Assembly: GCA_946547315.1 (NCBI GenBank) | Contig: CAMNOY010000002.1 | Location: 13,878 to 77,877, forward strand | Source: an uncultured Lachnospiraceae bacterium | Lineage (GTDB): Bacteria > Bacillota > Clostridia > Lachnospirales > Lachnospiraceae | DNA length: 64,000 nt | Reading direction: 5' to 3' | Shown here: in pieces, positions 1 through 64,000 of the stretch | Layout: each line of letters opens with the position of its first letter | Position numbering within the stretch: position 1 is the stretch's first letter | Program-made: the position numbers and the translations under genes | The notes under the pieces: generated by a model | Seen by the model: the letters and a program-made list of their open reading frames with translations, nothing else | Databases searched by the model: none | Told to the model about the DNA's origin: nothing

Positions 1-113
1 CAACCTCCCAAGGCTCTCGTATTTGACGAAAACCACCTCTGGTCACCTCCGTAACTGATCTTTCTGTCAGGACCCTGTATCTGCAGTTGTCTTGCACGCG
101 GTATGTTCATACA

Positions 114-2579
114 TTATTTCTTGACTGTTACCTTATCAAGATGCCATATATCATCAACGTATTCCTGGATGGTTCTGTCTGATGAAAACTTGCCGGAACT
201 TGCAACATTTAGAATTGCCATCTTGTTCCATTTTTTGGTATCCTTGTAGGCTTCCTGTATCTTCTTCTGAGTCTCAGCATAGGAGTCAAAATCCTTCAGT
301 ATGAAATATGTGTCAGCCTTTGCGGTGCACTGTGTATTAAGCAGGGAATTGTACAAATCCCTGAACAGTTCCGGATCTTCAGGACAATATGTACCGTTTA
401 CAAGCTGCATAAGAACCTTGCGGACGTTTGCATTGTTGTTGAATATCTCGTTCGGATCATATCCACCGTTTTGCTCATAGTTTATAACCTCATCAGAGGA
501 CAGTCCGAATATGAATATATTGTCTTCTCCGACTTCTTCATACATCTCAACGTTTGCGCCGTCCATTGTTCCGATCGTAACAGCTCCGTTAAGCATGAAT
601 TTCATGTTACCTGTTCCGGAAGCTTCCTTGGACGCAGTCGATATCTGCTCTGAAACATCTGCTGCCGCTACAATAAGCTCTGCATTTGATACGCAGTAGT
701 CTTCTATGAATACAACCTTTATCTTGCCTCCAATAGATCCGTCGTTATTGATGACATCCGCAACGGAATTGATGAGTTTTATCGTAAGCTTTGCATTCTT
801 GTAGCCCGCTGCTGCCTTTGCGCCGAATATGAACGTGCGCGGTACGAAATCCATATCGGGATGTTCCTTAAGTTCATTGTACAGGTACATGATGTGCAGA
901 ATATTTAAAAGCTGACGCTTGTACTCATGCAGACGCTTTACCTGAACGTCGAATATCGATCTCGGATCAACCTCAATACCGTTATGCTCAAGAATATATT
1001 TTGCAAGTCTTACCTTATTCTGATATTTGATATTCATGAACTCATGCTGAGCCTTTTTGTCATCCGCATATACTTTGAGATGGCGAAGAACGGTAAGATC
1101 CGTAATCCATTCATCCCCCACATGGGCAGTTACCCAGTCCGCAAGAAGGGGGTTGGCATGCAGCAGGAATCTTCTCTGTGTTATACCGTTTGTCTTGTTG
1201 TTGAACTTGTCGGGCATAAGTTCATAGAAATCACGCAGTTCCTGCTTCTTGAGGATTTCTGTGTGAAGCCTTGCAACACCGTTAACTGAATATGATGCGC
1301 AGATTGCCATATGCGCCATCTTGACCTGTCCGTCATAGATTATGGCCATCTTACGGATCTTCTCGGTATTGCCGGGATAAGACGCCTCAATAAGAAGGCA
1401 GAATCTTCTGTTGATCTCTTCAACTATCTGGTAAATTCTCGGAAGAAGATTTGAGAACAGTTCAATCGGCCACTTCTCAAGTGCTTCTGACATGATCGTA
1501 TGGTTGGTGTATGCAACCGTCTTGGTTGTGATAGACCACGCCTCTTCCCAGCCGAGTCCGTGTTCATCCATGAGGATACGCATAAGTTCCGGAACCGTGA
1601 GAGTAGGGTGTGTATCGTTCATCTGGAACGTAACCTTCTCATACAGCTTATGGATGTCATCATGCTTACGCATATATTTGTCAACAGCTTCCTGTATGCT
1701 TGCCGATACAAAGAAATACTGCTGTTTTAATCTAAGTTCCTTACCTGCATAGTGATTATCGTTAGGATACAAAACCTCACATATGTTTCTCGCAAGATTT
1801 TCCTGCTCAACAGCCAGACGGTAATCACCCTTATCAAATGAGTCGAGCTGGAAACACTCAACAGGCTGGGCATCCCATATCCTGAGAGTATTTACAACGC
1901 CGTTTCCGTAGCCGGGTATCGGAAGATCGTATGGAATGGCCTGTACTGACTGGTAATTTTCCTGGGTGAAATGATTTTCTCCCTTCTCGTCAACGTGTAC
2001 GGCTACATTTCCGCCAAACTTAACGATCTTGGCATATTCCGGACGACGAAGTTCAAACGGATATCCGTCCTTAAGCCAGTTATCGGGAACCTCAACCTGG
2101 AATCCGTCTCTGATCTGCTGACGGAACATTCCGTAACGATAGCGGATTCCGCATCCGTATGCACTGTATCCCAGGGTTGCGAGGGAATCAAGGAAACAGG
2201 CAGCAAGTCGTCCCAGACCGCCGTTTCCAAGTGCCGGATCTCTTTCCTCATCCTCTACAAGGTTGATATTAATACCCATTTCATCAAGTGCTTCCGCTAC
2301 TTCCTTGTATTCTCTCAGGTTGATCATCGCATTTCCGAGTGCTCTTCCCATAAGAAATTCCATCGAGAGATAATATACGGTTTTGGGATCCTGCTTCTCA
2401 TACGCCTTCTGGGTCTCGAGCCAGTTGTCGATTATCGTATCTTTAACTGCATATGCAACAGCCTGATATATCTGCTGCTCGTTTGCCTCTTCAAGAGTCT
2501 TCCTGAAAAGCGCCTTAACGTTTTCCTTGACCTGCTTCTTAAAAGTTTCCTTGTTAAAACCAACCTTGCGTGCTGCCAT
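114..2579 (-). CDS. glgP: alpha-glucan (glycogen/maltodextrin) phosphorylase
   Basis: Full-length ORF of about 821 aa from the phosphorylase family (EASGTGNMKFMLNGA PLP region). The ATG at 2579 is preceded by GGAGG; the track start at 2582 is an upstream TTG. Confidence 0.95.
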   Translation of the reverse strand: MAARKVGFNKETFKKQVKENVKALFRKTLEEANEQQIYQAVAYAVKDTIIDNWLETQKAYEKQDPKTVYYLSMEFLMGRALGNAMINLREYKEVAEALDEMGININLVEDEERDPALGNGGLGRLAACFLDSLATLGYSAYGCGIRYRYGMFRQQIRDGFQVEVPDNWLKDGYPFELRRPEYAKIVKFGGNVAVHVDEKGENHFTQENYQSVQAIPYDLPIPGYGNGVVNTLRIWDAQPVECFQLDSFDKGDYRLAVEQENLARNICEVLYPNDNHYAGKELRLKQQYFFVSASIQEAVDKYMRKHDDIHKLYEKVTFQMNDTHPTLTVPELMRILMDEHGLGWEEAWSITTKTVAYTNHTIMSEALEKWPIELFSNLLPRIYQIVEEINRRFCLLIEASYPGNTEKIRKMAIIYDGQVKMAHMAICASYSVNGVARLHTEILKKQELRDFYELMPDKFNNKTNGITQRRFLLHANPLLADWVTAHVGDEWITDLTVLRHLKVYADDKKAQHEFMNIKYQNKVRLAKYILEHNGIEVDPRSIFDVQVKRLHEYKRQLLNILHIMYLYNELKEHPDMDFVPRTFIFGAKAAAGYKNAKLTIKLINSVADVINNDGSIGGKIKVVFIEDYCVSNAELIVAAADVSEQISTASKEASGTGNMKFMLNGAVTIGTMDGANVEMYEEVGEDNIFIFGLSSDEVINYEQNGGYDPNEIFNNNANVRKVLMQLVNGTYCPEDPELFRDLYNSLLNTQCTAKADTYFILKDFDSYAETQKKIQEAYKDTKKWNKMAILNVASSGKFSSDRTIQEYVDDIWHLDKVTVKK

Positions 2580-2609
2580 CAAACAACCTCCTGACTATTA
2601 TTTCTTTTA

Positions 2610-5600
2610 CTATTGTTTCTTAACCCCGAGAGTAACCGTCTCGCCGTTTATGTTCCATTCTTTAACATATCCGTCAGCTTCACCGGTCACTATATCGTCA
2701 GCCAGTACTTCATGGGATATTTCCTCTTTATTGGAAGATAGGACTTTTGCTATCTTCTCGTTATCCTTGGAGTAGACAACTATTCTGTCCATAACTTCGA
2801 ATCCGGCTTCCTTACGCATAGTCTGAACTTTTGATACGATCTCGCGGACAAAGCCTTCTTCTATAAGTTCAGGTGTAAGCTTTGTATCAATGACTACAGT
2901 GACTCCGCCGTCGGTAAGGGATTCAAAGCCTTCCTGCTGGGTCATTTCGATAAGAAGATCTTCCTCGGCAAGTTCCACTGCCGTACCGTCGACATCAAAC
3001 TTTAACACACCCGTAGACCTGAGTTCGCCCATAGCGGCATTTCCGTCAATATTTTCAAGATAACTCCTGATGCCGGAAAGCTGCTTGCCATATTTGGGTC
3101 CTACAGTACGAAGCTGGGGCTTCATCGAGTATGTGGTAAACTCACTGACATCATCCGTAAACACAACTTCCTTTACATTCAGCTCATCCTCTATGATGTC
3201 CTGATAGAATTCATTAAGTGTAAAGTCTGCTTTGACGAACATCTTGGCAACAGGCTGCCTGTTCTTGATATTTGCAGCATTTCTGCAGGCTCTTCCCATT
3301 ACCACGCTCTTAAGAACATGGTCCATGTTCGCCTCAAGATCCTTATCGATCCATTCTTCCTTAACAGACGGAAAATCACACAGATGCACACTTTCAGGTG
3401 CGCTAGGGTCTATCGAACATACGAGATTACGGTATATCTGCTCTGTCATGAAAGGTATCATGGGAGCCGCTGCCTTTGAGACTTCGACAAGTGCCGTATA
3501 TAACGTCATATATGCGTTGATCTTATCCTGCTCCATGCCCTTTGCCCAGAAACGATCACGGCATCTTCTTACATACCAGTTGGACAGGTCGTCCACAAAA
3601 TCCTGAAGAGCTCTTGCAGCTTCGGGAATCTGGTACTTGTCAAGGCACGAATCAACACTTCCTATCGTAGAATAAAGCTTACTCAGTATCCACTTATCCA
3701 TAACTGGAAGCTTGTCGTATTCAAGTTTGTATTTTGTAGCATCAAAATTATCTATATTTGCATACAGAACAAAAAATGCATATGTATTCCAGAGTGTTCC
3801 CATGAACTTTCTCTGGCCTTCCATGACAGCTTTGTCATGGAATCTGTTTGGAAGCCACGGTGCCGAATTGATATAGAAATACCAGCGGATAGCGTCTGCT
3901 CCCATTGACCGGAGCGCCTCAAACGGATCGACGGCATTGCCCTTCGACTTGCTCATCTTCTCTCCGTTTTCATCCAGCACCAGACCTAATACTATAACGT
4001 TCTCATAAGGTGCTTTATTGAACAGGAGCGTACTCTCCGCAAGAAGCGAATAGAACCATCCTCTTGTCTGATCTACTGCCTCGGAAATAAACTGGGCCGG
4101 AAATCTCGACTCGAATACCTCTTTGTTCTCAAACGGATAATGATACTGCGCAAAAGGCATAGCGCCCGAATCGAACCAGCAGTCTATAACTTCCGGTACA
4201 CGGCGCATCTGTTTGCCGCATTTAGGACACGTAATCGTAAAATCATCAATATAAGGTCTGTGAAGCTCCACGGTAAGTGCATCCTCACGACCGGACAAAT
4301 CACGAAGTTCCTGCCTGCTTCCTACTGCATGACGGTTCCCGCATTCGCATTCCCAGACGTTAAGGGGGGTTCCCCAATACCTGTTACGCGAAACAGCCCA
4401 GTCCTGAATATTCTCCAGCCAGTTTCCGAAACGCCCTGTTCCGATGGATTCAGGAATCCAATTGATGGTGTTGTTATTTCTGATAAGGTCATCCCTGACC
4501 TTGGTCATTTCTATATACCATGATTCCCTTGCATAGTAGATAAGCGGAGTCGAACATCTCCAACAATGGGGATAGTCATGTTCTACCTTCGGGGCACTAA
4601 AGAGTATTCCCCTTGCATCAAGTTCCTTGAGAACCTCGGGATCTGCGCTTATTGCACCCTCGTCTATCTCCTTCTGTGTTGGCTTGGCGCGCATGCCCCC
4701 GAACGGTGTCTCCGGTTTCATAACACCCTTTTCATCAACCATCTGCACAAAAGGCGCATCATATTTTCTTCCGACTCTGGCATCGTCTTCACCGAACGCA
4801 GGAGCGATATGAACTATTCCGGTACCGTCTGCCATCGTTACATAATCATCACAGTATACAAAGAACGCTTTCTTGTTCTGTGCTGCGGCACAATCCGCGG
4901 CACATTTGTAAAGCGGCTCATATTCCTTGTATTCAAGATCGCTTCCCTTATAAGTTTCCAGAACTTCATAGGCAGGAGTCCCCTCTGCCCTTTCAATTCC
5001 CGACAGAACCGAATCGGCAAGAGCCTCGGCAAGAATATAAGTATATCCATCCGCAGCCTTAACCTTAACATATGCATCGTTCGGATTGACACAAAGTCCG
5101 ATATTACTTGCAAGCGTCCAGGGTGTTGTTGTCCACGCAAGGAAATATGCATCTTCGTCCTTGATCTTAAACCTTACAATTGCTGTTCTTTCTTTTAAGG
5201 TTTTATATCCTTGTGCAACCTCGTGAGAAGACAGCGGTGTACCACATCTGGGACAATAGGGAACTATCTTGAATCCTTTGTATAACAGTCCCTTGTCCCA
5301 TATTGTCTTAAGCGCCCACCACTCGGATTCTATAAAATCGTCATGGTATGTTACATAAGGATCATTCATGTCGGCCCAAAATCCTACCGTTTTAGAAAAA
5401 TCCTCCCACATACCCTTGTATTTCCAGACACTTTCCTTACACTTGTCAATAAATGGGGCGAGACCATACTCTTCTATCTGTTCCTTGCCGTCAAGACCAA
5501 GGAGTTTTTCAACCTCGAGTTCCACCGGAAGACCGTGAGTATCCCATCCCGCCTTACGCGGAACATAATACCCCTTCATTGTACGGTATCTGGGTATCAT

Positions 5601-5798
5601 ATCTTTGATAACACGGGTAAGAACATGTCCGATATGAGGCTTACCGTTTGCAGTCGGCGGTCCGTCATAGAACATGTAAGTATCGCTGCCCTCGCGATTT
5701 TTCATACTCTTTTCAAATATATTGTTATCGGACCAGAACTTTTCGACTTCTTTCTCTCTGTCGACAAACTTAAGATCCGTTGATACCTTGTTATACAT
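2610..5798 (-). CDS. ileS: isoleucine--tRNA ligase (long form, 1062 aa)
   Basis: Class I aaRS HIGH (PHIGHVLT) and KMSKS motifs with IleRS-type architecture. ATG with a GGAGA RBS. Confidence 0.95.
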   Translation of the reverse strand: MYNKVSTDLKFVDREKEVEKFWSDNNIFEKSMKNREGSDTYMFYDGPPTANGKPHIGHVLTRVIKDMIPRYRTMKGYYVPRKAGWDTHGLPVELEVEKLLGLDGKEQIEEYGLAPFIDKCKESVWKYKGMWEDFSKTVGFWADMNDPYVTYHDDFIESEWWALKTIWDKGLLYKGFKIVPYCPRCGTPLSSHEVAQGYKTLKERTAIVRFKIKDEDAYFLAWTTTPWTLASNIGLCVNPNDAYVKVKAADGYTYILAEALADSVLSGIERAEGTPAYEVLETYKGSDLEYKEYEPLYKCAADCAAAQNKKAFFVYCDDYVTMADGTGIVHIAPAFGEDDARVGRKYDAPFVQMVDEKGVMKPETPFGGMRAKPTQKEIDEGAISADPEVLKELDARGILFSAPKVEHDYPHCWRCSTPLIYYARESWYIEMTKVRDDLIRNNNTINWIPESIGTGRFGNWLENIQDWAVSRNRYWGTPLNVWECECGNRHAVGSRQELRDLSGREDALTVELHRPYIDDFTITCPKCGKQMRRVPEVIDCWFDSGAMPFAQYHYPFENKEVFESRFPAQFISEAVDQTRGWFYSLLAESTLLFNKAPYENVIVLGLVLDENGEKMSKSKGNAVDPFEALRSMGADAIRWYFYINSAPWLPNRFHDKAVMEGQRKFMGTLWNTYAFFVLYANIDNFDATKYKLEYDKLPVMDKWILSKLYSTIGSVDSCLDKYQIPEAARALQDFVDDLSNWYVRRCRDRFWAKGMEQDKINAYMTLYTALVEVSKAAAPMIPFMTEQIYRNLVCSIDPSAPESVHLCDFPSVKEEWIDKDLEANMDHVLKSVVMGRACRNAANIKNRQPVAKMFVKADFTLNEFYQDIIEDELNVKEVVFTDDVSEFTTYSMKPQLRTVGPKYGKQLSGIRSYLENIDGNAAMGELRSTGVLKFDVDGTAVELAEEDLLIEMTQQEGFESLTDGGVTVVIDTKLTPELIEEGFVREIVSKVQTMRKEAGFEVMDRIVVYSKDNEKIAKVLSSNKEEISHEVLADDIVTGEADGYVKEWNINGETVTLGVKKQ

Positions 5799-5819
5799 TA
5801 TTTGTCTCCTGTTTCTTAA

Positions 5820-6386
5820 TTAATTATTATCTTCTGTATTATTCCCGGCTTCTTCAGTATCCTTGCCGGCCTCTTTCAACTCCGTCTGTGAACATGCCTG
5901 TGGGAAGAGTTTATCCTTGTAATCATCAAGTCCGAGCATCACCGCAATGCCCAATACTCCGCAGGAAATAATCTCTCCTACCCCCACAAGGGCAACGCTT
6001 GCCCAGAATGTATGATCATCAAGTCTTAACAGAACATTATATATGAAAGGGATCGTAAATGCGGTTATTATGATCGGAGGGAAAGGGACCGCAAATTTGT
6101 ATTTGCGCAAAAGATAACTTATCACAGCAGCCACCAATGTAGCGCCGCTCCCTATCAGAACGTCATACATGGGGTTTCCCATTGTATAATTTGCCGCCAG
6201 ACATCCTATAAACAGTCCGGGAATAGCGGCAGGCGTAAAATACGGCAATACAGTAAGCGCCTCAGATATCCTGACCTGTATTATTCCGTTTGCCATTCCG
6301 AACATATTGGCAATATGAGTAAGTATCACATACAGAACCGCTATAACTATTGTCTGTATTACAAACGCGGTTTTACCTTTATACAT
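5820..6386 (-). CDS. queT: QueT family queuosine-precursor transporter (membrane S-component-like)
   Basis: 188 aa and polytopic. The QVRISEALTVLPYF...GLFIGC...GSGATLVAA pattern matches my memory of the QueT family. GGTGA RBS. Confidence 0.7.
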   Translation of the reverse strand: MYKGKTAFVIQTIVIAVLYVILTHIANMFGMANGIIQVRISEALTVLPYFTPAAIPGLFIGCLAANYTMGNPMYDVLIGSGATLVAAVISYLLRKYKFAVPFPPIIITAFTIPFIYNVLLRLDDHTFWASVALVGVGEIISCGVLGIAVMLGLDDYKDKLFPQACSQTELKEAGKDTEEAGNNTEDNN

Positions 6387-6396
6387 AGTTTATCAC

Positions 6397-7419
6397 CTAC
6401 TGTTTATATCTGCTGCTGTAGCATACCCTGTCGGACACTTGTATGCCGGCAAGTTTTCCTATTATATGAGTGGTATTTGACATCTTGCCGCCTACAACTA
6501 CCGGCTCATAAACAATTCCTTTTGTAGCATCATGATTGCTGTATATCGATATACTTATGACCCCGCCGTTTGTTACGGCTGAAATATATAGCGGATATTC
6601 ATAAGGATTGATAAATTTATAATCAAGACTGCTTCCCGATATAGTTGCATCGAGTCCCGATGCGATATAGCTGGACCGGTGACTGTGGTTGTGACGTTCA
6701 GCAGGAACAACTCCGGCGCGGAGCATGGCAAGGTTGAGCGTTGAACTAACCTGGCAGATTCCTCCACCCACACCCTTTACATATGTATCCCCGGAGATAA
6801 CATTTCCGAGTCCGTAACCGTTTGCGGTCGTTCTCGGACCAAAAGCCATAGTGCATGAAAACATCTGCCCCGGGAGAATAATCATCCCGTTTATCTTGGA
6901 GGCCGCATTTCTGATGTTCTGCGCCCTGTCTTCATTTGCCCTGAATCTGGTCGATGCCTCCGAAAGCATACAGTCAATTCCGAGAGATGACATACTCGGA
7001 TTTACCGCAGATACTGCTGTGGCTGTCGCAGATGCTGAAGGGGTCGCCGCAGATGCTGAAGGGGTTGCCGCAACTTCACCTTCTTTGTATTTTGTGAGAT
7101 CTATATTAATCCCCGTTTTTCCTGCAATAATAGCCGCCTTAACAGTGTTTACGACTGCAGATTTATCTACCCTGACTTCACCGTTTGTCTGAAAGGTCAG
7201 GTTGTTAAGCAGTCCTTCGATATCACGAAGTGAATCCGTATTCTCACCCGCCTTGATCCGGTCTGTCTCAACCCCGTATATCTGCTTTGTATAGGTCTTG
7301 TCCTGATAAGTCATAACAACGCTTGTTACCGAATCAGCAAGAACCTGATATGGAGCAAAAATCGTCAAAAAGGTCAGGACAGTGAGCACAGTAACCAAAT
7401 ACCCTGATATTTTTTTCAT
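6397..7419 (-). CDS. VanW family protein with N-terminal membrane anchor/signal
   Basis: 340 aa. The C-terminal half is typical VanW (GGGICQVSSTL...). ATG with a GGAGA RBS. Confidence 0.8.
   Translation of the reverse strand: MKKISGYLVTVLTVLTFLTIFAPYQVLADSVTSVVMTYQDKTYTKQIYGVETDRIKAGENTDSLRDIEGLLNNLTFQTNGEVRVDKSAVVNTVKAAIIAGKTGINIDLTKYKEGEVAATPSASAATPSASATATAVSAVNPSMSSLGIDCMLSEASTRFRANEDRAQNIRNAASKINGMIILPGQMFSCTMAFGPRTTANGYGLGNVISGDTYVKGVGGGICQVSSTLNLAMLRAGVVPAERHNHSHRSSYIASGLDATISGSSLDYKFINPYEYPLYISAVTNGGVISISIYSNHDATKGIVYEPVVVGGKMSNTTHIIGKLAGIQVSDRVCYSSRYKQ
7028..7069 (-). repeat. 2 x 21-bp in-frame tandem repeat inside vanW-like gene (ATPSASA x2)
   Basis: gcagatgctgaaggggtcgcc is followed directly by gcagatgctgaaggggttgcc, with one mismatch. 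Confidence 0.9.
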
Positions 7420-7457
7420 AATAATCTCCTTGAATTATCTACAGCACACTATGAGTT

Positions 7458-7486
7458 AGTATATCACGCAAAATACGATAGGGCAA
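7458..7486 (-). promoter_or_regulatory. candidate sigma-A promoter for vanW-queT-ileS
   Basis: Minus strand reads TTGCCC-17 nt-TATACT, about 40 nt upstream of the vanW RBS. Confidence 0.4.
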
Positions 7487-7581
7487 GCATTCGGAGCATT
7501 GAAAAGGCTCTTTAAATAAGAAAAGATTTGTTGTAAAATGAAGTGGGTCGGAGCATACCGATCTTGATAAGGAGATTTAAC

Positions 7582-8298
7582 ATGGCAGACAGATTATTTA
7601 TTATAATTCCGGCATATAATGAACAGGACAATATCAGACAGGTTATTGAGGACTGGTATCCTATTGTAGAAAAATACGGCACTGACTCACGTCTTGTTGT
7701 CATTGATGACGGAAGCCGTGACAATACATATGAGATAATTAAAGACCTTAGTCATGACAGACCAAAGCTTACAGCTCTTACCAAGCCTAACGGGGGACAT
7801 GGGGCAACGGTTCTGTACGGATATAAATATGCTCTCGATAACGGAGCCGATTATGTATTTCAGACAGATTCCGACGGTCAGACCCTTCCTTCCGAGTTTG
7901 AGCCGTTCTGGATAGCCCGTAGCAAATATGACATTACTATCGGGTACAGGAACAAAAGAAGAGACGGACTTATGAGGGTATTTGTTACAAAAGTTCTCCG
8001 TCTTGTGGTATATCTGTGCTTCAGGGTTTACATTCTTGATGCAAATACTCCTTACAGACTTATGAGTGCCGGTACACTCCGGGATAATCTCAAATATATA
8101 CCGGATGATTATTTCCTTACAAATGTTGCACTTACAGCAATCTACAAGAAAAAGAGGCAGAAGGTACACTTTATTCCGATATCATTCAGACCCAGGCAGG
8201 GAGGTAAGAATTCCATCAATCTTATCAAGATAATAAAAGTCGGATTCGAATCCATCAGAAGTTTTATTGTTATTAACGACAAAGTGGGCAGCAACTGA
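7582..8298 (+). CDS. family 2 glycosyltransferase (DPM1/GtrB-like, no C-terminal TM segments)
   Basis: IIIPAYNEQDNI...VIDDGSRDNT GT-A signature. The ATG at 7582 has an AAGGAG RBS; the track start at 7543 is upstream and unsupported. Confidence 0.85.
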   Translation: MADRLFIIIPAYNEQDNIRQVIEDWYPIVEKYGTDSRLVVIDDGSRDNTYEIIKDLSHDRPKLTALTKPNGGHGATVLYGYKYALDNGADYVFQTDSDGQTLPSEFEPFWIARSKYDITIGYRNKRRDGLMRVFVTKVLRLVVYLCFRVYILDANTPYRLMSAGTLRDNLKYIPDDYFLTNVALTAIYKKKRQKVHFIPISFRPRQGGKNSINLIKIIKVGFESIRSFIVINDKVGSN

Positions 8299-8313
8299 CT
8301 GCCCACCTTTTTA
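8284..8313. terminator. bidirectional intrinsic terminator between convergent GT2 and aminopeptidase genes
   Basis: GTGGGCAG-caactga-CTGCCAC(C) stem with a T-run on the plus side and an A-run on the other side. Confidence 0.6.
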
Positions 8314-9429
8314 TTACATCAGATTTTCGGGGTTCAGACATTCCAGCTCCGGAATCACAAATCTGCCATCCTTTCTGATCAGAACATCATCAAACCAAAT
8401 CTCTCCTCCACCGTATTCCGGCGTCATAATAAGTACAAGATCCCAGTGGATTGCCGATTTGTTTCCGTTAGGTGCATCATCGTAACACATACCCGGCGTA
8501 AAATGAATGCTTCCGCTTATCTTTTCGTCAAACAGTATTTCCTTCATTGGCTTCGTAATATACGGATTGATACCGATGGCAAACTCACCGACATATCTTG
8601 CACCTTTATCGGTGTCAAATACACGGTTAATTCTTTCATCATCATTAGCTGTAGCCTTAACAATCTTTCCGTTTTCAAAAGTAAGACTTACACCTTCATA
8701 AGTGAATCCTTCGTATCTTGAAGGTGCATTATATGTTATCACACCGTTTACGGAGTCTTTGACCGGAGCCGTGTAAACCTCCCCATCCGGAATATTCATA
8801 TGACCGTCACATGCAATTGCCGGAATTCCCTTAATTGAAAACGAAAGATCAGTTCCCTTTGCCACAAGCCTTACTTTATCTGTTTTATTCATGAGATCGA
8901 CAAGATTCAGCATGGCTGTTCCCATTTTTTTGTAATCAAGATTACATACGTTGTAATAGAAATCTTCAAACTGCTCAAAACTCGAATCCATAAGCTGCGC
9001 CATGGCATCGGTCGGATATCTTAGTACAACCCATCGCGTCTTCGGCACCCTGATCCCATGATGAACAGGTGATGAATACAGGCGATTATACAATGATAGT
9101 TTCTCTGCAGGAACATCAGAAAGCTCCGATGCATTATCAGCAGCTCTTACTCCTATGAAACAATCCATCTGAGACATCATTGCACTGTCCGTCTCACACA
9201 TTATTCGAAGCTGCTCATCATTGCAGTCCATAAGCAATTCCCTATGAACACGCTGGCTTTCAAAATGCGGAAAAGGCATCCCTCCCGCAGCATATACCTC
9301 CTTAACTAGTGCTCTTGCGAGATCCTCTGTATCATCTCCGATATAATTGATCCAGACTTTATCGCCTTTTTGCACTCTTACAGAATAATTGACAAGATTG
9401 TACGCCAATTTATGCAGTCTCTGATCCAT
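8314..9429 (-). CDS. M29 family aminopeptidase (AmpS/PepS-like)
   Basis: 371 aa with thermophilic-metalloprotease-family-like sequence (...GSIHFTPGMCYDD...HWDLVL). ATG with a GGAGA RBS. Confidence 0.8.
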   Translation of the reverse strand: MDQRLHKLAYNLVNYSVRVQKGDKVWINYIGDDTEDLARALVKEVYAAGGMPFPHFESQRVHRELLMDCNDEQLRIMCETDSAMMSQMDCFIGVRAADNASELSDVPAEKLSLYNRLYSSPVHHGIRVPKTRWVVLRYPTDAMAQLMDSSFEQFEDFYYNVCNLDYKKMGTAMLNLVDLMNKTDKVRLVAKGTDLSFSIKGIPAIACDGHMNIPDGEVYTAPVKDSVNGVITYNAPSRYEGFTYEGVSLTFENGKIVKATANDDERINRVFDTDKGARYVGEFAIGINPYITKPMKEILFDEKISGSIHFTPGMCYDDAPNGNKSAIHWDLVLIMTPEYGGGEIWFDDVLIRKDGRFVIPELECLNPENLM

Positions 9430-9453
9430 TTTGTCTCCTTTTTTGTTTGTGTT

Positions 9454-12066
9454 CTATTTAATATATGTTATAAACCTGTTCCCGGCCTTTTCAAACAAAG
9501 ATTTTGAATCATTCATTCCGAGTTTGTACACCCTCTCTTCCCCGGGATCATACAAAATCGTATTTTTACTGTCGTAACCTGTGATTATCACTGCTGTGCC
9601 CTGCCCGGTCATCGCCATCACCGGATACCCTCTTGAAACATAATAGAGTACATCGGACAATGAAACTCCCGATAAGTCAAGTACATCGGCTTCAAGATTG
9701 TCCGACAGAACCCTTGCAAGTGATTTTCTGCGAATTTCTTCTTCACTGCTCTTATATACTCCTCCCGACTGAAGCATCATATCTATGCACTTTACATACG
9801 AAGAAGTATTATCGGTTTCCGGTGCGCCTTCGGATTCACCTTCTTCAGTTGACGCTTTTGGAGTCGTCTCACTTATCTCAAGACTTGTAATCTTGGTACT
9901 TGCTTTCCTGTTACTGCTTTCCCATACATATGCCATTTGCTTGTTTGTTACAACCCCGTATAGATCTCCGGCTATTTCAACCGCCTCGGAGGCCGACGAG
10001 TATATTCCTGCTATTTTTCCTTTTGCATATACATAATATCGCTTAAGAGTATCATCATCCTTGATGGAAACATCCCTGCTGCCCTCAAATACAACTTCTT
10101 TTGGATTTGTGACCTTAACGGATGATTTTTCCCCGTCTCCCCCTTTATACAACACTGTCTGATAGGTGGTTTCCGTCTTTTCGGTGACTACGCTTGACAA
10201 CTTGTTCTTAAGAGTTGTCTGTGTCTTGTTGTTTACGATCTGGTCATCCTCTATAGGCAAAAGCTCACCGCTGTCGGGTTCCTTCGTGGCTCGTGAAAGT
10301 ATGAGAAGATTATCCGATTTTTCGACACCAAGAACGTATACTCCATCCTGATGATAGTCCTTAAGAGTGTTACCGTTTTGGTCCTGAATCCTGACGGAAT
10401 ACATCGGTATGATTGTTTTTCCGGTGTAATCGTTTGTAACATCTGACACCCTTGCCGCCCCGTAAATGACATCATTGTCCATAAATCCCAGGGGAATAAC
10501 CACCTCTCCCGCTCCTGAGGGTATCGTATAGGGTGTCATGCTGTTAAGTTTGAACAATTGTATCTGTGTAAAATCAACAACCGAATCCCCTGTCTGCCAC
10601 GCTATAATACTTTCATCATCCGAAGAGTAGAAACCTGTTTCGCTTATGCTTGCCTGCATTATCTCGGATTCCCTGTCTGTGATATTAATCGAATATACAC
10701 CGCCGTCAAGAAAAATGTAAAATCTGTTTCTTGAACTGATATAGGCAAGATTATTAACCTCAACGGAAAGCATTTCATATGACTTGGTATAAGGAATAAA
10801 CAATTCCTCCTCTATCGTATTAAGCGCACAATCATAGTAATACAGCGCAACTCCGACTTTCCCCTCATTTATGCCTCTGTTCATGTATCCATACACTATA
10901 AACCATATATTACCGACACCATCGATCATCATGGGTTTAATCGAATGAGCATTGTACCTTGTACGTTCATCGTTGTTGTCTTTATCCGCAAAGGCAAAAA
11001 GTCTTGCCATCGTATTGGATGATGTATTGTATGAATAGAGTGCATTCTGTTGGACAAATGCATATATGGTCCCGGCATCGTTTTCAATTCCCTCCGGCTT
11101 CTCATTAATCATTCCATGGAGGATCTTGCCGTTTACAACCACATTCTTGTCCGCATCAAATACCTGATCCATGATTCTTTCGTATTCCATCAGGTACATT
11201 CTCTTTCCCCGCTGGAGACGGAAAAACTCGGAAACATTGTGGGTCTCGGACATTATCTCAACCTGGTAATTCAGCATAATCGAGGCCGTCGTCTCATCAA
11301 TCTCAAGGATTTCCATATCTTTGCCGGTGATCAGGACCGGCTCCAGTTCTCCCCATGTCAACTGGTTAAAGTTTGAGTGTATATTGACATAAGCATAACT
11401 GGAATTATCACCGTCAGCATTTGTTTCCATGTATTTTTTTATTGATTCGGCAGCTTCCTTATCCATGGTCCTGTCGGAAAAATCCCTGACAAATTCCATC
11501 TTTTCCGACAGATAAAGCTCCGCTCTGTTAATCACTCTTGCGTAATACCTGATTACGCTTCCGCCGGATGTTGTAAGCTTGATAATAAGCATATATTCGG
11601 TGTCGTCCTCGATCAGGTCTTTGAGTGTCGCCGTCGCATAAATTACATCGCCTTCATAGGTAAAATCAGATACTTCCGTCTCTTCTATCAACCTGGACAT
11701 GTCAAGCGGCCTTACTTCATAAGAAACTTTAGCAATGACCGCATCATAAAGATCTGCGCGAAAGGTCACGGATCTGTTCGCCATAAGGGGAGTTATCGGT
11801 CCACGAAGATAATTCCCCTCCATTTCCGTTGTATACCCATGGAGAGGATTGATATATTCGTCATTAACGTTCATATACACGATCGGAAGTGTCGCCTTGG
11901 ACATCTCTGCCGTCATATCCGTATTTCCCCTGTTCAGGACAATATTTGATACAAACAGGGATATCAGAAACAATACAAACGTTACCGAGAGTTTAATTAT
12001 TCTTCTTCTGAATTTGTTTTGATCCATAAAACAAAATCGTGACGACGAATGAGTATTCGCCGCCAC
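9454..12066 (-). CDS. large membrane-anchored protein of unknown function
   Basis: 870-aa uninterrupted ORF with one N-terminal TM helix (LSVTFVLFLISLFVSNIVL). The start is uncertain (GTG 12066 or ATG 12027) and neither has a clear RBS. Confidence 0.65.
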   Translation of the reverse strand: MAANTHSSSRFCFMDQNKFRRRIIKLSVTFVLFLISLFVSNIVLNRGNTDMTAEMSKATLPIVYMNVNDEYINPLHGYTTEMEGNYLRGPITPLMANRSVTFRADLYDAVIAKVSYEVRPLDMSRLIEETEVSDFTYEGDVIYATATLKDLIEDDTEYMLIIKLTTSGGSVIRYYARVINRAELYLSEKMEFVRDFSDRTMDKEAAESIKKYMETNADGDNSSYAYVNIHSNFNQLTWGELEPVLITGKDMEILEIDETTASIMLNYQVEIMSETHNVSEFFRLQRGKRMYLMEYERIMDQVFDADKNVVVNGKILHGMINEKPEGIENDAGTIYAFVQQNALYSYNTSSNTMARLFAFADKDNNDERTRYNAHSIKPMMIDGVGNIWFIVYGYMNRGINEGKVGVALYYYDCALNTIEEELFIPYTKSYEMLSVEVNNLAYISSRNRFYIFLDGGVYSINITDRESEIMQASISETGFYSSDDESIIAWQTGDSVVDFTQIQLFKLNSMTPYTIPSGAGEVVIPLGFMDNDVIYGAARVSDVTNDYTGKTIIPMYSVRIQDQNGNTLKDYHQDGVYVLGVEKSDNLLILSRATKEPDSGELLPIEDDQIVNNKTQTTLKNKLSSVVTEKTETTYQTVLYKGGDGEKSSVKVTNPKEVVFEGSRDVSIKDDDTLKRYYVYAKGKIAGIYSSASEAVEIAGDLYGVVTNKQMAYVWESSNRKASTKITSLEISETTPKASTEEGESEGAPETDNTSSYVKCIDMMLQSGGVYKSSEEEIRRKSLARVLSDNLEADVLDLSGVSLSDVLYYVSRGYPVMAMTGQGTAVIITGYDSKNTILYDPGEERVYKLGMNDSKSLFEKAGNRFITYIK

Positions 12067-12072
12067 TTAAAA

Positions 12073-12477
12073 TCACTTTTTTGCTGCTTCTATTCGCGCC
12101 GCACTCCTCTTTAGAGCTAACATTGCGCGGCCTATGTCCATTCCGGCGTCTTTTTCTGAAAGACGCCTTTCAGCACGTATCCGCGCTTCTTCGGCACGTT
12201 TCACATCAATCTCATCCGGCCATTCACACACTTCCGCAAGAATTGTCATGGAATCCTGAAGTATTTCAATGAATCCACTGTGAATCGCACATACCTTCGG
12301 GTCGGCATCGGGTAAATGAATATAGCATGCTCCCGGAGCCAAAACGCTCGTAAGCGGGATATGATTCGGAAGAACACCTATCTGACCCTCCGTAGTATTA
12401 ATCTCCACCATTGTCACATCACCCTCGTAAAATAATCTGTCGGGGCTAGTGATCCGAAGATGAAAAGTATCGGCCAT
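12073..12477 (-). CDS. atpC: F1 ATP synthase subunit epsilon
   Basis: 134 aa, operon position after atpD, epsilon-family sequence. Confidence 0.9.
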   Translation of the reverse strand: MADTFHLRITSPDRLFYEGDVTMVEINTTEGQIGVLPNHIPLTSVLAPGACYIHLPDADPKVCAIHSGFIEILQDSMTILAEVCEWPDEIDVKRAEEARIRAERRLSEKDAGMDIGRAMLALKRSAARIEAAKK

Positions 12478-12486
12478 TTTAACTCC

Positions 12487-13911
<1,425 letters not shown>

Positions 13912-13921
13912 TTATTCTAAA

Positions 13922-14025
13922 GGTCGCTCGGCCAGTAAGGTGTGTCGCCCATTCAGATCGCCTTCGGCGATAGGGGCTCCACGTGCAGACAGGGTCCCAC
14001 CGCTTCGCGGTTCCCCCTATCAGCC
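13922..14025 (-). repeat. stop-codon-abutting structured repeat, copy A (atpG-atpD intercistronic)
   Basis: Near-identical to 27721-27808 (3 mismatches in ~84 nt by eye). Contains hairpins ATCGCC-TTC-GGCGAT and ACCGC-TTC-GCGGT. Confidence 0.9.
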
Positions 14026-14928
14026 TATTGCCTCAGCGCCACCAATGATCTCTGTAAGCTCCTGCGTAATCGCACCCTGTCTGGCACGGTTATACTGAAG
14101 CTCAAGTCCCGATATCATCTTCTCCGCATTGTCCGTTGCAGAGTCCATAGCCTGCATTCTGGCTCCGTTCTCACTTGCAACTGCCTCGATAAGTGCTCCG
14201 TAAATAAGGCTTGTCACATACTTCGGAATTATGGCATCTAATGCCTCATCCGAATCGGGCTCATAGGTCATAAGAGCTCTTTTCTCACTTTCAACTCCTG
14301 CATCGGGTTTTATGGATTCTTCACCCTCTTTACCTGATACAGACTCGGTAGGCGTACTGTCTTCTCCCAGCGGTAAAAGTTTCTGAAGCTTCGGTACATG
14401 CACAACGGTATTTTTAAATATCGTATAAGCAACGTATATTTCTCCGATCTCCCCCGCCGCATATTTTTTAAGCAGATCACCGGCCAGTTCGGACGCATCG
14501 GAATACAACGGTTCCTCGATCATATCCGAATTCTCGTACACAATCTCATATCCGGATCTTTTTACACTGTCACGGCCCTTTTTACCTATAGCATAAATTA
14601 CCAGTTCATCAGTACTCCAACCGCTCTGTGTTACCAGCTTGGTAATATTGCTGTTATACCCTCCGGCAAGTCCTCTGTTTGAAGTAATGAGAATAACCGC
14701 CTTCTTGTTGCACCCATTAGGCTTCATAAGAGGATGATCGATATATCCCGACTTGCTCATAATCGAAACAATCGTATCATACATCTGCATTGTGTAATTC
14801 TTACTCTGCTCCGCACGCGTCTTGGCTCTTTGAAGCTTGACCGTGGAAACAAGTTTCATTGCCTTGGTAATCTGCTGGGTAGACTGTATACCTGTTTTAC
14901 GTCTTTTGATGTCGCGCATCGACGCCAT
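14020..14928 (-). CDS. atpG: F1 ATP synthase subunit gamma
   Basis: 302 aa, gamma family (MASMRDIKRRK...ITQELTEIIGGAEA). The stop codon lies inside repeat copy A. Confidence 0.93.
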   Translation of the reverse strand: MASMRDIKRRKTGIQSTQQITKAMKLVSTVKLQRAKTRAEQSKNYTMQMYDTIVSIMSKSGYIDHPLMKPNGCNKKAVILITSNRGLAGGYNSNITKLVTQSGWSTDELVIYAIGKKGRDSVKRSGYEIVYENSDMIEEPLYSDASELAGDLLKKYAAGEIGEIYVAYTIFKNTVVHVPKLQKLLPLGEDSTPTESVSGKEGEESIKPDAGVESEKRALMTYEPDSDEALDAIIPKYVTSLIYGALIEAVASENGARMQAMDSATDNAEKMISGLELQYNRARQGAITQELTEIIGGAEAIG

Positions 14929-14958
14929 AATCTACACCCTCCCTGTAGGGTTTTTAAC

Positions 14959-16464
14959 TCATTTCAGAAAATCAGCCTTGAAATCCTCTATCGCTTTCTT
15001 AAGCTTATTTTCCATATCTTCTGACAGTTCCTTCGTGTTCCTGATCGATTCGGGAATCTCGGAATAACTTGTCTTGATATACTCAAAGAAGGACTCCTCG
15101 AACTCACCGATCCTGTCAACAGGAACATCCAGCAGAAGCTTTCTTGTTACAACATAAATAATAAGAACCTGATATTCAACCGGCATCGGCTTGTACTGAC
15201 CCTGTTTCAGTACTTCCTTGATTCGCTCTCCTTGTGCCAGCTTTTCTCTTGTATCTGCATCCAGTTCCGATCCGAACTGTGCAAAAGCCGCAAGCTCTCT
15301 GTACTGTGCAAGCTCGGTACGGATCGGGGCTGAAATCTTCTTCATTGCCTTAATCTGGGCTGCACCACCGACACGCGAAACCGAAAGACCTGCATTTACA
15401 GCAGGACGGAATCCGGAATTGAACATCTCAGTCTCAAGATAAATCTGGCCGTCTGTAATCGAGATAACGTTTGTCGGAATGTATGCCGAAACATCACCCG
15501 CCTGAGTCTCGATTATCGGAAGAGCTGTCAGAGATCCTCCGCCGTATTCTTCGCTCATTCTTGCCGCACGCTCAAGAAGTCTTGAATGAAGATAGAATAC
15601 ATCTCCGGGATAGGCTTCACGTCCGGGCGGACGACGAAGAAGAAGTGAAAGTGTTCTGTAAGCCGTTGCATGCTTACTTAAATCATCGTATATAACAAGA
15701 ACGTCTTCTCCGTTTTCCATCCACTCCTCACCTATCGCACATCCGCTGTAAGGAGCTATATACTGGAGAGGCGCCATTTCACTTGCTGTGGAAGCAACTA
15801 CGGTTGTATACGCCATTGCGCCGAATTCCTCAAGCGTCTTGACAATCGAAGCAACCGTTGACGCTTTCTGTCCGATGGCAACATATATACACTTAACGTT
15901 TTGTCCCTTCTGGTTGATTATTGTATCAATGGCGATAGCGGTCTTACCGGTCTGTCTGTCGCCAATAATAAGTTCTCTCTGCCCGCGTCCGATCGGGATC
16001 ATGGAGTCAATCGCCTTGATACCGGTCTGCAGAGGCGTATCAACTGATTTTCTCGTAATAACACCACTTGCTACACGTTCAATCTTACGATACTTATCCG
16101 TCTGTACCGGTCCCTTACCGTCGATAGGCTGTCCAAGTGCATTAACAACACGCCCGAGCATCGCATCTCCTACAGGAACCTCAACAACCCTTCCTGTTGT
16201 TTTAACGGTATCACCTTCGCTGATCGATCCTGCACCAAGCAGAACGGCACCGACATTATCCTCCTCCAGGTTCATGACCATTCCGTACACTTCCCCGGGA
16301 AATTCAAGCAGTTCACCCTGCATTGCTTTTTCCAGTCCGTGTACACGCGCAATTCCGTCCGCAACCTGAATAACGGTTCCGACTTCAGATACTTCAAGAT
16401 TATCCGCGTATCTTTTGATCTGATCCTTGATTACCGAACTGATCTCTTCTGGTCTTAAATTCAT
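14959..16464 (-). CDS. atpA: F1 ATP synthase subunit alpha
   Basis: Walker A GDRQTGKT, 501 aa. Confidence 0.95.
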
Positions 16465-16480
16465 GGATCTTTTACCTTTC

Positions 16481-17035
16481 TCAAATCGTATTTAACTGAA
16501 TACGGCGAAGGTCTTTCGCCAATTCATTTAGTTTCGTTGAAATACTGCTGTCAACAACTCTGTCGCCAATCCTTATCTTCATTCCGCCGATAAGGGATTT
16601 GTCTATCGAGTAATTCATTTCCATCTTAACATAGCCGGTCGTATCCAGCAGTTTTTGTTCAATGCGCTTCTTCTGCGCATCGGTAAGATCAGCAGGGGTC
16701 TGCACATAAGCAACGCCGATCTTCTTGTATTCCTTAACCATGTTTATGAAACTTGCAAGGATTCCGTCAATTTCCTCATAGCGGTTATTGACCACAACCT
16801 GATTGAGAAGTCCGCACACTTCGGGTGATACATTGCCCGAGAATATGTTGTTTATTACATCTATCTTCTCGTTCTTGTCAACGCCGGGATGTCTCATAAT
16901 CTTTGCAAGATCCGGGTTCTCATCAAGAATAGCAATGAGCGCCTCAACCTGTGAAAAGAGTTCGTCAACCTTTCCCTCCTCAACAGCTAACTGAAACAGA
17001 GCCTGTGCATAAGTTGTAGTAACTAGCTTTGCCAT
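16481..17035 (-). CDS. atpH: F1 ATP synthase subunit delta (OSCP)
   Basis: 184 aa, operon position between atpF and atpA. Confidence 0.85.
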
Positions 17036-17538
17036 GTGCTCTCACCTACTTCTTTGAGCGTCTCTTCTATCAGAGAATCCTGAATATTTGTATCTATACC
17101 TGCCGCAACCACTTTGCCCGCCATAAGGGAAGCCACATCTATGATCTGTGTCTTAACTTCATCCGCAGCCTTGCGTTTTTCAAGTTCAGCCTCGTTATGA
17201 GCCTGACGGATGATGCCCGCAGCTTCTTCCTTGGCCTGTGAAATGATCGCATCTTCATTCTTGACAGCCTTCTGTCTTGCTTCGGCAAGCACAGCATCGG
17301 CATCCTTCTGGGCGCCGGCCATCTTTGCTTCGTATTCGCTCTTTAATTTAAGAGCCTCATCCTTATCCTCTTTTGCACTGTCAAGATCTGCCTGGATTCT
17401 CTCCTGACGTTTGCGCAACAGTTCACGGGTAGGCTTGAACAGCATATAGGAAAGGAAAAGGAACAAAACAAAAACGGCAACCGCTGTAATGACCGCATCA
17501 TGTAACAGTTGGAAATCAAGGTCAAACAGACGTTCCAA
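17023..17538 (-). CDS. atpF: Fo ATP synthase subunit b
   Basis: One N-terminal TM followed by a long charged helix. TTG start with a GGAGA RBS 7 nt upstream. Confidence 0.85.
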   Translation of the reverse strand: MERLFDLDFQLLHDAVITAVAVFVLFLFLSYMLFKPTRELLRKRQERIQADLDSAKEDKDEALKLKSEYEAKMAGAQKDADAVLAEARQKAVKNEDAIISQAKEEAAGIIRQAHNEAELEKRKAADEVKTQIIDVASLMAGKVVAAGIDTNIQDSLIEETLKEVGESTWQS

Positions 17539-17573
17539 TTCTTTGTCTCCTTTCGATTACCGATTTGTAATAA

Positions 17574-17840
<267 letters not shown>

Positions 17841-17900
17841 CTATAATTTGTTATCTATTATTAATATTCTAATCTGCATTTACAAGGAGACTCGCCCCCC

Positions 17901-18617
17901 CTATTCAGCATTTATAGCATCAGCGACATATGTCATTGTCAGCATACAGAATACGTATGTTTGGATTGCGCCCGAAAACAAATCGAAATACAAATGTAGG
18001 AATCCCGGCCAGCCCCATGCAATCTTGGAAAGAAGACCATATACAAGAGCCATCATAACCGTTCCCGAAAGAATATTCGCAAACAGACGCAGGGAAATAG
18101 ATACCGGTACCGCAACATCACCTATAACATTGATGGGTGCCCAAATCGGCCATGGATCGCACAAACCTTTTAGAAATCCTCCGACCCCCTGATGTTTTAT
18201 CTTGTTGTAGAAAATCATCCCGAAAGTAATAAGTCCCAGCGGTAAGGTTACTCCGTAATCCGCTGTCGGGGGACGCAGTCCCAAAAGTCCTGAAAAATTA
18301 CTGATAAGTATAAAGCAAAACAGGGTCGATATGTATCCGAGAAACTTCGTGGCACTCTTCCCCATACATCCCGTAATCATGTTATCAAGCATTTCAACAA
18401 TGAGCTCAACTATGTTCTGGAAAGTACCCGGCTTGGCATAAGGGTCTGCATTGACTATCACATGATGCGCGCACAGGCCAAACACTGCAAACAGCAACAG
18501 AACTATCAACAGGCAAACATGTGTTGTTGTAATCCACACAGTCTGGCCGAATATCTGATAAGAGAATATGCCTTTTATCATGAAATTGACATCGGCTGCC
18601 AATAGAACGCTATTCAC
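17901..18617 (-). CDS. atpB: Fo ATP synthase subunit a
   Basis: 238 aa and polytopic, with the conserved SLRLFANILSG motif. GTG start with a GGAGG RBS. Confidence 0.9.
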   Translation of the reverse strand: MNSVLLAADVNFMIKGIFSYQIFGQTVWITTTHVCLLIVLLLFAVFGLCAHHVIVNADPYAKPGTFQNIVELIVEMLDNMITGCMGKSATKFLGYISTLFCFILISNFSGLLGLRPPTADYGVTLPLGLITFGMIFYNKIKHQGVGGFLKGLCDPWPIWAPINVIGDVAVPVSISLRLFANILSGTVMMALVYGLLSKIAWGWPGFLHLYFDLFSGAIQTYVFCMLTMTYVADAINAE

Positions 18618-19018
18618 TTATCCCACCTCCTGTTTATCAGTTTATGTACAGAGGGCTGCAAATATGCACCCGCTTTTACAGTAAGAATCGATATTGTCAA
18701 AAATACCGGATTCGCTATCTTAAAATACAGGCTTGAACCGACGACAATCGCCACAAACAAATACCGGATCAACATCTGTGTCCGCATTTGCGAAATTGCA
18801 CCCTTCTCGTCAAGGCAGAGCGCATCATCAACAGTCACAGCCATATGTATAACAAATATAAACGCAGTAGCAGCTCCTATCAGCACGGCGGTTAACGCGC
18901 TATTTCTGTCATCCGCAAACAGTGCCACTACCGCGAGGACAACATTTGCCGCAATTATCCCGAGCATCATTTCATGGAGGGTATGATTTTCTTTTAGAAT
19001 GATCTTAAGTCTATTCAT
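18614..19018 (-). CDS. atpI: ATP synthase protein I-like small membrane protein
   Basis: 134 aa with 4 predicted TM segments, immediately upstream of atpB and overlapping it (GTGA). Confidence 0.7.
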   Translation of the reverse strand: MNRLKIILKENHTLHEMMLGIIAANVVLAVVALFADDRNSALTAVLIGAATAFIFVIHMAVTVDDALCLDEKGAISQMRTQMLIRYLFVAIVVGSSLYFKIANPVFLTISILTVKAGAYLQPSVHKLINRRWDK

Positions 19019-19340
19019 TCATATTATCCCTGTATACCCTGTCCATTTTTTCACCAAAGTCTTCGCCGGCATGTCCCGACACCGATTCATCGGCATCGCT
19101 TCCCAGATAGGTTTGGCGTTTGTTCATATTTCTGGCAAATATAAAAATATTGCGAAAGCCGGCCAATGCTCCGAGAAAAAACATTATGATTACAATAAAT
19201 GATGTGGAAAACAATCTGTCAAGAAATATCCCTACGAAAGTACACAGAACAATAGGTACAATCATATTGATACCGAACTGTAAAACCATCGAAAAACCGC
19301 GAAATACCTCTTTTTGATACTTCAACTGTTTACCCTTCAT
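19011..19340 (-). CDS. AtpZ/AtpI family small membrane protein
   Basis: Has the typical AtpZ core (FSMVLQFGINMIVPIVLCTFVGIFLDRL). The start is uncertain: ATG 19340 or GTG 19388. Confidence 0.6.
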   Translation of the reverse strand: MKGKQLKYQKEVFRGFSMVLQFGINMIVPIVLCTFVGIFLDRLFSTSFIVIIMFFLGALAGFRNIFIFARNMNKRQTYLGSDADESVSGHAGEDFGEKMDRVYRDNMNE

Positions 19341-19413
19341 ATAAATCGCATCTTCATAATTATAACTGTAGGCAGCCAAAAAGTCCACAAAATAAACTTA
19401 AGTTTAGTCACAA

Positions 19414-20595
19414 TCAGTAGAAAACGTGATCTCCGATTATTGTTCCGTTGATTTCCGGAATAACGGTTCTGAAGTACAGGCAGTTTCCTACAGGTGTTGC
19501 ACCCCTCATGGCTTCATCTGCCGCCTGATAACAAGATGATGTTGCACCGAGAGCAAGTCTTGTTGCAAGTCTTCCGCTGCTTACAGGCGAAAACTGTCTG
19601 TTCTGATAGATAACTGTTGAAACAGAATTCGGAAACGCGGCAGATCTTACACGATTGATTACAACCGCACCGACCGCTACCTGTCCGGCATAGGGCTGGT
19701 TTCCGGCCTCACAGTATATCAGGCAGGCGAGCAGATCTCTGTCACCTTCCTGAAATTCAACCTCCGAAATATCCCTCCATGACATCTTGGCAGCTTTTGC
19801 AATCATTGCCTGTTCTTCGGCAAGCTGCTTTTTCAGGGCAGCAAGATTCTCTTCCTGAGCCTTAAGCTCCGCTTCATAAGCCGCCGTCTCAAGTTCTGCT
19901 GCGGATATCTGACCATCCGTCTGTGCAATGGAACCGTTAGTCGACGTTACAAGGTTATTAACCTTCATTTCCTCATTCTGGGCTTGTTTTCTGAGGCTCT
20001 GCAGTTGTTCTTCTTCCGTTCTGAGATCTTTCTCTTTATCTTCAATATCTTTTCTTATCTGAATCAGGTTGTCATACATCTTCTTATCATAATTTTCTAT
20101 GCGATCGATGTATTCCGTTTTGTTCAAAAAATCAGCATAACTATGAGACGAAAAAAAGGTGGTAAGAATTGTCTTGTCTCCGCGCTCATACATGAACTTG
20201 ATTCTTTTTTTCATTAGTTCATACTGAATCTTCTCTTCCTCTTGGGCATTCTCCAATTCAACCTGTGCCGTTTCTATCTCCGCCTGCTTGGCTGTGATCC
20301 TGTCTTCTATATCTTTAATATTCTCGGTAATTTGGGTCAGACTGTCATTGAGCTCGCTAAGGTAGTTTTCAAGCTCCTGTTTCTGGTCCTTGAGGCCTTC
20401 CTTCTTTTGTTCCGTGGCCTCTTTCATTTCCTCGGTTTCTTTTTTTAGTTTCTCTGCATCTTTGATTTTTTGTGACGTGCTCTCAACAGACGCAAATACA
20501 GGTGTTTCCACTGATGAAAAAACACAGGTTAAAGCAACCGTAGCACTTACCGCACAGACTATTAAGTTGTATGTTGTCCTGCCACCATACAGCAT
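19414..20595 (-). CDS. secreted cell-wall hydrolase: N-terminal CwlO/PcsB-like coiled coil + C-terminal SleB/CwlJ-type (Hydrolase_2) domain
   Basis: Signal peptide, long E/K/Q-rich coiled coil, and a C-terminal LIYCEAGNQPYAGQVAVGAVVINRV...VIYQNRQFSPV region. Confidence 0.8.
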   Translation of the reverse strand: MLYGGRTTYNLIVCAVSATVALTCVFSSVETPVFASVESTSQKIKDAEKLKKETEEMKEATEQKKEGLKDQKQELENYLSELNDSLTQITENIKDIEDRITAKQAEIETAQVELENAQEEEKIQYELMKKRIKFMYERGDKTILTTFFSSHSYADFLNKTEYIDRIENYDKKMYDNLIQIRKDIEDKEKDLRTEEEQLQSLRKQAQNEEMKVNNLVTSTNGSIAQTDGQISAAELETAAYEAELKAQEENLAALKKQLAEEQAMIAKAAKMSWRDISEVEFQEGDRDLLACLIYCEAGNQPYAGQVAVGAVVINRVRSAAFPNSVSTVIYQNRQFSPVSSGRLATRLALGATSSCYQAADEAMRGATPVGNCLYFRTVIPEINGTIIGDHVFY

Positions 20596-20598
20596 AGA

Positions 20599-21084
20599 TT
20601 ATACCGTGATAACAATTTCCCTGTTTGTCGGATCGTACTTGTAGTACCTTATTCCCGCGGCATCAAACATTTTTTTGGATGCGATTACTCCGTTTGTAGC
20701 GGCGTACTTATCACAATCATAGATGACTGTTTTGATACCGCTCTGGATGATAGCCTTGGCACACTCATTGCAGGGAAACAGTGATACATAAAGCTTTGCC
20801 CCTTCAAGGCTGCCGCCTCTGTAATTAAGTATGGCATTAAGTTCACTGTGAACCGTATAAACGTATTTGGTCAGCAGTTCATCTCCTTCTCTGGCCCATG
20901 GAAATTCATCATCCGAGCATCCTCTCGGAAATCCGTTGTAACCCATCGAAAGAATCTTATTGTCCTCACTGACAATACAGGCTCCTACCTGCGTATTGGG
21001 ATCTTTCGATCTCATTCCCGCAAGCTTAGCCACAGCCATAAAATACTCATCCCATGAGATATAGTCCTGTCTTTTGTCACTCAT
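20599..21084 (-). CDS. comEB: dCMP deaminase (ComEB family)
   Basis: Zinc deaminase motifs HSELNA and PCNECAK, 161 aa. Confidence 0.9.
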   Translation of the reverse strand: MSDKRQDYISWDEYFMAVAKLAGMRSKDPNTQVGACIVSEDNKILSMGYNGFPRGCSDDEFPWAREGDELLTKYVYTVHSELNAILNYRGGSLEGAKLYVSLFPCNECAKAIIQSGIKTVIYDCDKYAATNGVIASKKMFDAAGIRYYKYDPTNREIVITV

Positions 21085-21731
21085 TACTTTGTACCGAAAA
21101 TCCGATCTCCCGCATCGCCAAGTCCGGGAACTATATAACCGTGATCATTAAGTTTCTCATCAAGTGCCCCGATATATACATCCACATCAGGGTGTGCTTC
21201 ATGCATGGCAGCCACTCCTTCCGGTGCGGCTATAATACACATGAAATGAATATTCTTGCACCCTTTTTCTTTAAGCATTGTAATGGCAGCACAGGATGAT
21301 CCGCCGGTTGCAAGCATCGGATCAACCACGAATACTTCACGGTTTGCGCAATCCTCCGGCAGCTTGCAATAGTATTCTACCGGTTTAAGGGTTTGGGGAT
21401 CTCTGTACAACCCTATATGTCCGACCTTGGCTACCGGTATAAGTGTAAGCATTCCGTCAACCATCCCCAGGCCGGCGCGGAGTATGGGAACGATAGCCAT
21501 CTTTTTTCCCTTAAGCTCCTTTGCTGTTGTAGAGCATATGGGAGTTTCAATCTTGACATCAGCCAGTTCAAGATTTCTTGTTGCCTCATAACAGATGAGC
21601 ATCGCTATCTCACCGATAGTCTGCCTGAAATCCTTTGTTCCGGTTTCAGTCCTTCTGATATAGCCTATCTTATGCTGTATCAGCGGATGATCCATTACAT
21701 AAACATTGTCGATTCCGGGATACTGTTTCAT
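21084..21731 (-). CDS. upp: uracil phosphoribosyltransferase
   Basis: 215-aa UPRT family ([14 protein letters not shown] loop; GDAGDR). GGAGGG RBS. Confidence 0.93.
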
Positions 21732-21751
21732 TGCTAACCCTCCATAAAGTA

Positions 21752-22183
21752 TTATTTTTCTATCTTAGATATTCTCCGTACATGTTTTTCTTCGTTTGAA
21801 AACTCGGTATTCATAAATGTGTCTACTATATCCATCGTAAGATTGGGGCCGATGATACCTGCACCCATCGAAAGCATATTGGCATCATTATGAAGTCTTG
21901 TGAGCTTTGCGCTTGTAACATCGGAACAAAGTGCACATCGAATTCCTCTGACCTTGTTTGCCACGATCGAAATGCCGATCCCGGTGGTACACATCACTAT
22001 TCCTCTGTCATATTCACCGGATACCACGGCTTCTGCTACACTTCTTCCTATTTCCGGATAATCACAACTTTCCGGAGTATAGGTTCCGAAATCCTTGACC
22101 TCATGTCCTGCCGCCTCAAGGTGTTCAATAACTTCCGCTTTTCTCTCAAATGCACCGTGATCGGCTCCGATAGCTACTTTCAT
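21752..22183 (-). CDS. rpiB: ribose-5-phosphate isomerase B
   Basis: 143 aa, RpiB/LacAB family ([12 protein letters not shown]...CTTGIGISI). Confidence 0.9.
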
Positions 22184-22195
22184 TTTCTTCTCCTG

Positions 22196-23248
22196 TTATA
22201 CATTTATTATATTATGACCTGCTGCCTTTATCAGCCGGTTCATTATCGCAAGTCCAAGATCGGGAGTATCAAACTCTTCCGAATAGATTACATCTATCTT
22301 CTTTTCATCGCACTCCCTGAGCGCATCATACAGTCTTGAAGATATTTCTATCTCATTATCCGCACATCCCATATCAAAAATCATGTCGGCTCCGGTGTAT
22401 TGAGATACATTCTGTGAGCACGCCAGAACACCTATACGTTCGTCCGGCCGCTTACTTTTTATCCTGTTCGTAATATATTCAATGACATTATCCGTCTTGC
22501 CCGACACGATAGTCATACTCCCCTTCGGAGCATAGTGACGGTATTTCATGCCCGGCGCCTTCGGATGACCGCCACTTGCCATATTTCCGAACACCGCAGG
22601 ATCTTTGGCTACCTCCCCGATCACGGAATTTAACATCTTCTCGTTAACATAGCCGGGCCTTAATATCATAGGAACTTCGGAAGTAAAATCAACTATCGTG
22701 GATTCCAGTCCGATATTGCATTCCCCGGAGTCTATAATCATATCTATCCTTCCGTCCATGTCTTCAAGAACATGCCTTCCGTAAGTAGGCGACGGTCTTC
22801 CGGATAAATTTGCCGAAGGTGCGGCAACGAATCCACCGGATGCTTCAATGAACTTTTGTGCCACCGGGTGGGAGGGAAATCTAACCGCAACCGTATCAAG
22901 CCCTCCTGTTGTCTCTTTGGGGACAACCGGTTTTTTATCAAATATCATGGTAAGGGGACCGGGCCAGTATCTGTCCGCCAAAAGCTTTGCTTCAGCACTT
23001 ACATCACGGACTATATCGTATATGCTGTCAAAATCCGAAATGTGAACTATAAGAGGATTATCCGACGGTCTTCCCTTTGCCCTGTATATCTTCTCGGATG
23101 ATTCCGGATTTAAAGCATCCCCTCCGAGGCCGTAAACAGTTTCCGTCGGGAAAGCTACAAGTCCTCCGCTGCGGATTATACTTCCCGCTTTATCTATTAC
23201 CGACATATCCATGCTGCCGGGGTCAACTGTTTCATATATTGTTTTCAT
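22196..23248 (-). CDS. tsaC: L-threonylcarbamoyladenylate synthase (Sua5/YwlC type)
   Basis: YrdC domain (VAFPTETVYGLG...KGRPSDNPLIVH) plus a Sua5 C-terminal domain, 350 aa. Confidence 0.9.
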   Translation of the reverse strand: MKTIYETVDPGSMDMSVIDKAGSIIRSGGLVAFPTETVYGLGGDALNPESSEKIYRAKGRPSDNPLIVHISDFDSIYDIVRDVSAEAKLLADRYWPGPLTMIFDKKPVVPKETTGGLDTVAVRFPSHPVAQKFIEASGGFVAAPSANLSGRPSPTYGRHVLEDMDGRIDMIIDSGECNIGLESTIVDFTSEVPMILRPGYVNEKMLNSVIGEVAKDPAVFGNMASGGHPKAPGMKYRHYAPKGSMTIVSGKTDNVIEYITNRIKSKRPDERIGVLACSQNVSQYTGADMIFDMGCADNEIEISSRLYDALRECDEKKIDVIYSEEFDTPDLGLAIMNRLIKAAGHNIINV

Positions 23249-23742
23249 TTTGAAAGTTTGCTGCCATTTTCGATCCTGTTGATCATATCCTGAATACTAC
23301 CGAATTCCCCGGAGTATATCAGTCCCAGCAATTTATCAAGACTTCTAAGCGCCGGTATCATCTCGTCCGTTGTAAGCGTTCCGTCCGTAAGCGCATCCGC
23401 TATCTCTCCAACGTCAACAACTTCGACCCTTCCATCGGGATATATGAGAACATCAGCCAGCAGGTCGGTAAATATATAAGAATTCTCCGGCTCGTTGTAT
23501 GTGTAACTGATAATATCGCAATACCAGTACATCAATGTGCCGTCCTCCCGGTAAAACTTGCTGACCTTGAATCCCTCTTTCAAAAAATAGCATGAACATC
23601 CGTGGTGAAGGATTTTCTTCGGCTTGATGGCATTCCACTTTGTCACTATATATGCATCGTCGGAATACAGTATTTCATCTTTATCAAGCAGTACAATCTC
23701 CTCCGGAATAATACGTTTACGATATAAAACCGGCTTGTCCAT
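23245..23742 (-). CDS. DUF402 domain protein
   Basis: 165 aa, DUF402-like (...YWYCDIISYTY...DLLADVLIYPDG). 4-nt overlap with tsaC. Confidence 0.6.
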   Translation of the reverse strand: MDKPVLYRKRIIPEEIVLLDKDEILYSDDAYIVTKWNAIKPKKILHHGCSCYFLKEGFKVSKFYREDGTLMYWYCDIISYTYNEPENSYIFTDLLADVLIYPDGRVEVVDVGEIADALTDGTLTTDEMIPALRSLDKLLGLIYSGEFGSIQDMINRIENGSKLSK

Positions 23743-23757
23743 GCAAATCTCCTTAAC

Positions 23758-25092
23758 TCAGTTTTTTGCCTTATTGGCAAACTTGGTCAGATCAGGCAGC
23801 CATACGAGCTCCGTAGTTCCTATCGGGCCGTTTCTTTGCTTGGCTATTATTACTTCCGCTATTCCTTTTTTGTCCGTATCCGGGTTGTAGTAATCATCTC
23901 TGTACAGGAACATTACTACATCCGCATCCTGCTCTATCGCTCCGGACTCACGAAGATCCGACAGCATCGGTCTGTGATCGTCACGCTTTTCAACCGCACG
24001 GGACAGCTGAGAAAGCGCCACAACCGGAATATTCAATTCTCTGGCCAGTGATTTTAGCGATCTTGATATATCTGAAATCTCCTGCTGCCTGGAATCAGTT
24101 CTGCCCGATCCCGACATAAGCTGCAGGTAATCGATGATGATGACCGAAAGATCTTTGTTTTCAGCTTTGTACTTGCGGCATTTCGACCGCAATTCACCGA
24201 TGCTGATTCCCGGAGTATCATCTATTATCAGCTTTGATTCTCCGATGGTGGAAGCAGCTTCGATTATTCCTTCCCAATTCTGTGCGGTAACATTACCGTT
24301 TCTAATAGCTTTGGAATCGACATGTGATTCGAGTGACAGGAGACGGTTAACAAGCTGTTCTCTCGACATCTCAAGCGAGAATACCACTGCCCCCTTTTTA
24401 TCTTTAAAGCATATATGCTGCGCTATGTTCAGAACAAATGCTGTCTTACCCATTGAAGGTCTGGCAGCAATAAGAATAAGATCAGAGGGCTGAAGACCTG
24501 CCATCTTATAGTCAAGATCCGTAAATCCGGTTGCCACTCCGGTAACAACACCATCCGTTTTGGCAGCAATCCCTATTCGTTCAACGGCATCCTTAACTAT
24601 CTGACGTATCGGAACATACTCTCCTGTTGAGCGGCTGTTGGTGATCTCAAAAATCTTCTTCTCCGCTTCCTCAAGAATGTCTTCCGAGTCTCCCGAATCG
24701 GAGTAGCAGTTGTTTTCGATAGTCTCGCACTCTTTGATCAGTTTCCGAAGCAATGATTTTTTCTTGACTATTTCTATGTGCTCTTCAATAACAGCCGAAG
24801 TGGATGCCCACATGCACAGATTGCGCAGAAATTCTCCGGATGCAATCTCAGCCGGAGCATTCATCTCAATCAGTCTGTTGGAAATAATCGTGGGATCTAC
24901 AGGTGCTCCTTCATCAACGACAGACTTTACCGCATCAAAAACATAAGCGCATTCCTTCAGATAAAAATCATCGGATGTCAGGGCACCCATTGCTATTATC
25001 GCTGCATCTTTATCAAGCATCATGGCTCCCACCACTCCCCTTTCGGATTCCTTGTGGTGCGGAGGCATTTTTTTAAGAAGCGCTTCGTCCAT
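23758..25092 (-). CDS. dnaB: replicative DNA helicase
   Basis: DnaB family, Walker A ARPSMGKTAF. The ATG at 25092 has a GAGGAG RBS; the track start at 25101 is a GTG inside the RBS. Confidence 0.95.
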   Translation of the reverse strand: MDEALLKKMPPHHKESERGVVGAMMLDKDAAIIAMGALTSDDFYLKECAYVFDAVKSVVDEGAPVDPTIISNRLIEMNAPAEIASGEFLRNLCMWASTSAVIEEHIEIVKKKSLLRKLIKECETIENNCYSDSGDSEDILEEAEKKIFEITNSRSTGEYVPIRQIVKDAVERIGIAAKTDGVVTGVATGFTDLDYKMAGLQPSDLILIAARPSMGKTAFVLNIAQHICFKDKKGAVVFSLEMSREQLVNRLLSLESHVDSKAIRNGNVTAQNWEGIIEAASTIGESKLIIDDTPGISIGELRSKCRKYKAENKDLSVIIIDYLQLMSGSGRTDSRQQEISDISRSLKSLARELNIPVVALSQLSRAVEKRDDHRPMLSDLRESGAIEQDADVVMFLYRDDYYNPDTDKKGIAEVIIAKQRNGPIGTTELVWLPDLTKFANKAKN

Positions 25093-25094
25093 TC

Positions 25095-25541
25095 TTAGCA
25101 CTCCTCAACTTTAACTTTGAGATTTACTGTAACCTGCGGATGAAGTTTAACGGGAACATCAAATGTTCCGAATGACTTGATCGCCTCGGGAAGAGAAATC
25201 TTCTTTTTGTCTATATCAATATCAAACTGTGATTTTGCTTCCTGTGCTATTTCTTTGCTCGAAACGCTTCCGAAGGTTTTACCGCCTTCACCGGCTTTGA
25301 GTTTAACAACTACGGTTTTTGTTTCGATCTGTCTGCCGAACTCTTGCGCGGCAGCCAGATTCTCGGCGGCAACTTTTTCATCATTGGCCTTCTTAAGTTT
25401 AAGATCGTTTAGATTTTTGGAATCTGCCGGTATTCCGAGTTTCTTTTTAAAAATAAAGTTTTTGGCATATCCGTCGGATACTTCTACGACATCTCCGCTT
25501 TTTCCGACTGATTTAACATCCTGTAATAATATGACTTTCAT
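25095..25541 (-). CDS. rplI: 50S ribosomal protein L9
   Basis: 148 aa, MKVILLQDVKSVGKSGDVVEVSDGYAKNF. Confidence 0.95.
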   Translation of the reverse strand: MKVILLQDVKSVGKSGDVVEVSDGYAKNFIFKKKLGIPADSKNLNDLKLKKANDEKVAAENLAAAQEFGRQIETKTVVVKLKAGEGGKTFGSVSSKEIAQEAKSQFDIDIDKKKISLPEAIKSFGTFDVPVKLHPQVTVNLKVKVEEC

Positions 25542-27592
25542 TGAAGTTCTCCTTTTTCTTTCATCTCCTGAAGCACAGCTATAAGAGACTTCTTTGCTTC
25601 TTCAACCGTAACGTCCTTTATCTGGGTACCGGCTACATTCATATGGCCGCCTCCCCCGAGTTTTTCCATAATGACCTGAACATTAATATCATCGATCGAC
25701 CTGGCACTTATAAACACCTCGTCATCATGAAGTGTAAGCACAAAGGATGCCCTTATACCATTGATATTCAAAAGTTCATTTGCGGCTTCGGCTCCGATAA
25801 TAGTCGGACTGTCAACAACCGTATCCGGTGTTACGGCGATGGCAAACGCCCTATCGTATATCTCGGCATTGCTGACTATTTCGGCCCTTGCTTTATACGT
25901 GCCGACATCATCCCTGAACATTTTACGGACTCTGGTAACATCCGCACCGTTTCTTCGCAGATATGCCGCTGCTTCGAATGTTCTGACACCGGTCTTGGTA
26001 ACAAAATTGTTGGTGTCAACTACCATTCCCGCATACAGACAATCTGCCTCATCTGCCATAAGCTTAACTCTGTCACTGATATACTGCAAAACCTCAGATA
26101 CCATTTCCGATGCACTTGATGCATAGGGCTCGATATAGGAAAGAGTGGCATTTTCTATCTTCTCTGCACCCTGCCTGTGGTGATCGAGTACAACTATAGT
26201 ATTGCACAGCTCCAATAGCTCCGGGCAGCCCGTAAAACTCGGGCGGTTAACATCCACAACAACAAGAGTACATTCTGTATTGGCTGCTATCTCTATGGCT
26301 CCTTCTCTTGATACGAATACGCTTTCATCATGAGCACCGTCATGTATCATCATATCAAGCATGGGACGTATGGATGTAGTTACCTCATCTACAACTATAT
26401 TTACCTTCTTGTTAAACGTCTTGGCAACACGATAAATTCCGATTGAGGATCCGAATGCATCGACATCAAGGATCTTGTGCCCCATGATGATGATATTATC
26501 GCTGCTTTCTATGATCTCACGCAGAGCATGGGCTTTGACTCTGGCTTTAACTCTCGTATTCTTGCCTGTTACCTCGCGTCTTCCGCCGTAGTAACTGATC
26601 TCATCTTCCGTTTTAATGATTGCCTGGTCTCCGCCTCTTCCAAGCGCCAGATCTATGGCAGTTCTGGCATATTCATAATTCTGGTCAAAGGAATCACTGC
26701 CGGCTCCGAACCCGATGGATAGTGTAAACGATACTTCATTGCCGATATTTGCATTCTTGACTTCTTCCAGTATTCCGAACCGGCTTTCAACTATATTATC
26801 CAGTTCCTTTTTTTTCATTACTACCAGGAACTTATCCTTCTCAAGCTTTTTGACAATTGCATCCACTTTGGAGAAATACTTATTAATCTGCCTCTCGATA
26901 AGTGCAACTACAAGCGAACGTCTTGCCTCATCAACGCTTTCGAGCGCCTCATCGTAATTGTCCATATATATAAGACCGCACACCATCTTCTGCTCTTCCA
27001 CCTGACGTGCAAGTGCATTTACTTCGGTAACATCAAACATATAAAGAGCAATCAGGAAACTGTCATAATCGACGGTCTCCACAGCATCGGACGCTTCCAT
27101 AAGCGCAGACATTGATACCTTATTCATGCTTGCGCGAAAATCATGTCCGTCAACCGAAACGACACTTTCGGTCTCATGTTCCATCCTGGGGAGTTTTTCC
27201 TTTGTGATCTCCGGAATCAGATTTGTAATATTCTTGCTGTATTTTTTTGTGATATTCATTGTCTGCTCGAAAGCATCGTTAGTCCATATGACTTTACCCG
27301 TCTCATCAAGCAGTGCATACGGAATCTCCAGGTCACGAAGGAGCTGCTTCTGAACCTGTCCGTATTGTGTGGCAAATGATATAAGATCACGTACAACCCG
27401 GCCCCTGTCACGGAAATACAAAAAATATGCAACCGACGCATATACAACGAAGAAAACGGTTGCAAAGACACCCGCTCTTATATTCACGAAATACATTCCT
27501 ATCGCGAATACGGCGACAAATAATGTCATCCATACGGGCCACAGTATATATGTTCGAATCTGACCTTTAAATCTTATCTTGTTACTGCTCAT
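25538..27592 (-). CDS. gdpP: GdpP-like DHH/DHHA1 phosphodiesterase (c-di-AMP PDE) with 2 N-terminal TM helices
   Basis: 684 aa. DHH motif (VVLDHHRQ), GGGH at the C-terminus, and the conserved gdpP-rplI-dnaB synteny. Confidence 0.88.
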   Translation of the reverse strand: MSSNKIRFKGQIRTYILWPVWMTLFVAVFAIGMYFVNIRAGVFATVFFVVYASVAYFLYFRDRGRVVRDLISFATQYGQVQKQLLRDLEIPYALLDETGKVIWTNDAFEQTMNITKKYSKNITNLIPEITKEKLPRMEHETESVVSVDGHDFRASMNKVSMSALMEASDAVETVDYDSFLIALYMFDVTEVNALARQVEEQKMVCGLIYMDNYDEALESVDEARRSLVVALIERQINKYFSKVDAIVKKLEKDKFLVVMKKKELDNIVESRFGILEEVKNANIGNEVSFTLSIGFGAGSDSFDQNYEYARTAIDLALGRGGDQAIIKTEDEISYYGGRREVTGKNTRVKARVKAHALREIIESSDNIIIMGHKILDVDAFGSSIGIYRVAKTFNKKVNIVVDEVTTSIRPMLDMMIHDGAHDESVFVSREGAIEIAANTECTLVVVDVNRPSFTGCPELLELCNTIVVLDHHRQGAEKIENATLSYIEPYASSASEMVSEVLQYISDRVKLMADEADCLYAGMVVDTNNFVTKTGVRTFEAAAYLRRNGADVTRVRKMFRDDVGTYKARAEIVSNAEIYDRAFAIAVTPDTVVDSPTIIGAEAANELLNINGIRASFVLTLHDDEVFISARSIDDINVQVIMEKLGGGGHMNVAGTQIKDVTVEEAKKSLIAVLQEMKEKGELQ

Positions 27593-27648
27593 AAATCTTC
27601 ACTTAATGTAACAATTGGTGCAATCGTGAAATATTATACCCCATATGT

Positions 27649-27688
27649 CAAAAAAAGAAAATGCCGACTGTAAACAGCCGGCATTTTC
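27649..27688 (-). terminator. intrinsic terminator downstream of ferredoxin gene/repeat copy B
   Basis: Minus strand reads GAAAATGCCGGCTG-ttta-CAGTCGGCATTTTC followed by TTTTTTT. Confidence 0.8.
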
Positions 27689-27693
27689 TATAT

Positions 27694-27813
27694 CGCGGTC
27701 CCCCCTATCAGCCTTCTTTAAGGAGTGTCGCCCATTCAAATCGCCTTCGGCGATTGGGGCTCCACGTGCAGACAGGGTCCCACCGCTTCGCGGTCCCCCC
27801 TATCAGCCTTCTT
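27694..27813 (-). repeat. stop-codon-abutting structured repeat, copy B (with perfect 25-bp flanking direct repeats)
   Basis: cgcggtcccccctatcagccttctt occurs at 27694-27718 and 27789-27813 (period 95). The core is shared with copies A and C. Confidence 0.92.
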
Positions 27814-27973
27814 CAATAGCGCCTACGGGGCACTGTGCTGCGCATGCTCCACAGCTTACGCACTTATCCGCATCAATTTCATACTTACCGTCTCCTTCGG
27901 AGATAGCACCTACAGGACACTGTCCTGCACATGCTCCGCATGAAATACAGCCGTCTTTGATAACAAATGCCAT
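27803..27973 (-). CDS. 2x[4Fe-4S] ferredoxin
   Basis: 56 aa with two CxxCxxCxxxCP motifs. The ATG at 27973 has a GGAGG RBS. The stop codon lies inside repeat copy B. Confidence 0.9.
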   Translation of the reverse strand: MAFVIKDGCISCGACAGQCPVGAISEGDGKYEIDADKCVSCGACAAQCPVGAIEEG

Positions 27974-28068
27974 GACAAATACCTCCTTTACTGTTTTCCT
28001 TTTCAACTATCACAAATATGTTTATCCGACGAACATTTTACATCAAAAGCCGCCGAAACTCAATATTA

Positions 28069-29751
28069 TCATCCAAAGTAACTGATGATCTCCTCAAGCT
28101 CCTTGGCAAGACCCTGAAGCTCGTTTGCAGACTGGGTTATAACCGTAAATGTAGCATTGAGCTCCTGCATTGACGCGTTTGTCTCCTGTGTCGAAGCGGC
28201 ATTTTCTTCCGAGATAGCGGACAGATCGCTTACTATTCCCACAAGTGTATCCTTGGCTCCTGTAAGTCCTTCGATCTTCTCTGCTATAGCCTGTGCACTC
28301 TCTGCAACATTCTCGACGCCGCTCGCCATTGATTCCATGTTGCTTCTTGTAGTTCTCATCTGCTCAGTCTGGCTCTCAAAGCTCTCATTGAGCTTTGCCA
28401 TAACATCAACAGATTCCGCAGCATCGTGGAGAAGCTTCTCTACAATATGACCGATCTCCTGCGCGCTCTGGTTGGACTGCTCGGCAAGCTGGGCAATCTC
28501 TCCTGCAACAACCGCAAATCCACGGCCTGCCTCACCTGCTCTTGCAGCCTCTATTGATGCGTTAAGTGACAGCAGATTGGTCTGGCTGGCAATTGACGTA
28601 ATAGCATTAACAAATTCATGGATACCGTTTGCGGATTCATTGGTGGAACGGATTGTATCATCAATATTCTTAACAGATCCGCGAAGTTCACGGGTCTGCT
28701 CAACAAGCTTTTCGAGAGCATCCATCGCCTCATTGCACGTAGCTTTCATTTCTCCTGCAAATGTATCAAGCTGCTCTACATTTGAAGCGATCACTTCTAT
28801 ATCGTTTCCGATATCATTTGTATTGCCTGCTGCATTTTCAACGCTTGTAGCCTGAGAAACAGCTCCCTGACTGATCTCATCAACTGCGAGAGTAACCTGT
28901 CCTGATGCCTGGGATGCCTGATCGGATGAACTTGCAAGCTCTTCGCCGGCAGATGTTAAGCTTCTTGCCATTTCATTACTCCGACTCATTATCTCTTTGA
29001 GCTTAAGAGCAAGTTTGTTGGTCGCACTCTGCATCTGACCTATCTCATCCTTACTGATCCTGCCCTCTTCAACCAATTCGATATTTAAGTTACCGCCGGC
29101 AAGTTCTATCAAATGGTCTGTTGCGGTAGCAATGCCCCATCTTATCTGTCTGATGACTATAACAGCTATTAATATAAGAACAATGATCAGTATACCGAAT
29201 GCAATGGAAAGTCCTATGATTTTTCCCCTGATTTCATTCTGTATAGCTGAATGCTCTTCAATAGCCCACTGTTCGGTAATGTCAGTCATCTCACTGATAA
29301 CTTCTCTTGCAAGTTCGAACTCTTCCTCATATTTGGCCTCGTCTCCTGCATCTCCGGCAGCAAGAGCAGCCTCATAATGCTGATCAAACTTGCTTACCAG
29401 ATTGGCTATGCTGTCACTCGTTCCGGCAAGAACATCGTTATACAGTGTTGGTGACTTGGAAGCAACTGAGTCAGCCTCATGTACGCGATCATATGTCTGC
29501 TGCATATTATCGTCGAAATCCTGCTTATCACCCTTGTAATCCGCAACTCTTGCCTGATAAAAATCACGGTCGGCATTGATCAGATTGTCCGATACGGTAA
29601 ACAGTGTATCGTAATAGATATCTGTTACTTCCTCTTCGACACTGTTCATTTCCACTCCCATAACGACACACGCTATAATAAGCGCTATGGAAAGAGGCAC
29701 TGTAAGTATCAGCAGCTTGACTCTTACACTCAAATTGTTGATAAAACTCAT
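28069..29751 (-). CDS. methyl-accepting chemotaxis protein
   Basis: Two TM segments, HAMP, and a conserved signalling hairpin ([32 protein letters not shown]). Confidence 0.92.
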
Positions 29752-29783
29752 AAATCTTTTCTCCTTTCAATCAGTGACTATCA

Positions 29784-30422
29784 CTATTGCAGTAACTCCT
29801 TCAGCTCCTGCATCAGTTTTGCTATCGGAAGGCCCATTACATTGTAGTAATCTCCTTCAATTGATCTGATAAACGCCGCTGCACCGGTCTGAATGCCGTA
29901 TGCACCCGCTTTATCCATAACATCCTCCGCCGCAACATATTCTTTTATATCATCGTCACTAAGCGGGTAAAAACTTACCTTTGTTTCTTCACAGAATGTA
30001 TGCTCTCCCACGCGTCCATCGCTGCTTATAAAGGCAAACGTCACTCCTGTATAGACAGAGTGCGTGGTTCCCGACAGCTGCTTAAGCATACGGACCGCAT
30101 CTGCCTCGTTAAGAGGCTTTCCGAAGATTATATCACATTTTGCCACAATTGTATCAGATCCTATGACAATTATATCTGTCGGGGTCACAAGTTCTCTGTG
30201 AGATTCATTATACTTTACTATTTGTGAAGCAACATCCAGCGCTTTTTGTCTTGACAATTCCGTACAAACTTTATCGGGCAGGCTGGACGTAACAGACTCA
30301 TCCACCGATGAAGGCCATACATCAAACTCTATTCCCACAAGTTCAAGTATCTGCTTCCGCCTCGGGGATGCGGATGCAAGAACGATCTTGTAGTCCTCAT
30401 TAAGCCTTTTTACAAATCTCAT
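29784..30422 (-). CDS. maf: Maf-like nucleoside triphosphate pyrophosphatase
   Basis: IVLASASPRRKQIL...GAYGIQ motifs. The start is ATG 30422 (or 30440), and it overlaps the pflA 3' end. Confidence 0.85.
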   Translation of the reverse strand: MRFVKRLNEDYKIVLASASPRRKQILELVGIEFDVWPSSVDESVTSSLPDKVCTELSRQKALDVASQIVKYNESHRELVTPTDIIVIGSDTIVAKCDIIFGKPLNEADAVRMLKQLSGTTHSVYTGVTFAFISSDGRVGEHTFCEETKVSFYPLSDDDIKEYVAAEDVMDKAGAYGIQTGAAAFIRSIEGDYYNVMGLPIAKLMQELKELLQ

Positions 30423-31188
30423 GTTCGCTCTCACCGTCATCCCGTCTTCGGTCTCTTATTCCGTCTAAGATCACTTCCTTCTTCGCAATAAGATCCTTCT
30501 TGTCCATGGGAGGTGTATCTCCGAGAGGATACTCTATTCCCAGTTTTTCGTACTTGGGCTTTCCCATTGTATGATAGGGCAATGCATCAAGAGCTCTCAG
30601 GGTTTTGAGTCCTCCGATAAAATAACCGAGATCATAGAGATATTTGTCATCGTCCGTAAGGCCCGGCACAACCACATGCCTTATCCAAATATCAACACCT
30701 TTATCTGACAGATACTGTGCAAATGCAAGTATCCCATCATTGGGCTGGCCGGTTATCTTCTTGTGAAGTGTCGGATCGATATGCTTAATATCAAGCATTA
30801 CCAAATCCGTAAGAGGCATAAGCTTATCAAGCTTTGCGATAAAATCCGTGTTCTCCGGTCTATAGGCTATTCCAGAAGAATCAATGCACGTGTGAATATT
30901 GTGCTGCTTGCACAGCGTAAACAGATCGATCAGAAAATCAACCTGCATAAGGGGCTCTCCGCCCGTCACTGTTAAGCCTCCCCCATTCTTGTAAAACGGT
31001 TCGTTATGGAGATACTGCTCAATAATATACTCGGGATCCATCTCTTCCCCGCCCGTCATAGCCCATGTATCCGGATTATGACAATACAGGCATCTCATAG
31101 GACATCCCTGTACAAATACTACATATCTTGTTCCCGGTCCGTCTACCGTACCGAAACTTTCAAGTGAATGAATGCGGCCCTTGGTCAT
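30400..31188 (-). CDS. pflA: pyruvate formate-lyase activating enzyme (radical SAM)
   Basis: CPMRCLYCHNPDTW cluster motif, GRE activase family. The ATG at 31188 has a GGAGGA RBS. Confidence 0.92.
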   Translation of the reverse strand: MTKGRIHSLESFGTVDGPGTRYVVFVQGCPMRCLYCHNPDTWAMTGGEEMDPEYIIEQYLHNEPFYKNGGGLTVTGGEPLMQVDFLIDLFTLCKQHNIHTCIDSSGIAYRPENTDFIAKLDKLMPLTDLVMLDIKHIDPTLHKKITGQPNDGILAFAQYLSDKGVDIWIRHVVVPGLTDDDKYLYDLGYFIGGLKTLRALDALPYHTMGKPKYEKLGIEYPLGDTPPMDKKDLIAKKEVILDGIRDRRRDDGESEHEICKKA

Positions 31189-31260
31189 TTTGTCCTCCGT
31201 AGGAAACAAGCCCGAAGGACAATACTTCGGGCTTGTATTAGCTTATGTTTACGGTAATAT

Positions 31261-31503
31261 TTAGATTGCTTCGTGGAACGTTCTTGAGATAACGTCTGCC
31301 TGCTGCTCCGGTGTAAGCTTGATGAAGTTTACTGCATATCCGCTAACCCTGATCGTAAGCTGAGGGTAGTTCTCCGGATGTGCCTGAGCATCGAGAAGAG
31401 TCTCTCTGTTAAGTACGTTTACGTTAAGGTGATGGCCGCCTTTTGTTGCATAACCATCCAAAAGATTTACAAGGTTGTCAATCTGAGCTTTGTTTGCTGC
31501 CAT
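31261..31503 (-). CDS. grcA: autonomous glycyl-radical domain protein (GrcA/YfiD-like; C-terminal PFL segment encoded separately)
   Basis: 80 aa, ...[56 protein letters not shown]. Own GGAGG RBS plus ATG. Confidence 0.85.
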
Positions 31504-31518
31504 AATTTTTTCCTCCTA

Positions 31519-31713
31519 TCAAGAATAATCATCCAGGCCCTGATGAAGCGTCGGAACACTGCACGCGAGCGGCGTTCTCGAACAATCGGTACACCCCATC
31601 GTCTCTGTGCTTCTGTTTTCTGTCTGCGTTTCATCGACATCTACGTTCAAATGTCCGACTCCGCTTTCGACAGAACCGTCAAGTAATGCTACGAGATCAT
31701 CAATCTGATCCAT
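31519..31713 (-). CDS. 64-aa degenerate GrcA-like paralog lacking the glycine-radical loop, Cys-containing tail
   Basis: MDQIDDLVALLDGSVESGVGHLNVDV aligns with [24 protein letters not shown] of the next ORF (15/24 identical). GGAGG RBS 7 nt before the ATG at 31713. Whether it is expressed is unproven. Confidence 0.5.
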   Translation of the reverse strand: MDQIDDLVALLDGSVESGVGHLNVDVDETQTENRSTETMGCTDCSRTPLACSVPTLHQGLDDYS

Positions 31714-31741
31714 AAATGTCACCTCCTGTCAAATATAAATA

Positions 31742-33781
31742 TTATTTATTAAGATCTAACTCTATATCACCTGCAAATACCTTGTCTTCCTTACCGAGAG
31801 CACCGGGGATGATAGTAAATGTATTTGAGATACCATCCTGTGCATCGTTGAACGGAAGCTTTGCTACAGATGAAAGTGATGCGATAGCACCATGTGTATC
31901 ACGACCGTGCATCGGGTTAGCTCCGGGTGCGAAAGGCTGTCCTGCGCGACGTCCGTCAGGTGTGTTACCTGTTGCCTTACCGTATGTAACGTTTGATGTG
32001 ATTGTAAGGATAGACGTTGTAGGAATACCGTTCCTGTATGTATGATGACGTCTTACTGCTGTCATGAACTTGTGAACAACTTCCTTGGCAATAAGGTCTA
32101 CACGGTCATCATCATTACCGTACTTAGGGAAGTCTCCCGTGATCTTGAAGTCTGTAATGATTCCGTCCTCATCTCTGATACACTCAACCTTTGCATACTT
32201 CATGGCTGAGAATGAGTCAGCTACGATTGACAGACCTGCGATACCTGTTGCAAAGTATCTCTTTACATCCTTGTCATGAAGAGCCATCTCTGCTCTCTCA
32301 TAGCAGTATTTGTCATGCATGTAATGAATGATGTTAAGAGTATTAACATAAACATCAGCCTGCCACTCCATCATATCGATGAACAGATCCATTACCTTAT
32401 CATAGTCAAGAACGTCTCCGTCATAAGGACGATACTTAGGACCTACCTGCTTCTTGGTCTTCTCATCGATACCGCCGTTAAGAGCGTACAGGAGACACTT
32501 AGCAAGGTTAGCACGAGCTCCGAAGAACTGCATTTCCTTACCGATAACCATTGAAGATACGCAGCAAGCGATACCGTAATCATCGCCGTGAACAGGTCTC
32601 ATAAGGTCATCATTCTCGTACTGGATAGATGATGTCGTGATTGATGTCTTAGCACAGAACTTCTTGAAGTTCTGAGGAAGTCTTGTTGACCAGAGAACCG
32701 TAAGGTTGGGCTCGGGAGCTGCACCGAGGTTCTCAAGAGTGTGAAGATAACGGAAGCTCATCTTGGTTACCATATGACGTCCGTCAACACCCATACCGCC
32801 GATAGACTCTGTTACCCAAACGGGATCGCCGGCGAATATCTGGTTATATTCAGGTGTACGTGCGAACTTAACGCAACGAAGCTTCATAATAAAGTGATCT
32901 ACGAACTCCTGAATCTGCTCTTCGGTAAATGTACCGTTCTTGAGGTCACGCTCTGCATAGCAGTCAATGAATGTTGAAGTACGTCCGAGTGACATTGCGG
33001 CACCGTTCTGCTCCTTAACCGCGCAAAGATATCCGAAGTATGTAGCCTGAATTGCTTCCTGAACGTTTGTAGCAGGCTTGCTGATATCGCATCCGTATGA
33101 AGCAGCCATTTCCTTCATCATCTTAAGAGCTGTCATCTGCTCTGATAATTCTTCACGAAGACGGATAACATCATCTGTCATAACGCGGCCTGTTGAATCT
33201 TTCTGAGCCTGCTTGTCCTCGAGAAGAAAATCAATACCGTAAAGAGCAACTCTTCTGTAGTCACCGATGATACGTCCTCTTCCGTATGCATCGGGAAGAC
33301 CTGTGATGATATGTGATGTACGGCAAGCTCTCATCTCCTGGTTGTAAGCATCAAAACAACCTGCATTGTGAGTCTTGCGGTGTGTTGAGAAGAACTCGCT
33401 TATCTCGGGATCAACCTCATAACCGTTGTCCGAGCAAGCCTTCTCTGCCATACGGATACCGCCGTAAGGCTGAAGTGAACGCTTGAAAGGCTTATCTGTC
33501 TGGAAACCTACGATAGTCTCTTTGCTCTTATCAAGGTATCCGGGACCATGAGAAGTGATGGTTGAAACAACCTTGGTGTCCATATCAAGAACGCCGCCGT
33601 TCTCTCTTTCCTTCTTCTGAAGGTCAAGAACCATCTTCCACAAGTCTTTTGTGTTCTGTGTAGGTCCTGCAAGGAATGAATCATCTCCGTCATAAGGAGT
33701 GTAATTCTTCTGAATGAAGTCACGTACGTTGACTTCGCTTTCCCACTTGCCGCCTACGAAACCATTCCATTCTGATCTCAT
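31742..33781 (-). CDS. pflB: pyruvate formate-lyase catalytic chain, C-terminally truncated (no glycyl-radical domain)
   Basis: 679 aa with the PFL N-terminus and active-site GIACCVSS. It ends at ...[12 protein letters not shown] plus an 11-aa unrelated tail. GGAGG RBS. Confidence 0.9.
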
Positions 33782-33855
33782 TGTAACGCCTCCTAAAAAT
33801 TTGTTATAAATAATTTATAAATCCGTCATGCGGACAGTTTCTTTTGGTAATTGTT

Positions 33856-33884
33856 ATTATATTTTCAGATTGTATACACGTCAA
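33856..33884 (-). promoter_or_regulatory. sigma-A promoter of pfl locus
   Basis: Minus strand reads TTGACG-17 nt-TATAAT, about 75 nt upstream of the pflB ATG. Confidence 0.65.
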
Positions 33885-33979
33885 GGTGGAGAACTGTATT
33901 TTTTTGCGTACATTTTGCCTTATTTTTAGTATATTACCACTTCCTTATGACTGCCTTCTCGCTCCCGGAAAAGTAATCT

Positions 33980-34008
33980 TTGACCTCTAATGTGATAAAT
34001 GTTAAAAT
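33980..34008 (+). promoter_or_regulatory. sigma-A promoter of rubredoxin-FprA operon
   Basis: TTGACC-17 nt-TAAAAT, about 58 nt upstream of the rubredoxin ATG. Confidence 0.6.
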
Positions 34009-34066
34009 AAAAACCACCCGGAGCCGTTACAGGCTTCTAAATTCAATTAGCAAAAGGAGGAACGAT

Positions 34067-34231
34067 ATGGACAAATATTTTTGCAATCCCTGCGGTTACA
34101 CTTATGATCCCGAAAAAGGTGATCCCGAACACGGAATAGCTCCCGGAACGGCATTTGAGGACCTCCCTGATGATTGGGTATGCCCTAATTGCGGAATTAC
34201 CAAAGATATGTTTATGAAAGTTATCGAGTAA
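34067..34231 (+). CDS. rubredoxin
   Basis: 54 aa, CNPCGY...CPNCG. AAAGGAGG RBS. The track ORF start at 33980 is spurious. Confidence 0.92.
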
Positions 34232-34244
34232 GCAAGGTATCATC

Positions 34245-35411
34245 ATGAATATTTCAGAAAGCATTAAATATGTTGGAGTTTCCGACGCAACTATAGATCT
34301 GTTCGAAAGCCAGTATGAAATGCAAAGCGGTATGCTCTACAATTCATACATAATATTCGATGATAAGATCGCAATTACAGATACGGTTGATAAACGTGCC
34401 GTGGATGAGTGGATCGCAAACGTAAAAAATGTTTTAAAGGATAAGAAACCTTCTTATCTGATCATTCATCATCTTGAGCCCGATCACTCCGCCGGAATAC
34501 TCAAACTTCACGAATTGTATCCTGAAATGAAGCTGGTAGGTAACGCCAAAACATTCCAGTTGCTTCCCCAGTTTTTCGATGAAGATTTAAGTTCACTGTA
34601 TGAAACGGTTGCCGACGGTGCCGAATTGTCCCTCGGAGGGCATACGCTTAAGTTCTTCACTGCTCCCATGGTTCACTGGCCCGAAGTAATGCTCAGTTTC
34701 GAGACATCGGAAGGTATTCTGTTTTCCGCCGATGCATTCGGGAAATTCGGAATAGAAACTGATACCGATGACTGGGCCTGCGAAGCCAGAAGATATTACT
34801 TTAACATAGTCGGAAAATACGGGGCCATGGTACAGGCTCTCTTAAAAAAGCTCGCAAATGCCGGGGTAGTCGATAACTGCAAAACTATCTGCCCTCTTCA
34901 CGGACCTGTGCTTAAGGATAATCTCGAATACTATATCGGATTATACGATACATGGAGCAGTTACAAACCTGAAGACGAGGGCATTCTTATAGCCTGCGCT
35001 TCGATTCACGGCAATACCCGGAAGGCTGCCGAGTATCTGCGTGACAAACTGGAAGAACTCGGAGCTTCGAAAGTTGTTCTTACTGATGTATGCCGCTCGG
35101 ATGTTGCCGAGATTATAGAAGATGCCTTCAGATATGATCGCATGGTTTTGATGTCATCATCATATGATGCAGGTCTTTTCCCTCCCATGGAAACTTTCCT
35201 TCATCATCTTGCCGCCAAGAAATACTGCAACCGCCGCGTAGCTCTCATCCAGAACGGAACATGGGCTCCTTCCGCAGCAAAATGTATGCAGTTAATACTG
35301 GAGCCACTGCAGGGCATCGAATATGTTGGTGATGTTATCACTATAAAAACAACTCTCTCCGAAGAAAATCGGACGCAAATCCATGATCTTGCGCAGAAGC
35401 TGATCGGGTAG
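34245..35411 (+). CDS. FprA-family flavodiiron protein (metallo-beta-lactamase-like + flavodoxin-like domains)
   Basis: [10 protein letters not shown] diiron motif plus a C-terminal flavodoxin fold, 388 aa, adjacent to rubredoxin. Confidence 0.85.
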
Positions 35412-35506
35412 GCTTTTATCTTGACTATCCGTTACAAAAATGCTACCCTTACAACTGTCCGAAAATCATTCGGTCGTGGCTCTCAAGAATAGTTGGAGGT
35501 AATATC

Positions 35507-35698
35507 ATGGAAATCACAAAGGATATGACTATAGGCGAGATAATCGTCAATAAACCCGAAGTTGCGCCGATTCTTATGGAAGCCGGAATGCACTGTCTCG
35601 GATGTCCGTCAGCCAGAGGCGAATCTCTTGAAGAGGCTGCTATGGTTCATGGAATGGATATTGATGATCTTATGGGTAAAATATCGGCACTCGCTTAA
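35507..35698 (+). CDS. DUF1858 / hybrid-cluster-protein-associated redox disulfide protein
   Basis: 63 aa with a GMHCLGCP motif. GGAGG RBS. Confidence 0.7.
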
Positions 35699-35710
35699 GA
35701 ATATCAAAAC

Positions 35711-35746
35711 AAAAAGAGCTGCAGACGTAGTCTGCGGCTCTTTTTT
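35711..35746. terminator. bidirectional intrinsic terminator (DUF1858 gene / mecA)
   Basis: 11-bp stem GAGCTGCAGAC-gta-GTCTGCGGCTC flanked by A5 and T6. Confidence 0.8.
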
Positions 35747-35762
35747 GTAACGGGCAATCTAT

Positions 35763-36509
35763 CTACGAAAGAAGTGTCTCTATCGCATTATCGGCAACGA
35801 TACAGTTATTATGCTCTTCAAAGAATGCTTCCGTTGCAGGTGTTGATCTCTCCATTGTCCCGTATTCGGACAAGACATTACATATCCTGTTGAATTCTTC
35901 GGTAGTATGATCACCCTTGGAAAGAGCCAGGACGTAGCAGTCATCATTTTCATCATGGTAAAGAGAGTTCTTCCCTTTGTAAAACTTTGATACCACTCCT
36001 GCCGCTTTGATAACATCCGCAAGAGAATCAAACGCAAATGCCCTTGAAAGTTCAACGGCAGCGTTAGCCTGCTCTATAAGCTTTTCCTTGGCTTCTTCCA
36101 GAAGCTCGGGATTCTTGGTGACTTCCTGAGAAAGTTTCTTGAAAAGATCAAGTACCTCCGGCATCTCTTCCGAAACCGAGCGGAAAAGTTCGGAAATGGC
36201 ATCATCCTCTTCATCCCTGATATTAGGAGCAAAATTGGCGAACCTTGTATCAAGTTCGTCCGGATCCTCTACCTTCGTGATTATAAGTATAATAGATTCC
36301 GATGACAAAGGAATCGCCTCGATCATAAGCGGAATATCATTAGCTTCAAATCCAAGTTCATAAGAGGCCTGCTGCATCATGTCACGGAACAGGTTCTTCG
36401 CCTTTTCCGTCCCATAGGCAAGCTCTGAAAGCTTTAACTGTCTGTCAGCAAGATCTGCTTTTGTAAGAGTACATCTGATCTGGTGGTCATTAACTCGTTC
36501 CAGTTTCAT
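35763..36509 (-). CDS. mecA: adaptor protein MecA
   Basis: 248 aa, MKLERVNDHQIRCTLTKADL...MecA family. GGAGGTGA RBS. Confidence 0.85.
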   Translation of the reverse strand: MKLERVNDHQIRCTLTKADLADRQLKLSELAYGTEKAKNLFRDMMQQASYELGFEANDIPLMIEAIPLSSESIILIITKVEDPDELDTRFANFAPNIRDEEDDAISELFRSVSEEMPEVLDLFKKLSQEVTKNPELLEEAKEKLIEQANAAVELSRAFAFDSLADVIKAAGVVSKFYKGKNSLYHDENDDCYVLALSKGDHTTEEFNRICNVLSEYGTMERSTPATEAFFEEHNNCIVADNAIETLLS

Positions 36510-36542
36510 GTTGTCACCTCCGTTCCATCAGAATTAATATAT

Positions 36543-36571
36543 TTTATATATCGTCATATGGTAAATGTCAA
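36543..36571 (-). promoter_or_regulatory. sigma-A promoter of mecA
   Basis: Minus strand reads TTGACA-17 nt-TATAAA, about 35 nt upstream of the mecA ATG. Confidence 0.6.
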
Positions 36572-36662
36572 ATTATATTTATTTTACACAAAATATTTGT
36601 ATATTCTGTGAATTAATCACCTCGCTATGATTCGAATTGCCATAATGTACAATATCTAGTAC

Positions 36663-36691
36663 TTGTCATATTGTATTTTATCGTGTACAAT
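36663..36691 (+). promoter_or_regulatory. orphan near-consensus sigma-A promoter (divergent from mecA promoter)
   Basis: TTGTCA-17 nt-TACAAT on the plus strand, with no plus-strand ORF downstream. Confidence 0.55.
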
Positions 36692-36698
36692 CCAACTC

Positions 36699-36788
36699 AA
36701 GATCGCTCCTTCGCAATATGTGGCGAAAGGAGGGTAGTTAAATATCATATTTCTTATCTATATTGTAAGATATATGTCTGTTTTTTTC
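36699..36788 (+). ncRNA. candidate ~90-nt small RNA (promoter + 2 hairpins + U7)
   Basis: Hairpin 1 is CTCCTTCGC-aatatgtg-GCGAAAGGAG (36706-36732). Hairpin 2 is CATATTTCTTA-tctatattg-TAAGATATATG (36746-36776), followed by tctg and then TTTTTTT (36781-36787). No start codon follows the internal GGAGG. Confidence 0.4.
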
Positions 36789-37107
36789 CAGTAGATTTCC
36801 TGTGACGACAGGGGATTTGCACATATCAGGAGTTTCTTATCGGGTAATCCCCGAATTAATCGAACAATTAACAATCTTTCGATAACTCCCCGTTTTATAA
36901 TGTAAATTGGTTGTCCGTAATCAGATTCAAACTTACTTGTGCAACCTAAAAGCAAAAGTATACCCCACACGCGAAGTCCGATCTTGAAATGAATTGTATC
37001 ACAGTACCTGAAACTATTGCGGTACCTTTACCGGCAACCGGGCATGTGTATCATCAATAAACAGAGTTTCCCGAAACCTTTTACACTGCCCGGCTGCTGT
37101 AATCATA

Positions 37108-38877
37108 TCATTTATAATATTCGTCTATAATTTGGAAAGCCTCTTCCGTTCCGAATGCCAGTTGCCAAACTGCGGCTCCGCCTATGTCATGAGCCTTCAT
37201 AACATCAAGCTTCGCCTGAATTGATTTGATGTCTTCAAGCCATATTTTGTTTGTACCTTCCGAAGTTTTCCATTCCGCGTAATTCTGACCGCTTGCCTCG
37301 TCCCACTCCGGCACCGCACCCGCTGCCGTTACGGTTTCGAGCCCCTTTGTCATCGTAAGAGTCTGCATATCCAATATGTTTTCATTGTCATCGACAATCC
37401 AGTATCTGACATAGAATGGGAGTGCATTTACGATTTTCTCCTTTGGAACCTCTTCAAGAGTCTTTTCTATTCCTTCCATGACAAAATCCAGAGATGCCAC
37501 CGAGCCCGCCTCTTCCGACGCAGCCGTATGTTCATCGTATCCCATTATAATCACATAATCGGCAAATATACCCTGTTCCTTGCGGTTATAATGCATAGAG
37601 TATTCCTTGGGAACATAGTTATCCACCGAGACTACAAGGTTTCTGGAATGAGCCTTTAATGAGAATTCCCTTATAAACTGAATATACGACGGTCCCACAT
37701 CTGACGGTACCGATTCAAAGTCTATGTTTATTCCGTCAAGATTATACTGTGCCGCATAGTTTAACAACTGCTCCGTAACATAATCTCTTTTTTCCGGATA
37801 TGGCAATATCTCCCCCAAACTCACTTCCGGATATGTCAGGTTGCTGACAAGCCCCCAGACTTTCACTCCCTTCGCATGGCACGTTTCCACATATGCCGAT
37901 GAAGCAATGGATTCCACCGTACCTTCATTGTCAGCCAGAGCGAACCACGTCGGCGAGATCGTGTTTATATACGGAAGAAATTTTTCATTCTCCTTAAGAT
38001 ACTGTGTCGAATTCTCATTTGTGACATTATGCCACGCAAGTATCACCGGCTGCGTGTAGTCGGCAACAGGGGTTACAGTTATGGGAGCAACATCGGTTAC
38101 AGGGGTTTCCGGACGGTCATACTTCTCCCCCAGGTGTTTAGTTTCAACATATCCTGTAATAAGATCATCCGTTGTGACCTTTACCCATTTTTCGTTTTCC
38201 GAAGCTACGATAACAACCGTATTCCCCTCCCGCAGCTTCTTTAATATGTCACCCTCTTTGTCTGCAATGGTTCTGACAGCTATATCATCCTCTATAACAT
38301 CCGCTACTACATCGGTTCCCCACTCGGTTTTGATACACGCACGGTATGGCTCTCCTCCCCCGCCGTACAGCTTATAATCAAAGTTTGTGAATATCCTGAC
38401 ATAGTCAAGACATACCATCAGCGTATCTCCGTTTTTGTAGCAGATCTGATATCCGGTCTGGGTGCCGTTACCGTCAAGTGTATAATAATTATCCTGAAGA
38501 TTGGCAGCATAGACCCCTTCACCCGTTGTGTACAGGAGACGGTCATCTGTCTGCTCCCAGTAAAAATTCCCGTTATATTTTTCAATAACTGTCTCATAAG
38601 GAATATACAGCTTACCATCTTTTACCGTGATCTTATCATCAGTTACCTCTCCGTTTTCCACAACGGAAGCAGTATCATTAGATGTTGTCTTGAAATAACT
38701 GTTAAGATCAGCCATCCTGCTTGAATAACCCCAGTCATCAAATAACCCGGTACTCTTTGCAACAAGCAGTATAATCCCGATAAGTGCTATCGCTATTACA
38801 ACAGGCAGAACCGCCTGTAGGATTTTTCTTCTGCGTCGGCGCCTGCGCCTTGACTCTTTTGATCCGTTATATGCCAT
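37108..38877 (-). CDS. GH18 family glycosyl hydrolase (YaaH/YdhD-like) with N-terminal TM anchor
   Basis: 589 aa, LDGINIDFE catalytic motif (DxxDxDxE type). GGAG RBS directly after repeat copy C. Confidence 0.82.
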   Translation of the reverse strand: MAYNGSKESRRRRRRRRKILQAVLPVVIAIALIGIILLVAKSTGLFDDWGYSSRMADLNSYFKTTSNDTASVVENGEVTDDKITVKDGKLYIPYETVIEKYNGNFYWEQTDDRLLYTTGEGVYAANLQDNYYTLDGNGTQTGYQICYKNGDTLMVCLDYVRIFTNFDYKLYGGGGEPYRACIKTEWGTDVVADVIEDDIAVRTIADKEGDILKKLREGNTVVIVASENEKWVKVTTDDLITGYVETKHLGEKYDRPETPVTDVAPITVTPVADYTQPVILAWHNVTNENSTQYLKENEKFLPYINTISPTWFALADNEGTVESIASSAYVETCHAKGVKVWGLVSNLTYPEVSLGEILPYPEKRDYVTEQLLNYAAQYNLDGINIDFESVPSDVGPSYIQFIREFSLKAHSRNLVVSVDNYVPKEYSMHYNRKEQGIFADYVIIMGYDEHTAASEEAGSVASLDFVMEGIEKTLEEVPKEKIVNALPFYVRYWIVDDNENILDMQTLTMTKGLETVTAAGAVPEWDEASGQNYAEWKTSEGTNKIWLEDIKSIQAKLDVMKAHDIGGAAVWQLAFGTEEAFQIIDEYYK

Positions 38878-38891
38878 TATTTATCTCCATT

Positions 38892-38998
38892 CCCCTATCA
38901 GCCTATTCAAGGAGTGTCGCGCATTATAATCGCCTTCGGCGATAGGCGCTCCACGTGCAGTCAGGGTCCCACCGCTTTCGCGGTCCCCCCTATCAGCC
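38892..38998 (-). repeat. stop-codon-abutting structured repeat, copy C (acyl-CoA synthetase / GH18 intercistronic)
   Basis: Same core as copies A and B, with about 6 substitutions plus a 1-nt insertion. 14-bp direct repeat cccctatcagccta at both ends (period 95). Confidence 0.9.
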
Positions 38999-40627
38999 TA
39001 AGTTCTGGGCCTCTACCAGTCCCTTGCCTCCGTACAGTTCCCGAAGCTTGGGTTTTTCGATTTTACCGGTAGGATTGCGTGGAATATCCGCAAAAATAAT
39101 CTTATGAGGCCTCTTATATCTGGGCAGTGCCATGCAGAATTCATTCATCTCATCTTCGGTTATAACATAATCCTTCTTCAGTTCAATTATCGCACAGCTT
39201 ACTTCACCAAGCCTCTTATCGGGTATACCGATAACGGCAACATCATGAACCGCCTCATTAGTCCTTATAAAGTCCTCTATCTGCACGGGATAAATGTTTT
39301 CTCCACCGCTTATGATCACATCCTTCTTGCGGTCAACAAGCATAATAAACCCGTCCTCGTCCTCCATAGCCATATCACCTGTATAGAGCCATCCGTCAGC
39401 GAGAACCTCTTTTGTTGCTTTGGGATCATGATAATAGCACTCCATCACACCCGGACCTTTAACTGCAAGTTCTCCAACTTCCCCCTGTTTTACCGGTTTA
39501 CGGTCTTCACCTACTATTGCAGTCTCCCAGCCATACCCGGCTTTTCCTATGCAGCCGACCTTATGGATATTCTCAACTCCCAAGTGTACACAGCCCGGTC
39601 CGATAGACTCGGAAAGTCCGTAATTTGTGTCATACTGATGATTCGGGAACAGTTCCTTCCACTTTTTGATAAGACTTCTCGGAACAGGCTGAGCCCCTAT
39701 GTGCATCAGTCTCCACTGTCCAAGCTCATAGTCGGACAGATTAACCTTCCCGCTTTCTATCGCCTCAAGGATGTCCTGTGCCCACGGAACAAGCAGCCAT
39801 ACTATTGTACATTTTTCCTTTGAAACGGCATCGAGTATGATCTCCGGCGCTGTTCCCTGAAGCAGTACGGCTTTTGATGCCGAATACAGGCTTCCAAACC
39901 AGTGCATCTTAGCTCCCGTATGGTACAGGGGCGGAATAAGAAGAAATACATCGTCTCTTGTCTGACCGTGATGGTTCTGCTCACATACCGCGGAATGCAT
40001 CAGTGAACGATGCTTATGCAAAATAGCTTTGGGAAATCCGGTTGTACCCGACGAAAAATAAATCGCCGCATCGTCCTCGTCCGTAAGAGTAATATCAGGT
40101 TTCACGCTTGAGCAGTTTGCCACAGATTCTTTGTAATCGTCAGCAAATGTAGGACAGTTATCTCCCACATAAATAAGCAGTCTCTTCTTTGAAAGTTCAT
40201 CACATATCTCTTCAATTCTTCCTATGAATTCGGGACCGAATACAAGAACATCTATCTGGGCAAGTTTTGCACAGTACATTATCTCATCGGAAGAGTATCT
40301 GAAATTAAAGGGAACCGCCAATGCGCCGGTTTTGAGGACACCGAAATATACCGGAAGCCATTCAAGGCAGTTCATCATCAGGATTCCTACCTTTTCTCCC
40401 TTTTTTACACCTCTTGAAATCAGATAATTGGCAAAGCGGTTTGCCTTCTCATCAAAGACACTCCATGTTATCTCACGACGATAAGACTCTTTCTTGGTAC
40501 TTTCTATAAGTTCATATTCCTTCCATGTTACTCGCCTGTTTTCCTTGATCTTGGGATTGATCTCAACAAGTGCAACATCATTCGGATACATTGTCGCATT
40601 TCGTTCAAGCAGTTCTGTAATAGGCAT
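38993..40627 (-). CDS. AMP-forming acyl-CoA synthetase/ligase
   Basis: 544 aa, SSGTTGFPKA AMP-binding motif, ANL superfamily. GGAGGA RBS. The stop codon lies inside repeat copy C. Confidence 0.88.
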   Translation of the reverse strand: MPITELLERNATMYPNDVALVEINPKIKENRRVTWKEYELIESTKKESYRREITWSVFDEKANRFANYLISRGVKKGEKVGILMMNCLEWLPVYFGVLKTGALAVPFNFRYSSDEIMYCAKLAQIDVLVFGPEFIGRIEEICDELSKKRLLIYVGDNCPTFADDYKESVANCSSVKPDITLTDEDDAAIYFSSGTTGFPKAILHKHRSLMHSAVCEQNHHGQTRDDVFLLIPPLYHTGAKMHWFGSLYSASKAVLLQGTAPEIILDAVSKEKCTIVWLLVPWAQDILEAIESGKVNLSDYELGQWRLMHIGAQPVPRSLIKKWKELFPNHQYDTNYGLSESIGPGCVHLGVENIHKVGCIGKAGYGWETAIVGEDRKPVKQGEVGELAVKGPGVMECYYHDPKATKEVLADGWLYTGDMAMEDEDGFIMLVDRKKDVIISGGENIYPVQIEDFIRTNEAVHDVAVIGIPDKRLGEVSCAIIELKKDYVITEDEMNEFCMALPRYKRPHKIIFADIPRNPTGKIEKPKLRELYGGKGLVEAQNLG

Positions 40628-40721
40628 TAAACATTCCTCCGAAAATTATTTGATCAATGCGCTTTAGCACAACAACGCGTTTAAGCGCACAAGTATAAGT
40701 TTATCTTTTTGCCATATAAAT

Positions 40722-40760
40722 GTCAAACGCAAAAGAGACCATATAAAATGGTCTCTTTGC
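40722..40760 (-). terminator. intrinsic terminator after rpsR
   Basis: Minus strand reads AAAGAGACCA-ttttata-TGGTCTCTTT followed by TGCGTTTG. Confidence 0.7.
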
Positions 40761-40783
40761 TATACGGTTCCCTCCTTACAGCC
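40761..40783 (-). repeat. solo motif resembling the repeat end (GGCTGTAAGGAGGGAACCGTATAG)
   Basis: About 20 of 27 aligned positions match GGCTGATAGGGGGGACCGCGATATAG of copy B's distal end. It has the same context: directly after a stop codon and directly before a terminator. Confidence 0.4.
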
Positions 40784-41059
40784 TTAGTCAGCAGTATAAG
40801 GCATAAGGGCTACGTGACGTGCACGCTTAACCGCAACAGTAAGGGCTCTCTGGTGCTTTGCACAGTTTCCAGTAATTCTTCTCGGAAGGATCTTGCCTCT
40901 CTCGGAAACATACTTCTTAAGTGTAGCAACGTCCTTGTAATCAAGTTCCTTCTCTTTACCGCAAAATACACATACCTTTTTACGTCTGTGCATTGTATTT
41001 CTTCTTCTTACAGGTGCATCTGCCTTATCAGCGTCACCCTGTGGTTTGCCAAAAGCCAT
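40784..41059 (-). CDS. rpsR: 30S ribosomal protein S18
   Basis: 91 aa, ...[37 protein letters not shown]. Confidence 0.95.
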
Positions 41060-41080
41060 ATTACTTTCCTCCTAATTCCA

Positions 41081-41530
41081 TCAATTAAACGGAAGCTCTT
41101 CATCTATACCATCCGGAATGTTCATGAATCCGTCACCACCGTCTGACGGTGCGGATGAAGCCGGTACAAATGCATCTGCTGATCCGCCCTGCGTAGACCC
41201 TTTACTCTCCACGAACTCATGACGTTCAACAACCACGTCTGTTGTGTACACCTTCTGTCCGTCCTTGTTGGTATAGCTACCCGTCTGAATACGACCCTCA
41301 ACAAGTATCCTCATACCTTTGCGAAGATACTTCTCAGCAAATTCTCCGTCCCGGCCAAATGCCACTATGTTGATGAAATCAGCTGTCTGCTGATCACCTG
41401 ATGCAGAATCCCTTCTGCCTCTTCTGTCAACGGCAAGTGAATATCTTGCTATAGCCATTGCCTGATCACCGGATGAATATCTTACTTCGGGGTCACGGGT
41501 TAATCTTCCCACCAATATTACTTTATTCAT
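41081..41530 (-). CDS. ssb: single-stranded DNA-binding protein
   Basis: 149 aa, MNKVILVGRLTRDPE... with a DEELPF C-terminal tip. The ATG at 41530 is the real start; the track start is upstream and spurious. Confidence 0.93.
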   Translation of the reverse strand: MNKVILVGRLTRDPEVRYSSGDQAMAIARYSLAVDRRGRRDSASGDQQTADFINIVAFGRDGEFAEKYLRKGMRILVEGRIQTGSYTNKDGQKVYTTDVVVERHEFVESKGSTQGGSADAFVPASSAPSDGGDGFMNIPDGIDEELPFN

Positions 41531-41546
41531 AAATTCTCTCTTTCTA

Positions 41547-41834
41547 TTACGCTTCTGCCTTAACGCAGAGATAACGAAGAACGTTATCCATAATGCGGAC
41601 ACGATTTTCGAGTTCGATCGGTGCCGTAGGTTCTGCATCAAAGTGAACGAAATAGTAGAAGCCTTCTCTCATCTTCTGAACTTCATAAGCAAGTCTCTTC
41701 TTGCCCCACTCGTCCACATCCGTTACAGTACCGCCGAAACGATCAACATAATTCTTGATCCTTTCGATGATGGCAGCTCTCTCGTCGTCTTCGATCTTAG
41801 CATTAAGAACAACGCATAATTCATATTTGCTCAT
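41547..41834 (-). CDS. rpsF: 30S ribosomal protein S6
   Basis: 95 aa, MSKYELCVVLNAK.... AAAGGAGG RBS before the ATG at 41834. Confidence 0.93.
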   Translation of the reverse strand: MSKYELCVVLNAKIEDDERAAIIERIKNYVDRFGGTVTDVDEWGKKRLAYEVQKMREGFYYFVHFDAEPTAPIELENRVRIMDNVLRYLCVKAEA

Positions 41835-41954
41835 GCTGGTACCTCCTTTTGGACTTTGGCCTTTACCATACAGTAAAAGCAAGGATAAATTGTATCACGG
41901 TTTGCTATGATATCACATAATATCAAGCTTTTCAAGGGGTTTTGCTAACAAAAA

Positions 41955-42677
41955 TCAGACCGTAATTGCACCTAAAACAGCCCCTATACTGTCATTTATC
42001 ACAAGATCGGCTCTCGAATCCATCGGCGTTTTGGACTTATTGATCAAAACAAGCTTATGACCTCTGTAGTAGTCTATGAGACCCGCCGCAGGGTAAACCG
42101 CAAGAGAGGTTCCTCCTATTATAAGGACATCCGCATTGGCTATATAGTTAACCGACTTGCTCATCACATTGCTGTCGAGACCTTCTTCATACAGAACAAC
42201 ATCCGGTTTTATGGGTCCGCCGCATTTGTCGCACTTCGGAACACCCTCGCTGTTTATGATGTAGTCCACATCAAATGATTTTCCGCATGATTCACAATAA
42301 TTGCGCAGTACGCTTCCGTGGAGTTCGAGAACTTCCCGGCTTCCGGCAGCCTGGTGCAGACCATCGATGTTTTGGGTTACAACCGCTTTCAGCTTTCCCG
42401 CTTTTTCAAGCTCTGCCAGCTTCAGATGGGCTTTGTTCGGTTTTGCGGTAGTACAGAGCATCTTGTCTCTGTAGAATCTGTAGAACTCTTCAGGTTTGCT
42501 CCTGTAAAATGTATGACTCAGTATTGTTTCGGGAGGGTAATCATACTTCTGGTTATAAAGTCCGTCTACACTTCGAAAATCCGGGATTCCGCTTTCGGTC
42601 GAAACTCCCGCTCCCCCGAAAAATACTATATTATCCGATTCTGTTATCCATTGCTGTAACGTTTCTAGTGGTGTCAT
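41955..42677 (-). CDS. cobB: NAD-dependent protein deacylase (Sir2 family)
   Basis: GAGVSTESGIPDFRS, zinc CxxC...CxxC, 240 aa. Confidence 0.9.
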   Translation of the reverse strand: MTPLETLQQWITESDNIVFFGGAGVSTESGIPDFRSVDGLYNQKYDYPPETILSHTFYRSKPEEFYRFYRDKMLCTTAKPNKAHLKLAELEKAGKLKAVVTQNIDGLHQAAGSREVLELHGSVLRNYCESCGKSFDVDYIINSEGVPKCDKCGGPIKPDVVLYEEGLDSNVMSKSVNYIANADVLIIGGTSLAVYPAAGLIDYYRGHKLVLINKSKTPMDSRADLVINDSIGAVLGAITV

Positions 42678-42711
42678 TTTCTCCTCCTTTTACTGTTTGA
42701 GAGCCGTATCA

Positions 42712-43128
42712 TTAATCGGCGACTCCAACCTGCATTACGGCCTTACAGACCTTATCCCCCTTTTGGTTACGTATCGAGACCTTAAGCACAATCAGTGAAT
42801 ATACATCGTGTTTCTCTTCAACTAAGCCCTCTGTCGTAAGCGTATCTCCTATGTATACCGGTTTGGAAAACTTTATCTTAACCTCGTGTATAAGGCTGTT
42901 TTTTCCCGGAATATATACACCGGCAAGCGTGGACAGAAGGGACGCCGTAAGCATTCCGTATACTACTCTTCCGGGATGCCCTTTGGATACTGCGTAATCC
43001 TCATCGTTGTGAAGCGGATTGATATCCCCGGTAACAGCTTGAAACGATGACATCATATCTTCCGTGACCGTAACCGTAAAACTTTCCTTCTGACCAACCT
43101 CTATTTCTTCGTATTTATACTCATTCAT
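42712..43128 (-). CDS. MaoC-like (R)-hydratase/dehydratase hot-dog protein
   Basis: 138 aa with a GDINPLHNDEDYA motif. Confidence 0.8.
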   Translation of the reverse strand: MNEYKYEEIEVGQKESFTVTVTEDMMSSFQAVTGDINPLHNDEDYAVSKGHPGRVVYGMLTASLLSTLAGVYIPGKNSLIHEVKIKFSKPVYIGDTLTTEGLVEEKHDVYSLIVLKVSIRNQKGDKVCKAVMQVGVAD

Positions 43129-43200
43129 ATGATTATCCGTACAGATTAGTTCCCTGATAATTCAAAATCCTGTTATTAGCTACAATTCTCCCGAATTTAA

Positions 43201-43440
43201 TCACAGCTTTGATGCGATAAGATCCACCATCTCTCCCACATTTGCAAGCTCATTAACTTCCTTAAGATCAAATTTCAACCCGAATTCCTTCTCCATGGAG
43301 ACAACGAGGGTAATGTGCTCAAGGGAATCCCAGTCCTCTATATCAGACGAATTGGTTGAGTCTTCAATAACAAGCGTGTCATCATCAAATACCTCTCTGA
43401 ATATTCTCTGGACTTTTTCCATTATTTCACTATGTGTCAT
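43201..43440 (-). CDS. acyl carrier protein
   Basis: 79 aa and acidic, with the DWDSLEH phosphopantetheine-attachment (DSL) motif. Confidence 0.8.
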   Translation of the reverse strand: MTHSEIMEKVQRIFREVFDDDTLVIEDSTNSSDIEDWDSLEHITLVVSMEKEFGLKFDLKEVNELANVGEMVDLIASKL

Positions 43441-43463
43441 TTCCCGTAACCTTTCTACTACCT

Positions 43464-45539
43464 TTACTTAACAGCTTCCAGAAGGCCCGCTTCCACCATT
43501 TTGCGCACCGTGGGCAGCATATCCGCCACACTGTGTCCGATATAGTCGCTGAGCTCAAATATATCGTTTGTCCCGTCGGCATATGCAGACAGATCCTTAA
43601 GTATAAGGGTATCCCTGTAACTGTTCTTGTTACTTGTTGTCGGCATAAGACCCCGTCTTCCGAGCTGCGGCTCACATAGACAGGTTATCTTATACTTCCT
43701 GTTGTTCTCAAGCGCTTCGATGCATTTAAGCAAAACGTCAAGACTCCCACCCAGTCCGTCAGGAGATATGATATCAAGGTTATCTCCGCTTGTGTGATAC
43801 TCCGGATATATATGATACTTGGATCGGCAAAAACAAACAAGCGGAATATCCACCCCGGGGGCCTGGTACTGCCTTTCGTCGCTTCCCCTTTCAAGGTATG
43901 AATACTCGCAGAAGTTCGGATCATGGCCTTTGAGGACATTCATCATGACTCTGTCCGCAAGAGTATTGGCATACTTGGAATGAACTATGGAATATGCCCT
44001 GTCATCACCTACACAGGTCACATTAAATCCTGCTATTATATTCTTCTTCATCTCGTCGAGATTACGCGATATGTAAGTAATGGCACCTATCGTCTCAGGC
44101 AGCAGAACAAGCCTGTACGAATACCTCCTGTTCGGCATGTTTCGTATATATTCGGCAAGCTTTGTCATTACTACCGGACCCGAGCATTCATTATTTGCCA
44201 TGGATGGATGGCATATATAGGAACTGAAGAAAATCTCGTCACTGCTGTCCCCGGGTATGAGGAGTTCTCCATATGTAAGGGAACCCGGTGCAAGATCCGA
44301 ATCTATATAAGCATGATATTTTCCATCAGGAAGCGTCTGCAGCTGATTTTCACTCATGCAGAAGCCCCAGCGCTCCTTGTAATACGATGTGCAGTATGGG
44401 ATTAAATCGGGCTGATCCGGCAGGGTATATATATGCTCCTTAAGTTCCGTAAGTTCCATCCATTCATCTACCGGCGTCGAATACCCCATAACATGAAGAT
44501 TGTTCACCTTCATATCAACTATGCGGTTTCCGCTTTCATCTTCTATATAGGCATCCCTAATAGTCCACTCATTGGGAACTGTCCAGTCAAATACCTTTGT
44601 CCCGGTGGGGACCTCATAGAGCTTCATATCCGGCATATACTTAAGGAGAATGTCAAAGGTTTCCCTGACACCCGGCCCCATAATGCTTCTGCATATGGGA
44701 AACAGCTCCTGTGCTCTTCTAAACATTTCCTTTCCGTCTTCAAGATAGGGATTATCCTGACCGATGTATGAGCAAATTCTGCGGCTCCTGTTGTGCCTGA
44801 CATCTTCCTGCAGTATCGGATGAGACTTGGCAAGCTCGATCATCTTGTATTCAAGTCCGTTTATATAAAATCGTTTCATTATGCCTTTCTCAATAAATTC
44901 ATCTTCGAAAGCATAAATAACATTGGTTACATCCTTATCAAGCGCGCGCACGTTCATGTCATATGTACGTTTGGTCACAACTCCGTTTTCATCCGTATAG
45001 TCTGCCGTAAAATCCTTGAGATATCTGTAATTGTCATGAAGATTCCCAACCGACTGTTCCGCGTAGTGAACGAACACAAACGAATGCTCAAGATCCTTGT
45101 CTATGAAAAGATTTCTGTATCTGTGGCTTACCATGTAAGCAAAAGGAGAATCCTCCCCGAATGAGCTCTTGTTATCAAGCCCGCACAGATCATCGGTATC
45201 CGCTCCCCAGCAGGTAAACGAATATATCGGATGCTTCGTACGGCGAAAATCATCTCTTGCCATCGCTATCTTACACAGCGATCCTGTCTTGGCCGGAGTC
45301 TTGTAATAATCAAAGGGTTCCCCGCCGCAAAAGCTCCAGTTAAAGGTAGGGAATACGATGGAACCTTCCTCGCCTATAATATCAATGATGCCGTCTATCA
45401 GAATGTTCAGATCGGTGTCATCATCATGATGCATGCATTCATAAAGAAGTGATTTTACGTCGCTTGTAACGTATATTCTGTCACCTTTGTTAATTCCAAG
45501 GTGTTTTGCCAAATCTTTCAGTTTAATGTAATCCGGCAT
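43464..45539 (-). CDS. fusion protein: AAC(3)-family N-acyltransferase domain + DUF2172/DUF4910 aminopeptidase-like domain
   Basis: The N-terminal ~260 aa resembles aminoglycoside 3-N-acetyltransferase (...EGSIVFPTFNWSF...). The C-terminal ~430 aa resembles DUF4910 (...VPTGTKVFDWTVPNEWTIRDAYI...). The ATG at 45539 has a GGAGG RBS. Confidence 0.65.
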   Translation of the reverse strand: MPDYIKLKDLAKHLGINKGDRIYVTSDVKSLLYECMHHDDDTDLNILIDGIIDIIGEEGSIVFPTFNWSFCGGEPFDYYKTPAKTGSLCKIAMARDDFRRTKHPIYSFTCWGADTDDLCGLDNKSSFGEDSPFAYMVSHRYRNLFIDKDLEHSFVFVHYAEQSVGNLHDNYRYLKDFTADYTDENGVVTKRTYDMNVRALDKDVTNVIYAFEDEFIEKGIMKRFYINGLEYKMIELAKSHPILQEDVRHNRSRRICSYIGQDNPYLEDGKEMFRRAQELFPICRSIMGPGVRETFDILLKYMPDMKLYEVPTGTKVFDWTVPNEWTIRDAYIEDESGNRIVDMKVNNLHVMGYSTPVDEWMELTELKEHIYTLPDQPDLIPYCTSYYKERWGFCMSENQLQTLPDGKYHAYIDSDLAPGSLTYGELLIPGDSSDEIFFSSYICHPSMANNECSGPVVMTKLAEYIRNMPNRRYSYRLVLLPETIGAITYISRNLDEMKKNIIAGFNVTCVGDDRAYSIVHSKYANTLADRVMMNVLKGHDPNFCEYSYLERGSDERQYQAPGVDIPLVCFCRSKYHIYPEYHTSGDNLDIISPDGLGGSLDVLLKCIEALENNRKYKITCLCEPQLGRRGLMPTTSNKNSYRDTLILKDLSAYADGTNDIFELSDYIGHSVADMLPTVRKMVEAGLLEAVK

Positions 45540-45575
45540 AGCTTCCTCCACTGCCTGCTTATTTTAATGTACAAT

Positions 45576-45605
45576 AAAATAGTACAGAATACTCTGTACT
45601 ATTTT
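45576..45605. terminator. perfect 12-bp palindromic hairpin, likely terminator after the TF-like gene
   Basis: AAAATAGTACAG-aatact-CTGTACTATTTT. Confidence 0.55.
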
Positions 45606-45637
45606 ACCGCAAAACACTCGCATATAAAACTAAAACT

Positions 45638-46822
45638 TTACTTGACGGTGGCACCCTCAAGCGCTATATCAACCGCCTTGTTCTTAACTGCGGTTTTATT
45701 GGTGTAGCCCTTACCGTATGTTTCTACCGAGCTGTTATAATAATCGTCGCCGCCATACATTTCCTTGACATTCGCTTCGGAATCGGCTTCACTTAAAACT
45801 ATCCCTTCACTTTCAAGAATCGCCTGGTATACAAGATCCGACTTGGCAAATTTCTGAGACCTGTCAATGATGTCTGCATTATACTCCTCGTCGGTCATAC
45901 CGATGAAGTCTTCGAAAGTTCCCGACTGCATTCCGTACTGCTGATACATCTGGTTCATATACTCATATGACTGCACATCTGAAAACTTAGTGGTTGACTC
46001 CACATTCTTGAGATACTTGCTGGGGAACTTGTTAACCGTCGAATTATCAACCACATAGTTCGTAACGTAATCCTTGAGCGATCCCTCATAATACTCGTCC
46101 TTAAGTGCCTGCTCGTACTCGGCAACCGTTGAGCCCATATCGGAATAGTTTTCCTTCACAAAATCGTCGTTGTATTCGGGATCTGCATAAATTCCGTGTA
46201 TTGTAACGGCAAACTCCGCCGGTTTTCCTGCAAGATCAGCCTGACCGTAATCCTCGGGGAATGTTACCTTGACAGTAACGTCTTCTCCAGCCTTATGTCC
46301 TATGAGCTGGCTCTCAAATCCTTCTATAAACTGACCGCTTCCGATAGTAAGATCATATCCGTTTCCACCGGAATTTCCGCCTTCAAATTCTACTCCGTCC
46401 ATTGTTCCTACGTAGTCTATATTAACCTTGTCACCGTCTGCTACCACACCTTCCTCTTTTAGAACCTGATGCGCAGCCAGATTTTGCTCAATAACATCCT
46501 TGAACTCTTCGTCGGTATAGGTTACCTCACTTAACGGAACCTCAATATTTTTGTAGTCACACAGAGTCACATAATCCGTAGCCTTGATCCCCTTGATGTA
46601 ACCGTTATCATCAAGCTGTGAGGAATACTCTCCGCTTGCTGTTATCGTGTTGGCTTCTTTGATTATCACCCTCACAATTCCGAAAATCGCAAGACCTATA
46701 ACGGCAACCGCAATAACGATGCCGACTATTTTCAATATAAGAGACTCTCTCTTTTTCTTAGCAGCATTCTGAGCTCTCTCTTCTCTTTTCTGTTTACTCT
46801 TGCTGACTGTACTTTCTTCCAT
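45638..46822 (-). CDS. membrane-anchored trigger-factor-like FKBP-type PPIase
   Basis: N-terminal TM (ILKIVGIVIAVAVIGLAIFGIV), TF-type PPIase core (GDKVNIDYVGTMDGVEFEGG...) and a TF C-terminal-like domain. Confidence 0.8.
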   Translation of the reverse strand: MEESTVSKSKQKREERAQNAAKKKRESLILKIVGIVIAVAVIGLAIFGIVRVIIKEANTITASGEYSSQLDDNGYIKGIKATDYVTLCDYKNIEVPLSEVTYTDEEFKDVIEQNLAAHQVLKEEGVVADGDKVNIDYVGTMDGVEFEGGNSGGNGYDLTIGSGQFIEGFESQLIGHKAGEDVTVKVTFPEDYGQADLAGKPAEFAVTIHGIYADPEYNDDFVKENYSDMGSTVAEYEQALKDEYYEGSLKDYVTNYVVDNSTVNKFPSKYLKNVESTTKFSDVQSYEYMNQMYQQYGMQSGTFEDFIGMTDEEYNADIIDRSQKFAKSDLVYQAILESEGIVLSEADSEANVKEMYGGDDYYNSSVETYGKGYTNKTAVKNKAVDIALEGATVK

Positions 46823-46834
46823 AATATCTCTCCT

Positions 46835-47527
46835 TTACTTAACTTCTCTGTTGAAAATATCTTTTCCGTCATCAATCACACCGAATCTTTCGGATTCATC
46901 CTTGCGTCTCCACAGAAAATGAAATCGAAGCTCTTCGCCGGATCTGATCCTCGAAATATTCTGCCTATGCTTATAAAGCATTGCTACAGATGCGACAGCC
47001 ATTATCGCGGACGGCACCCAAGTCTTGTATACGATGCCTATGGTTATCGGAACAATAAATGCCATCGTAATCGGAGCAAAACAGATATAATCGGTAATTA
47101 TGGCTATAAAAAGAGCTGCTATAAACAGAACAATAAACATCACGTAATTGATAGCCAGAACCGTTCCTCCGAAGCAGGCCAGACCCTTTCCGCCCTTAAA
47201 TCCCATATAAAAAGGAAAAATATGGCCAAGCACCGAACCTACTCCCGCAATGACACCTGCATAATTAATGTCCCCACTCATAGCTTCCGGGAACACATAT
47301 TGAGCAATTCGAAAAGCAATAAATGCTTTAAGTATATCAAGGACAGCTATCGTCAGTCCGGCTTTTTTCCCGAGAACTATCACAACATTAGAAGCTCCGG
47401 CATTTCCGGACCCGTATTTTCTGATATCAAACCCTTTTAACTTGGAAAGAATAAAGGAAAGATTGATGCACCCGAACGCATAGCCGATTATCAGACTTCC
47501 CAGAATAACATTTATCATGATCTTCAT
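46835..47527 (-). CDS. plsY: glycerol-3-phosphate acyltransferase PlsY
   Basis: GSGNAGASNV motif, polytopic. The ATG at 47527 is the real start; the track start at 47620 is unsupported. Confidence 0.88.
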   Translation of the reverse strand: MKIMINVILGSLIIGYAFGCINLSFILSKLKGFDIRKYGSGNAGASNVVIVLGKKAGLTIAVLDILKAFIAFRIAQYVFPEAMSGDINYAGVIAGVGSVLGHIFPFYMGFKGGKGLACFGGTVLAINYVMFIVLFIAALFIAIITDYICFAPITMAFIVPITIGIVYKTWVPSAIMAVASVAMLYKHRQNISRIRSGEELRFHFLWRRKDESERFGVIDDGKDIFNREVK

Positions 47528-47599
47528 AGGTGGGATTATACAGCATGGGACCTGTAGTGTCAAAGCATTACTGCAAAGGATACAGAAAGATTGCAAACT

Positions 47600-47643
47600 T
47601 AACAAGAGAGACGAGATCATGTATATTTACCATGATCTCGTCT
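47600..47643 (-). terminator. 13-bp hairpin downstream of FucI-like gene
   Basis: AGACGAGATCATG-...-CATGATCTCGTCT. The downstream tract is only moderately U-rich. Confidence 0.45.
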
Positions 47644-47665
47644 GAGAAATTATTAATAAATCTTA

Positions 47666-49153
47666 TTACTTATATGGATTCTCTGTCTTGTAGAGGTTTC
47701 CTGCCGGTCTGTTGTACTCAAGCTCCTCAGGAAGTACTCCGATGTACTTGAATACATCAAAGAGTGCCTTTCCGTGGTGTCCGAACGCAACAGCTCCATG
47801 ATGAGGGAAATTACCGTCTATAAGAGCATAACGGTAGAATCTTCCCATCTCGGGTATAGCGAATACGCCGATACCGCCGAATGATCTTGTCTCAACAGGA
47901 AGAACTTCACCTTCCGCAACATAAGCACGAAGCTTATTATCAGCGGTTGACTGCAGGCGGTAGAATGTGATATCGCCGGGAGTGATGTCTCCTTCAAGAG
48001 TTCCGTTTGTAACCTCGATAGGAAGACTTCTTGCCATGATAGCCTGATACTTCATCTCTGCCTTGCAAAGCTTCTTGGAGCAAGTATTTCCGCAATGGAA
48101 TCCCATAAATGTATCTGTAAGCTTGTAATCAAACTTGCCTTCGATAGAATCCTTGTACATGATCTTCGGAACAGAGTTGTTGATATCAAGAAGTGTTACG
48201 ATATCATCACTTACACAGGTTCCGATGTACTCTGAAAGAGCGCCGTAAATATCAACTTCACATGATACGGGAATTCCGCGGCCGGTTAATCTCGAATTAA
48301 CGTAGCAGGGAACAAATCCGAACTGTGTCTGGAATGCAGGCCAGCACTTTCCTGCGATAGCAAAGAACTGCTTGGATCCCTTGTGTTCTTCGATCCAGTC
48401 AAGGAGTGTCAGCTCATACTGTGCAAGCTTAGGAAGTACTTCAGGCTTCTTGTTGCCGACACCGAGTTCTGCTTCCATATCCTTAACAACATCTGCAATA
48501 CGTGAATCATTGTCATGCTTATGATATGCTTCGAAAAGGTCGAGCTCAGAGTTCTCTTCAATCTCAACACCAAGATTGTACAGCTGCTTGATGGGAGCAT
48601 TACAAGCAAGGAAGTTAAGAGGTCTGGGACCGAATGAGAAGATCTTGAGATTCTTGAGTGCATATACGGCTCTTGCAACAGGAAGGAATGTATGGATCAT
48701 ATCCGCACAATCCTCAGCATCGCCTACGGGATACTCGGGAATGTAAGCCTTAACACCGCGAAGAGCAAGGTTGTAGCTGGCATTAAGCATACCGCAGTAA
48801 GCATCGCCACGTCCGCTTGTTGTAACAGAGTCGTAATCTTCTTCTGCTGCCGCACAGAACATTACAGGTCCGTTAAACTGCTGTGCAAGCATTGTCTCGG
48901 ATATTTCGGGACCGAAGTTTCCGAGGTAAACGCAAAGAGCGTTACAACCCTTGTCATTAATGTCCTTAAGAGCGTTCTGCATATCGATCTCGCTCTCAAT
49001 GATAGTAACGGGACACTCATAGATGTCAGCTGCATCATATTTTGCTGCATATGCATCTACAAGAGCTTTTCTTCTTCTGATAGTGAGCTCGGCCGGGAAA
49101 CAGTCACGGGAAACGCCCACGATACCGATTTTCATTTTGGGTGTGTTATTCAT
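47666..49153 (-). CDS. L-fucose isomerase family sugar isomerase (substrate unknown)
   Basis: 495 aa, FucI/AraA-superfamily-like N-terminal Rossmann-type region (KIGIVGVSRDCFP...). GGAGGA RBS. Confidence 0.7.
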   Translation of the reverse strand: MNNTPKMKIGIVGVSRDCFPAELTIRRRKALVDAYAAKYDAADIYECPVTIIESEIDMQNALKDINDKGCNALCVYLGNFGPEISETMLAQQFNGPVMFCAAAEEDYDSVTTSGRGDAYCGMLNASYNLALRGVKAYIPEYPVGDAEDCADMIHTFLPVARAVYALKNLKIFSFGPRPLNFLACNAPIKQLYNLGVEIEENSELDLFEAYHKHDNDSRIADVVKDMEAELGVGNKKPEVLPKLAQYELTLLDWIEEHKGSKQFFAIAGKCWPAFQTQFGFVPCYVNSRLTGRGIPVSCEVDIYGALSEYIGTCVSDDIVTLLDINNSVPKIMYKDSIEGKFDYKLTDTFMGFHCGNTCSKKLCKAEMKYQAIMARSLPIEVTNGTLEGDITPGDITFYRLQSTADNKLRAYVAEGEVLPVETRSFGGIGVFAIPEMGRFYRYALIDGNFPHHGAVAFGHHGKALFDVFKYIGVLPEELEYNRPAGNLYKTENPYK

Positions 49154-49393
49154 TTGTAATCCTCCTGACTTTTTTTGATAGCCACACCATTAAAAGCTCG
49201 CTTCGCTCGGGTGTGGCCTGCGTGCTGCATAGTTTTCATAGAAAACTTTACACCACCATTTCTGAACATATCATGTTCGAGTATGGGTTCATCTAAGAAA
49301 TTGATACCCTCTGAAATATAATTGTATTGCAATTCCAGCCGATTGTAAAATGAAAAATCATCCTCAATCGGTTAAGATTTTTCCTATTGCGGT

Positions 49394-50029
49394 TCAGATG
49401 TCTCCGGCTATATCGATATTGACCCCGGTAAGCCCGACATATGCACCATCCTTTGCTTCGGATGCTTCCGCATGGGCAAGAAGCCATTTGTTGCAAGCCG
49501 TCATCCACTTATCTTCTTCGCATTTTGCCGATAGAGCCGGAACCGGTCCGTTCGTTCCCTTGGGAAGAACAACAATAACTTTGAATCCGTCTCCTGCCTT
49601 GGCGCTGCAAGGCGCATAGTGAAGCGTTGTTGCATATACCTCCACGGCTACTCCGGCAGGTACGAGGAATGCCTTGACTTTGGAAGTATCAAGCTTACCG
49701 TTTTCAATCTCATCCTCTTTGGCAAGCAGCAGGATAAAATCCTTCGTTCCGATATTGATCTCGCTGTCACGATGATATTCAAGACAGTTAAGCTTTGTGT
49801 TGTGGCCGTTGCAATATCCTATCTGAATGGGCATTCCGCCATATACATTGTTCTGTAATACTCCGAATGCATCCGTATACTCAAGTTCCGCAACGCTTCC
49901 CACATATTCTACTCCGTCGGGAAGTGGTGTCTTATCCTCAAGGGCTTTGAGCAGTCCCTTAAAATCATAACCGTTAAGTACTTTGCCGTATGCGACAAAT
50001 TCCGGATCCGTAACCTTTTTAATCTCCAT
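49394..50029 (-). CDS. DUF4867 family protein
   Basis: 211 aa from the ATG at 50029 (GGAG RBS). Family assignment is from memory. Confidence 0.55.
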   Translation of the reverse strand: MEIKKVTDPEFVAYGKVLNGYDFKGLLKALEDKTPLPDGVEYVGSVAELEYTDAFGVLQNNVYGGMPIQIGYCNGHNTKLNCLEYHRDSEINIGTKDFILLLAKEDEIENGKLDTSKVKAFLVPAGVAVEVYATTLHYAPCSAKAGDGFKVIVVLPKGTNGPVPALSAKCEEDKWMTACNKWLLAHAEASEAKDGAYVGLTGVNIDIAGDI

Positions 50030-50060
50030 ATCAATCTTCTCCTTTTCCTGGTTTATCTCT

Positions 50061-51518
50061 TTAGAACAGGCATTTAACTGTCGGATACAGTTTCTTGAAC
50101 TGCTGGTACTTCGCCTCATATTTCTCCGTAAGGTCTTTGTCCGGTTCAATGGTGTCTATGACCTTAACAAGCTGCTCTGTAGCATCATGAACCGATGCAA
50201 ACTCTCCGCACCCTACAGCAGCAAGTATGGCACCGCCGTATCCGGGTCCTTCTTCCGACTCTATAACCTGAACTTCTATTCCTAGCACGTTTGCGATTAT
50301 CTTCTTCCAAAGAGGACTCTTTGCTCCTCCGCCGCAGATCTTGGTCTTCCTGATCTGGATTCCGAGGGACTTGGCAACTTCAAACGAATCTCTTATTCCG
50401 AATGCAACACCTTCAAGTATGGCCTGCGTCATATCTTCTCTTGTCGTATCCATACTCATGCCTATGAACATTGCCCTTGCGTCGGGGTTGTTATGAGGGC
50501 TTCTCTCTCCCATAAGATATGGAAGAAAGAATACGTTGTTTTCTCCGAGTTTGGTAATATTCTTCTGTTCAGCGCCGTAATCGGTCGTATTCAGAATATC
50601 CTCCATCCACCACTTGTTACAGCTTGCAGCCGAAAGCATACATCCCATAAGGTGGTAGTTTCCGTCCGCATGTGCAAAAGCATGAAGAGCATTATTGTCG
50701 TCCACGCAGAATTCTTTGCTGGAGATAAAGATCGTTCCGCTTGTTCCGAGGGAGATATTACATCTGCCGTTACCGACCGTTCCGGTTCCTATTGCCGCGG
50801 CAGCATTGTCTCCTGCACCTGCTATTACCTTGACAGTCTCGGGGAATCCGAGCTCCTTGGCAACATCAGCCTTAATATTTCCTACAACTTCGTAACTCTC
50901 GAATATCTGTGCAAGCTGGTCTTCTCTTACATGGCATATTTCCATCATTTCCTTGGACCAGCACTTATTCTTCACATCAAATAGGAGCATACCCGATGCA
51001 TCCGACACATCGGTACAGTGAACCCCTGAGAGCTTGTAAGCTATATAGTCTTTGGGAAGCATGATCTTGTCGATCCTTGCAAACAGATCAGGCTCGTGCT
51101 CTTTCATCCAGAGTATCTTAGGTGCTGTGAATCCCGCAAAAGCTATATTTGCCGTATACTGTGAAAGCTTATCCTTGCCTATCACATTGTTAAGATATTC
51201 CGTTTCTTTTGTAGTACGCCCGTCATTCCAGAGAATTGCAGGTCTGATTACGTTATCGTCCTTATCAAGAACAACCAGGCCGTGCATCTGTCCACCGAAA
51301 CTGATTCCCGCGATTTTATCCCTGTCGGCATATGCCGTAAGTTCCTTAAGTCCTGCTACTGTCTGTTCCCACCAGTCCTCGGGCTTCTGCTGGGACCATC
51401 CGGGATACGGAAACTCCAGCGGATATTCCTTTGATACGATCTTCTCGATTCCGCCCTTTTCGTTCATAAGCAGCAGCTTAACGGCGGACGTTCCCAAATC
51501 TACGCCTATATAAAGCAT
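50061..51518 (-). CDS. xylB: FGGY-family pentulose kinase (xylulokinase-like)
   Basis: MLYIGVDLGTSAVK..., 485 aa. GGAGGG RBS. Confidence 0.85.
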   Translation of the reverse strand: MLYIGVDLGTSAVKLLLMNEKGGIEKIVSKEYPLEFPYPGWSQQKPEDWWEQTVAGLKELTAYADRDKIAGISFGGQMHGLVVLDKDDNVIRPAILWNDGRTTKETEYLNNVIGKDKLSQYTANIAFAGFTAPKILWMKEHEPDLFARIDKIMLPKDYIAYKLSGVHCTDVSDASGMLLFDVKNKCWSKEMMEICHVREDQLAQIFESYEVVGNIKADVAKELGFPETVKVIAGAGDNAAAAIGTGTVGNGRCNISLGTSGTIFISSKEFCVDDNNALHAFAHADGNYHLMGCMLSAASCNKWWMEDILNTTDYGAEQKNITKLGENNVFFLPYLMGERSPHNNPDARAMFIGMSMDTTREDMTQAILEGVAFGIRDSFEVAKSLGIQIRKTKICGGGAKSPLWKKIIANVLGIEVQVIESEEGPGYGGAILAAVGCGEFASVHDATEQLVKVIDTIEPDKDLTEKYEAKYQQFKKLYPTVKCLF

Positions 51519-51539
51519 TTTGTAACCCTCCTGTGCTTG

Positions 51540-52520
51540 TTATTTATACGGATCGATGGTAACTATCGTTCCGTCATCATTATACATGAGTTCGGTATAT
51601 TTTACACACCTTCTGTGATTAATTCCGTCAGACATTTCACAGTCGTGATAGAATATGTACCATTTACCGTGATACTCTATGATCGAATGATGCGTTGTCC
51701 ATCCGAGGACCGGCTCCATTATCCTTCCTCTGTAAGTAAACGGTCCAAACGGGGAATCACTTGTCGCATATACGATATAGTGCGTAGTTCCCGTCGAATA
51801 TGAGAGATAATACTTCCCATTATACTTATGCATCCACGGACCTTCGAAGTATCTTCTGTCCTCATCCTTGGCCTTAAGCGGATTGCCGTCCTCATCAAGA
51901 ATCTTTAGCATTACGGGTTTTTCGGCAAATGATTTCATATCCTGACTCATTACCGCACACATAGGTCCAAGGGCATCCGCTTCCGGATCGGGATCCGGTG
52001 AAAAAGGAGCATCGGGGTCAAATTTTCCGCTTTTCCATTTTTCAAGTTGTCCTCCCCACAGACCGCCGTAATATACTATTACCTTACCGTCATCATCGAC
52101 AAGAACAGCCGGATCAATGCTATAGCTTCCTTCTATATAGTTCTCCTCAGGATCAAAAGGTCCTGTCGGGGATTCGGACGAGGCTACTCCGAGTCTGAAA
52201 TTCCCTTCCTTATCTCTTGCCGGAAATATAAGATAGTACCTGCCGTTAACATATGCTGCATCGGGAGCCCATAATTGCGTGCTTACCCACGGAACATCCG
52301 AATCGGACAAAGCCAATCCGTTATCTACACATTCGCTCTCCAGACTGTCCATTGACAGGACATGATAGTCCCTCATTTGGTATTCGTCGCCGTTATCGTT
52401 ATCTTCTCCTCCGTGAGGTATATCATGCGAAGGATAGACATAAATCTTGTCATTAAACACATGGGCCGAGGGATCGGCGGTAAACATATGTCTGACAAGA
52501 GGCTTCCTTTGTTCGCTCAT
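51540..52520 (-). CDS. GH43 family beta-xylosidase/alpha-L-arabinofuranosidase, no signal peptide
   Basis: 326 aa, ...FTADPSAHVFNDKIYVYPSHD...WAPDAAY...EGPWMHKYNGKYYLSYS. Confidence 0.85.
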   Translation of the reverse strand: MSEQRKPLVRHMFTADPSAHVFNDKIYVYPSHDIPHGGEDNDNGDEYQMRDYHVLSMDSLESECVDNGLALSDSDVPWVSTQLWAPDAAYVNGRYYLIFPARDKEGNFRLGVASSESPTGPFDPEENYIEGSYSIDPAVLVDDDGKVIVYYGGLWGGQLEKWKSGKFDPDAPFSPDPDPEADALGPMCAVMSQDMKSFAEKPVMLKILDEDGNPLKAKDEDRRYFEGPWMHKYNGKYYLSYSTGTTHYIVYATSDSPFGPFTYRGRIMEPVLGWTTHHSIIEYHGKWYIFYHDCEMSDGINHRRCVKYTELMYNDDGTIVTIDPYK

Positions 52521-52524
52521 ATCA

Positions 52525-53382
52525 TCATCCTTTCACCGCACCTGCGGTAAGACCTTCAACTATCTGGTTTGCAAACGCTACATAAGCAATTATCGTAGGA
52601 ATGATAGCAATCATGATAGCCGCAAACATCTGACAGTAGTTTGTATGATAAGGACCAACGAATTTTGTAAGCGAAACAGGAAGTGTCTTCTTGGCTTCTT
52701 TGGAAATAAATACCATTGCTACAAGCAGTTCGTTCCAGTTAGATACAAACGACATAAGCCCGGTTACCATGAATCCGGTCTTGGCAAGAGGAATTGCTAC
52801 CGTGCTGAACATCTTGTATACAGAACATCCGTCGATACATGCCGCCTCAAACAGCTCATTTGGTATTCCCTCAAAGAACCCGACCATTATATAAATGGTT
52901 ATCGGGAGCGAGAATGTAATATAAGGAATGATTATACCCATAAGAGTATTGCTCATGCCCCAGCCCGAAAACTGAACAAACAGCGGAATCAGTATTGTAT
53001 GAATGGGGATCATCATACCGATCAGGAAATAATACATAGCAAGCTTGGACAGCTTCCAGCGGAGTTTCGCAATTGCAAATGCAGCCATTGAACCAAAAAT
53101 CATTGAGATCACAAGTGTTGATCCGCAGACGATGAGCGAATTGAGCATCGCGGTTCCAAGGTGTCCTTTTGTCCATGCAAATTCATAGTTGCTCCATTCA
53201 AGCTTTGCAGGCATAGCCCACGGAGAAAGCATCAGAGTGCTGTCATTTTTAAGAGACGTAATAAGTACCCACAGAAGAGGTACGATATATATGATGGCGA
53301 GCAGTATAAGGAACACGTATATAAGTGTCGATACGATTTTCGCCTGTTTTTTCTCTTTACTTATAGTCATTGTATTAGCCAT
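52525..53382 (-). CDS. carbohydrate ABC transporter permease
   Basis: MalG/BPD-type permease with an EAA-like loop (EAACIDGCSVYKMF). The ATG at 53382 has a GGAGGAG RBS. Confidence 0.88.
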   Translation of the reverse strand: MANTMTISKEKKQAKIVSTLIYVFLILLAIIYIVPLLWVLITSLKNDSTLMLSPWAMPAKLEWSNYEFAWTKGHLGTAMLNSLIVCGSTLVISMIFGSMAAFAIAKLRWKLSKLAMYYFLIGMMIPIHTILIPLFVQFSGWGMSNTLMGIIIPYITFSLPITIYIMVGFFEGIPNELFEAACIDGCSVYKMFSTVAIPLAKTGFMVTGLMSFVSNWNELLVAMVFISKEAKKTLPVSLTKFVGPYHTNYCQMFAAIMIAIIPTIIAYVAFANQIVEGLTAGAVKG

Positions 53383-53395
53383 TTTCTTCTCCTCC

Positions 53396-54304
53396 TTACA
53401 TATCATAGCTCTCAGTCTTGACGAACTTGTTGATGATGACCGTCATGACAAGGCAAAGTACGAGGAGGATGACACCTATCGCCGAGCCGTAACCGAGCTT
53501 GCTGAACTTAAATGCCTGAGTATAAAGGTGTGTAGCAATTACATCAGCCTTGTGGCTCAAGAATCCTTCGGGGATCATATTATAGATCAGATCGAAGAAC
53601 TTAAGCGAACCTATAGCATTAAGGCTCATTGCCGTTGCCACCATTGGCTTGATGAGAGGAAGCGTAATATAGAAGAACGACTGTTTCTTGCTGCATCCGT
53701 CTATATATGAAGCTTCATAAATGTCGGAACTGATTCCTGAGATCTGTGCCATATACAACATCATCGACTGACCGACATACTGCCATAATGCCACAAAAGA
53801 GATGACCCAGATCGGAAGTATTATGTACCCTTCGGTACTGAACAACCACTGTGGACCTAATGTACAATCCCCATTAAAAAAACCCATGGATGCAAGCATC
53901 TGGTTGATACCGAGTCTCGGCATGAACACGAACATCCACAGAAGACCAAGTGCCGCAGATGACAGAACACAGGGAAGATAATATATATTTTTGAAGAAGT
54001 TACGACCCTTTTTAATATTGGTAAGAAGCGCCGCTAGAATCAGACCGAAAATGAGCTGCGTAACTATCGAGAAAATCATAAAGAACATTGAGTTTCTGAA
54101 CGCGATCTTCATTGTTTTGTCTTTGGTAAAAAGCATCACATAATTCTTGATGCCGATATACTTGGGCTGATAATTGATCTTGTAATTGCAAAGCGAATAG
54201 TAAATTGCCTTGCATACAGGAATGAACAGCACTGCCGTAAACATTATCAGCGCCGGTGCGATAAAGAGGATTATCGCCTTCTTATTTCTCATTAACTTGT
54301 CCAT
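53396..54304 (-). CDS. carbohydrate ABC transporter permease
   Basis: MalF-type permease (EASYIDGCSKKQSFFYITLP). The ATG at 54304 has a GGGAGG RBS. Confidence 0.88.
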   Translation of the reverse strand: MDKLMRNKKAIILFIAPALIMFTAVLFIPVCKAIYYSLCNYKINYQPKYIGIKNYVMLFTKDKTMKIAFRNSMFFMIFSIVTQLIFGLILAALLTNIKKGRNFFKNIYYLPCVLSSAALGLLWMFVFMPRLGINQMLASMGFFNGDCTLGPQWLFSTEGYIILPIWVISFVALWQYVGQSMMLYMAQISGISSDIYEASYIDGCSKKQSFFYITLPLIKPMVATAMSLNAIGSLKFFDLIYNMIPEGFLSHKADVIATHLYTQAFKFSKLGYGSAIGVILLVLCLVMTVIINKFVKTESYDM

Positions 54305-54390
54305 AAATAACCTCCCTGAAACAACGGTCAGCACCCAAAACAGGGTGCTGACCAATTGTGATATAACGCCTGTTTATCGCATTCTATCGA

Positions 54391-55788
54391 TTATTCCCAA
54401 ACGTTCATCTCATAGTAATCTTCGATGGGATCAAGAGCTGTTGCGGGATCCTCACCCTTGAAGATCTCTACGAAACAGTTATCAAATGTTGAACCTGCCT
54501 CTGTATCTGCAAGAGACTCGTTGTAGAATCCGAATGTAGAAGAAGCGCTCTTGAATACATCCATAACATAGCTAAGCTCGGGAGGAGCAACTGTCTCGTC
54601 ATACTGTACATTTGTAACAGGAATCTTACCACCGACTTCTGCTGTATACTTCTGAGCTGTATCATCCGTGAAGTACTTCATAAGCTGAACTGCTGCTTCG
54701 GGATGCTGTGTGTTAGCACTCATAGCAAGAGAGTCTGACTTAGCGATTACTCTGTTAGGATCTGCTGAAGAACCGTCAACTGCAGGGAATGCGAATACGC
54801 CTACCTTATCAGCGAAGCCTTCTGCGCAAGAACCATTGATCTGACCGATTGCCCATGAACCCTGGATAAGGATTGCAGCCTCTCCGTTGTAAAATGCTGC
54901 TGTAGCTACATCATTGTCATCGCCTGCTGCTGTCTTCTGGAAATACTTGGAAAGTTCCTGGATCTGCTTACCAGCGTTGATAACCTTCTCATCCTTCCAG
55001 TCTGTCTTGTGAGTCTTGATATCGTCAAGGTTGAGACCGTTTCTGTCGCAAAGGTAGCCGGCAACCATTGACAGGCACCAAGCTGTTCCTGCTGAAATTG
55101 TGATAGGTGTGTAACCCTTATCCTGAAGCTTCTGGCAAGCATCGAGGAGTTCTGAGAAAGTCTTGGGAACTTCTGCGCCTGCATCTGCAAACATCTCTGT
55201 GTTATAGAATACACATGCTGCTGCGATGTTAAGAGGAACTGCGTAGATACCTGCGCCGTCGCCGCCCTCATCACCGTATGTGCCGCCTGCGAATACAGCA
55301 TCTGATGTGAAAGTATCTTTCCATCCGTCTGCAAGGTAATCATCAAGCTTAGCAGCTACGCCTGTCATAGCATAGTCGTTAAGGTTTGCTCCGGGAGATA
55401 CGATAAATACATCGGGTGTCTCGCCTGCTGCTACAAGAGCGTTAAGCTTGTCATAGTACTCTTCAAGGTTTGTTGTGATAGGTGTGCAGTGATACTTACC
55501 TTCGAAATCCTTGTTGAATCTGTCGATAGAATCTTTGTAACCTTTTGTGATAAGGTCTTCTGATGCCTCAAGATCATCCCATACCATAAAGCTGATCTCT
55601 TCAACATCTCCTGATGCAGCTTCTTCTGCTGCGGGTTCTTCTGCTGCGGGCTCATCAGCCGGAGCTGCTTCTTCTGTTGCTGCGGGTGCTGCATCTGCTG
55701 CAGGAGCTGCTGCGCCGCCACAAGCTGAAAGAAGGCTCATTGTCATTGCTGCAGAAAGACAAATTGCCAAAAACTTTTTCATTTTCAT
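54391..55788 (-). CDS. extracellular sugar-binding lipoprotein of ABC transporter
   Basis: Lipobox LLSACGG, an Ala/Pro/Glu-rich linker, and an SBP family 1 body, 465 aa. Confidence 0.88.
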   Translation of the reverse strand: MKMKKFLAICLSAAMTMSLLSACGGAAAPAADAAPAATEEAAPADEPAAEEPAAEEAASGDVEEISFMVWDDLEASEDLITKGYKDSIDRFNKDFEGKYHCTPITTNLEEYYDKLNALVAAGETPDVFIVSPGANLNDYAMTGVAAKLDDYLADGWKDTFTSDAVFAGGTYGDEGGDGAGIYAVPLNIAAACVFYNTEMFADAGAEVPKTFSELLDACQKLQDKGYTPITISAGTAWCLSMVAGYLCDRNGLNLDDIKTHKTDWKDEKVINAGKQIQELSKYFQKTAAGDDNDVATAAFYNGEAAILIQGSWAIGQINGSCAEGFADKVGVFAFPAVDGSSADPNRVIAKSDSLAMSANTQHPEAAVQLMKYFTDDTAQKYTAEVGGKIPVTNVQYDETVAPPELSYVMDVFKSASSTFGFYNESLADTEAGSTFDNCFVEIFKGEDPATALDPIEDYYEMNVWE

Positions 55789-55920
55789 TTGTTTTCCTCC
55801 TTTTGAAAATGTAGTTTAAAAACTTGGTAATTCCACTCTAATTCCGTTAGCTATTTTTAACTACACAATTATTGCTTTTTGATTATCAAAAATTGCTATT
55901 TATTGTAACCGTCTTTTCTA

Positions 55921-55934
55921 CGAAAACGTTTAAG
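55921..55934. promoter_or_regulatory. candidate CcpA cre site
   Basis: CGAAAACGTTTAAG matches about 11/14 of the TGAAARCGYTTWCA consensus. It lies in the divergent SBP/araC control region. Confidence 0.3.
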
Positions 55935-56098
55935 TTGTAAGTTTTCTACTTATTATTGTTCCTATTTTTGTATATATTACCTAAATTTCAATTGTTTCTT
56001 TACAGAGCATTCTAATTTGTTGTATGATTTTTTTGCAATTTTTCGGAACTAAATACATGTTAAATAATTATCAAATTTTGGATAAGGTGTAGCAAGAA

Positions 56099-56971
56099 TT
56101 GATAAAGATACTTGATGGAGTAAAGGAAACGGTCAGTTTTGAGTATGAATCTACCCTTTTGCTCTACAATAACACGGATTATGAAGAATACCCCAACCAC
56201 TGGCATCCGGCCGTAGAGATCGTAATGCCTCTCGAGGGTGAGTATACCATGGAGTGTAACGACATTCCTTTTAATCTGCGTGTTGATGACATTATAATAA
56301 TATGTCCCGGAGTACTCCATCATCTGTATGCCCACAAGGGCAGAAGGATCATTTTTCAGGTCGACCTGTCAATGATCCAGTCTTTCAATGAATACAATTC
56401 CATTTTTTCTATAATGCAACCTGCCATAGTCATAACACCTGAAGATTTTCCGGAGATTCATGATAAATGCGTAAATCTTATGAAGGGTATATACGATGAA
56501 TATTTCGGAAATGCCCCTTTAAAAAACGTATCGATCGTGGAAAAATTCCTGCAGATGCTCGTTATGGTTGCCAGATACTATACCGCAAGCCCTGACCGGT
56601 TTGCCGGGATCAAGCCCAATAAACAGCAGGAATATACCGAGAAATTCCTCTCAATATGCAATTATCTGAACGAGCACTGCACAGAAGACCTTACTCTTGA
56701 GGAAGTTGCCGATATGGCCGGATTCTCAAAATACCATTTTTCCAGACTCTTCAAGGAATTTGCCGGAATGCCGTTTTACAAATATCTGAACACAAGGCGA
56801 ATAGCCTATTCGGAAAAGCTGTTGCTAGATCCGGAGATCAACGTGACTGAGGTGGCTATAAGAAGCGGATTTAACAGTATATCTGCTTTCATGCGTATGT
56901 TTAAGATCGTAAGAAACTGTACTCCGACCCAGTTCAGAAATTTAAACAACGCATATTCCAAAAGATTCTGA
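56099..56971 (+). CDS. AraC family transcriptional regulator (cupin + HTH)
   Basis: 290 aa with a C-terminal AraC HTH (...GFSKYHFSRLFKEFAGMPFYKYLNTRRI...). TTG start. Confidence 0.88.
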   Translation: MIKILDGVKETVSFEYESTLLLYNNTDYEEYPNHWHPAVEIVMPLEGEYTMECNDIPFNLRVDDIIIICPGVLHHLYAHKGRRIIFQVDLSMIQSFNEYNSIFSIMQPAIVITPEDFPEIHDKCVNLMKGIYDEYFGNAPLKNVSIVEKFLQMLVMVARYYTASPDRFAGIKPNKQQEYTEKFLSICNYLNEHCTEDLTLEEVADMAGFSKYHFSRLFKEFAGMPFYKYLNTRRIAYSEKLLLDPEINVTEVAIRSGFNSISAFMRMFKIVRNCTPTQFRNLNNAYSKRF

Positions 56972-57060
56972 CCGGTTTTGACAAAGCTGCCGTTTCTTGG
57001 TAATATTTCTGTTAGTTAAATGAATGGTTATTACTTTTATTTTATATCGGAGAATTAACT

Positions 57061-57186
57061 ATGGATGCAGGAATGCTTATATTTGCCGGCATAGTCGGAC
57101 TTGTTATAATTGTTGCGGTCGTTGTTTCCGCAGTTACAAGCGTTATATCCGCAGTAGCCGGAGAAGTCGAAGACAAAGAAGACTGA
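57061..57186 (+). CDS. 41-aa hydrophobic small membrane protein (not in ORF track)
   Basis: MDAGMLIFAGIVGLVIIVAVVVSAVTSVISAVAGEVEDKED. GGAGA RBS 7 nt upstream, and the stop runs into a terminator hairpin. Confidence 0.5.
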   Translation: MDAGMLIFAGIVGLVIIVAVVVSAVTSVISAVAGEVEDKED

Positions 57187-57208
57187 CGCAGATTGCGTCA
57201 GTCTTTTA
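57180..57208. terminator. bidirectional intrinsic terminator
   Basis: AGACTGACGCA-gat-TGCGTCAGTCT followed by TTTT. Confidence 0.65.
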
Positions 57209-57916
57209 ATATTTCCAAACCATTGCTTCATGTTTTTTCAGTTTAAACAAGATGCTTAGTGCTTCCGTTACGGATTTAAGCTTCAGTGAAGAATCACCGC
57301 CGATATAGTGGATAGGAACCTCAATGCAGTTAAGATTTCTGCAGTAATACCTCATCTCTGTCTGATACATATGCCCCGTGGACAGGAACTTATCAAGAAA
57401 CATCCCCTGCAGTACTTTTGCCTGAAATCCCTCAAACCCGCTTGTCATATCTTTTAGCTTTGTTCCGAGTACAAGGTTTGCGAGTATCGTTCCGCCGGAA
57501 CTTAAGATCCTTCTGTACAGAGGCTGGTGACTCATCTCTCCTCCCGCTGTAAATCTCGAGCCCCATACACAATCGTATCCTTCTTCGAGCTTTTCAACAA
57601 ACTGTGGTATCTCCTCGGGCTGATGGCTACCGCCGCCATCCATTTCAAGAACACAATCGGCTCCATCAGCCAGTGCCTGACGGTATCCTTCCAGATAACA
57701 CGAAATAACACCCTTTGATTCTTTGTAGAATATGCACTTAACTCTTCCGGTAGGTTCATAACTGCGTATGATCTCTTCCGTTCTGTCCTTGGAATATGAA
57801 TCCACAACCGGATACAGATAGAGATTATCGTACGGAAGTGCCAGTATTTTGTCTATCACCTGTCCCATTGTAGCCTCTTCGTTGGCAACAGGCATTACAA
57901 TGATTATTTTCTTCAT
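57206..57916 (-). CDS. family 2 glycosyltransferase (DPM1-like, soluble)
   Basis: 236 aa, IIIVMPVANEEATM...GT-A fold. ATGA overlap with the upstream GH5 gene. Confidence 0.8.
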   Translation of the reverse strand: MKKIIIVMPVANEEATMGQVIDKILALPYDNLYLYPVVDSYSKDRTEEIIRSYEPTGRVKCIFYKESKGVISCYLEGYRQALADGADCVLEMDGGGSHQPEEIPQFVEKLEEGYDCVWGSRFTAGGEMSHQPLYRRILSSGGTILANLVLGTKLKDMTSGFEGFQAKVLQGMFLDKFLSTGHMYQTEMRYYCRNLNCIEVPIHYIGGDSSLKLKSVTEALSILFKLKKHEAMVWKY

Positions 57917-58818
57917 GAATCTTTCTTATCCGACATAATCTTTTTGAACCATTTCGCTGTGTCGGAATATTCCTCGTCTTTCCAGCAAGAAAGCGTTTTT
58001 ACTTCCGGGCGGATCAGGGAAGAACTTTCATCTTTGTTGCTGAGATTCCATACAATATATGAAATATCATTCTCATCGGCAAAATCAATCCATCTCTTTC
58101 CCATCTCGTAATCTATAACGCCATCTCCGGATGCATCACAGATGCTGCATTCGCTTATAAACAGAGGAACATTACCCGAAAGGGCCTTCTTAGCTTTTTC
58201 AAGGTATTTATCCTGATGTGTTGAAGCATAAAAATGCAGTGCATACATAACGTTTTCGTCGGAACACTTTTGACCGATCACATCATCAACATCCTGGGAC
58301 CAGTTGTTAGTTCCGACAATTATCATCGAGTCTTTATCATGCTTTCTGATAACAGGAATGATCTCTTCCGCGTAAGGTCTTATGACTTCACCGAACGGGG
58401 ATTCCTGCGGCTCATTGCATATCTCGTAGATCACGTTTGTGTGATCTGCCAGCTTCTTTGATATTTCATCGAAAAATCGTGCAGCTTCATCCTTATACAG
58501 CATCGGTGTCTTGTCATACAGTATATGCCAGTCAACTATGACATACATATCAAGGCCGGTAGCGATTTTAACCCCTTTAAGCATAAGCTGTTTTAATTCT
58601 TCCTTGTTTCCGTCGGTACAGTATCCTCCGGGCTCATCGGTGTACATAGCCAGTCTTATCGTATTGGCTCCCCACTCATCCCTGAAAGTCTTAAAGGATT
58701 CTTCCGTAATATACTCGGGATAACGAAGTCCGAGCGTACTGATACCGCGAAGCTGTACAGCTTTGCCCGTCTCATCCGTAAGTTTAACTCCTTTTACCTT
58801 AAGTTTTGATAAACTCAT
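57913..58818 (-). CDS. GH5 family endo-beta-1,4-glucanase-like protein without signal peptide
   Basis: 301 aa. IYEICNEPQ (acid/base Glu) and LFISECS (nucleophile Glu) contexts. The catalytic domain starts at residue ~1. Confidence 0.8.
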   Translation of the reverse strand: MSLSKLKVKGVKLTDETGKAVQLRGISTLGLRYPEYITEESFKTFRDEWGANTIRLAMYTDEPGGYCTDGNKEELKQLMLKGVKIATGLDMYVIVDWHILYDKTPMLYKDEAARFFDEISKKLADHTNVIYEICNEPQESPFGEVIRPYAEEIIPVIRKHDKDSMIIVGTNNWSQDVDDVIGQKCSDENVMYALHFYASTHQDKYLEKAKKALSGNVPLFISECSICDASGDGVIDYEMGKRWIDFADENDISYIVWNLSNKDESSSLIRPEVKTLSCWKDEEYSDTAKWFKKIMSDKKDS

Positions 58819-58849
58819 ATATTAATTCCCCGATCTGATCAGCAAATCC

Positions 58850-60157
58850 TCAGTAATATCTTCTGATCGTTATTATCGATCTGTAAAACGCGCTGCTTAT
58901 TTTGATACCCGTTGCCGCAGTACTCGCATGCACTATCATATTGTTGCCGATGTATATTCCCACATGTCCGCCGTAATAAATAATGTCACCTGCCTGAGCC
59001 TGGTCGAAGGAAACTTCATCACCTCCGGCTGACTGGGCATATGAACTTCTCGGTATACTTATCCCGAAATGTGAATACACTCCCTGTGTAAATCCGGAAC
59101 AGTCACACCCGTTTGTAAGTGATGTACCCCCGGCTACATACGGACATCCCACAAACTGCAGGGCGTAATTTGCTATATCAGCTCCTGTACCCGAACCGCT
59201 CGCCCTGACACTTGTGCCGCTCGGTCTGCTCTCCGAATGGGATTCGCTGTCACCGTCCGAGTCGTTGGAATCATCTGACGATTCACTATCTTCACTATTT
59301 CTCGACTCTTCCTGAGCCTTTTTCTTCGCTGCAGCCTCTTCGGCCTTTCTTTTAGCTTCTTCTTCCGCCTTCTTTTTAGCTTCTTCGGCTATTTTTTCGG
59401 CTTCTGCCTGGTTAAGTTTCTTTAGGTTGTCAGATTGCTGCGATATCTGATTTTTATATTCACTGGCTCTTGATTTTGCCTTAGACAGCTGGGCTGCAAA
59501 GTTTTCTGCCGTCTCCTGCTTCTCAGCTATCAGCGCATCAAGCTCTTCTTTCTGAGCGTTAAGATCTTCTTTTATCTCCTCGAGTTCAGACAATTCATCC
59601 TCAAGCTGGATTTCCTTATCTTCGACTTCAGCTCTGGCAAGTCTGTACCTCTCAAGCATCAGTCTGTCGTATTTATAGAGTTTCTCAGAGTATTCGGACT
59701 TGTTTACTGCTTCCGCCATGCTCTTGGACTCAAGGAACAGTTCAAGATATGTAGCACTTCCTCGCTCATACATGAACTTAATCCGCCTTGCCATTGCTGT
59801 CTCCTGAGCGCTGACTTTTGCTTTGGCTTCTTCAAGTTCCTCTTTTGTCTTCTCTATATCCTGCTCTTTATTTCCGATATCGGATTCAAGAAGATCAACC
59901 GATAGCAAAAGGTCAACAAGTTCAGCATCGAGTTCCTCAAGTTCCGCTTCCACAGCCTCCTGCTCTTCGGAAATACTCTCGATATCTTTATTAACACTTT
60001 TCAGATTGCTTTCGGCTTCGTTTTTTTTGTTTTGAGCCTCCTGCTTCTCGTCCCTGATCTCCTGAAGAGTTGCAGCACTGACACTAAATGTACTGCCTGT
60101 AATAATCAGACACGCCGCAAGAAGAGCCGCATTCCCCTTTAATGCAAATCTCCCCAT
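58850..60157 (-). CDS. secreted peptidoglycan endopeptidase: CwlO/PcsB-like coiled coil + NlpC/P60 domain
   Basis: Signal peptide, coiled coil, Ser/Asp-rich linker, and a C-terminal NGCDCSGF...H motif of NlpC/P60. Confidence 0.85.
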   Translation of the reverse strand: MGRFALKGNAALLAACLIITGSTFSVSAATLQEIRDEKQEAQNKKNEAESNLKSVNKDIESISEEQEAVEAELEELDAELVDLLLSVDLLESDIGNKEQDIEKTKEELEEAKAKVSAQETAMARRIKFMYERGSATYLELFLESKSMAEAVNKSEYSEKLYKYDRLMLERYRLARAEVEDKEIQLEDELSELEEIKEDLNAQKEELDALIAEKQETAENFAAQLSKAKSRASEYKNQISQQSDNLKKLNQAEAEKIAEEAKKKAEEEAKRKAEEAAAKKKAQEESRNSEDSESSDDSNDSDGDSESHSESRPSGTSVRASGSGTGADIANYALQFVGCPYVAGGTSLTNGCDCSGFTQGVYSHFGISIPRSSYAQSAGGDEVSFDQAQAGDIIYYGGHVGIYIGNNMIVHASTAATGIKISSAFYRSIITIRRYY

Positions 60158-60187
60158 ATTATCATCCCCTTATTAAGTCAAAACCTC

Positions 60188-61582
60188 CTAAAGTTCCGCT
60201 GTTCCTACAGTTCTCGGGAAAGGAAGCACATCCCTTATATTGCCCATCCCCGTCAGGTACATGACACACCTCTCAAATCCGAGCCCGAATCCCGCATGCC
60301 TTGCGGATCCGTACTTACGAAGATCAAGGTAAAAATCATAATCTTCTTTTTTAAGGCCCAGTTCATTCATTCTTGCAAGAAGAGTATCATAATCATCTTC
60401 TCTCTGACTGCCGCCGATTATCTCGCCTATCCCCGGTACGAGACAATCCATTGCGGCAACTGTCTTGCCGTCTTCGTTGAGCTTCATATAAAAGGCCTTG
60501 ATCTCCTTCGGATAATCTGTTACAAACACAGGCCTCTTGAATTCTTTTTCCGTAAGGAATCTCTCATGTTCCGTCTGAAGGTCACATCCCCAGCTTACCT
60601 TATACTCGAATTCATCATTATGCTTTTCAAGTATCTTCACGGCATCAGTGTATGTCACCCGGCCGAAATCCGATGAAGCAACATGCTGAAGCCTCTCAAT
60701 AAGACCCTTGTCGATAAAATTGTTGAAGAACTGCATCTCTTCCGGAGCATTTTCCAGAACATAATTAATGATATATTTTATCATACTCTCCGCAAGAGCC
60801 ATATCATCATCAAGATCCGCAAATGCCATTTCGGGCTCAATCATCCAAAACTCTGCTGCATGTCTCGTAGTATTGGAATTCTCAGCCCTGAATGTAGGCC
60901 CGAATGTATATATGTTCTTGAAGGCCATTGCAAATGTTTCTCCGTTAAGCTGTCCGCTTACGGTAAGGTTGGTCTCTTTGCCGAAGAAATCCTTCGAAAA
61001 ATCAACGCTGCCGTCAGGAAGTCTTGGAGGATCAGAGGGATCAAGTGTTGTTACCCTGAACATTTCACCGGCTCCTTCACAGTCGGATCCTGTAATAAGC
61101 GGAGTGTGCACATACACAAAATCCCTTTCCTGGAAAAACTTGTGTATGGCATATGCTATAAGAGAACGCACTCTGAATACTGCGGAAAATGTGTTGGTTC
61201 TCGCACGTAGATGCGTGATCGTACGAAGATATTCCATTGTATGACGCTTTTTCTGAAGCGGATAATCCGGTGTCGAAGCACCCTCTATATAAATATCCTT
61301 TGCCTGTATCTCGAACGGCTGCTTTGCCTGGGGAGTTGCCACCAAAGTTCCCTTAACGATAAGAGCCGCTCCCACATTTGTCTTGCTTATCTCGGCAAAA
61401 TTAGGCAGTGCATCGGAATACACAACCTGTACCGGCTCAAAAAATGTACCATCATTAAGTACTATGAACCCGAAGGTTTTGGAGTCCCTTATACTTCTTA
61501 CCCATCCCCCGATACTGACTTCTTTGTCGAGGTATTCATCCCTTTTCTTAAATAGTTCTCTGACTGTTGTTAACTGCTCCAT
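60188..61582 (-). CDS. asnS: asparagine--tRNA ligase
   Basis: 464 aa, class IIb aaRS with an N-terminal OB fold. The sequence is typical of AsnRS (...[10 protein letters not shown]...GFGLGFER). Confidence 0.93.
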
Positions 61583-61615
61583 TTTCTCATCTTCCTGTTT
61601 ATATAATTTGTCGGA

Positions 61616-62470
61616 TTAATTTCCTTTTACACCACCATCAGCATTTTCCGCCAAAAAATCCTGAACCTTTGAAGTAAGGATGTATTCTTTGAGTTCCTCC
61701 ATCCTCTCTTCACCTTCCTGCCTGAATGCTTCCTCGGATTCAAATGCGCCGAGGTCTACATACTCTTTAATTGCTTTTTGTATATCCTCATCCGATACGG
61801 TAATGTTCTCTGCCTTGGCTATTGCCGCAAGTACCATGCTCTCTTTCGCGGCTACCTTTGCATATTCTATAGCCTGGGTGTTAAACTCCTCTACGGTCAG
61901 GCCCATCTTCTCATTCACAAAGTCCTCAAATGTCATGTTAAGGCTTTGCGCATATTTGCGTGCGGATATGACGGATCTCTCAGTCTTCTTCTGAAGATAA
62001 TCCGGCGGAAAATCCCTGATAACAGTTGCATTGTCAACCGCTGTATTCCACAGGTCTTCATAATACTGAAGTTCGTAGAACTCGTCATATTCCGACCTCA
62101 TCTCATCTTCAAGTGCTGCCGTATATGCAGCCATATCCTGGTAATGACCTCCGGATATCTCTCTTATAAAATCATCCGTCAGCTCCGGTATTGTCCCGTC
62201 AGGTTTGGCATATGCATTCGCAAGCATATCAAGCTCTTCCGCAAGTTCTTCTTCGGTCACCTCATACGATGCCCTGTCAACTTTTAAGCCCTTATACTGC
62301 CCCAGTTTTATATAATCATCGGGGTTAAGTTCGCCCGTCCTGCCGCATCCGGATATAGATAGGATAATCAGCGTACATAAAACTATTTTATTTAACAGGT
62401 TTTGCTCCTGCTTTTTCCTGCATTCTTTCAACAAACTGTTTAAACTTGCCCTTTTTCTTGCCGCCACCAC
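61616..62470 (-). CDS. lipoprotein with trigger-factor-like N/C domains but no PPIase domain
   Basis: Lipobox LSISGC and a TF C-terminal-like region. The start is uncertain (GTG 62470 or in-frame TTGs at about 62434/62431), and it overlaps the upstream gene. Confidence 0.65.
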   Translation of the reverse strand: MVAARKRASLNSLLKECRKKQEQNLLNKIVLCTLIILSISGCGRTGELNPDDYIKLGQYKGLKVDRASYEVTEEELAEELDMLANAYAKPDGTIPELTDDFIREISGGHYQDMAAYTAALEDEMRSEYDEFYELQYYEDLWNTAVDNATVIRDFPPDYLQKKTERSVISARKYAQSLNMTFEDFVNEKMGLTVEEFNTQAIEYAKVAAKESMVLAAIAKAENITVSDEDIQKAIKEYVDLGAFESEEAFRQEGEERMEELKEYILTSKVQDFLAENADGGVKGN

Positions 62471-62885
62471 TTTGAGTTATCGGTCCGTGTATACCCTTTA
62501 CGCTCGTAATATATATACCGCTGACGGTTGCTTTAACTTCCTTTTTAACCGGTACATTATCAAATATCTTGTCATCGCACACAAGTGACATTACCTGCGG
62601 ACCGACCTTGGCCTTAACAATGGGCAGTTTTGTCCATCTCATCATCTTGGGCGTCTGGTCTATTACCGCCTGCGGAAGCCCGGATTCTTTGATCTTCATC
62701 CGCTTCTTATCTATTATCAGCATGGAAACAGTCTGCTTCATTGCATCGATCTGCTCCTGCTGCTGGGCTTCCCTCTTCTGTGCCTTTTTCCCCAGAAAAT
62801 ACAAAAGTACAACGATTCCGACAAGAACAGCAAGCACTATCAGCATAACTATTGTTGCTGTCGAAATCAAAAAAATACCGTTCAT
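62388..62885 (-). CDS. single-pass membrane protein of unknown function
   Basis: 165 aa with an N-terminal TM and a Lys-rich tail. GGAGA RBS. Confidence 0.6.
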   Translation of the reverse strand: MNGIFLISTATIVMLIVLAVLVGIVVLLYFLGKKAQKREAQQQEQIDAMKQTVSMLIIDKKRMKIKESGLPQAVIDQTPKMMRWTKLPIVKAKVGPQVMSLVCDDKIFDNVPVKKEVKATVSGIYITSVKGIHGPITQSGGGKKKGKFKQFVERMQEKAGAKPVK

Positions 62886-62937
62886 TTAAACAACTCTCCT
62901 TATACAATCCTTCTTCAAAGCAATCCAAATGATTTTA

Positions 62938-63381
62938 TCACATACCGCCATTCATTGAAACCGAATTTTTAATCTCCATCTTTATTTTACAGTTCGCAAG
63001 ATGTTCATAGTTAATATCCAGCGCATAATCTATATCGATATTGATTGAATCTTCGTTTTCTCTTATATCTATATTATCGGTATCTATTCCTACAAGAAGA
63101 GTCCCGTAAGGAGTGACATAGTTTGTCATATTACGCTTGTTCTTTTCGAAGACCATCTCAACGTTAGTAAATCCCGACTTGCTGATAGAGAGCATATCAC
63201 CGTCGAATCTGACAATATTTTTAGTGATCTCGTCGGCACCTTCTCCTATCTCATCGTACAGCACATAGTGATGATTTTTCTTCTTGTAGTAGCTGCCCGG
63301 AGTGAGTATTTCAATTTTATCGCCTTCGGGGTTACTGCCAAACTGCATTCCGGCGACAGACACCCATACATCTTTATCCAT
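62938..63381 (-). CDS. DUF1934 (YwiB-like beta-barrel) protein
   Basis: 147 aa. Family assignment is from memory of YwiB-like sequences. Confidence 0.6.
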   Translation of the reverse strand: MDKDVWVSVAGMQFGSNPEGDKIEILTPGSYYKKKNHHYVLYDEIGEGADEITKNIVRFDGDMLSISKSGFTNVEMVFEKNKRNMTNYVTPYGTLLVGIDTDNIDIRENEDSINIDIDYALDINYEHLANCKIKMEIKNSVSMNGGM

Positions 63382-63402
63382 ATTCGTCTTCCTGTAATTT
63401 CC

Positions 63403-64000
63403 TTAAAGTTCAAGGGATTTGAGCATATCGTTTTCCTGATTGACTATGTGTATCTCTGCCGCAATACACGCACTGCCCTCGTCTCCTTTGATAACACAAT
63501 CCGTAATCTTGGCATGTTCCTCGATCAGTCTGGCGTGATTGGCAGCATCCTTGATATATTCAAGTCTGTATCTGTATATCCTCTCGGCCAGATTATTGAC
63601 CATCTGAACAAGTCGTTTATTGTGGGATGCGGCAAGTATCACATCATGAAACCGTACGTCAGCCTGTGCTATCAGAGTAACATCGCCCGTTCCCGTTGCT
63701 TCCTCAAATGCCTTCTGTGCTATCCTAAGTTCCTCTGCCTGCTCGCTTGTAATCCTTTTGCAGGCAAGCTTCGTCGCAAGAGAATCCAGCGCCAGCCTTA
63801 CTTCCAGGACATCTCTTATATCCTGTTTACTGATCCTCGCAACCTCTGCACCCCTCCTCGGTATCATCGTAACAAGCCCTTCAAGCTCCAGCATCCTTAT
63901 CGCTTCTCTTATCGGGGTTCTCGAAACCCCAAGTCTGTCTGCGAGATGGATTTCCATAAGTCGCTCGCCGGGTTTGAGAACTCCGGTTAGTATCCCCTGT
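63403..64000 (-). CDS. GntR family transcriptional regulator with FCD domain (5' end outside window)
   Basis: ...LADRLGVSRTPIREAIRMLELEGLV... HTH followed by an FCD-like helical domain. The ORF is open to the window edge. Confidence 0.85.
   Translation of the reverse strand, partial: QGILTGVLKPGERLMEIHLADRLGVSRTPIREAIRMLELEGLVTMIPRRGAEVARISKQDIRDVLEVRLALDSLATKLACKRITSEQAEELRIAQKAFEEATGTGDVTLIAQADVRFHDVILAASHNKRLVQMVNNLAERIYRYRLEYIKDAANHARLIEEHAKITDCVIKGDEGSACIAAEIHIVNQENDMLKSLEL

What the first reader, a model, noticed from the sequence alone, without database searches (positions are those of the whole stretch)
13922..14025. Repeat copy embedded inside the F1Fo ATP synthase operon between atpG and atpD
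The atpG-atpD gap is 129 nt and is almost entirely filled by repeat copy A. The other atp intercistronic gaps here are much shorter or overlap. atpD and atpC must be transcribed through the element, so it cannot be an efficient terminator in this orientation. A stable structured insert exactly at the gamma/beta boundary (subunit stoichiometry 1:3) is where an mRNA processing, stabilising or translation-modulating element would have a phenotype. It is equally notable if it is simply a tolerated parasite in an essential operon.
Basis: partly seen in the sequence, partly recalled or inferred. Interest (0 to 1): 0.6.

Follow-up and report, generated by a model that had tools for sequence, protein, structure and literature searches.

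The report
Structured repeat inserted in ATP-synthase operon
The 129-nt gap between atpG and atpD is filled by one copy of a previously undescribed, about 95-nt, strongly folded repeat that occurs about 20 times in this rumen Lachnospiraceae genome. Close relatives lack it or carry broken versions, so it looks like a tolerated insertion rather than a dedicated ATP-synthase regulator.

Summary
The atp operon lies on the minus strand. The atpG-atpD gap is 129 nt (13891-14019), and a repeat copy at 13922-14025 nearly fills it. The atpG UGA stop codon lies inside the repeat's first helix.

The repeat is a two-domain, non-palindromic structure with strong covariation: 15 of 27 pairs show double changes and 95% of cells are canonical. 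It contains an invariant tandem G·A motif. It matches nothing in Rfam, plasmids or phages.

The window holds three intact copies and one internally deleted remnant in the atpB-atpE spacer. The genome holds about 20.

Among close relatives, the atpG-atpD spacer is intact, empty (even with an identical AtpG protein), or reduced to a 5' stub, to domain 2 or to the tail. The atp copy is therefore not under purifying selection, and the stoichiometry-regulator idea is not supported. The "tolerated parasite" reading is.

Two family-level features remain unexplained:
- In protein operons, copies are always in sense orientation and start at the upstream stop codon.
- In rRNA/tRNA operons, copies are always antisense and abut tRNA 5' ends.

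How the element spreads is unknown.

The parts
13936..14025 (-). Core of repeat copy A (domain 1, domain 2 and a short 3' tail), transcribed with the atp operon
   Evidence: The covariance-model hit spans 13930-14028 at 107 bits, E 1.6e-25. The sequence was read.
13985..14024 (-). Domain 1. P1 pairs 14015-14024 (GCUGAUAGGG) with 13985-13994 (CCCUGUCUGC). It encloses a purine-rich internal loop (GGAA / UGGGA) and the P2 hairpin at 14000-14010 (CCGC-GAA-GCGG).
   Evidence: P1 and P2 covary: A-U to C-G changes, U.U to A-U, and an inserted A-U pair in the atpB-atpE copies. RNAalifold finds the same helices on a plain MAFFT alignment.
14020..14022 (-). The atpG stop codon UGA, embedded in the 5' strand of P1 and followed in frame by UAG
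   Evidence: The ORF end comes and the sequence. The same arrangement is seen in copies B and C.
13942..13982 (-). Domain 2. P3 has an outer stem GUG/CAC, an invariant tandem GA...GA internal loop (13978-13979 and 13945-13946) and an inner stem GCCC/GGGC. It encloses the P4 hairpin at 13957-13971 (AUCGCC-GAA-GGCGAU).
   Evidence: The P3 outer stem covaries (GUG/CAC, GAC/GUC, CGC/GCG) while both GA dinucleotides never change. P3 is 100% paired and P4 98% paired.
13936..13941 (-). Conserved unpaired 3' tail ACCUUA (family consensus WCCUUR)
   Evidence: Alignments.
13922..13935 (-). Optional tail module CUGGCCGAGCGACC. It is absent from L011 and present 3-4 times in tandem (34-nt period) in L019-L021 and L009.
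13888..13905 (-). Native atpD ribosome-binding region: AAGGAG at 13900-13905 and the GTG start at 13888-13890. It is unchanged between occupied and empty alleles.
27693..27815 (-). Copy B. It starts at the UGA stop of a 56-aa ferredoxin gene (27803-27973) and is followed by a 24-nt direct repeat of its own 5' end (27693-27716). An intrinsic terminator follows at 27656-27689.
38892..39001 (-). Copy C. It starts at the UGA stop of the acyl-CoA synthetase gene (38993-40627) and is followed by a 14-nt direct repeat of its 5' end (38892-38906). The next gene starts at 38877.
17869..17913 (-). Internally deleted remnant of a fourth copy in the atpB-atpE spacer (AAAUGCUGAAUAGGGGGG|GCGAGUCUCCUUGUA plus a 12-nt repeat-like stretch). 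The atpB stop UAG (17901-17903) lies inside it.
   Evidence: The full-length version sits at the same site in L024/L025, whose AtpG is identical to the window's. The effect on the AtpB C-terminus is shown.

Best explanation
Copy A belongs to a family of about 90-105-nt, non-palindromic, two-domain structured interspersed repeats. So far the family has been found only in a clade of rumen and gut Lachnospiraceae, at about 20 copies per genome.

The copy was inserted directly at the atpG stop codon. It is transcribed as part of the atp mRNA, where it should fold into two independent hairpin domains. The native atpD ribosome-binding site downstream is left intact.

At this locus it behaves as a tolerated, selectively near-neutral insertion, not as a conserved regulator of gamma/beta stoichiometry. 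Any effect on the atp mRNA, such as a barrier to exonucleases or a processing site, would be a by-product.

At the family level, several features are conserved: the helices, which change only by compensating substitutions; the strand-specific motifs (tandem G·A, G·U pairs, GNA loops); and the 5' motif AAUGCUGAUAG, which carries two in-frame stop codons. I infer from this that only structure-competent copies propagate, through a strand-specific single-stranded DNA or RNA intermediate. The 5' motif lets a copy land at or in the last codons of a gene without extending the protein.

Shown: the repeat family, its structure, read-through transcription, presence/absence and decay among relatives, and stop-codon donation at atpB.
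Inferred: selfish spread and its mechanism.
For: Family and structure:
- Three intact copies lie in the window and 18 or more in related loci.
- 95.4% of cells form canonical pairs, 15 of 27 pairs show double-sided changes, 0 of 500 shuffles reach this, and slid controls give 30-45%.
- RNAalifold gives the same fold independently.
- G·U outnumbers A·C in pairs 25 to 4, so one strand is the structured one.
- The minus-strand RNA folds at -47 kcal/mol (z = -2.7). The plus strand folds at -38.5 (z = -0.8).

Copy number: about 20 per genome. Metagenome contigs break at the element, and depth over it is about 10 times the flanks.

State of the atpG-atpD spacer in relatives:
- Intact in the window, L024 and L025 (AtpG 100% identical), in L011 (93%) and in L009.
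- Empty, with a 41-nt spacer, in L012/L013. These encode the same AtpG protein as L011, and 9 further assemblies show the empty form.
- Tail fragment only in L018 (94%).
- A divergent subtype with 3-4 tandem tail modules in L019-L021 (91%). The module number differs between L019 and L020.
- A 5' stub only in L014/L015 (89%).
- A degenerating domain 2 only in L022/L023 (88%).
- Nothing in L016/L017 (86%).
- At atpB-atpE the window has a deleted remnant, whereas L024/L025, whose AtpG is identical to the window's, have a full copy.

Other evidence:
- Read-through: an RNA contig spans atpG, the spacer and atpD, and no terminator or promoter is predicted.
- The atpD SD stays accessible, with predicted unpaired probability 0.65-0.86 with the element and 0.88-0.93 without.
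- Stop-codon donation: AtpB ends ..DAIGDS* or ..DAIGDTE* without the element and ..DAINAE* or ..DAINAD* with it. The last codons are the element's own 5' motif.
- In 11 of 11 copies with an upstream ORF, the stop codon lies within -11 to +10 nt of the element start.
Against: - No transposase, recombinase or reverse-transcriptase gene was found next to any copy, so mobility rests only on presence/absence.
- All atpG-atpD copies could descend from one old insertion followed by losses. I have no proven recent insertion.
- There are no terminal inverted repeats and no fixed-length target duplication. The flanking direct repeats of 12, 14 and 24 nt are variable and are absent at atpG-atpD.
- Orientation is strictly sense in about 13 protein-operon sites and strictly antisense in 4-8 rRNA/tRNA sites. 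It does not follow replication direction. A purely selfish element with random insertion does not predict this, and it hints at selection acting on the RNA.
- Expression effects were not measured.
Confidence: 0.68

Rival explanations
1. The element is a cis-acting mRNA element at the gamma/beta boundary that raises or lowers atpD-atpC expression relative to atpG, through processing, stabilisation or translational control, to help set the 1:3 stoichiometry.
For: It lies exactly between atpG and atpD, is co-transcribed and is very stable. In the window's copy the tail can pair weakly with the atpD SD region in the minimum-free-energy fold. Known repeats such as REP and BOX can alter the stability of neighbouring cistrons (PMC3049150; REP in malE-malF, from my own knowledge).
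Against: Close relatives with the same or nearly the same ATP synthase have no element or only fragments. The same element occurs at many unrelated junctions and in a 3' UTR. Copies also sit at atpB-atpE and, weakly, at atpA-atpG, where the stoichiometric logic differs. SD accessibility is hardly affected, and the tail that pairs with the SD is not conserved (L011 lacks it).
Confidence: 0.08
2. The family is a host-useful RNA module rather than a parasite. In mRNAs the sense copy sits at the stop codon and acts on termination or mRNA decay. In rRNA/tRNA operons the antisense copies fill whole tRNA spacers, so that RNase P and 3' processing release an abundant anti-element RNA. That RNA can pair with the sense copies and couple the decay of atp, ribosomal-protein, flagellar and ferredoxin mRNAs to rRNA/tRNA transcription.
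For: Orientation follows transcript type, not replication strand. Antisense copies abut tRNA 5' ends within 0-4 nt and fill the spacers. The window's own genome carries both kinds. Sense and antisense copies share perfect stretches of 18 and 23 nt or more. Unpaired nucleotides are conserved across subtypes (GA, AC linker, WCCUU). Spacer-derived regulatory RNAs have a precedent in the E. coli 3'ETS-leuZ sponge (my own knowledge).
Against: Individual mRNA copies decay freely, which argues against locus-level function. Both RNAs are tightly self-folded, which disfavours pairing. No strand-specific expression data exist. The independent tRNA-linked sites are few, 4 to 8.
Confidence: 0.12
3. The structure works as single-stranded DNA, not RNA. 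It would be a recognition site for an HUH-type transposase (as for REP/RAYT or IS200/IS605 ends) or a recombinase (as for integron attC), or a host site used during replication.
For: It has two sub-terminal GC-rich hairpins with GNA triloops closed by C-G (GCGAAGC-type), tandem G·A and G·T pairs. All of these are as stable in DNA as in RNA (my own knowledge). There are no inverted terminal repeats and no fixed target duplication. One allele looks cleanly empty. Partial direct repeats of the 5' end could be att-like cores or leftovers of tandem integration. Others have noted that bioinformatics cannot separate RNA motifs from ssDNA motifs (PMC5737381, PMC11109978).
Against: Orientation is not consistent with the replication strand. 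The structured strand is the G-rich strand in protein operons and the C-rich strand in rRNA/tRNA operons, unlike IS200/IS605-type elements. No cognate enzyme gene was seen in about 450 kb of fetched flanks. The hairpin stems covary freely, so recognition would have to be mostly by shape.
Confidence: 0.12

Closest known systems
BOX elements of Streptococcus pneumoniae (boxA-boxB(n)-boxC), and RUP and SPRITE repeats (PMC3049150)
   Same: Small, non-coding and multi-copy. Located in intergenic regions and co-transcribed with flanking genes. Predicted to fold stably. Modular, with a variable number of an internal or terminal module (here the duplicated domain 2 and 0-4 tail modules). Variably present between strains. 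No enzyme encoded.
   Different: No sequence similarity. BOX and RUP have terminal inverted repeats and are enriched between convergent genes. This element has no inverted termini, sits inside operons in a fixed orientation, starts at the stop codon and has an invariant tandem G·A motif.
REP/BIME elements with RAYT transposases (PMC2817692)
   Same: Extragenic, transcribed and structured repeats, often just after stop codons inside operons. They can affect the stability of the upstream cistron. Recognition is thought to be strand-specific and to act on ssDNA.
   Different: REPs are 20-40-nt single imperfect palindromes with a GTAG head, often in inverted pairs (REPINs) and at hundreds of copies. 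This element is about 95 nt with two different domains, never appeared in inverted pairs in the data, and no RAYT gene was seen.
IS200/IS605-derived non-autonomous elements (palindrome-associated transposable elements)
   Same: Asymmetric ends with sub-terminal hairpins, no terminal inverted repeats, no target duplication, a conserved short motif at the left junction, and precise-looking empty sites.
   Different: Those elements are oriented relative to the replication fork, and this family is not. No TnpA or TnpB gene was nearby. The two hairpins sit inside larger helices (P1, P3) that also covary.
'Mobile/repeat sequence candidates' among structured-motif surveys (PMC11109978)
   Same: A structured motif with covariation, dozens of copies per genome and no consistent gene association. 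It could act as RNA or as DNA.
   Different: That category is recognised partly by inconsistent orientation relative to genes. Here orientation is strictly consistent within each class of transcription unit.

Membership tests
Any Rfam 15 family (riboswitches, ribozymes, leaders, sRNAs) | Match to a curated covariance model | tested here: not met
   No hit at gathering thresholds in the 64-kb window. At E<=10 on 13850-14080 there were only two chance C/D-box snoRNA matches of 13 bits.
Intrinsic terminator | GC-rich hairpin followed by a U-run | tested here: not met
   No terminator-like site on either strand in 13700-14200. Copy B is followed by a separate, genuine terminator.
MITE (miniature inverted-repeat transposable element) | Terminal inverted repeats | tested here: not met
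   The 5' end AAUGCUGAUAGG and the 3' end GACACWCCUUA are not complementary. P1 closes domain 1 only. The repeat finder reports no inverted pair at the element.
MITE (miniature inverted-repeat transposable element) | Fixed-length target-site duplication | tested here: not met
   Flanking direct repeats are 24, 14 and 12-13 nt and consist of the element's own 5' sequence. There is none at atpG-atpD when occupied and empty alleles are compared.
REP/BIME (RAYT-mobilised) | Single 20-40-nt imperfect palindrome with a conserved GTAG-type head, commonly in inverted pairs | tested here: not met
   The element is about 95 nt with two domains. All window copies are in the same orientation and none is paired.
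REP/BIME (RAYT-mobilised) | A cognate RAYT gene flanked by the repeats | not testable with these tools
   Whole genomes could not be scanned. None was seen in the fetched flanks.
IS200/IS605-derived element | Orientation tied to the replication strand (active strand on the lagging-strand template) | tested here: not met
   The structured strand is the G-rich strand in 7 protein-operon loci (the window and six fetched loci) and the C-rich strand in 4 rRNA/tRNA loci.
IS200/IS605-derived element | Sub-terminal hairpins, no inverted repeats, no duplication, conserved motif at the left junction | tested here: inconclusive
   The architecture is compatible, but there is no enzyme and no defined cleavage sites.
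Gene-specific cis-regulatory RNA (riboswitch or ribosomal-protein-type leader) | Consistent association with one gene family and conservation at orthologous loci | tested here: not met
   The neighbours are unrelated, and the atp copy is lost or decayed in relatives.
Bacterial SECIS (UGA recoding) | Hairpin after an in-frame UGA inside a selenoprotein gene, with translation continuing | tested here: not met
   The UGA is followed at once by UAG. Other copies use UAA or UAG stops before or within the element.
Kink-turn | Three-nucleotide bulge followed by tandem G·A/A·G between a canonical and a non-canonical helix | tested here: inconclusive
   The 3' strand GCGG-UGG-GA-CCC fits. The opposite strand has two extra purines and varies (GGAA, GGGA, GCGA, AUA). 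The tandem GA in P3 is symmetric, with no bulge.

The most novel reading that the evidence does not exclude
The family is not just junk but a two-sided RNA system. Sense copies are placed at stop codons of highly expressed operons. Antisense copies make up entire tRNA/rRNA spacers, so ordinary tRNA processing releases a precise, abundant anti-element RNA that pairs with the mRNA copies. A second possibility is that P1 acts as an internal guide that selects insertion sites resembling GCUGAUAG. Either would be a new kind of repeat-based regulatory or mobility logic in bacteria.
Probability: 0.12. Interest if true: 0.75.

Novelty: new variant of a known kind. Interest (0 to 1): 0.42.

Why it matters
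For the atp operon the result is deflationary. The insert is not a stoichiometry device, and annotators should treat the long atpG-atpD spacer as a repeat insertion.

The family itself is worth recording:
- It is absent from Rfam and from the papers I could search, and its fold is well supported.
- It donates stop codons to upstream genes and has changed the last residues of AtpB.
- It repeatedly colonises the most highly expressed operons: atp, S10 ribosomal proteins, flagellar rod, ferredoxin, and rRNA/tRNA.
- It breaks metagenome assemblies at these loci.
- It obeys an orientation rule (sense in mRNAs, antisense in stable-RNA operons) that neither replication-linked transposition nor random insertion explains.

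That rule, together with natural occupied and empty alleles in otherwise near-identical strains, gives a ready-made test of what such repeats do to operon expression.

Tried and rejected
- Rfam at gathering and permissive thresholds gave nothing. There are no tRNA or tmRNA genes in the window.
- Known ribozyme cores. CUGAUAG resembles the hammerhead CUGAUGA, but there is no GAAA and no three-way core, and no twister, pistol, hatchet or HDV match in Rfam. Rejected.
- SECIS or recoding at UGA. Rejected because a tandem UAG follows and other copies use other stop codons.
- Canonical kink-turn in domain 1. Only one strand fits.
- Mimicry of the 16S rRNA 3' end (helix 45 and the anti-SD sequence). 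The resemblance to UAGGGGAACC and CACCUCCUUA is superficial against Firmicutes 16S as I recall it, and I dropped it untested.
- Tail-SD sequestration. The tail is not conserved and predicted SD accessibility is barely affected.
- The element as a displaced or odd 5S rRNA in loci lacking 5S. No 5S signal on either strand.
- Replication-strand explanation of orientation. Contradicted by GC skew.
- Plasmid and phage collections and viral contigs gave no match.
- My metagenome scan used a pattern with one N too many (7 instead of 6). It returned only a one-base-longer variant (L010).
- RNA end-mapping was impossible because all RNA runs were available only as assembled contigs.
- Literature searches found no description of this element.

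Full report
**1. The observation**

The window's atp operon is on the minus strand, in the order atpB-E-F-H-A-G-D-C. atpG ends at 14020 and atpD starts with GTG at 13890, which leaves a 129-nt spacer (13891-14019). The other gaps are 72 nt (atpB-atpE), 35 nt, an overlap, 16 nt, 30 nt and 9 nt.

The others lie at about 27700-27815 and 38892-39001, all on the minus strand. A 55-nt exact stretch is unique in the window and absent from 100 shuffles. A covariance model built from 12 copies scores the window copies at 107-109 bits, E about 1e-25.

In the Logan contigs of the organism's own assembly (run X1), summed k-mer depth over the 5' domain is about 350 against about 18 in the flanks, and 21 contig pieces align. 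That gives about 20 copies per genome of roughly 2.3 Mb. In rumen metagenomes, depth over the core is about 10 times the flanks and contigs break there.

**2. Anatomy**

Read on the minus strand, which is the atp mRNA sense, the element has this layout:

(A)AUG-CUGAUAGGG / GGAA / CCGC-GAA-GCGG / UGGGA / CCCUGUCUGC / AC / GUG-GA-GCCC / CU / AUCGCC-GAA-GGCGAU / CUGAAU / GGGC-GA-CAC / ACCUUA

- Domain 1 (13985-14024) is a 10-bp helix, P1. It closes a purine-rich internal loop and a short hairpin, P2.
- Domain 2 (13942-13982) is a helix, P3, interrupted by a symmetric tandem GA/GA loop. It encloses hairpin P4.
- In copy A an optional 14-nt tail module (13922-13935) follows.

This strand folds at -47 kcal/mol (z = -2.7). 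The complement folds at -38.5 (z = -0.8).

**3. Relatives and covariation**

A pattern scan of one genome per species returned nine loci, all from uncultured rumen or reindeer Lachnospiraceae. A faulty pattern of mine spoiled the single metagenome scan, which gave only L010. Model searches of these loci, and of atp loci fetched through AtpG homologues, raised the set to more than 25 copies. These include divergent subtypes.

On 21 distinct copies:
- 95.4% of cells form standard pairs (shuffles give 80.9%, slid controls 30-45%).
- 15 of 27 pairs show changes on both sides.
- 0 of 500 shuffles reach the observed values.

The outer stem of P3 switches between GUG/CAC, GAC/GUC and CGC/GCG, while the two GA dinucleotides, the AC linker and the flanking G-C pairs never change. 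The atpB-atpE copies carry one extra A in the 5' strand of P1 and one extra U opposite it. RNAalifold recovers the same helices on an ordinary MAFFT alignment. Pairs valid only on this strand (G·U) outnumber those valid only on the complement (A·C) by 25 to 4.

The element is therefore a genuine conserved single-strand structure of one defined strand. These data cannot say whether that strand acts as RNA or as DNA.

**4. It is not a known family**

- Rfam 15 gives nothing at gathering thresholds and only two 13-bit chance hits at E<=10.
- There are no matches in plasmid, phage or viral collections.
- Full-text searches found no description.
- It has no terminal inverted repeats, no fixed target duplication, no terminator and no promoter.

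**5. Comparison of the atpG-atpD spacer in relatives**

AtpG homologues led to atp loci from strains at 86-100% AtpG identity. The spacers were read.

| Loci | AtpG identity to window | atpG-atpD spacer |
|---|---|---|
| Window, L024, L025 | 100% | Domains 1 and 2 plus one tail module |
| L018 | 94% | Fragment of the tail only |
| L011 | 93% | Domains 1 and 2, no tail module |
| L012, L013 | 93%, same AtpG protein as L011 | Clean 41-nt spacer, GGCUGA\|ACAUAUU...; 9 more assemblies of this form were not shown |
| L019-L021 | 91% | Divergent subtype plus three or four tandem 34-nt tail modules; the number differs between L019 and L020 |
| L014, L015 | 89% | 5' stub only (GCAGAUAGGGAAU) |
| L022, L023 | 88% | Degenerating domain 2 only |
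| L016, L017 | 86% | Nothing (28-nt spacer) |
| L009 (UBA3762) | not measured | Copy with a 40-nt insertion in the P2 loop and three tail modules |

At atpB-atpE the window holds an internally deleted remnant (17869-17913). L024 and L025, whose AtpG is identical to the window's, hold a full copy.

Independent deletions in about half of the lineages show that the copy in the atp operon is not maintained by selection. The native atpD Shine-Dalgarno sequence and start codon are unchanged between alleles. Predicted SD accessibility is 0.65-0.86 with the element and 0.88-0.93 without.

An RNA-run contig of 6 kb from a close relative spans atpG, a 142-nt variant spacer and atpD. This is consistent with read-through, with the caveat that metatranscriptomes can contain DNA.

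**6. Family-level regularities**

(a) Position. In all 11 copies that have an upstream ORF on the same strand, that ORF's stop codon lies between -11 and +10 nt of the element start. Often it is the UGA or UAG of the motif CUGAUAG. That frame carries two stop codons and the other two frames carry none. Where empty alleles are known (atpG-atpD, atpB-atpE), the insertion sits at position 0 of a 41-46-nt spacer. AtpB ends ..DAIGDS* or ..DAIGDTE* in element-free relatives and ..DAINAE* or ..DAINAD* in carriers. Its last three codons and stop are therefore the element's own 5' motif.

(b) Hosts. Occupied sites are in highly expressed units:
- three atp spacers
- rplW-rplB
- promoter-flgB-flgC-(fliE), with three copies
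- an nfnAB-like pair
- a ferredoxin 3' UTR

(c) Orientation. About 13 independent protein-operon sites are all in sense orientation. In rRNA/tRNA operons (L001, L002, L003, L007) all copies are antisense to the tRNAs. They fill the whole spacer, and their 5' ends lie within 0-4 nt of the tRNA 5' end on the other strand. GC skew shows that the structured strand is the G-rich (leading) strand in protein operons and the C-rich strand in rRNA/tRNA operons. Replication direction therefore does not set orientation. The window's own genome also carries the antisense copy downstream of 23S rRNA.

(d) Flanks. Copies B, C and the atpB-atpE copies are followed by a partial direct repeat of the element's 5' end, of 24, 14 and 12-13 nt. 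Domain 2 and the tail modules can be tandemly duplicated. Orthologous copies can differ by whole-domain swaps, as in L010 against L011. This points to recombination between copies and to tandem or nested integration followed by deletion.

**7. Interpretation**

For the finding as stated, the best explanation is a tolerated, co-transcribed insertion of an interspersed structured repeat (confidence about 0.68). The specific idea of a gamma/beta stoichiometry regulator is not supported (about 0.08).

For the family as a whole I favour a selfish element that propagates through a strand-specific, structure-dependent intermediate. Its stop-codon-bearing 5' end would make insertion at gene ends harmless. 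I could not identify the mobilising enzyme or prove a recent insertion.

The strict and opposite orientation in mRNA and stable-RNA operons, and the abutment to tRNA 5' ends, remain unexplained. They keep two other readings open. One is an RNA-level function, including a sense/antisense relationship with spacer RNAs released by tRNA processing (about 0.12). The other is a single-stranded-DNA function (about 0.12).

**8. Comparison with known systems**

The closest analogues are pneumococcal BOX, RUP and SPRITE repeats (PMC3049150), REP/BIME-RAYT systems (PMC2817692), IS200/IS605-derived elements, and the "mobile/repeat sequence candidates" of structured-motif surveys (PMC11109978).

The element shares their small size, multi-copy state, co-transcription, structure and variable presence. 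It fails the defining features of each specific family: inverted termini, fixed duplications, a GTAG-headed palindrome, and replication-linked orientation. I therefore file it as a new variant within the general class of bacterial structured interspersed repeats. It is not a member of any named family.

Noticed in passing
window 17869-17913 (minus strand): The atpB-atpE spacer holds an internally deleted remnant of another copy (a 5' 17 nt joined to a 3' 15 nt, plus a repeat-like AAUGCAGAUUAG). The atpB stop codon lies inside it. Strains with identical AtpG (L024/L025) have the full copy.
   Followed up: yes
window 27803-27973 (minus strand): A 56-aa 2x[4Fe-4S] ferredoxin gene, too short for the default ORF list, lies upstream of copy B. 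Its UGA stop is inside the element. An intrinsic terminator (27656-27689) follows the element.
   Followed up: partly
window 27693-27716 and 38892-38906 (minus strand): Copies B and C are each followed by a partial direct repeat of their own 5' end. The repeat is 24 nt and ends in the P2 loop for B, and 14 nt for C. The variable length suggests truncated tandem copies or att-like cores rather than target-site duplications.
   Followed up: partly
L001:3850-4700, L003:3050-4075, L007:1-1110, L002:1-545: In related MAGs the 23S rRNA gene is followed by antisense element copies and tRNA genes. No 5S rRNA is detectable in between, even at E<=5, so the 5S gene must lie elsewhere in these genomes.
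   Followed up: partly
L004:5700-6836: In a flagellar rod operon, a near-consensus sigma-70-like promoter (TTGATA-17-TACAAT) sits directly upstream of one copy. Further copies separate flgB, flgC and the next gene. The middle copy lacks hairpin P2 entirely.
   Followed up: partly
L019:5830-5970 vs L020:5834-5940; L009:4460-4560: The 34-nt tail module (UAAUGUGUCGACACACCUUACUGACCGAGCGACC) forms tandem arrays whose copy number differs between strains with the same AtpG protein.
   Followed up: no
L012:9895-9984 (atpA-atpG spacer) and L008:6857-6946: Weak model hits (13-14 bits) mark a much more divergent two-hairpin insert. It is present in the atpA-atpG spacer of L012/L013 and absent from the window and L011. 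It may be a distant relative of the family or a different repeat.
   Followed up: no
window 1-64000: GC skew is strongly negative throughout (-0.08 to -0.16) and nearly all long ORFs are on the minus strand. The window therefore lies on one replichore with genes co-oriented with replication. dnaB lies a few kb upstream of the atp operon.
   Followed up: partly

Follow-up and report, generated by a model that had tools for sequence, protein, structure and literature searches.

The REP/BIME elements of Enterobacteria and Pseudomonas, which are associated with RAYT transposases, are abundant GC-rich, hairpin-forming extragenic repeats found in operons and 3' UTRs, with genome-specific sequence variants and a proposed role in mRNA stabilization. 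They are single palindromes of 20–40 nt that carry a GTAG/CGTC tag, often form inverted pairs and occur in both orientations. The BOX elements of Streptococcus pneumoniae and the ERIC/IRU elements of Enterobacteria are transcribed repeats of 100–200 nt with stable RNA folds, present in both orientations; BOX is modular (A-B-C), and the effects of ERIC on mRNA depend on orientation. Among the Firmicutes, the Bacillus cereus group possesses interspersed bcr repeats, of which the bcr4-6 type has a conserved RNA structure with compensatory changes, positions conserved between strains and co-transcription with neighbouring genes, whereas target duplications of a defined form accompany the bcr repeats of MITE type.

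Here we describe a repeat found in a 64-kb stretch of DNA from an uncultured Lachnospiraceae bacterium (hereafter, the window). It resembles REP/BIME in composition, hairpins and location, but its unit is ~95 nt long, folds into two arms with tandem GA pairs, overlaps stop codons and occurs in mRNAs only in the sense orientation. Its length range (78–130 nt), its two arms and the presence of GTAG in just a few head variants set it outside the definition of a REP, and we know of no RAYT gene in this rumen Lachnospiraceae clade. The A-B-C modules of BOX are comparable to the head, optional P1a hairpin, P2 domain and tail of the unit. However, BOX and ERIC belong to other taxa and have neither systematic stop-codon overlap nor unit indels at a head repeat; the unit, which has no match in Rfam, PLSDB or INPHARED, was set apart from them by their descriptions. 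With the bcr4-6 type it shares compensatory changes, positional conservation and, probably, co-transcription, but it lacks the defined target duplications of the MITE-type bcr repeats. To our knowledge, the bcr families are unrelated to the unit in sequence or fold, and neither stop-codon overlap nor head-mediated unit gain and loss has been described for them. The family is multi-copy, non-coding, intergenic, lineage-restricted, conserved in fold and polymorphic in presence between strains, the features that define structured interspersed intergenic repeats of the REP/BOX/ERIC/bcr kind.

Copies and remnants in the window

The original prediction had reported three copies of an unclassified structured unit, all in one orientation, at the 3' ends of the atpG, ferredoxin and acyl-CoA synthetase genes. 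A covariance model search located all three as full units of 92–93 nt on the minus (gene-sense) strand, scoring 97–106 bits, and two decayed remnants (17869-17912 and 40760-40783) accompany them in the window. The features are as follows.

13917-13935, minus: fragment CTGGCCGAGCGACCTTTAG from the 3' end of a CGC/GCG-type unit, downstream of copy A (sequence match)
13936-14027, minus: copy A, full unit located between the atpG and atpD cistrons (covariance model, 103.8-106.4 bits)
17869-17912, minus: decayed remnant in the atpB-atpE spacer (compared with full units at the same site in relatives)
27656-27689, minus: intrinsic terminator of the ferredoxin transcript, directly downstream of copy B (context, outside the unit)
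27693-27718, minus: partial second head AAGAAGGCTGATAGGGGGGACCGCGA after copy B, identical to 27788-27813 (26 nt, period 95)
27719-27810, minus: copy B, full unit within the ferredoxin 3' UTR (covariance model, 104.7-106.1 bits; fold; pairs)
27807-27798, minus: copy B head and P1 5' strand, holding the stop TGA (27805-27803)
27794-27782, minus: copy B P1a hairpin
27777-27768, minus: copy B P1 3' strand
27765-27725, minus: copy B P2 domain, with the P2a hairpin inside (27754-27740)
27724-27719, minus: copy B tail CUCCUUA
38892-38905, minus: second head TAGGCTGATAGGGG after copy C, a 14-nt repeat of 38987-39000
38908-39000, minus: copy C, full unit in the spacer that separates the acyl-CoA synthetase gene from a GH18/SH3 gene (covariance model, 97-98 bits)
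40760-40783, minus: solo head of hybrid type, GGCTGTAAGGAGGGAACCGTATAG, lying between the genes for rpsR and acyl-CoA synthetase and followed by a terminator

Copies A and B differ by 5 mismatches over 92 nt, A and C by 9 mismatches and one gap, and B and C by 8 and one gap, an identity that rules out chance. The units are GC-richer than their surroundings, as had been noted (61–62% G+C against 44% for the window). The host genes, identified by precomputed Pfam matches to ATP-synt gamma (atpG), Fer4 (ferredoxin) and AMP-binding (acyl-CoA synthetase), correspond to minus-strand ORFs 14020-14928, 27803-28006 and 38993-40627, and the TGA stop of each lies within the first 12 nt of the unit, 'AGGCTGATAGGGG' (14020-14022 in the head of copy A, 38993-38995 in that of copy C).

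The flanking direct repeats reported for copies B and C were recovered, the former with the predicted period of 95 but 26 nt long instead of 25. What had been taken for a degenerate distal repeat of copy A is a piece of the element's 3' end that belongs to another subfamily, matching the 3' ends of units in three related loci (L016:1463-1555, L032:9218-9408 and L043:11892-11988; L-numbers label the related loci or strains compared). The atpB-atpE remnant consists of a head AATGCTGAATAGGGGGGG, containing the atpB stop TAG, fused to a tail CGAGTCTCCTTG and followed by a partial head. Besides the known copies, no C-GNA-G hairpins were found in the window.

Fold and distribution of the unit

Distinct copies, ~40 in all, were drawn from MAGs of rumen Lachnospiraceae and from metagenomes, and their structure alignment yielded a common two-arm fold. 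The first arm is P1 (10 bp), in which the 5'-head strand GCUGAUAGGG pairs with an internal strand CCCUGUCUGC, with an optional P1a hairpin. An 'AC' linker leads to the second arm, P2 (8 bp; 3 bp, tandem GA/GA and 4–5 bp), which carries the P2a hairpin with a GNA or GNRA-like loop (C-GNA-G), and the unit ends in the tail YCCUUR-3'. Both hairpins of the original prediction were found in the units; they differ from each other in sequence. P1a is absent in three otherwise conserved sub-lineages (L013, L030 and L008:6261) and carries an optional conserved sub-domain insert in three loci (L012, L050 and L054).

The alignment shows that this predicted fold is conserved through many compensatory changes. 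In the alignment of 40 distinct sequences, which was fitted to the model, 23 of 29 pairs covary and none of 500 shuffles reaches the observed score; in a plain MAFFT alignment, 8 pairs covary and 92.4% of cells are paired, as against 29–49% when the partner columns are slid. The outer helix of P2 alternates between GUG/CAC, GAC/GUC and CGC/GCG. Covariation backs GUG/CAC, tandem GA/GA and GCCC/GGGC in place of the GGAG/CTCC outer helix proposed earlier, and the CACGTG palindrome is incidental, since other subfamilies have CACGAC or CACCGC with compensating changes opposite. Positions that are unpaired or non-canonical are also invariant, namely GA/GA (37–38 of 40 copies), a GGGA internal loop and an 'AUG' preceding the P2 3' strand, and a U·G pair in P1 is kept in 30 of 40.

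G·U and U·G pairs far outnumber A·C and C·A pairs (44 versus 6 across the ~40 copies), indicating that the folding strand is the gene-sense strand, and the predicted RNA stability is −41 to −49 kcal/mol for the sense strand versus −33 to −40 kcal/mol for the antisense strand. It should be noted that single-stranded DNA, too, forms very stable C-GNA-G triloops and tandem GA pairs, so the fold may form at the DNA level as well.

Several resemblances to known elements did not hold. The CUGAUAG stretch is reminiscent of the hammerhead CUGAUGA, yet its positions covary as a helix; an HDV-like topology would make P1a the P3 helix, which is dispensable here, and the J4/2 segment is absent; and a GAGC stretch recalling group II domain V has a different pairing. 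A conserved mini-ORF starting at the invariant AUG (AUG-GGC-GAC-ACU-CCU-UAA, encoding MGDTP and a stop) loses its stop and frame in other subfamilies.

Among the results that would have counted against it, the original prediction had named confinement of the unit to the three sites and a lack of covariation; both checks came out in its favour, with strong covariation and copies in many related genomes. The unit, typically 92–96 nt (range ~78–130 nt), is present in seven Lachnospiraceae MAGs and 18 true metagenome loci, after three metagenome scan matches (L017, L018 and L026) were dropped as chance pattern matches. Many of the matches lie within 1 kb of contig ends. Rfam 15 gave no gathering-level match across the window, only terminator-driven or chance matches of at most 21 bits for copy B at E<=10, and nothing at gathering or permissive thresholds for the diverged subfamilies, in line with the view that the unit stands outside any Rfam family. 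No match was obtained by blastn among PLSDB plasmids and INPHARED phages or with the exact core pattern in IMG/VR. A full-text literature search, which took in the '224 candidate structured RNAs' paper (PMC5737381), returned no description of the motif. The family is previously undescribed and is restricted to a subclade of uncultured rumen Lachnospiraceae.

Gain, loss and placement of units

Comparison of related strains shows that units are gained and lost in exact one-unit steps via recombination at the head, which comprises a stop codon and an SD-like purine run. At the fdx site, alleles with identical flanks differ by an exact 95-nt indel between the 26-nt repeats, a single repeat copy being kept in L038 and L040. 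At the acs site, L043 and L047 have a single head without the unit, as opposed to the filled allele of the window. At rpsR, five strains (L043, L044, L046, L047 and L048) possess a full CGC/GCG-type unit between two parental heads, L045 has the older head alone, and the window has the hybrid head. At atpG-atpD, L057 and L058 have a clean empty site where L056 carries a unit, the AtpG protein being identical, and atpB-atpE holds zero, one or two units (full GAC/GUC-type in L014, L038, L056 and L057; two in tandem in L012). Tandem units are arranged head to tail with spacers of 2–3 nt. This turnover, which is seen as both gain and loss at given loci, leaves behind heads that are solo or hybrid, units in tandem and fragments of unit ends.

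Flanking direct repeats at five polymorphic sites measure 26, 14, ~7, 2 and 0–1 nt. The long ones duplicate the head of the element itself; two clean insertion sites have a 0–2-nt duplication and no second head. A 'TA' target duplication would suit several unit ends and the diverged insertion between atpA and atpG, yet it fails at the empty atpG-atpD site. The atpG-atpD spacer, the fdx 3' end and the flgB 5' UTR are occupied across several species with structure-preserving differences, pointing to long residence. Near-identical copies within a genome could reflect gene conversion instead of transposition.

Units lie within transcription units, either flush with the upstream stop codon, which is at most 6 nt from the P1 base, or at the transcript 5' end. 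They usually stop just short of the ribosome-binding site of the next gene (the tail is often 8–20 nt upstream of its start codon) or of a terminator, copy B being located between stop codon and intrinsic terminator. The contexts include atpD, atpE, the GH18 gene, flgB, flgC, fliE, fliF, rplB, a probable dnaG, terminators and tRNA spacers; the downstream genes thus belong to no single functional class, contrary to what is expected of a riboswitch or gene-specific cis-regulatory leader. On the gene strand, neither a promoter nor a terminator belongs to copy A or copy C, which rules out an internal promoter there. Since units lie inside operons without their own promoters, a single free-standing small RNA gene, one of the options raised originally, is unlikely.

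The uniform orientation noted in the window extends to all copies at ~18 sites in protein-coding operons, every one of which is sense, but it breaks down in rRNA/tRNA operons, where ~14 antisense and two sense copies were found. Every antisense copy directly abuts a tRNA gene at its 5' end; a strict rule of antisense orientation in tRNA operons fitted the first 10 of 10 copies and was then broken by two sense copies in further loci. The unit also sits where 5S rRNA is expected after 23S rRNA, but a degenerate 5S gene was rejected, as there is no 5S match and most copies are on the wrong strand. Additional copies in the flanks of a locus are almost always on the same strand as the first, with exceptions in L049 and L054.

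In the atp and S10 operons it is the coding strand that folds; beside 23S rRNA/tRNA genes, which share a strand with the protein genes next to them, it is mostly the template strand. Judged by GC skew, the strand that folds in co-directional protein operons serves as the lagging-strand template. On the assumption that rRNA operons are co-directional with replication, as is general in Firmicutes, the orientation of the unit is not tied to replication direction.

Proposed role and alternative explanations

With a probability of roughly 55%, we consider the family to consist of structured interspersed repeats that are non-autonomous and co-transcribed, comparable in kind to REP, BOX, ERIC and bcr but without homology to those families, and that most likely serve as segmental mRNA stabilizers. 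The unit would be co-transcribed with its host operon and act as RNA. Its most likely effect would be a stable intercistronic or UTR structure that stops exonucleases, RNase J1 from the 5' side and 3'-5' exonucleases from the other, thereby stabilizing segments of the mRNA; it may also provide stop codons and SD-like sequence at gene junctions. Sense-only placement in translated operons might reflect RNA-level selection, homology of the head to natural stop-plus-SD junctions, or both. Spread would depend on a factor encoded elsewhere or on recombination alone. This reading merges two of the options first put forward, a REP-like co-transcribed element and a non-autonomous mobile element, whereas the specific MITE and IS200/IS605 models suggested for the latter do not fit.

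In keeping with the earlier statement, none of the window proteins that were scanned or looked up has a transposase, integrase or reverse transcriptase domain, and no gene for a Y1 HUH transposase turned up among them. Terminal inverted repeats are absent (5' end TGCTGATAGGGG versus reverse complement of the 3' end AGGAGTGTCGCC), which together with flanking repeats of variable length (0–26 nt) argues against a classical MITE. No conserved 4–5-nt target was detected beside the left end, where the flanks vary among all three stop codons and the complement of tRNA 5' ends; the missing target, the dispensable P1a and the replication-independent orientation argue against IS200/IS605. Integron attC sites similarly keep structure over sequence, have a variable terminal structure (compare P1a), lie at gene 3' ends in one orientation and are gained or lost unit by unit. 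However, the unit has no R''/R' core sites (RYYYAAC/GTTRRRY) at its ends on either strand, it has a second structured arm, its hosts are core genes of atp, rpl, flg and tRNA operons rather than cassettes, and the scanned window proteins include no integrase.

Alternatively, the unit could be a host regulon element, the binding site of one trans-acting factor (an RNA-binding protein, an RNase or the 30S subunit) that co-regulates atp, flagellar, ribosomal-protein and other operons, with copies kept by selection and homogenized by gene conversion without any mobility. The invariant GA/GA, GGGA loop and 'AUG', the optional P1a sub-domain, the sense-only mRNA copies and the orthologous occupancy of flgB, atpG-atpD and fdx sites with compensatory changes would all be accounted for. 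Nevertheless, we regard this explanation as unlikely, given that single copies are dispensable in strains with identical flanking proteins, that the host genes are unrelated in function, that tRNA spacers hold units mostly on the non-transcribed strand, and that the tandem arrays and the fragments of unit ends resemble products of repeat dynamics.

Somewhat more doubtful still is a single-stranded DNA element of the IS200/IS605-PATE or REP/RAYT kind, excised and inserted as a ~95-nt ssDNA circle by a Y1 HUH transposase that is encoded elsewhere and reads the two C-GNA-G hairpins. PATEs, which are derived from IS200/IS605, likewise lack terminal inverted repeats, cause little or no target duplication and have a strand-specific fold; they have hairpins near both ends, as does the unit wherever P1a is present. 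Two GC-rich hairpins (P1a and P2a), the 0–2-nt duplication at the two clean sites, head-to-tail tandems and the lagging-strand placement of the folded strand in co-directional protein operons agree with such an origin. Against it, the left end has no conserved tetra- or pentanucleotide, P1a is missing from the three sub-lineages, the hairpins are dissimilar, the polarity of copies beside 23S rRNA/tRNA genes is mostly reversed with respect to replication, no Y1 gene was seen among those window proteins that were scanned or looked up, and the long covarying P1 and P2 helices and the optional sub-domain exceed what such ends need.

A more speculative proposal, to which we would give only a slim chance, is a gene-less mobile module with a single-stranded circular intermediate, RNA or DNA, whose internal P1 strand (CCCUGUCUGC) pairs with stop/SD-like heads at gene junctions; in addition, antisense copies in highly transcribed rRNA-tRNA operons might give rise to RNAs able to pair with the sense copies that atp, flagellar and ribosomal-protein mRNAs contain, which would tie these operons to growth rate. 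Finally, it is very improbable that the unit is RNA-borne, that is, cut from host transcripts at the repeated heads by self-cleavage or a host RNase and copied into DNA from a 95-nt RNA circle in a retrozyme-like manner, or integrated through pairing of the internal P1 strand with stop/SD-like targets: the 14–26-nt terminal redundancy around exactly one unit, the tandems with their short spacers, the conserved U·G pair, the complementarity of that strand to the head and a sense orientation suited to reliance on host transcription would be compatible with this, but no Rfam ribozyme family matched at permissive thresholds, the hammerhead-like and HDV-like resemblances break down on inspection, no reverse transcriptase is nearby, antisense copies are many in tRNA operons and the second head is missing at clean insertions.

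If the preferred reading, a co-transcribed structured repeat, is correct, the core operons (atp, flagellar, ribosomal-protein and tRNA) of a whole clade of abundant, uncultured rumen Lachnospiraceae are densely interspersed with structured repeats, which would add SD-like sequence and stop codons and would probably influence how mRNAs are processed and how stable they are. Short-read assemblies break at the units, as reflected in the many matches at contig ends, and the units shift annotated gene ends and represent sharp strain-level presence/absence markers. The family combines strong covariation with the lack of a cis-encoded enzyme, of TIR, TSD and target motif, and with unit-wise turnover at a stop-plus-SD-like head, a combination that makes it a tractable case for how small gene-less bacterial repeats spread and whether they act as RNA or DNA.

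Copies, distribution and fold of the repeat

A covariance model places three full minus-strand units in the window (97–106 bits), at the three locations of the original prediction. The window also contains two remnants beyond its count of three.

Copies and remnants of the repeat in the window
13936-14027, minus strand: copy A, full unit; upstream gene atpG
27719-27810, minus strand: copy B, full unit; upstream ferredoxin gene (fdx)
38908-39000, minus strand: copy C, full unit; upstream AMP-binding acyl-CoA synthetase gene (acs)
17869-17912: additional remnant
40760-40783: additional remnant

Copies A–C show 5 to 9 pairwise mismatches across 92–93 nt and are, as had been noticed, more GC-rich than their surroundings (61–62% G+C vs 44% for the window). 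They start at the 3' ends of the three genes first proposed, now identified by Pfam: in all three, the upstream minus-strand gene stops at a TGA that lies within the unit's 5' end, AGGC-TGA-TAG-GGGG. The direct repeats described at copy B (perfect, 26 nt, period 95) and copy C (14 nt) were recovered, and the presumed degenerate distal repeat after copy A turned out to be a 3' end fragment of another subfamily. An intrinsic terminator lies directly 3' of copy B; copies A and C, both operon-internal, have no gene-strand promoter or terminator of their own.

Copies also occur beyond these three sites. When 185,579 species genomes were scanned with an exact pattern, seven loci emerged with one match each, all in Lachnospiraceae MAGs from rumen or reindeer, and 18 of the 21 loci from a JGI metagenome scan are true copies. 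Many matches lie <1 kb from a contig end, as expected because the repeat breaks short-read assemblies. A covariance-model search of all fetched DNA (loci with L numbers, from related rumen Lachnospiraceae MAGs and metagenome contigs) revealed further diverged copies in the flanks, which nearly always share the strand of the locus's first copy (exceptions, L049 and L054), and head-to-tail tandems with spacers of 2–3 nt (L012:274-368 and 371-465; L032:9218-9311 and 9315-9408). Since the atp operons of outgroup species (AtpG 74–79% identical to that of the window) contain no unit, the family appears to be restricted to a subclade.

The gene-sense consensus is WAUGCUGAUAGGG-GGR-[ACCGC-GNA-GCGGU]-GGGA-CCCUGUCUGC-AC-GUG-GA-GCCC-n-[AUCGCC-GNA-GGCGAU]-UnnnAAU-GGGC-GA-CAC-YCCUUR, which folds into a P1 helix, an optional P1a hairpin, a P2 helix and a P2a hairpin. 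With 19 sequences aligned by plain MAFFT, standard pairs fill 92.4% of cells, falling to 29–49% when partner columns are slid by 1–3 positions, and eight pairs show compensatory change. With 40 distinct sequences, covariation is seen at 23 of 29 pairs and 0 of 500 shuffles reached the observed score, with the caveat that this alignment was fitted to the structure model. Covariation thus supports a conserved fold, as had been suggested; the helix supported is GUG/CAC plus GA/GA plus GCCC/GGGC instead of the GGAG/CTCC outer helix initially drawn, and the CACGTG palindrome is incidental. The outer three P2 pairs alternate between GUG/CAC, GAC/GUC and CGC/GCG, the tandem GA/GA is invariant in 37–38 of 40 sequences, and P2a carries GNA loops (mainly GAA) or four-nucleotide G..A loops, either GNRA (GUAA, GCAA) or GCCA and GUCA. 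P1a is missing from L013, L030 and L008:6261, and is extended by a conserved ~40-nt sub-domain in L012, L050 and L054. This sub-domain, a hairpin AUCYUGYAY-GAA-RUGYRRGAU followed by GCC..CCGGCGAGGG, lies inside or replaces the P1a loop (L012:4350-4395, L054:380-420, L050:440-500) in differing species and contexts. G·U and U·G pairs exceed A·C and C·A pairs (44 vs 6), and folding is better for the sense RNA than for its antisense; therefore, the folded strand is the gene-sense strand. We regard the multiplicity of copies, the conserved fold and the identity of the folded strand as established.

Placement and orientation in operons

Within protein-coding DNA the unit occupies intercistronic spacers or UTRs.

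Sites of the repeat in protein-coding operons
atpG-atpD: window, L012, L029, L056
atpB-atpE: L012, L014, L038, L056, L057
ferredoxin 3' UTR: window, L020
rpsR 3' UTR: L043 and others
rplW-rplB: L011
flgB 5' UTR, directly after a TTGAT-N17-TACAAT promoter: L008, L013, L021
flgB-flgC, flgC-fliE, fliE-fliF: L008, L016
upstream of probable dnaG: L027

Sense orientation was found at all ~18 protein-coding sites, with the upstream stop codon inside P1 or <=6 nt from it, and both the sense-only placement in mRNAs and the overlap with stop codons are established. The tail is frequently 8–20 nt upstream of the next start codon. The Gly codon directly before the atpG unit is native, since the C-terminus ...GGAEA(L/I)G is shared by AtpG homologues throughout the clade. 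The head, comprising the stop codon and a Shine-Dalgarno (SD)-like purine run, resembles ordinary stop-plus-SD junctions, e.g., UGAUAGGAGG-N9-AUG at window position 31515. The gene junction there (31505-31530, minus strand; UCU-UGA-UAGGAGG-AAAAAAUU-AUG), a close likeness of the head, carries no unit in the window, nor does it in L037 and L040. In the flagellar operon (L008:5700-6836 and L016:1000-1600), the flgB 5' UTR and every flgB-flgC-fliE-fliF spacer contain the unit, an unusually dense occupation of a single operon. Directly 3' of the atp operon, the window encodes a large ORF (9454-12066, minus strand; 870 aa as listed, 816–866 aa in related contigs) with no Pfam match at E<=1e-5 and with synteny conserved across the clade.

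Among rRNA-tRNA operons, antisense copies are flush with tRNA gene 5' ends (L006, L007, L010, L015, L028 and L033). An antisense-only rule for these operons was overturned by two sense copies (L054, ~365-482; L049, ~120-236), giving roughly 14 antisense vs 2 sense; because some antisense copies are orthologous, the independent antisense events are fewer than ~14. Orientation is not set by replication direction, since the unit-bearing rRNA/tRNA genes share a strand with neighbouring protein genes and the atp-operon copies are oriented with the leading strand (GC skew). Only translated operons follow the sense-only rule, which we infer to reflect RNA-level selection or targeting of the stop/SD-like sequence. 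In six loci tRNA genes directly follow the 23S 3' end (L007:3790-3982, L010:364-581, L028:2297-2415, L049:119-286, L050:250-521 and L054:111-276), and none of the six has a 5S rRNA gene after the 23S rRNA gene; all except L028 hold a covariance-model-placed copy in the 23S-tRNA spacer.

Gain and loss between strains

Metagenome contigs encoding proteins identical to those of the window differ in state at the same sites, which establishes that whole units are gained and lost and that hybrid heads occur. The ferredoxin 3' site holds 1.26 units in the window, L037, L039 and L041, exactly one 25–26-nt repeat copy between identical flanks in L038 and L040 (a clean 95-nt indel), and differing decayed versions in L034 and L035. 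The acs 3' site has a single 14-nt head in L043 and L047, head-unit-head in the window, and a head plus 6 nt retained in four other strains. Directly after the second head, a 7-nt unit, AATGGAG/ATTGGAG, varies in copy number (window 38870-38895, minus strand, vs L044:13783-13816), and head+GGACCG+AATGGAG+ATTGGAG is retained in four strains. Assembly collapse cannot explain the differences at acs, where the flanking repeat is only 14 nt long, and is unlikely to explain those at fdx, where it measures 26 nt.

At the rpsR site, a full CGC/GCG-type unit is flanked in five strains by two heads that differ from each other; L045 has the older head alone, and the window has a hybrid of both, as would be expected of head-to-head recombination. 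The atpB-atpE spacer contains 0, 1 or 2 units by strain, with head joined to tail in the window. The atpG-atpD spacer is truly empty in L057 and L058 (...GGCTGA|ACATATT...) and filled, without a second head, in L056, which has the same AtpG protein. An 88-nt diverged relative forms a clean insertion between atpA and atpG at CCCTA|CAGGG, perhaps with TA duplication, in L057 and L058 (9883-9975 in each); it is lacking from L056 (9945-10010) despite the identical AtpG. Barely detected by the covariance model (18.9 bits), it has an AU-rich P1 and no tandem GA, keeps the UCCAC-GAA-GUGGA hairpin and UUUGAAUGG loop, and suggests a wider superfamily.

Flanking direct repeats measure 0–26 nt, and the longer of them duplicate the element's own head. 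This pattern is consistent with rare de novo insertion combined with frequent addition and removal of units through recombination at resident heads. In L059 (6940-7083), a unit is shortened by deletion between the ACGAAGT stretches of its P1a and P2a loops; thus these two similar loops may act as internal direct repeats promoting unit decay. Downstream of the atpG-atpD unit, L012:4460-4545 is a tandem array (period ~34 nt) of alternating 17-nt 3'-end fragments from two subfamilies, TTGACCGAGCGACCTAA and CGTGTCGACACACCTTA.

Nature of the repeat

The unit is most likely a non-autonomous, co-transcribed, structured interspersed repeat. It would act as RNA; its most plausible role is to stabilise mRNA segments by blocking exonucleases, by precedent of established mRNA decay mechanisms in Firmicutes, in which RNase J1 is blocked by 5'-terminal stem-loops and SD-like stabilisers. 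A host regulon site bound by one factor is an unlikely reading. A single-stranded DNA HUH-type element is somewhat less probable still, given that its target motif is absent, P1a is dispensable and the orientation data oppose it. A ribozyme- or circle-based retroelement is very improbable, with no ribozyme match and no RT; as previously noted, the window proteins scanned or looked up include no transposase, integrase or RT domain.

The unit matched nothing in Rfam, in agreement with the original prediction, or among PLSDB plasmids and INPHARED phages. By description, not by sequence, it works like REP/BIME, BOX, ERIC and structured bcr repeats. It does not fit the definition of a MITE (no TIR, no TSD of fixed length) or of an IS200/IS605 PATE (target motif absent, P1a dispensable, orientation not replication-set), and it likewise lacks the defining features of REP proper, integron attC sites, any riboswitch and any Rfam family. 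What raises it above the routine is the presumed spread of a gene-less unit that lacks TIR, TSD and target motif, its placement exactly at stop codons, and the tRNA-operon copies, most of which are in reverse orientation and abut tRNA 5' ends.
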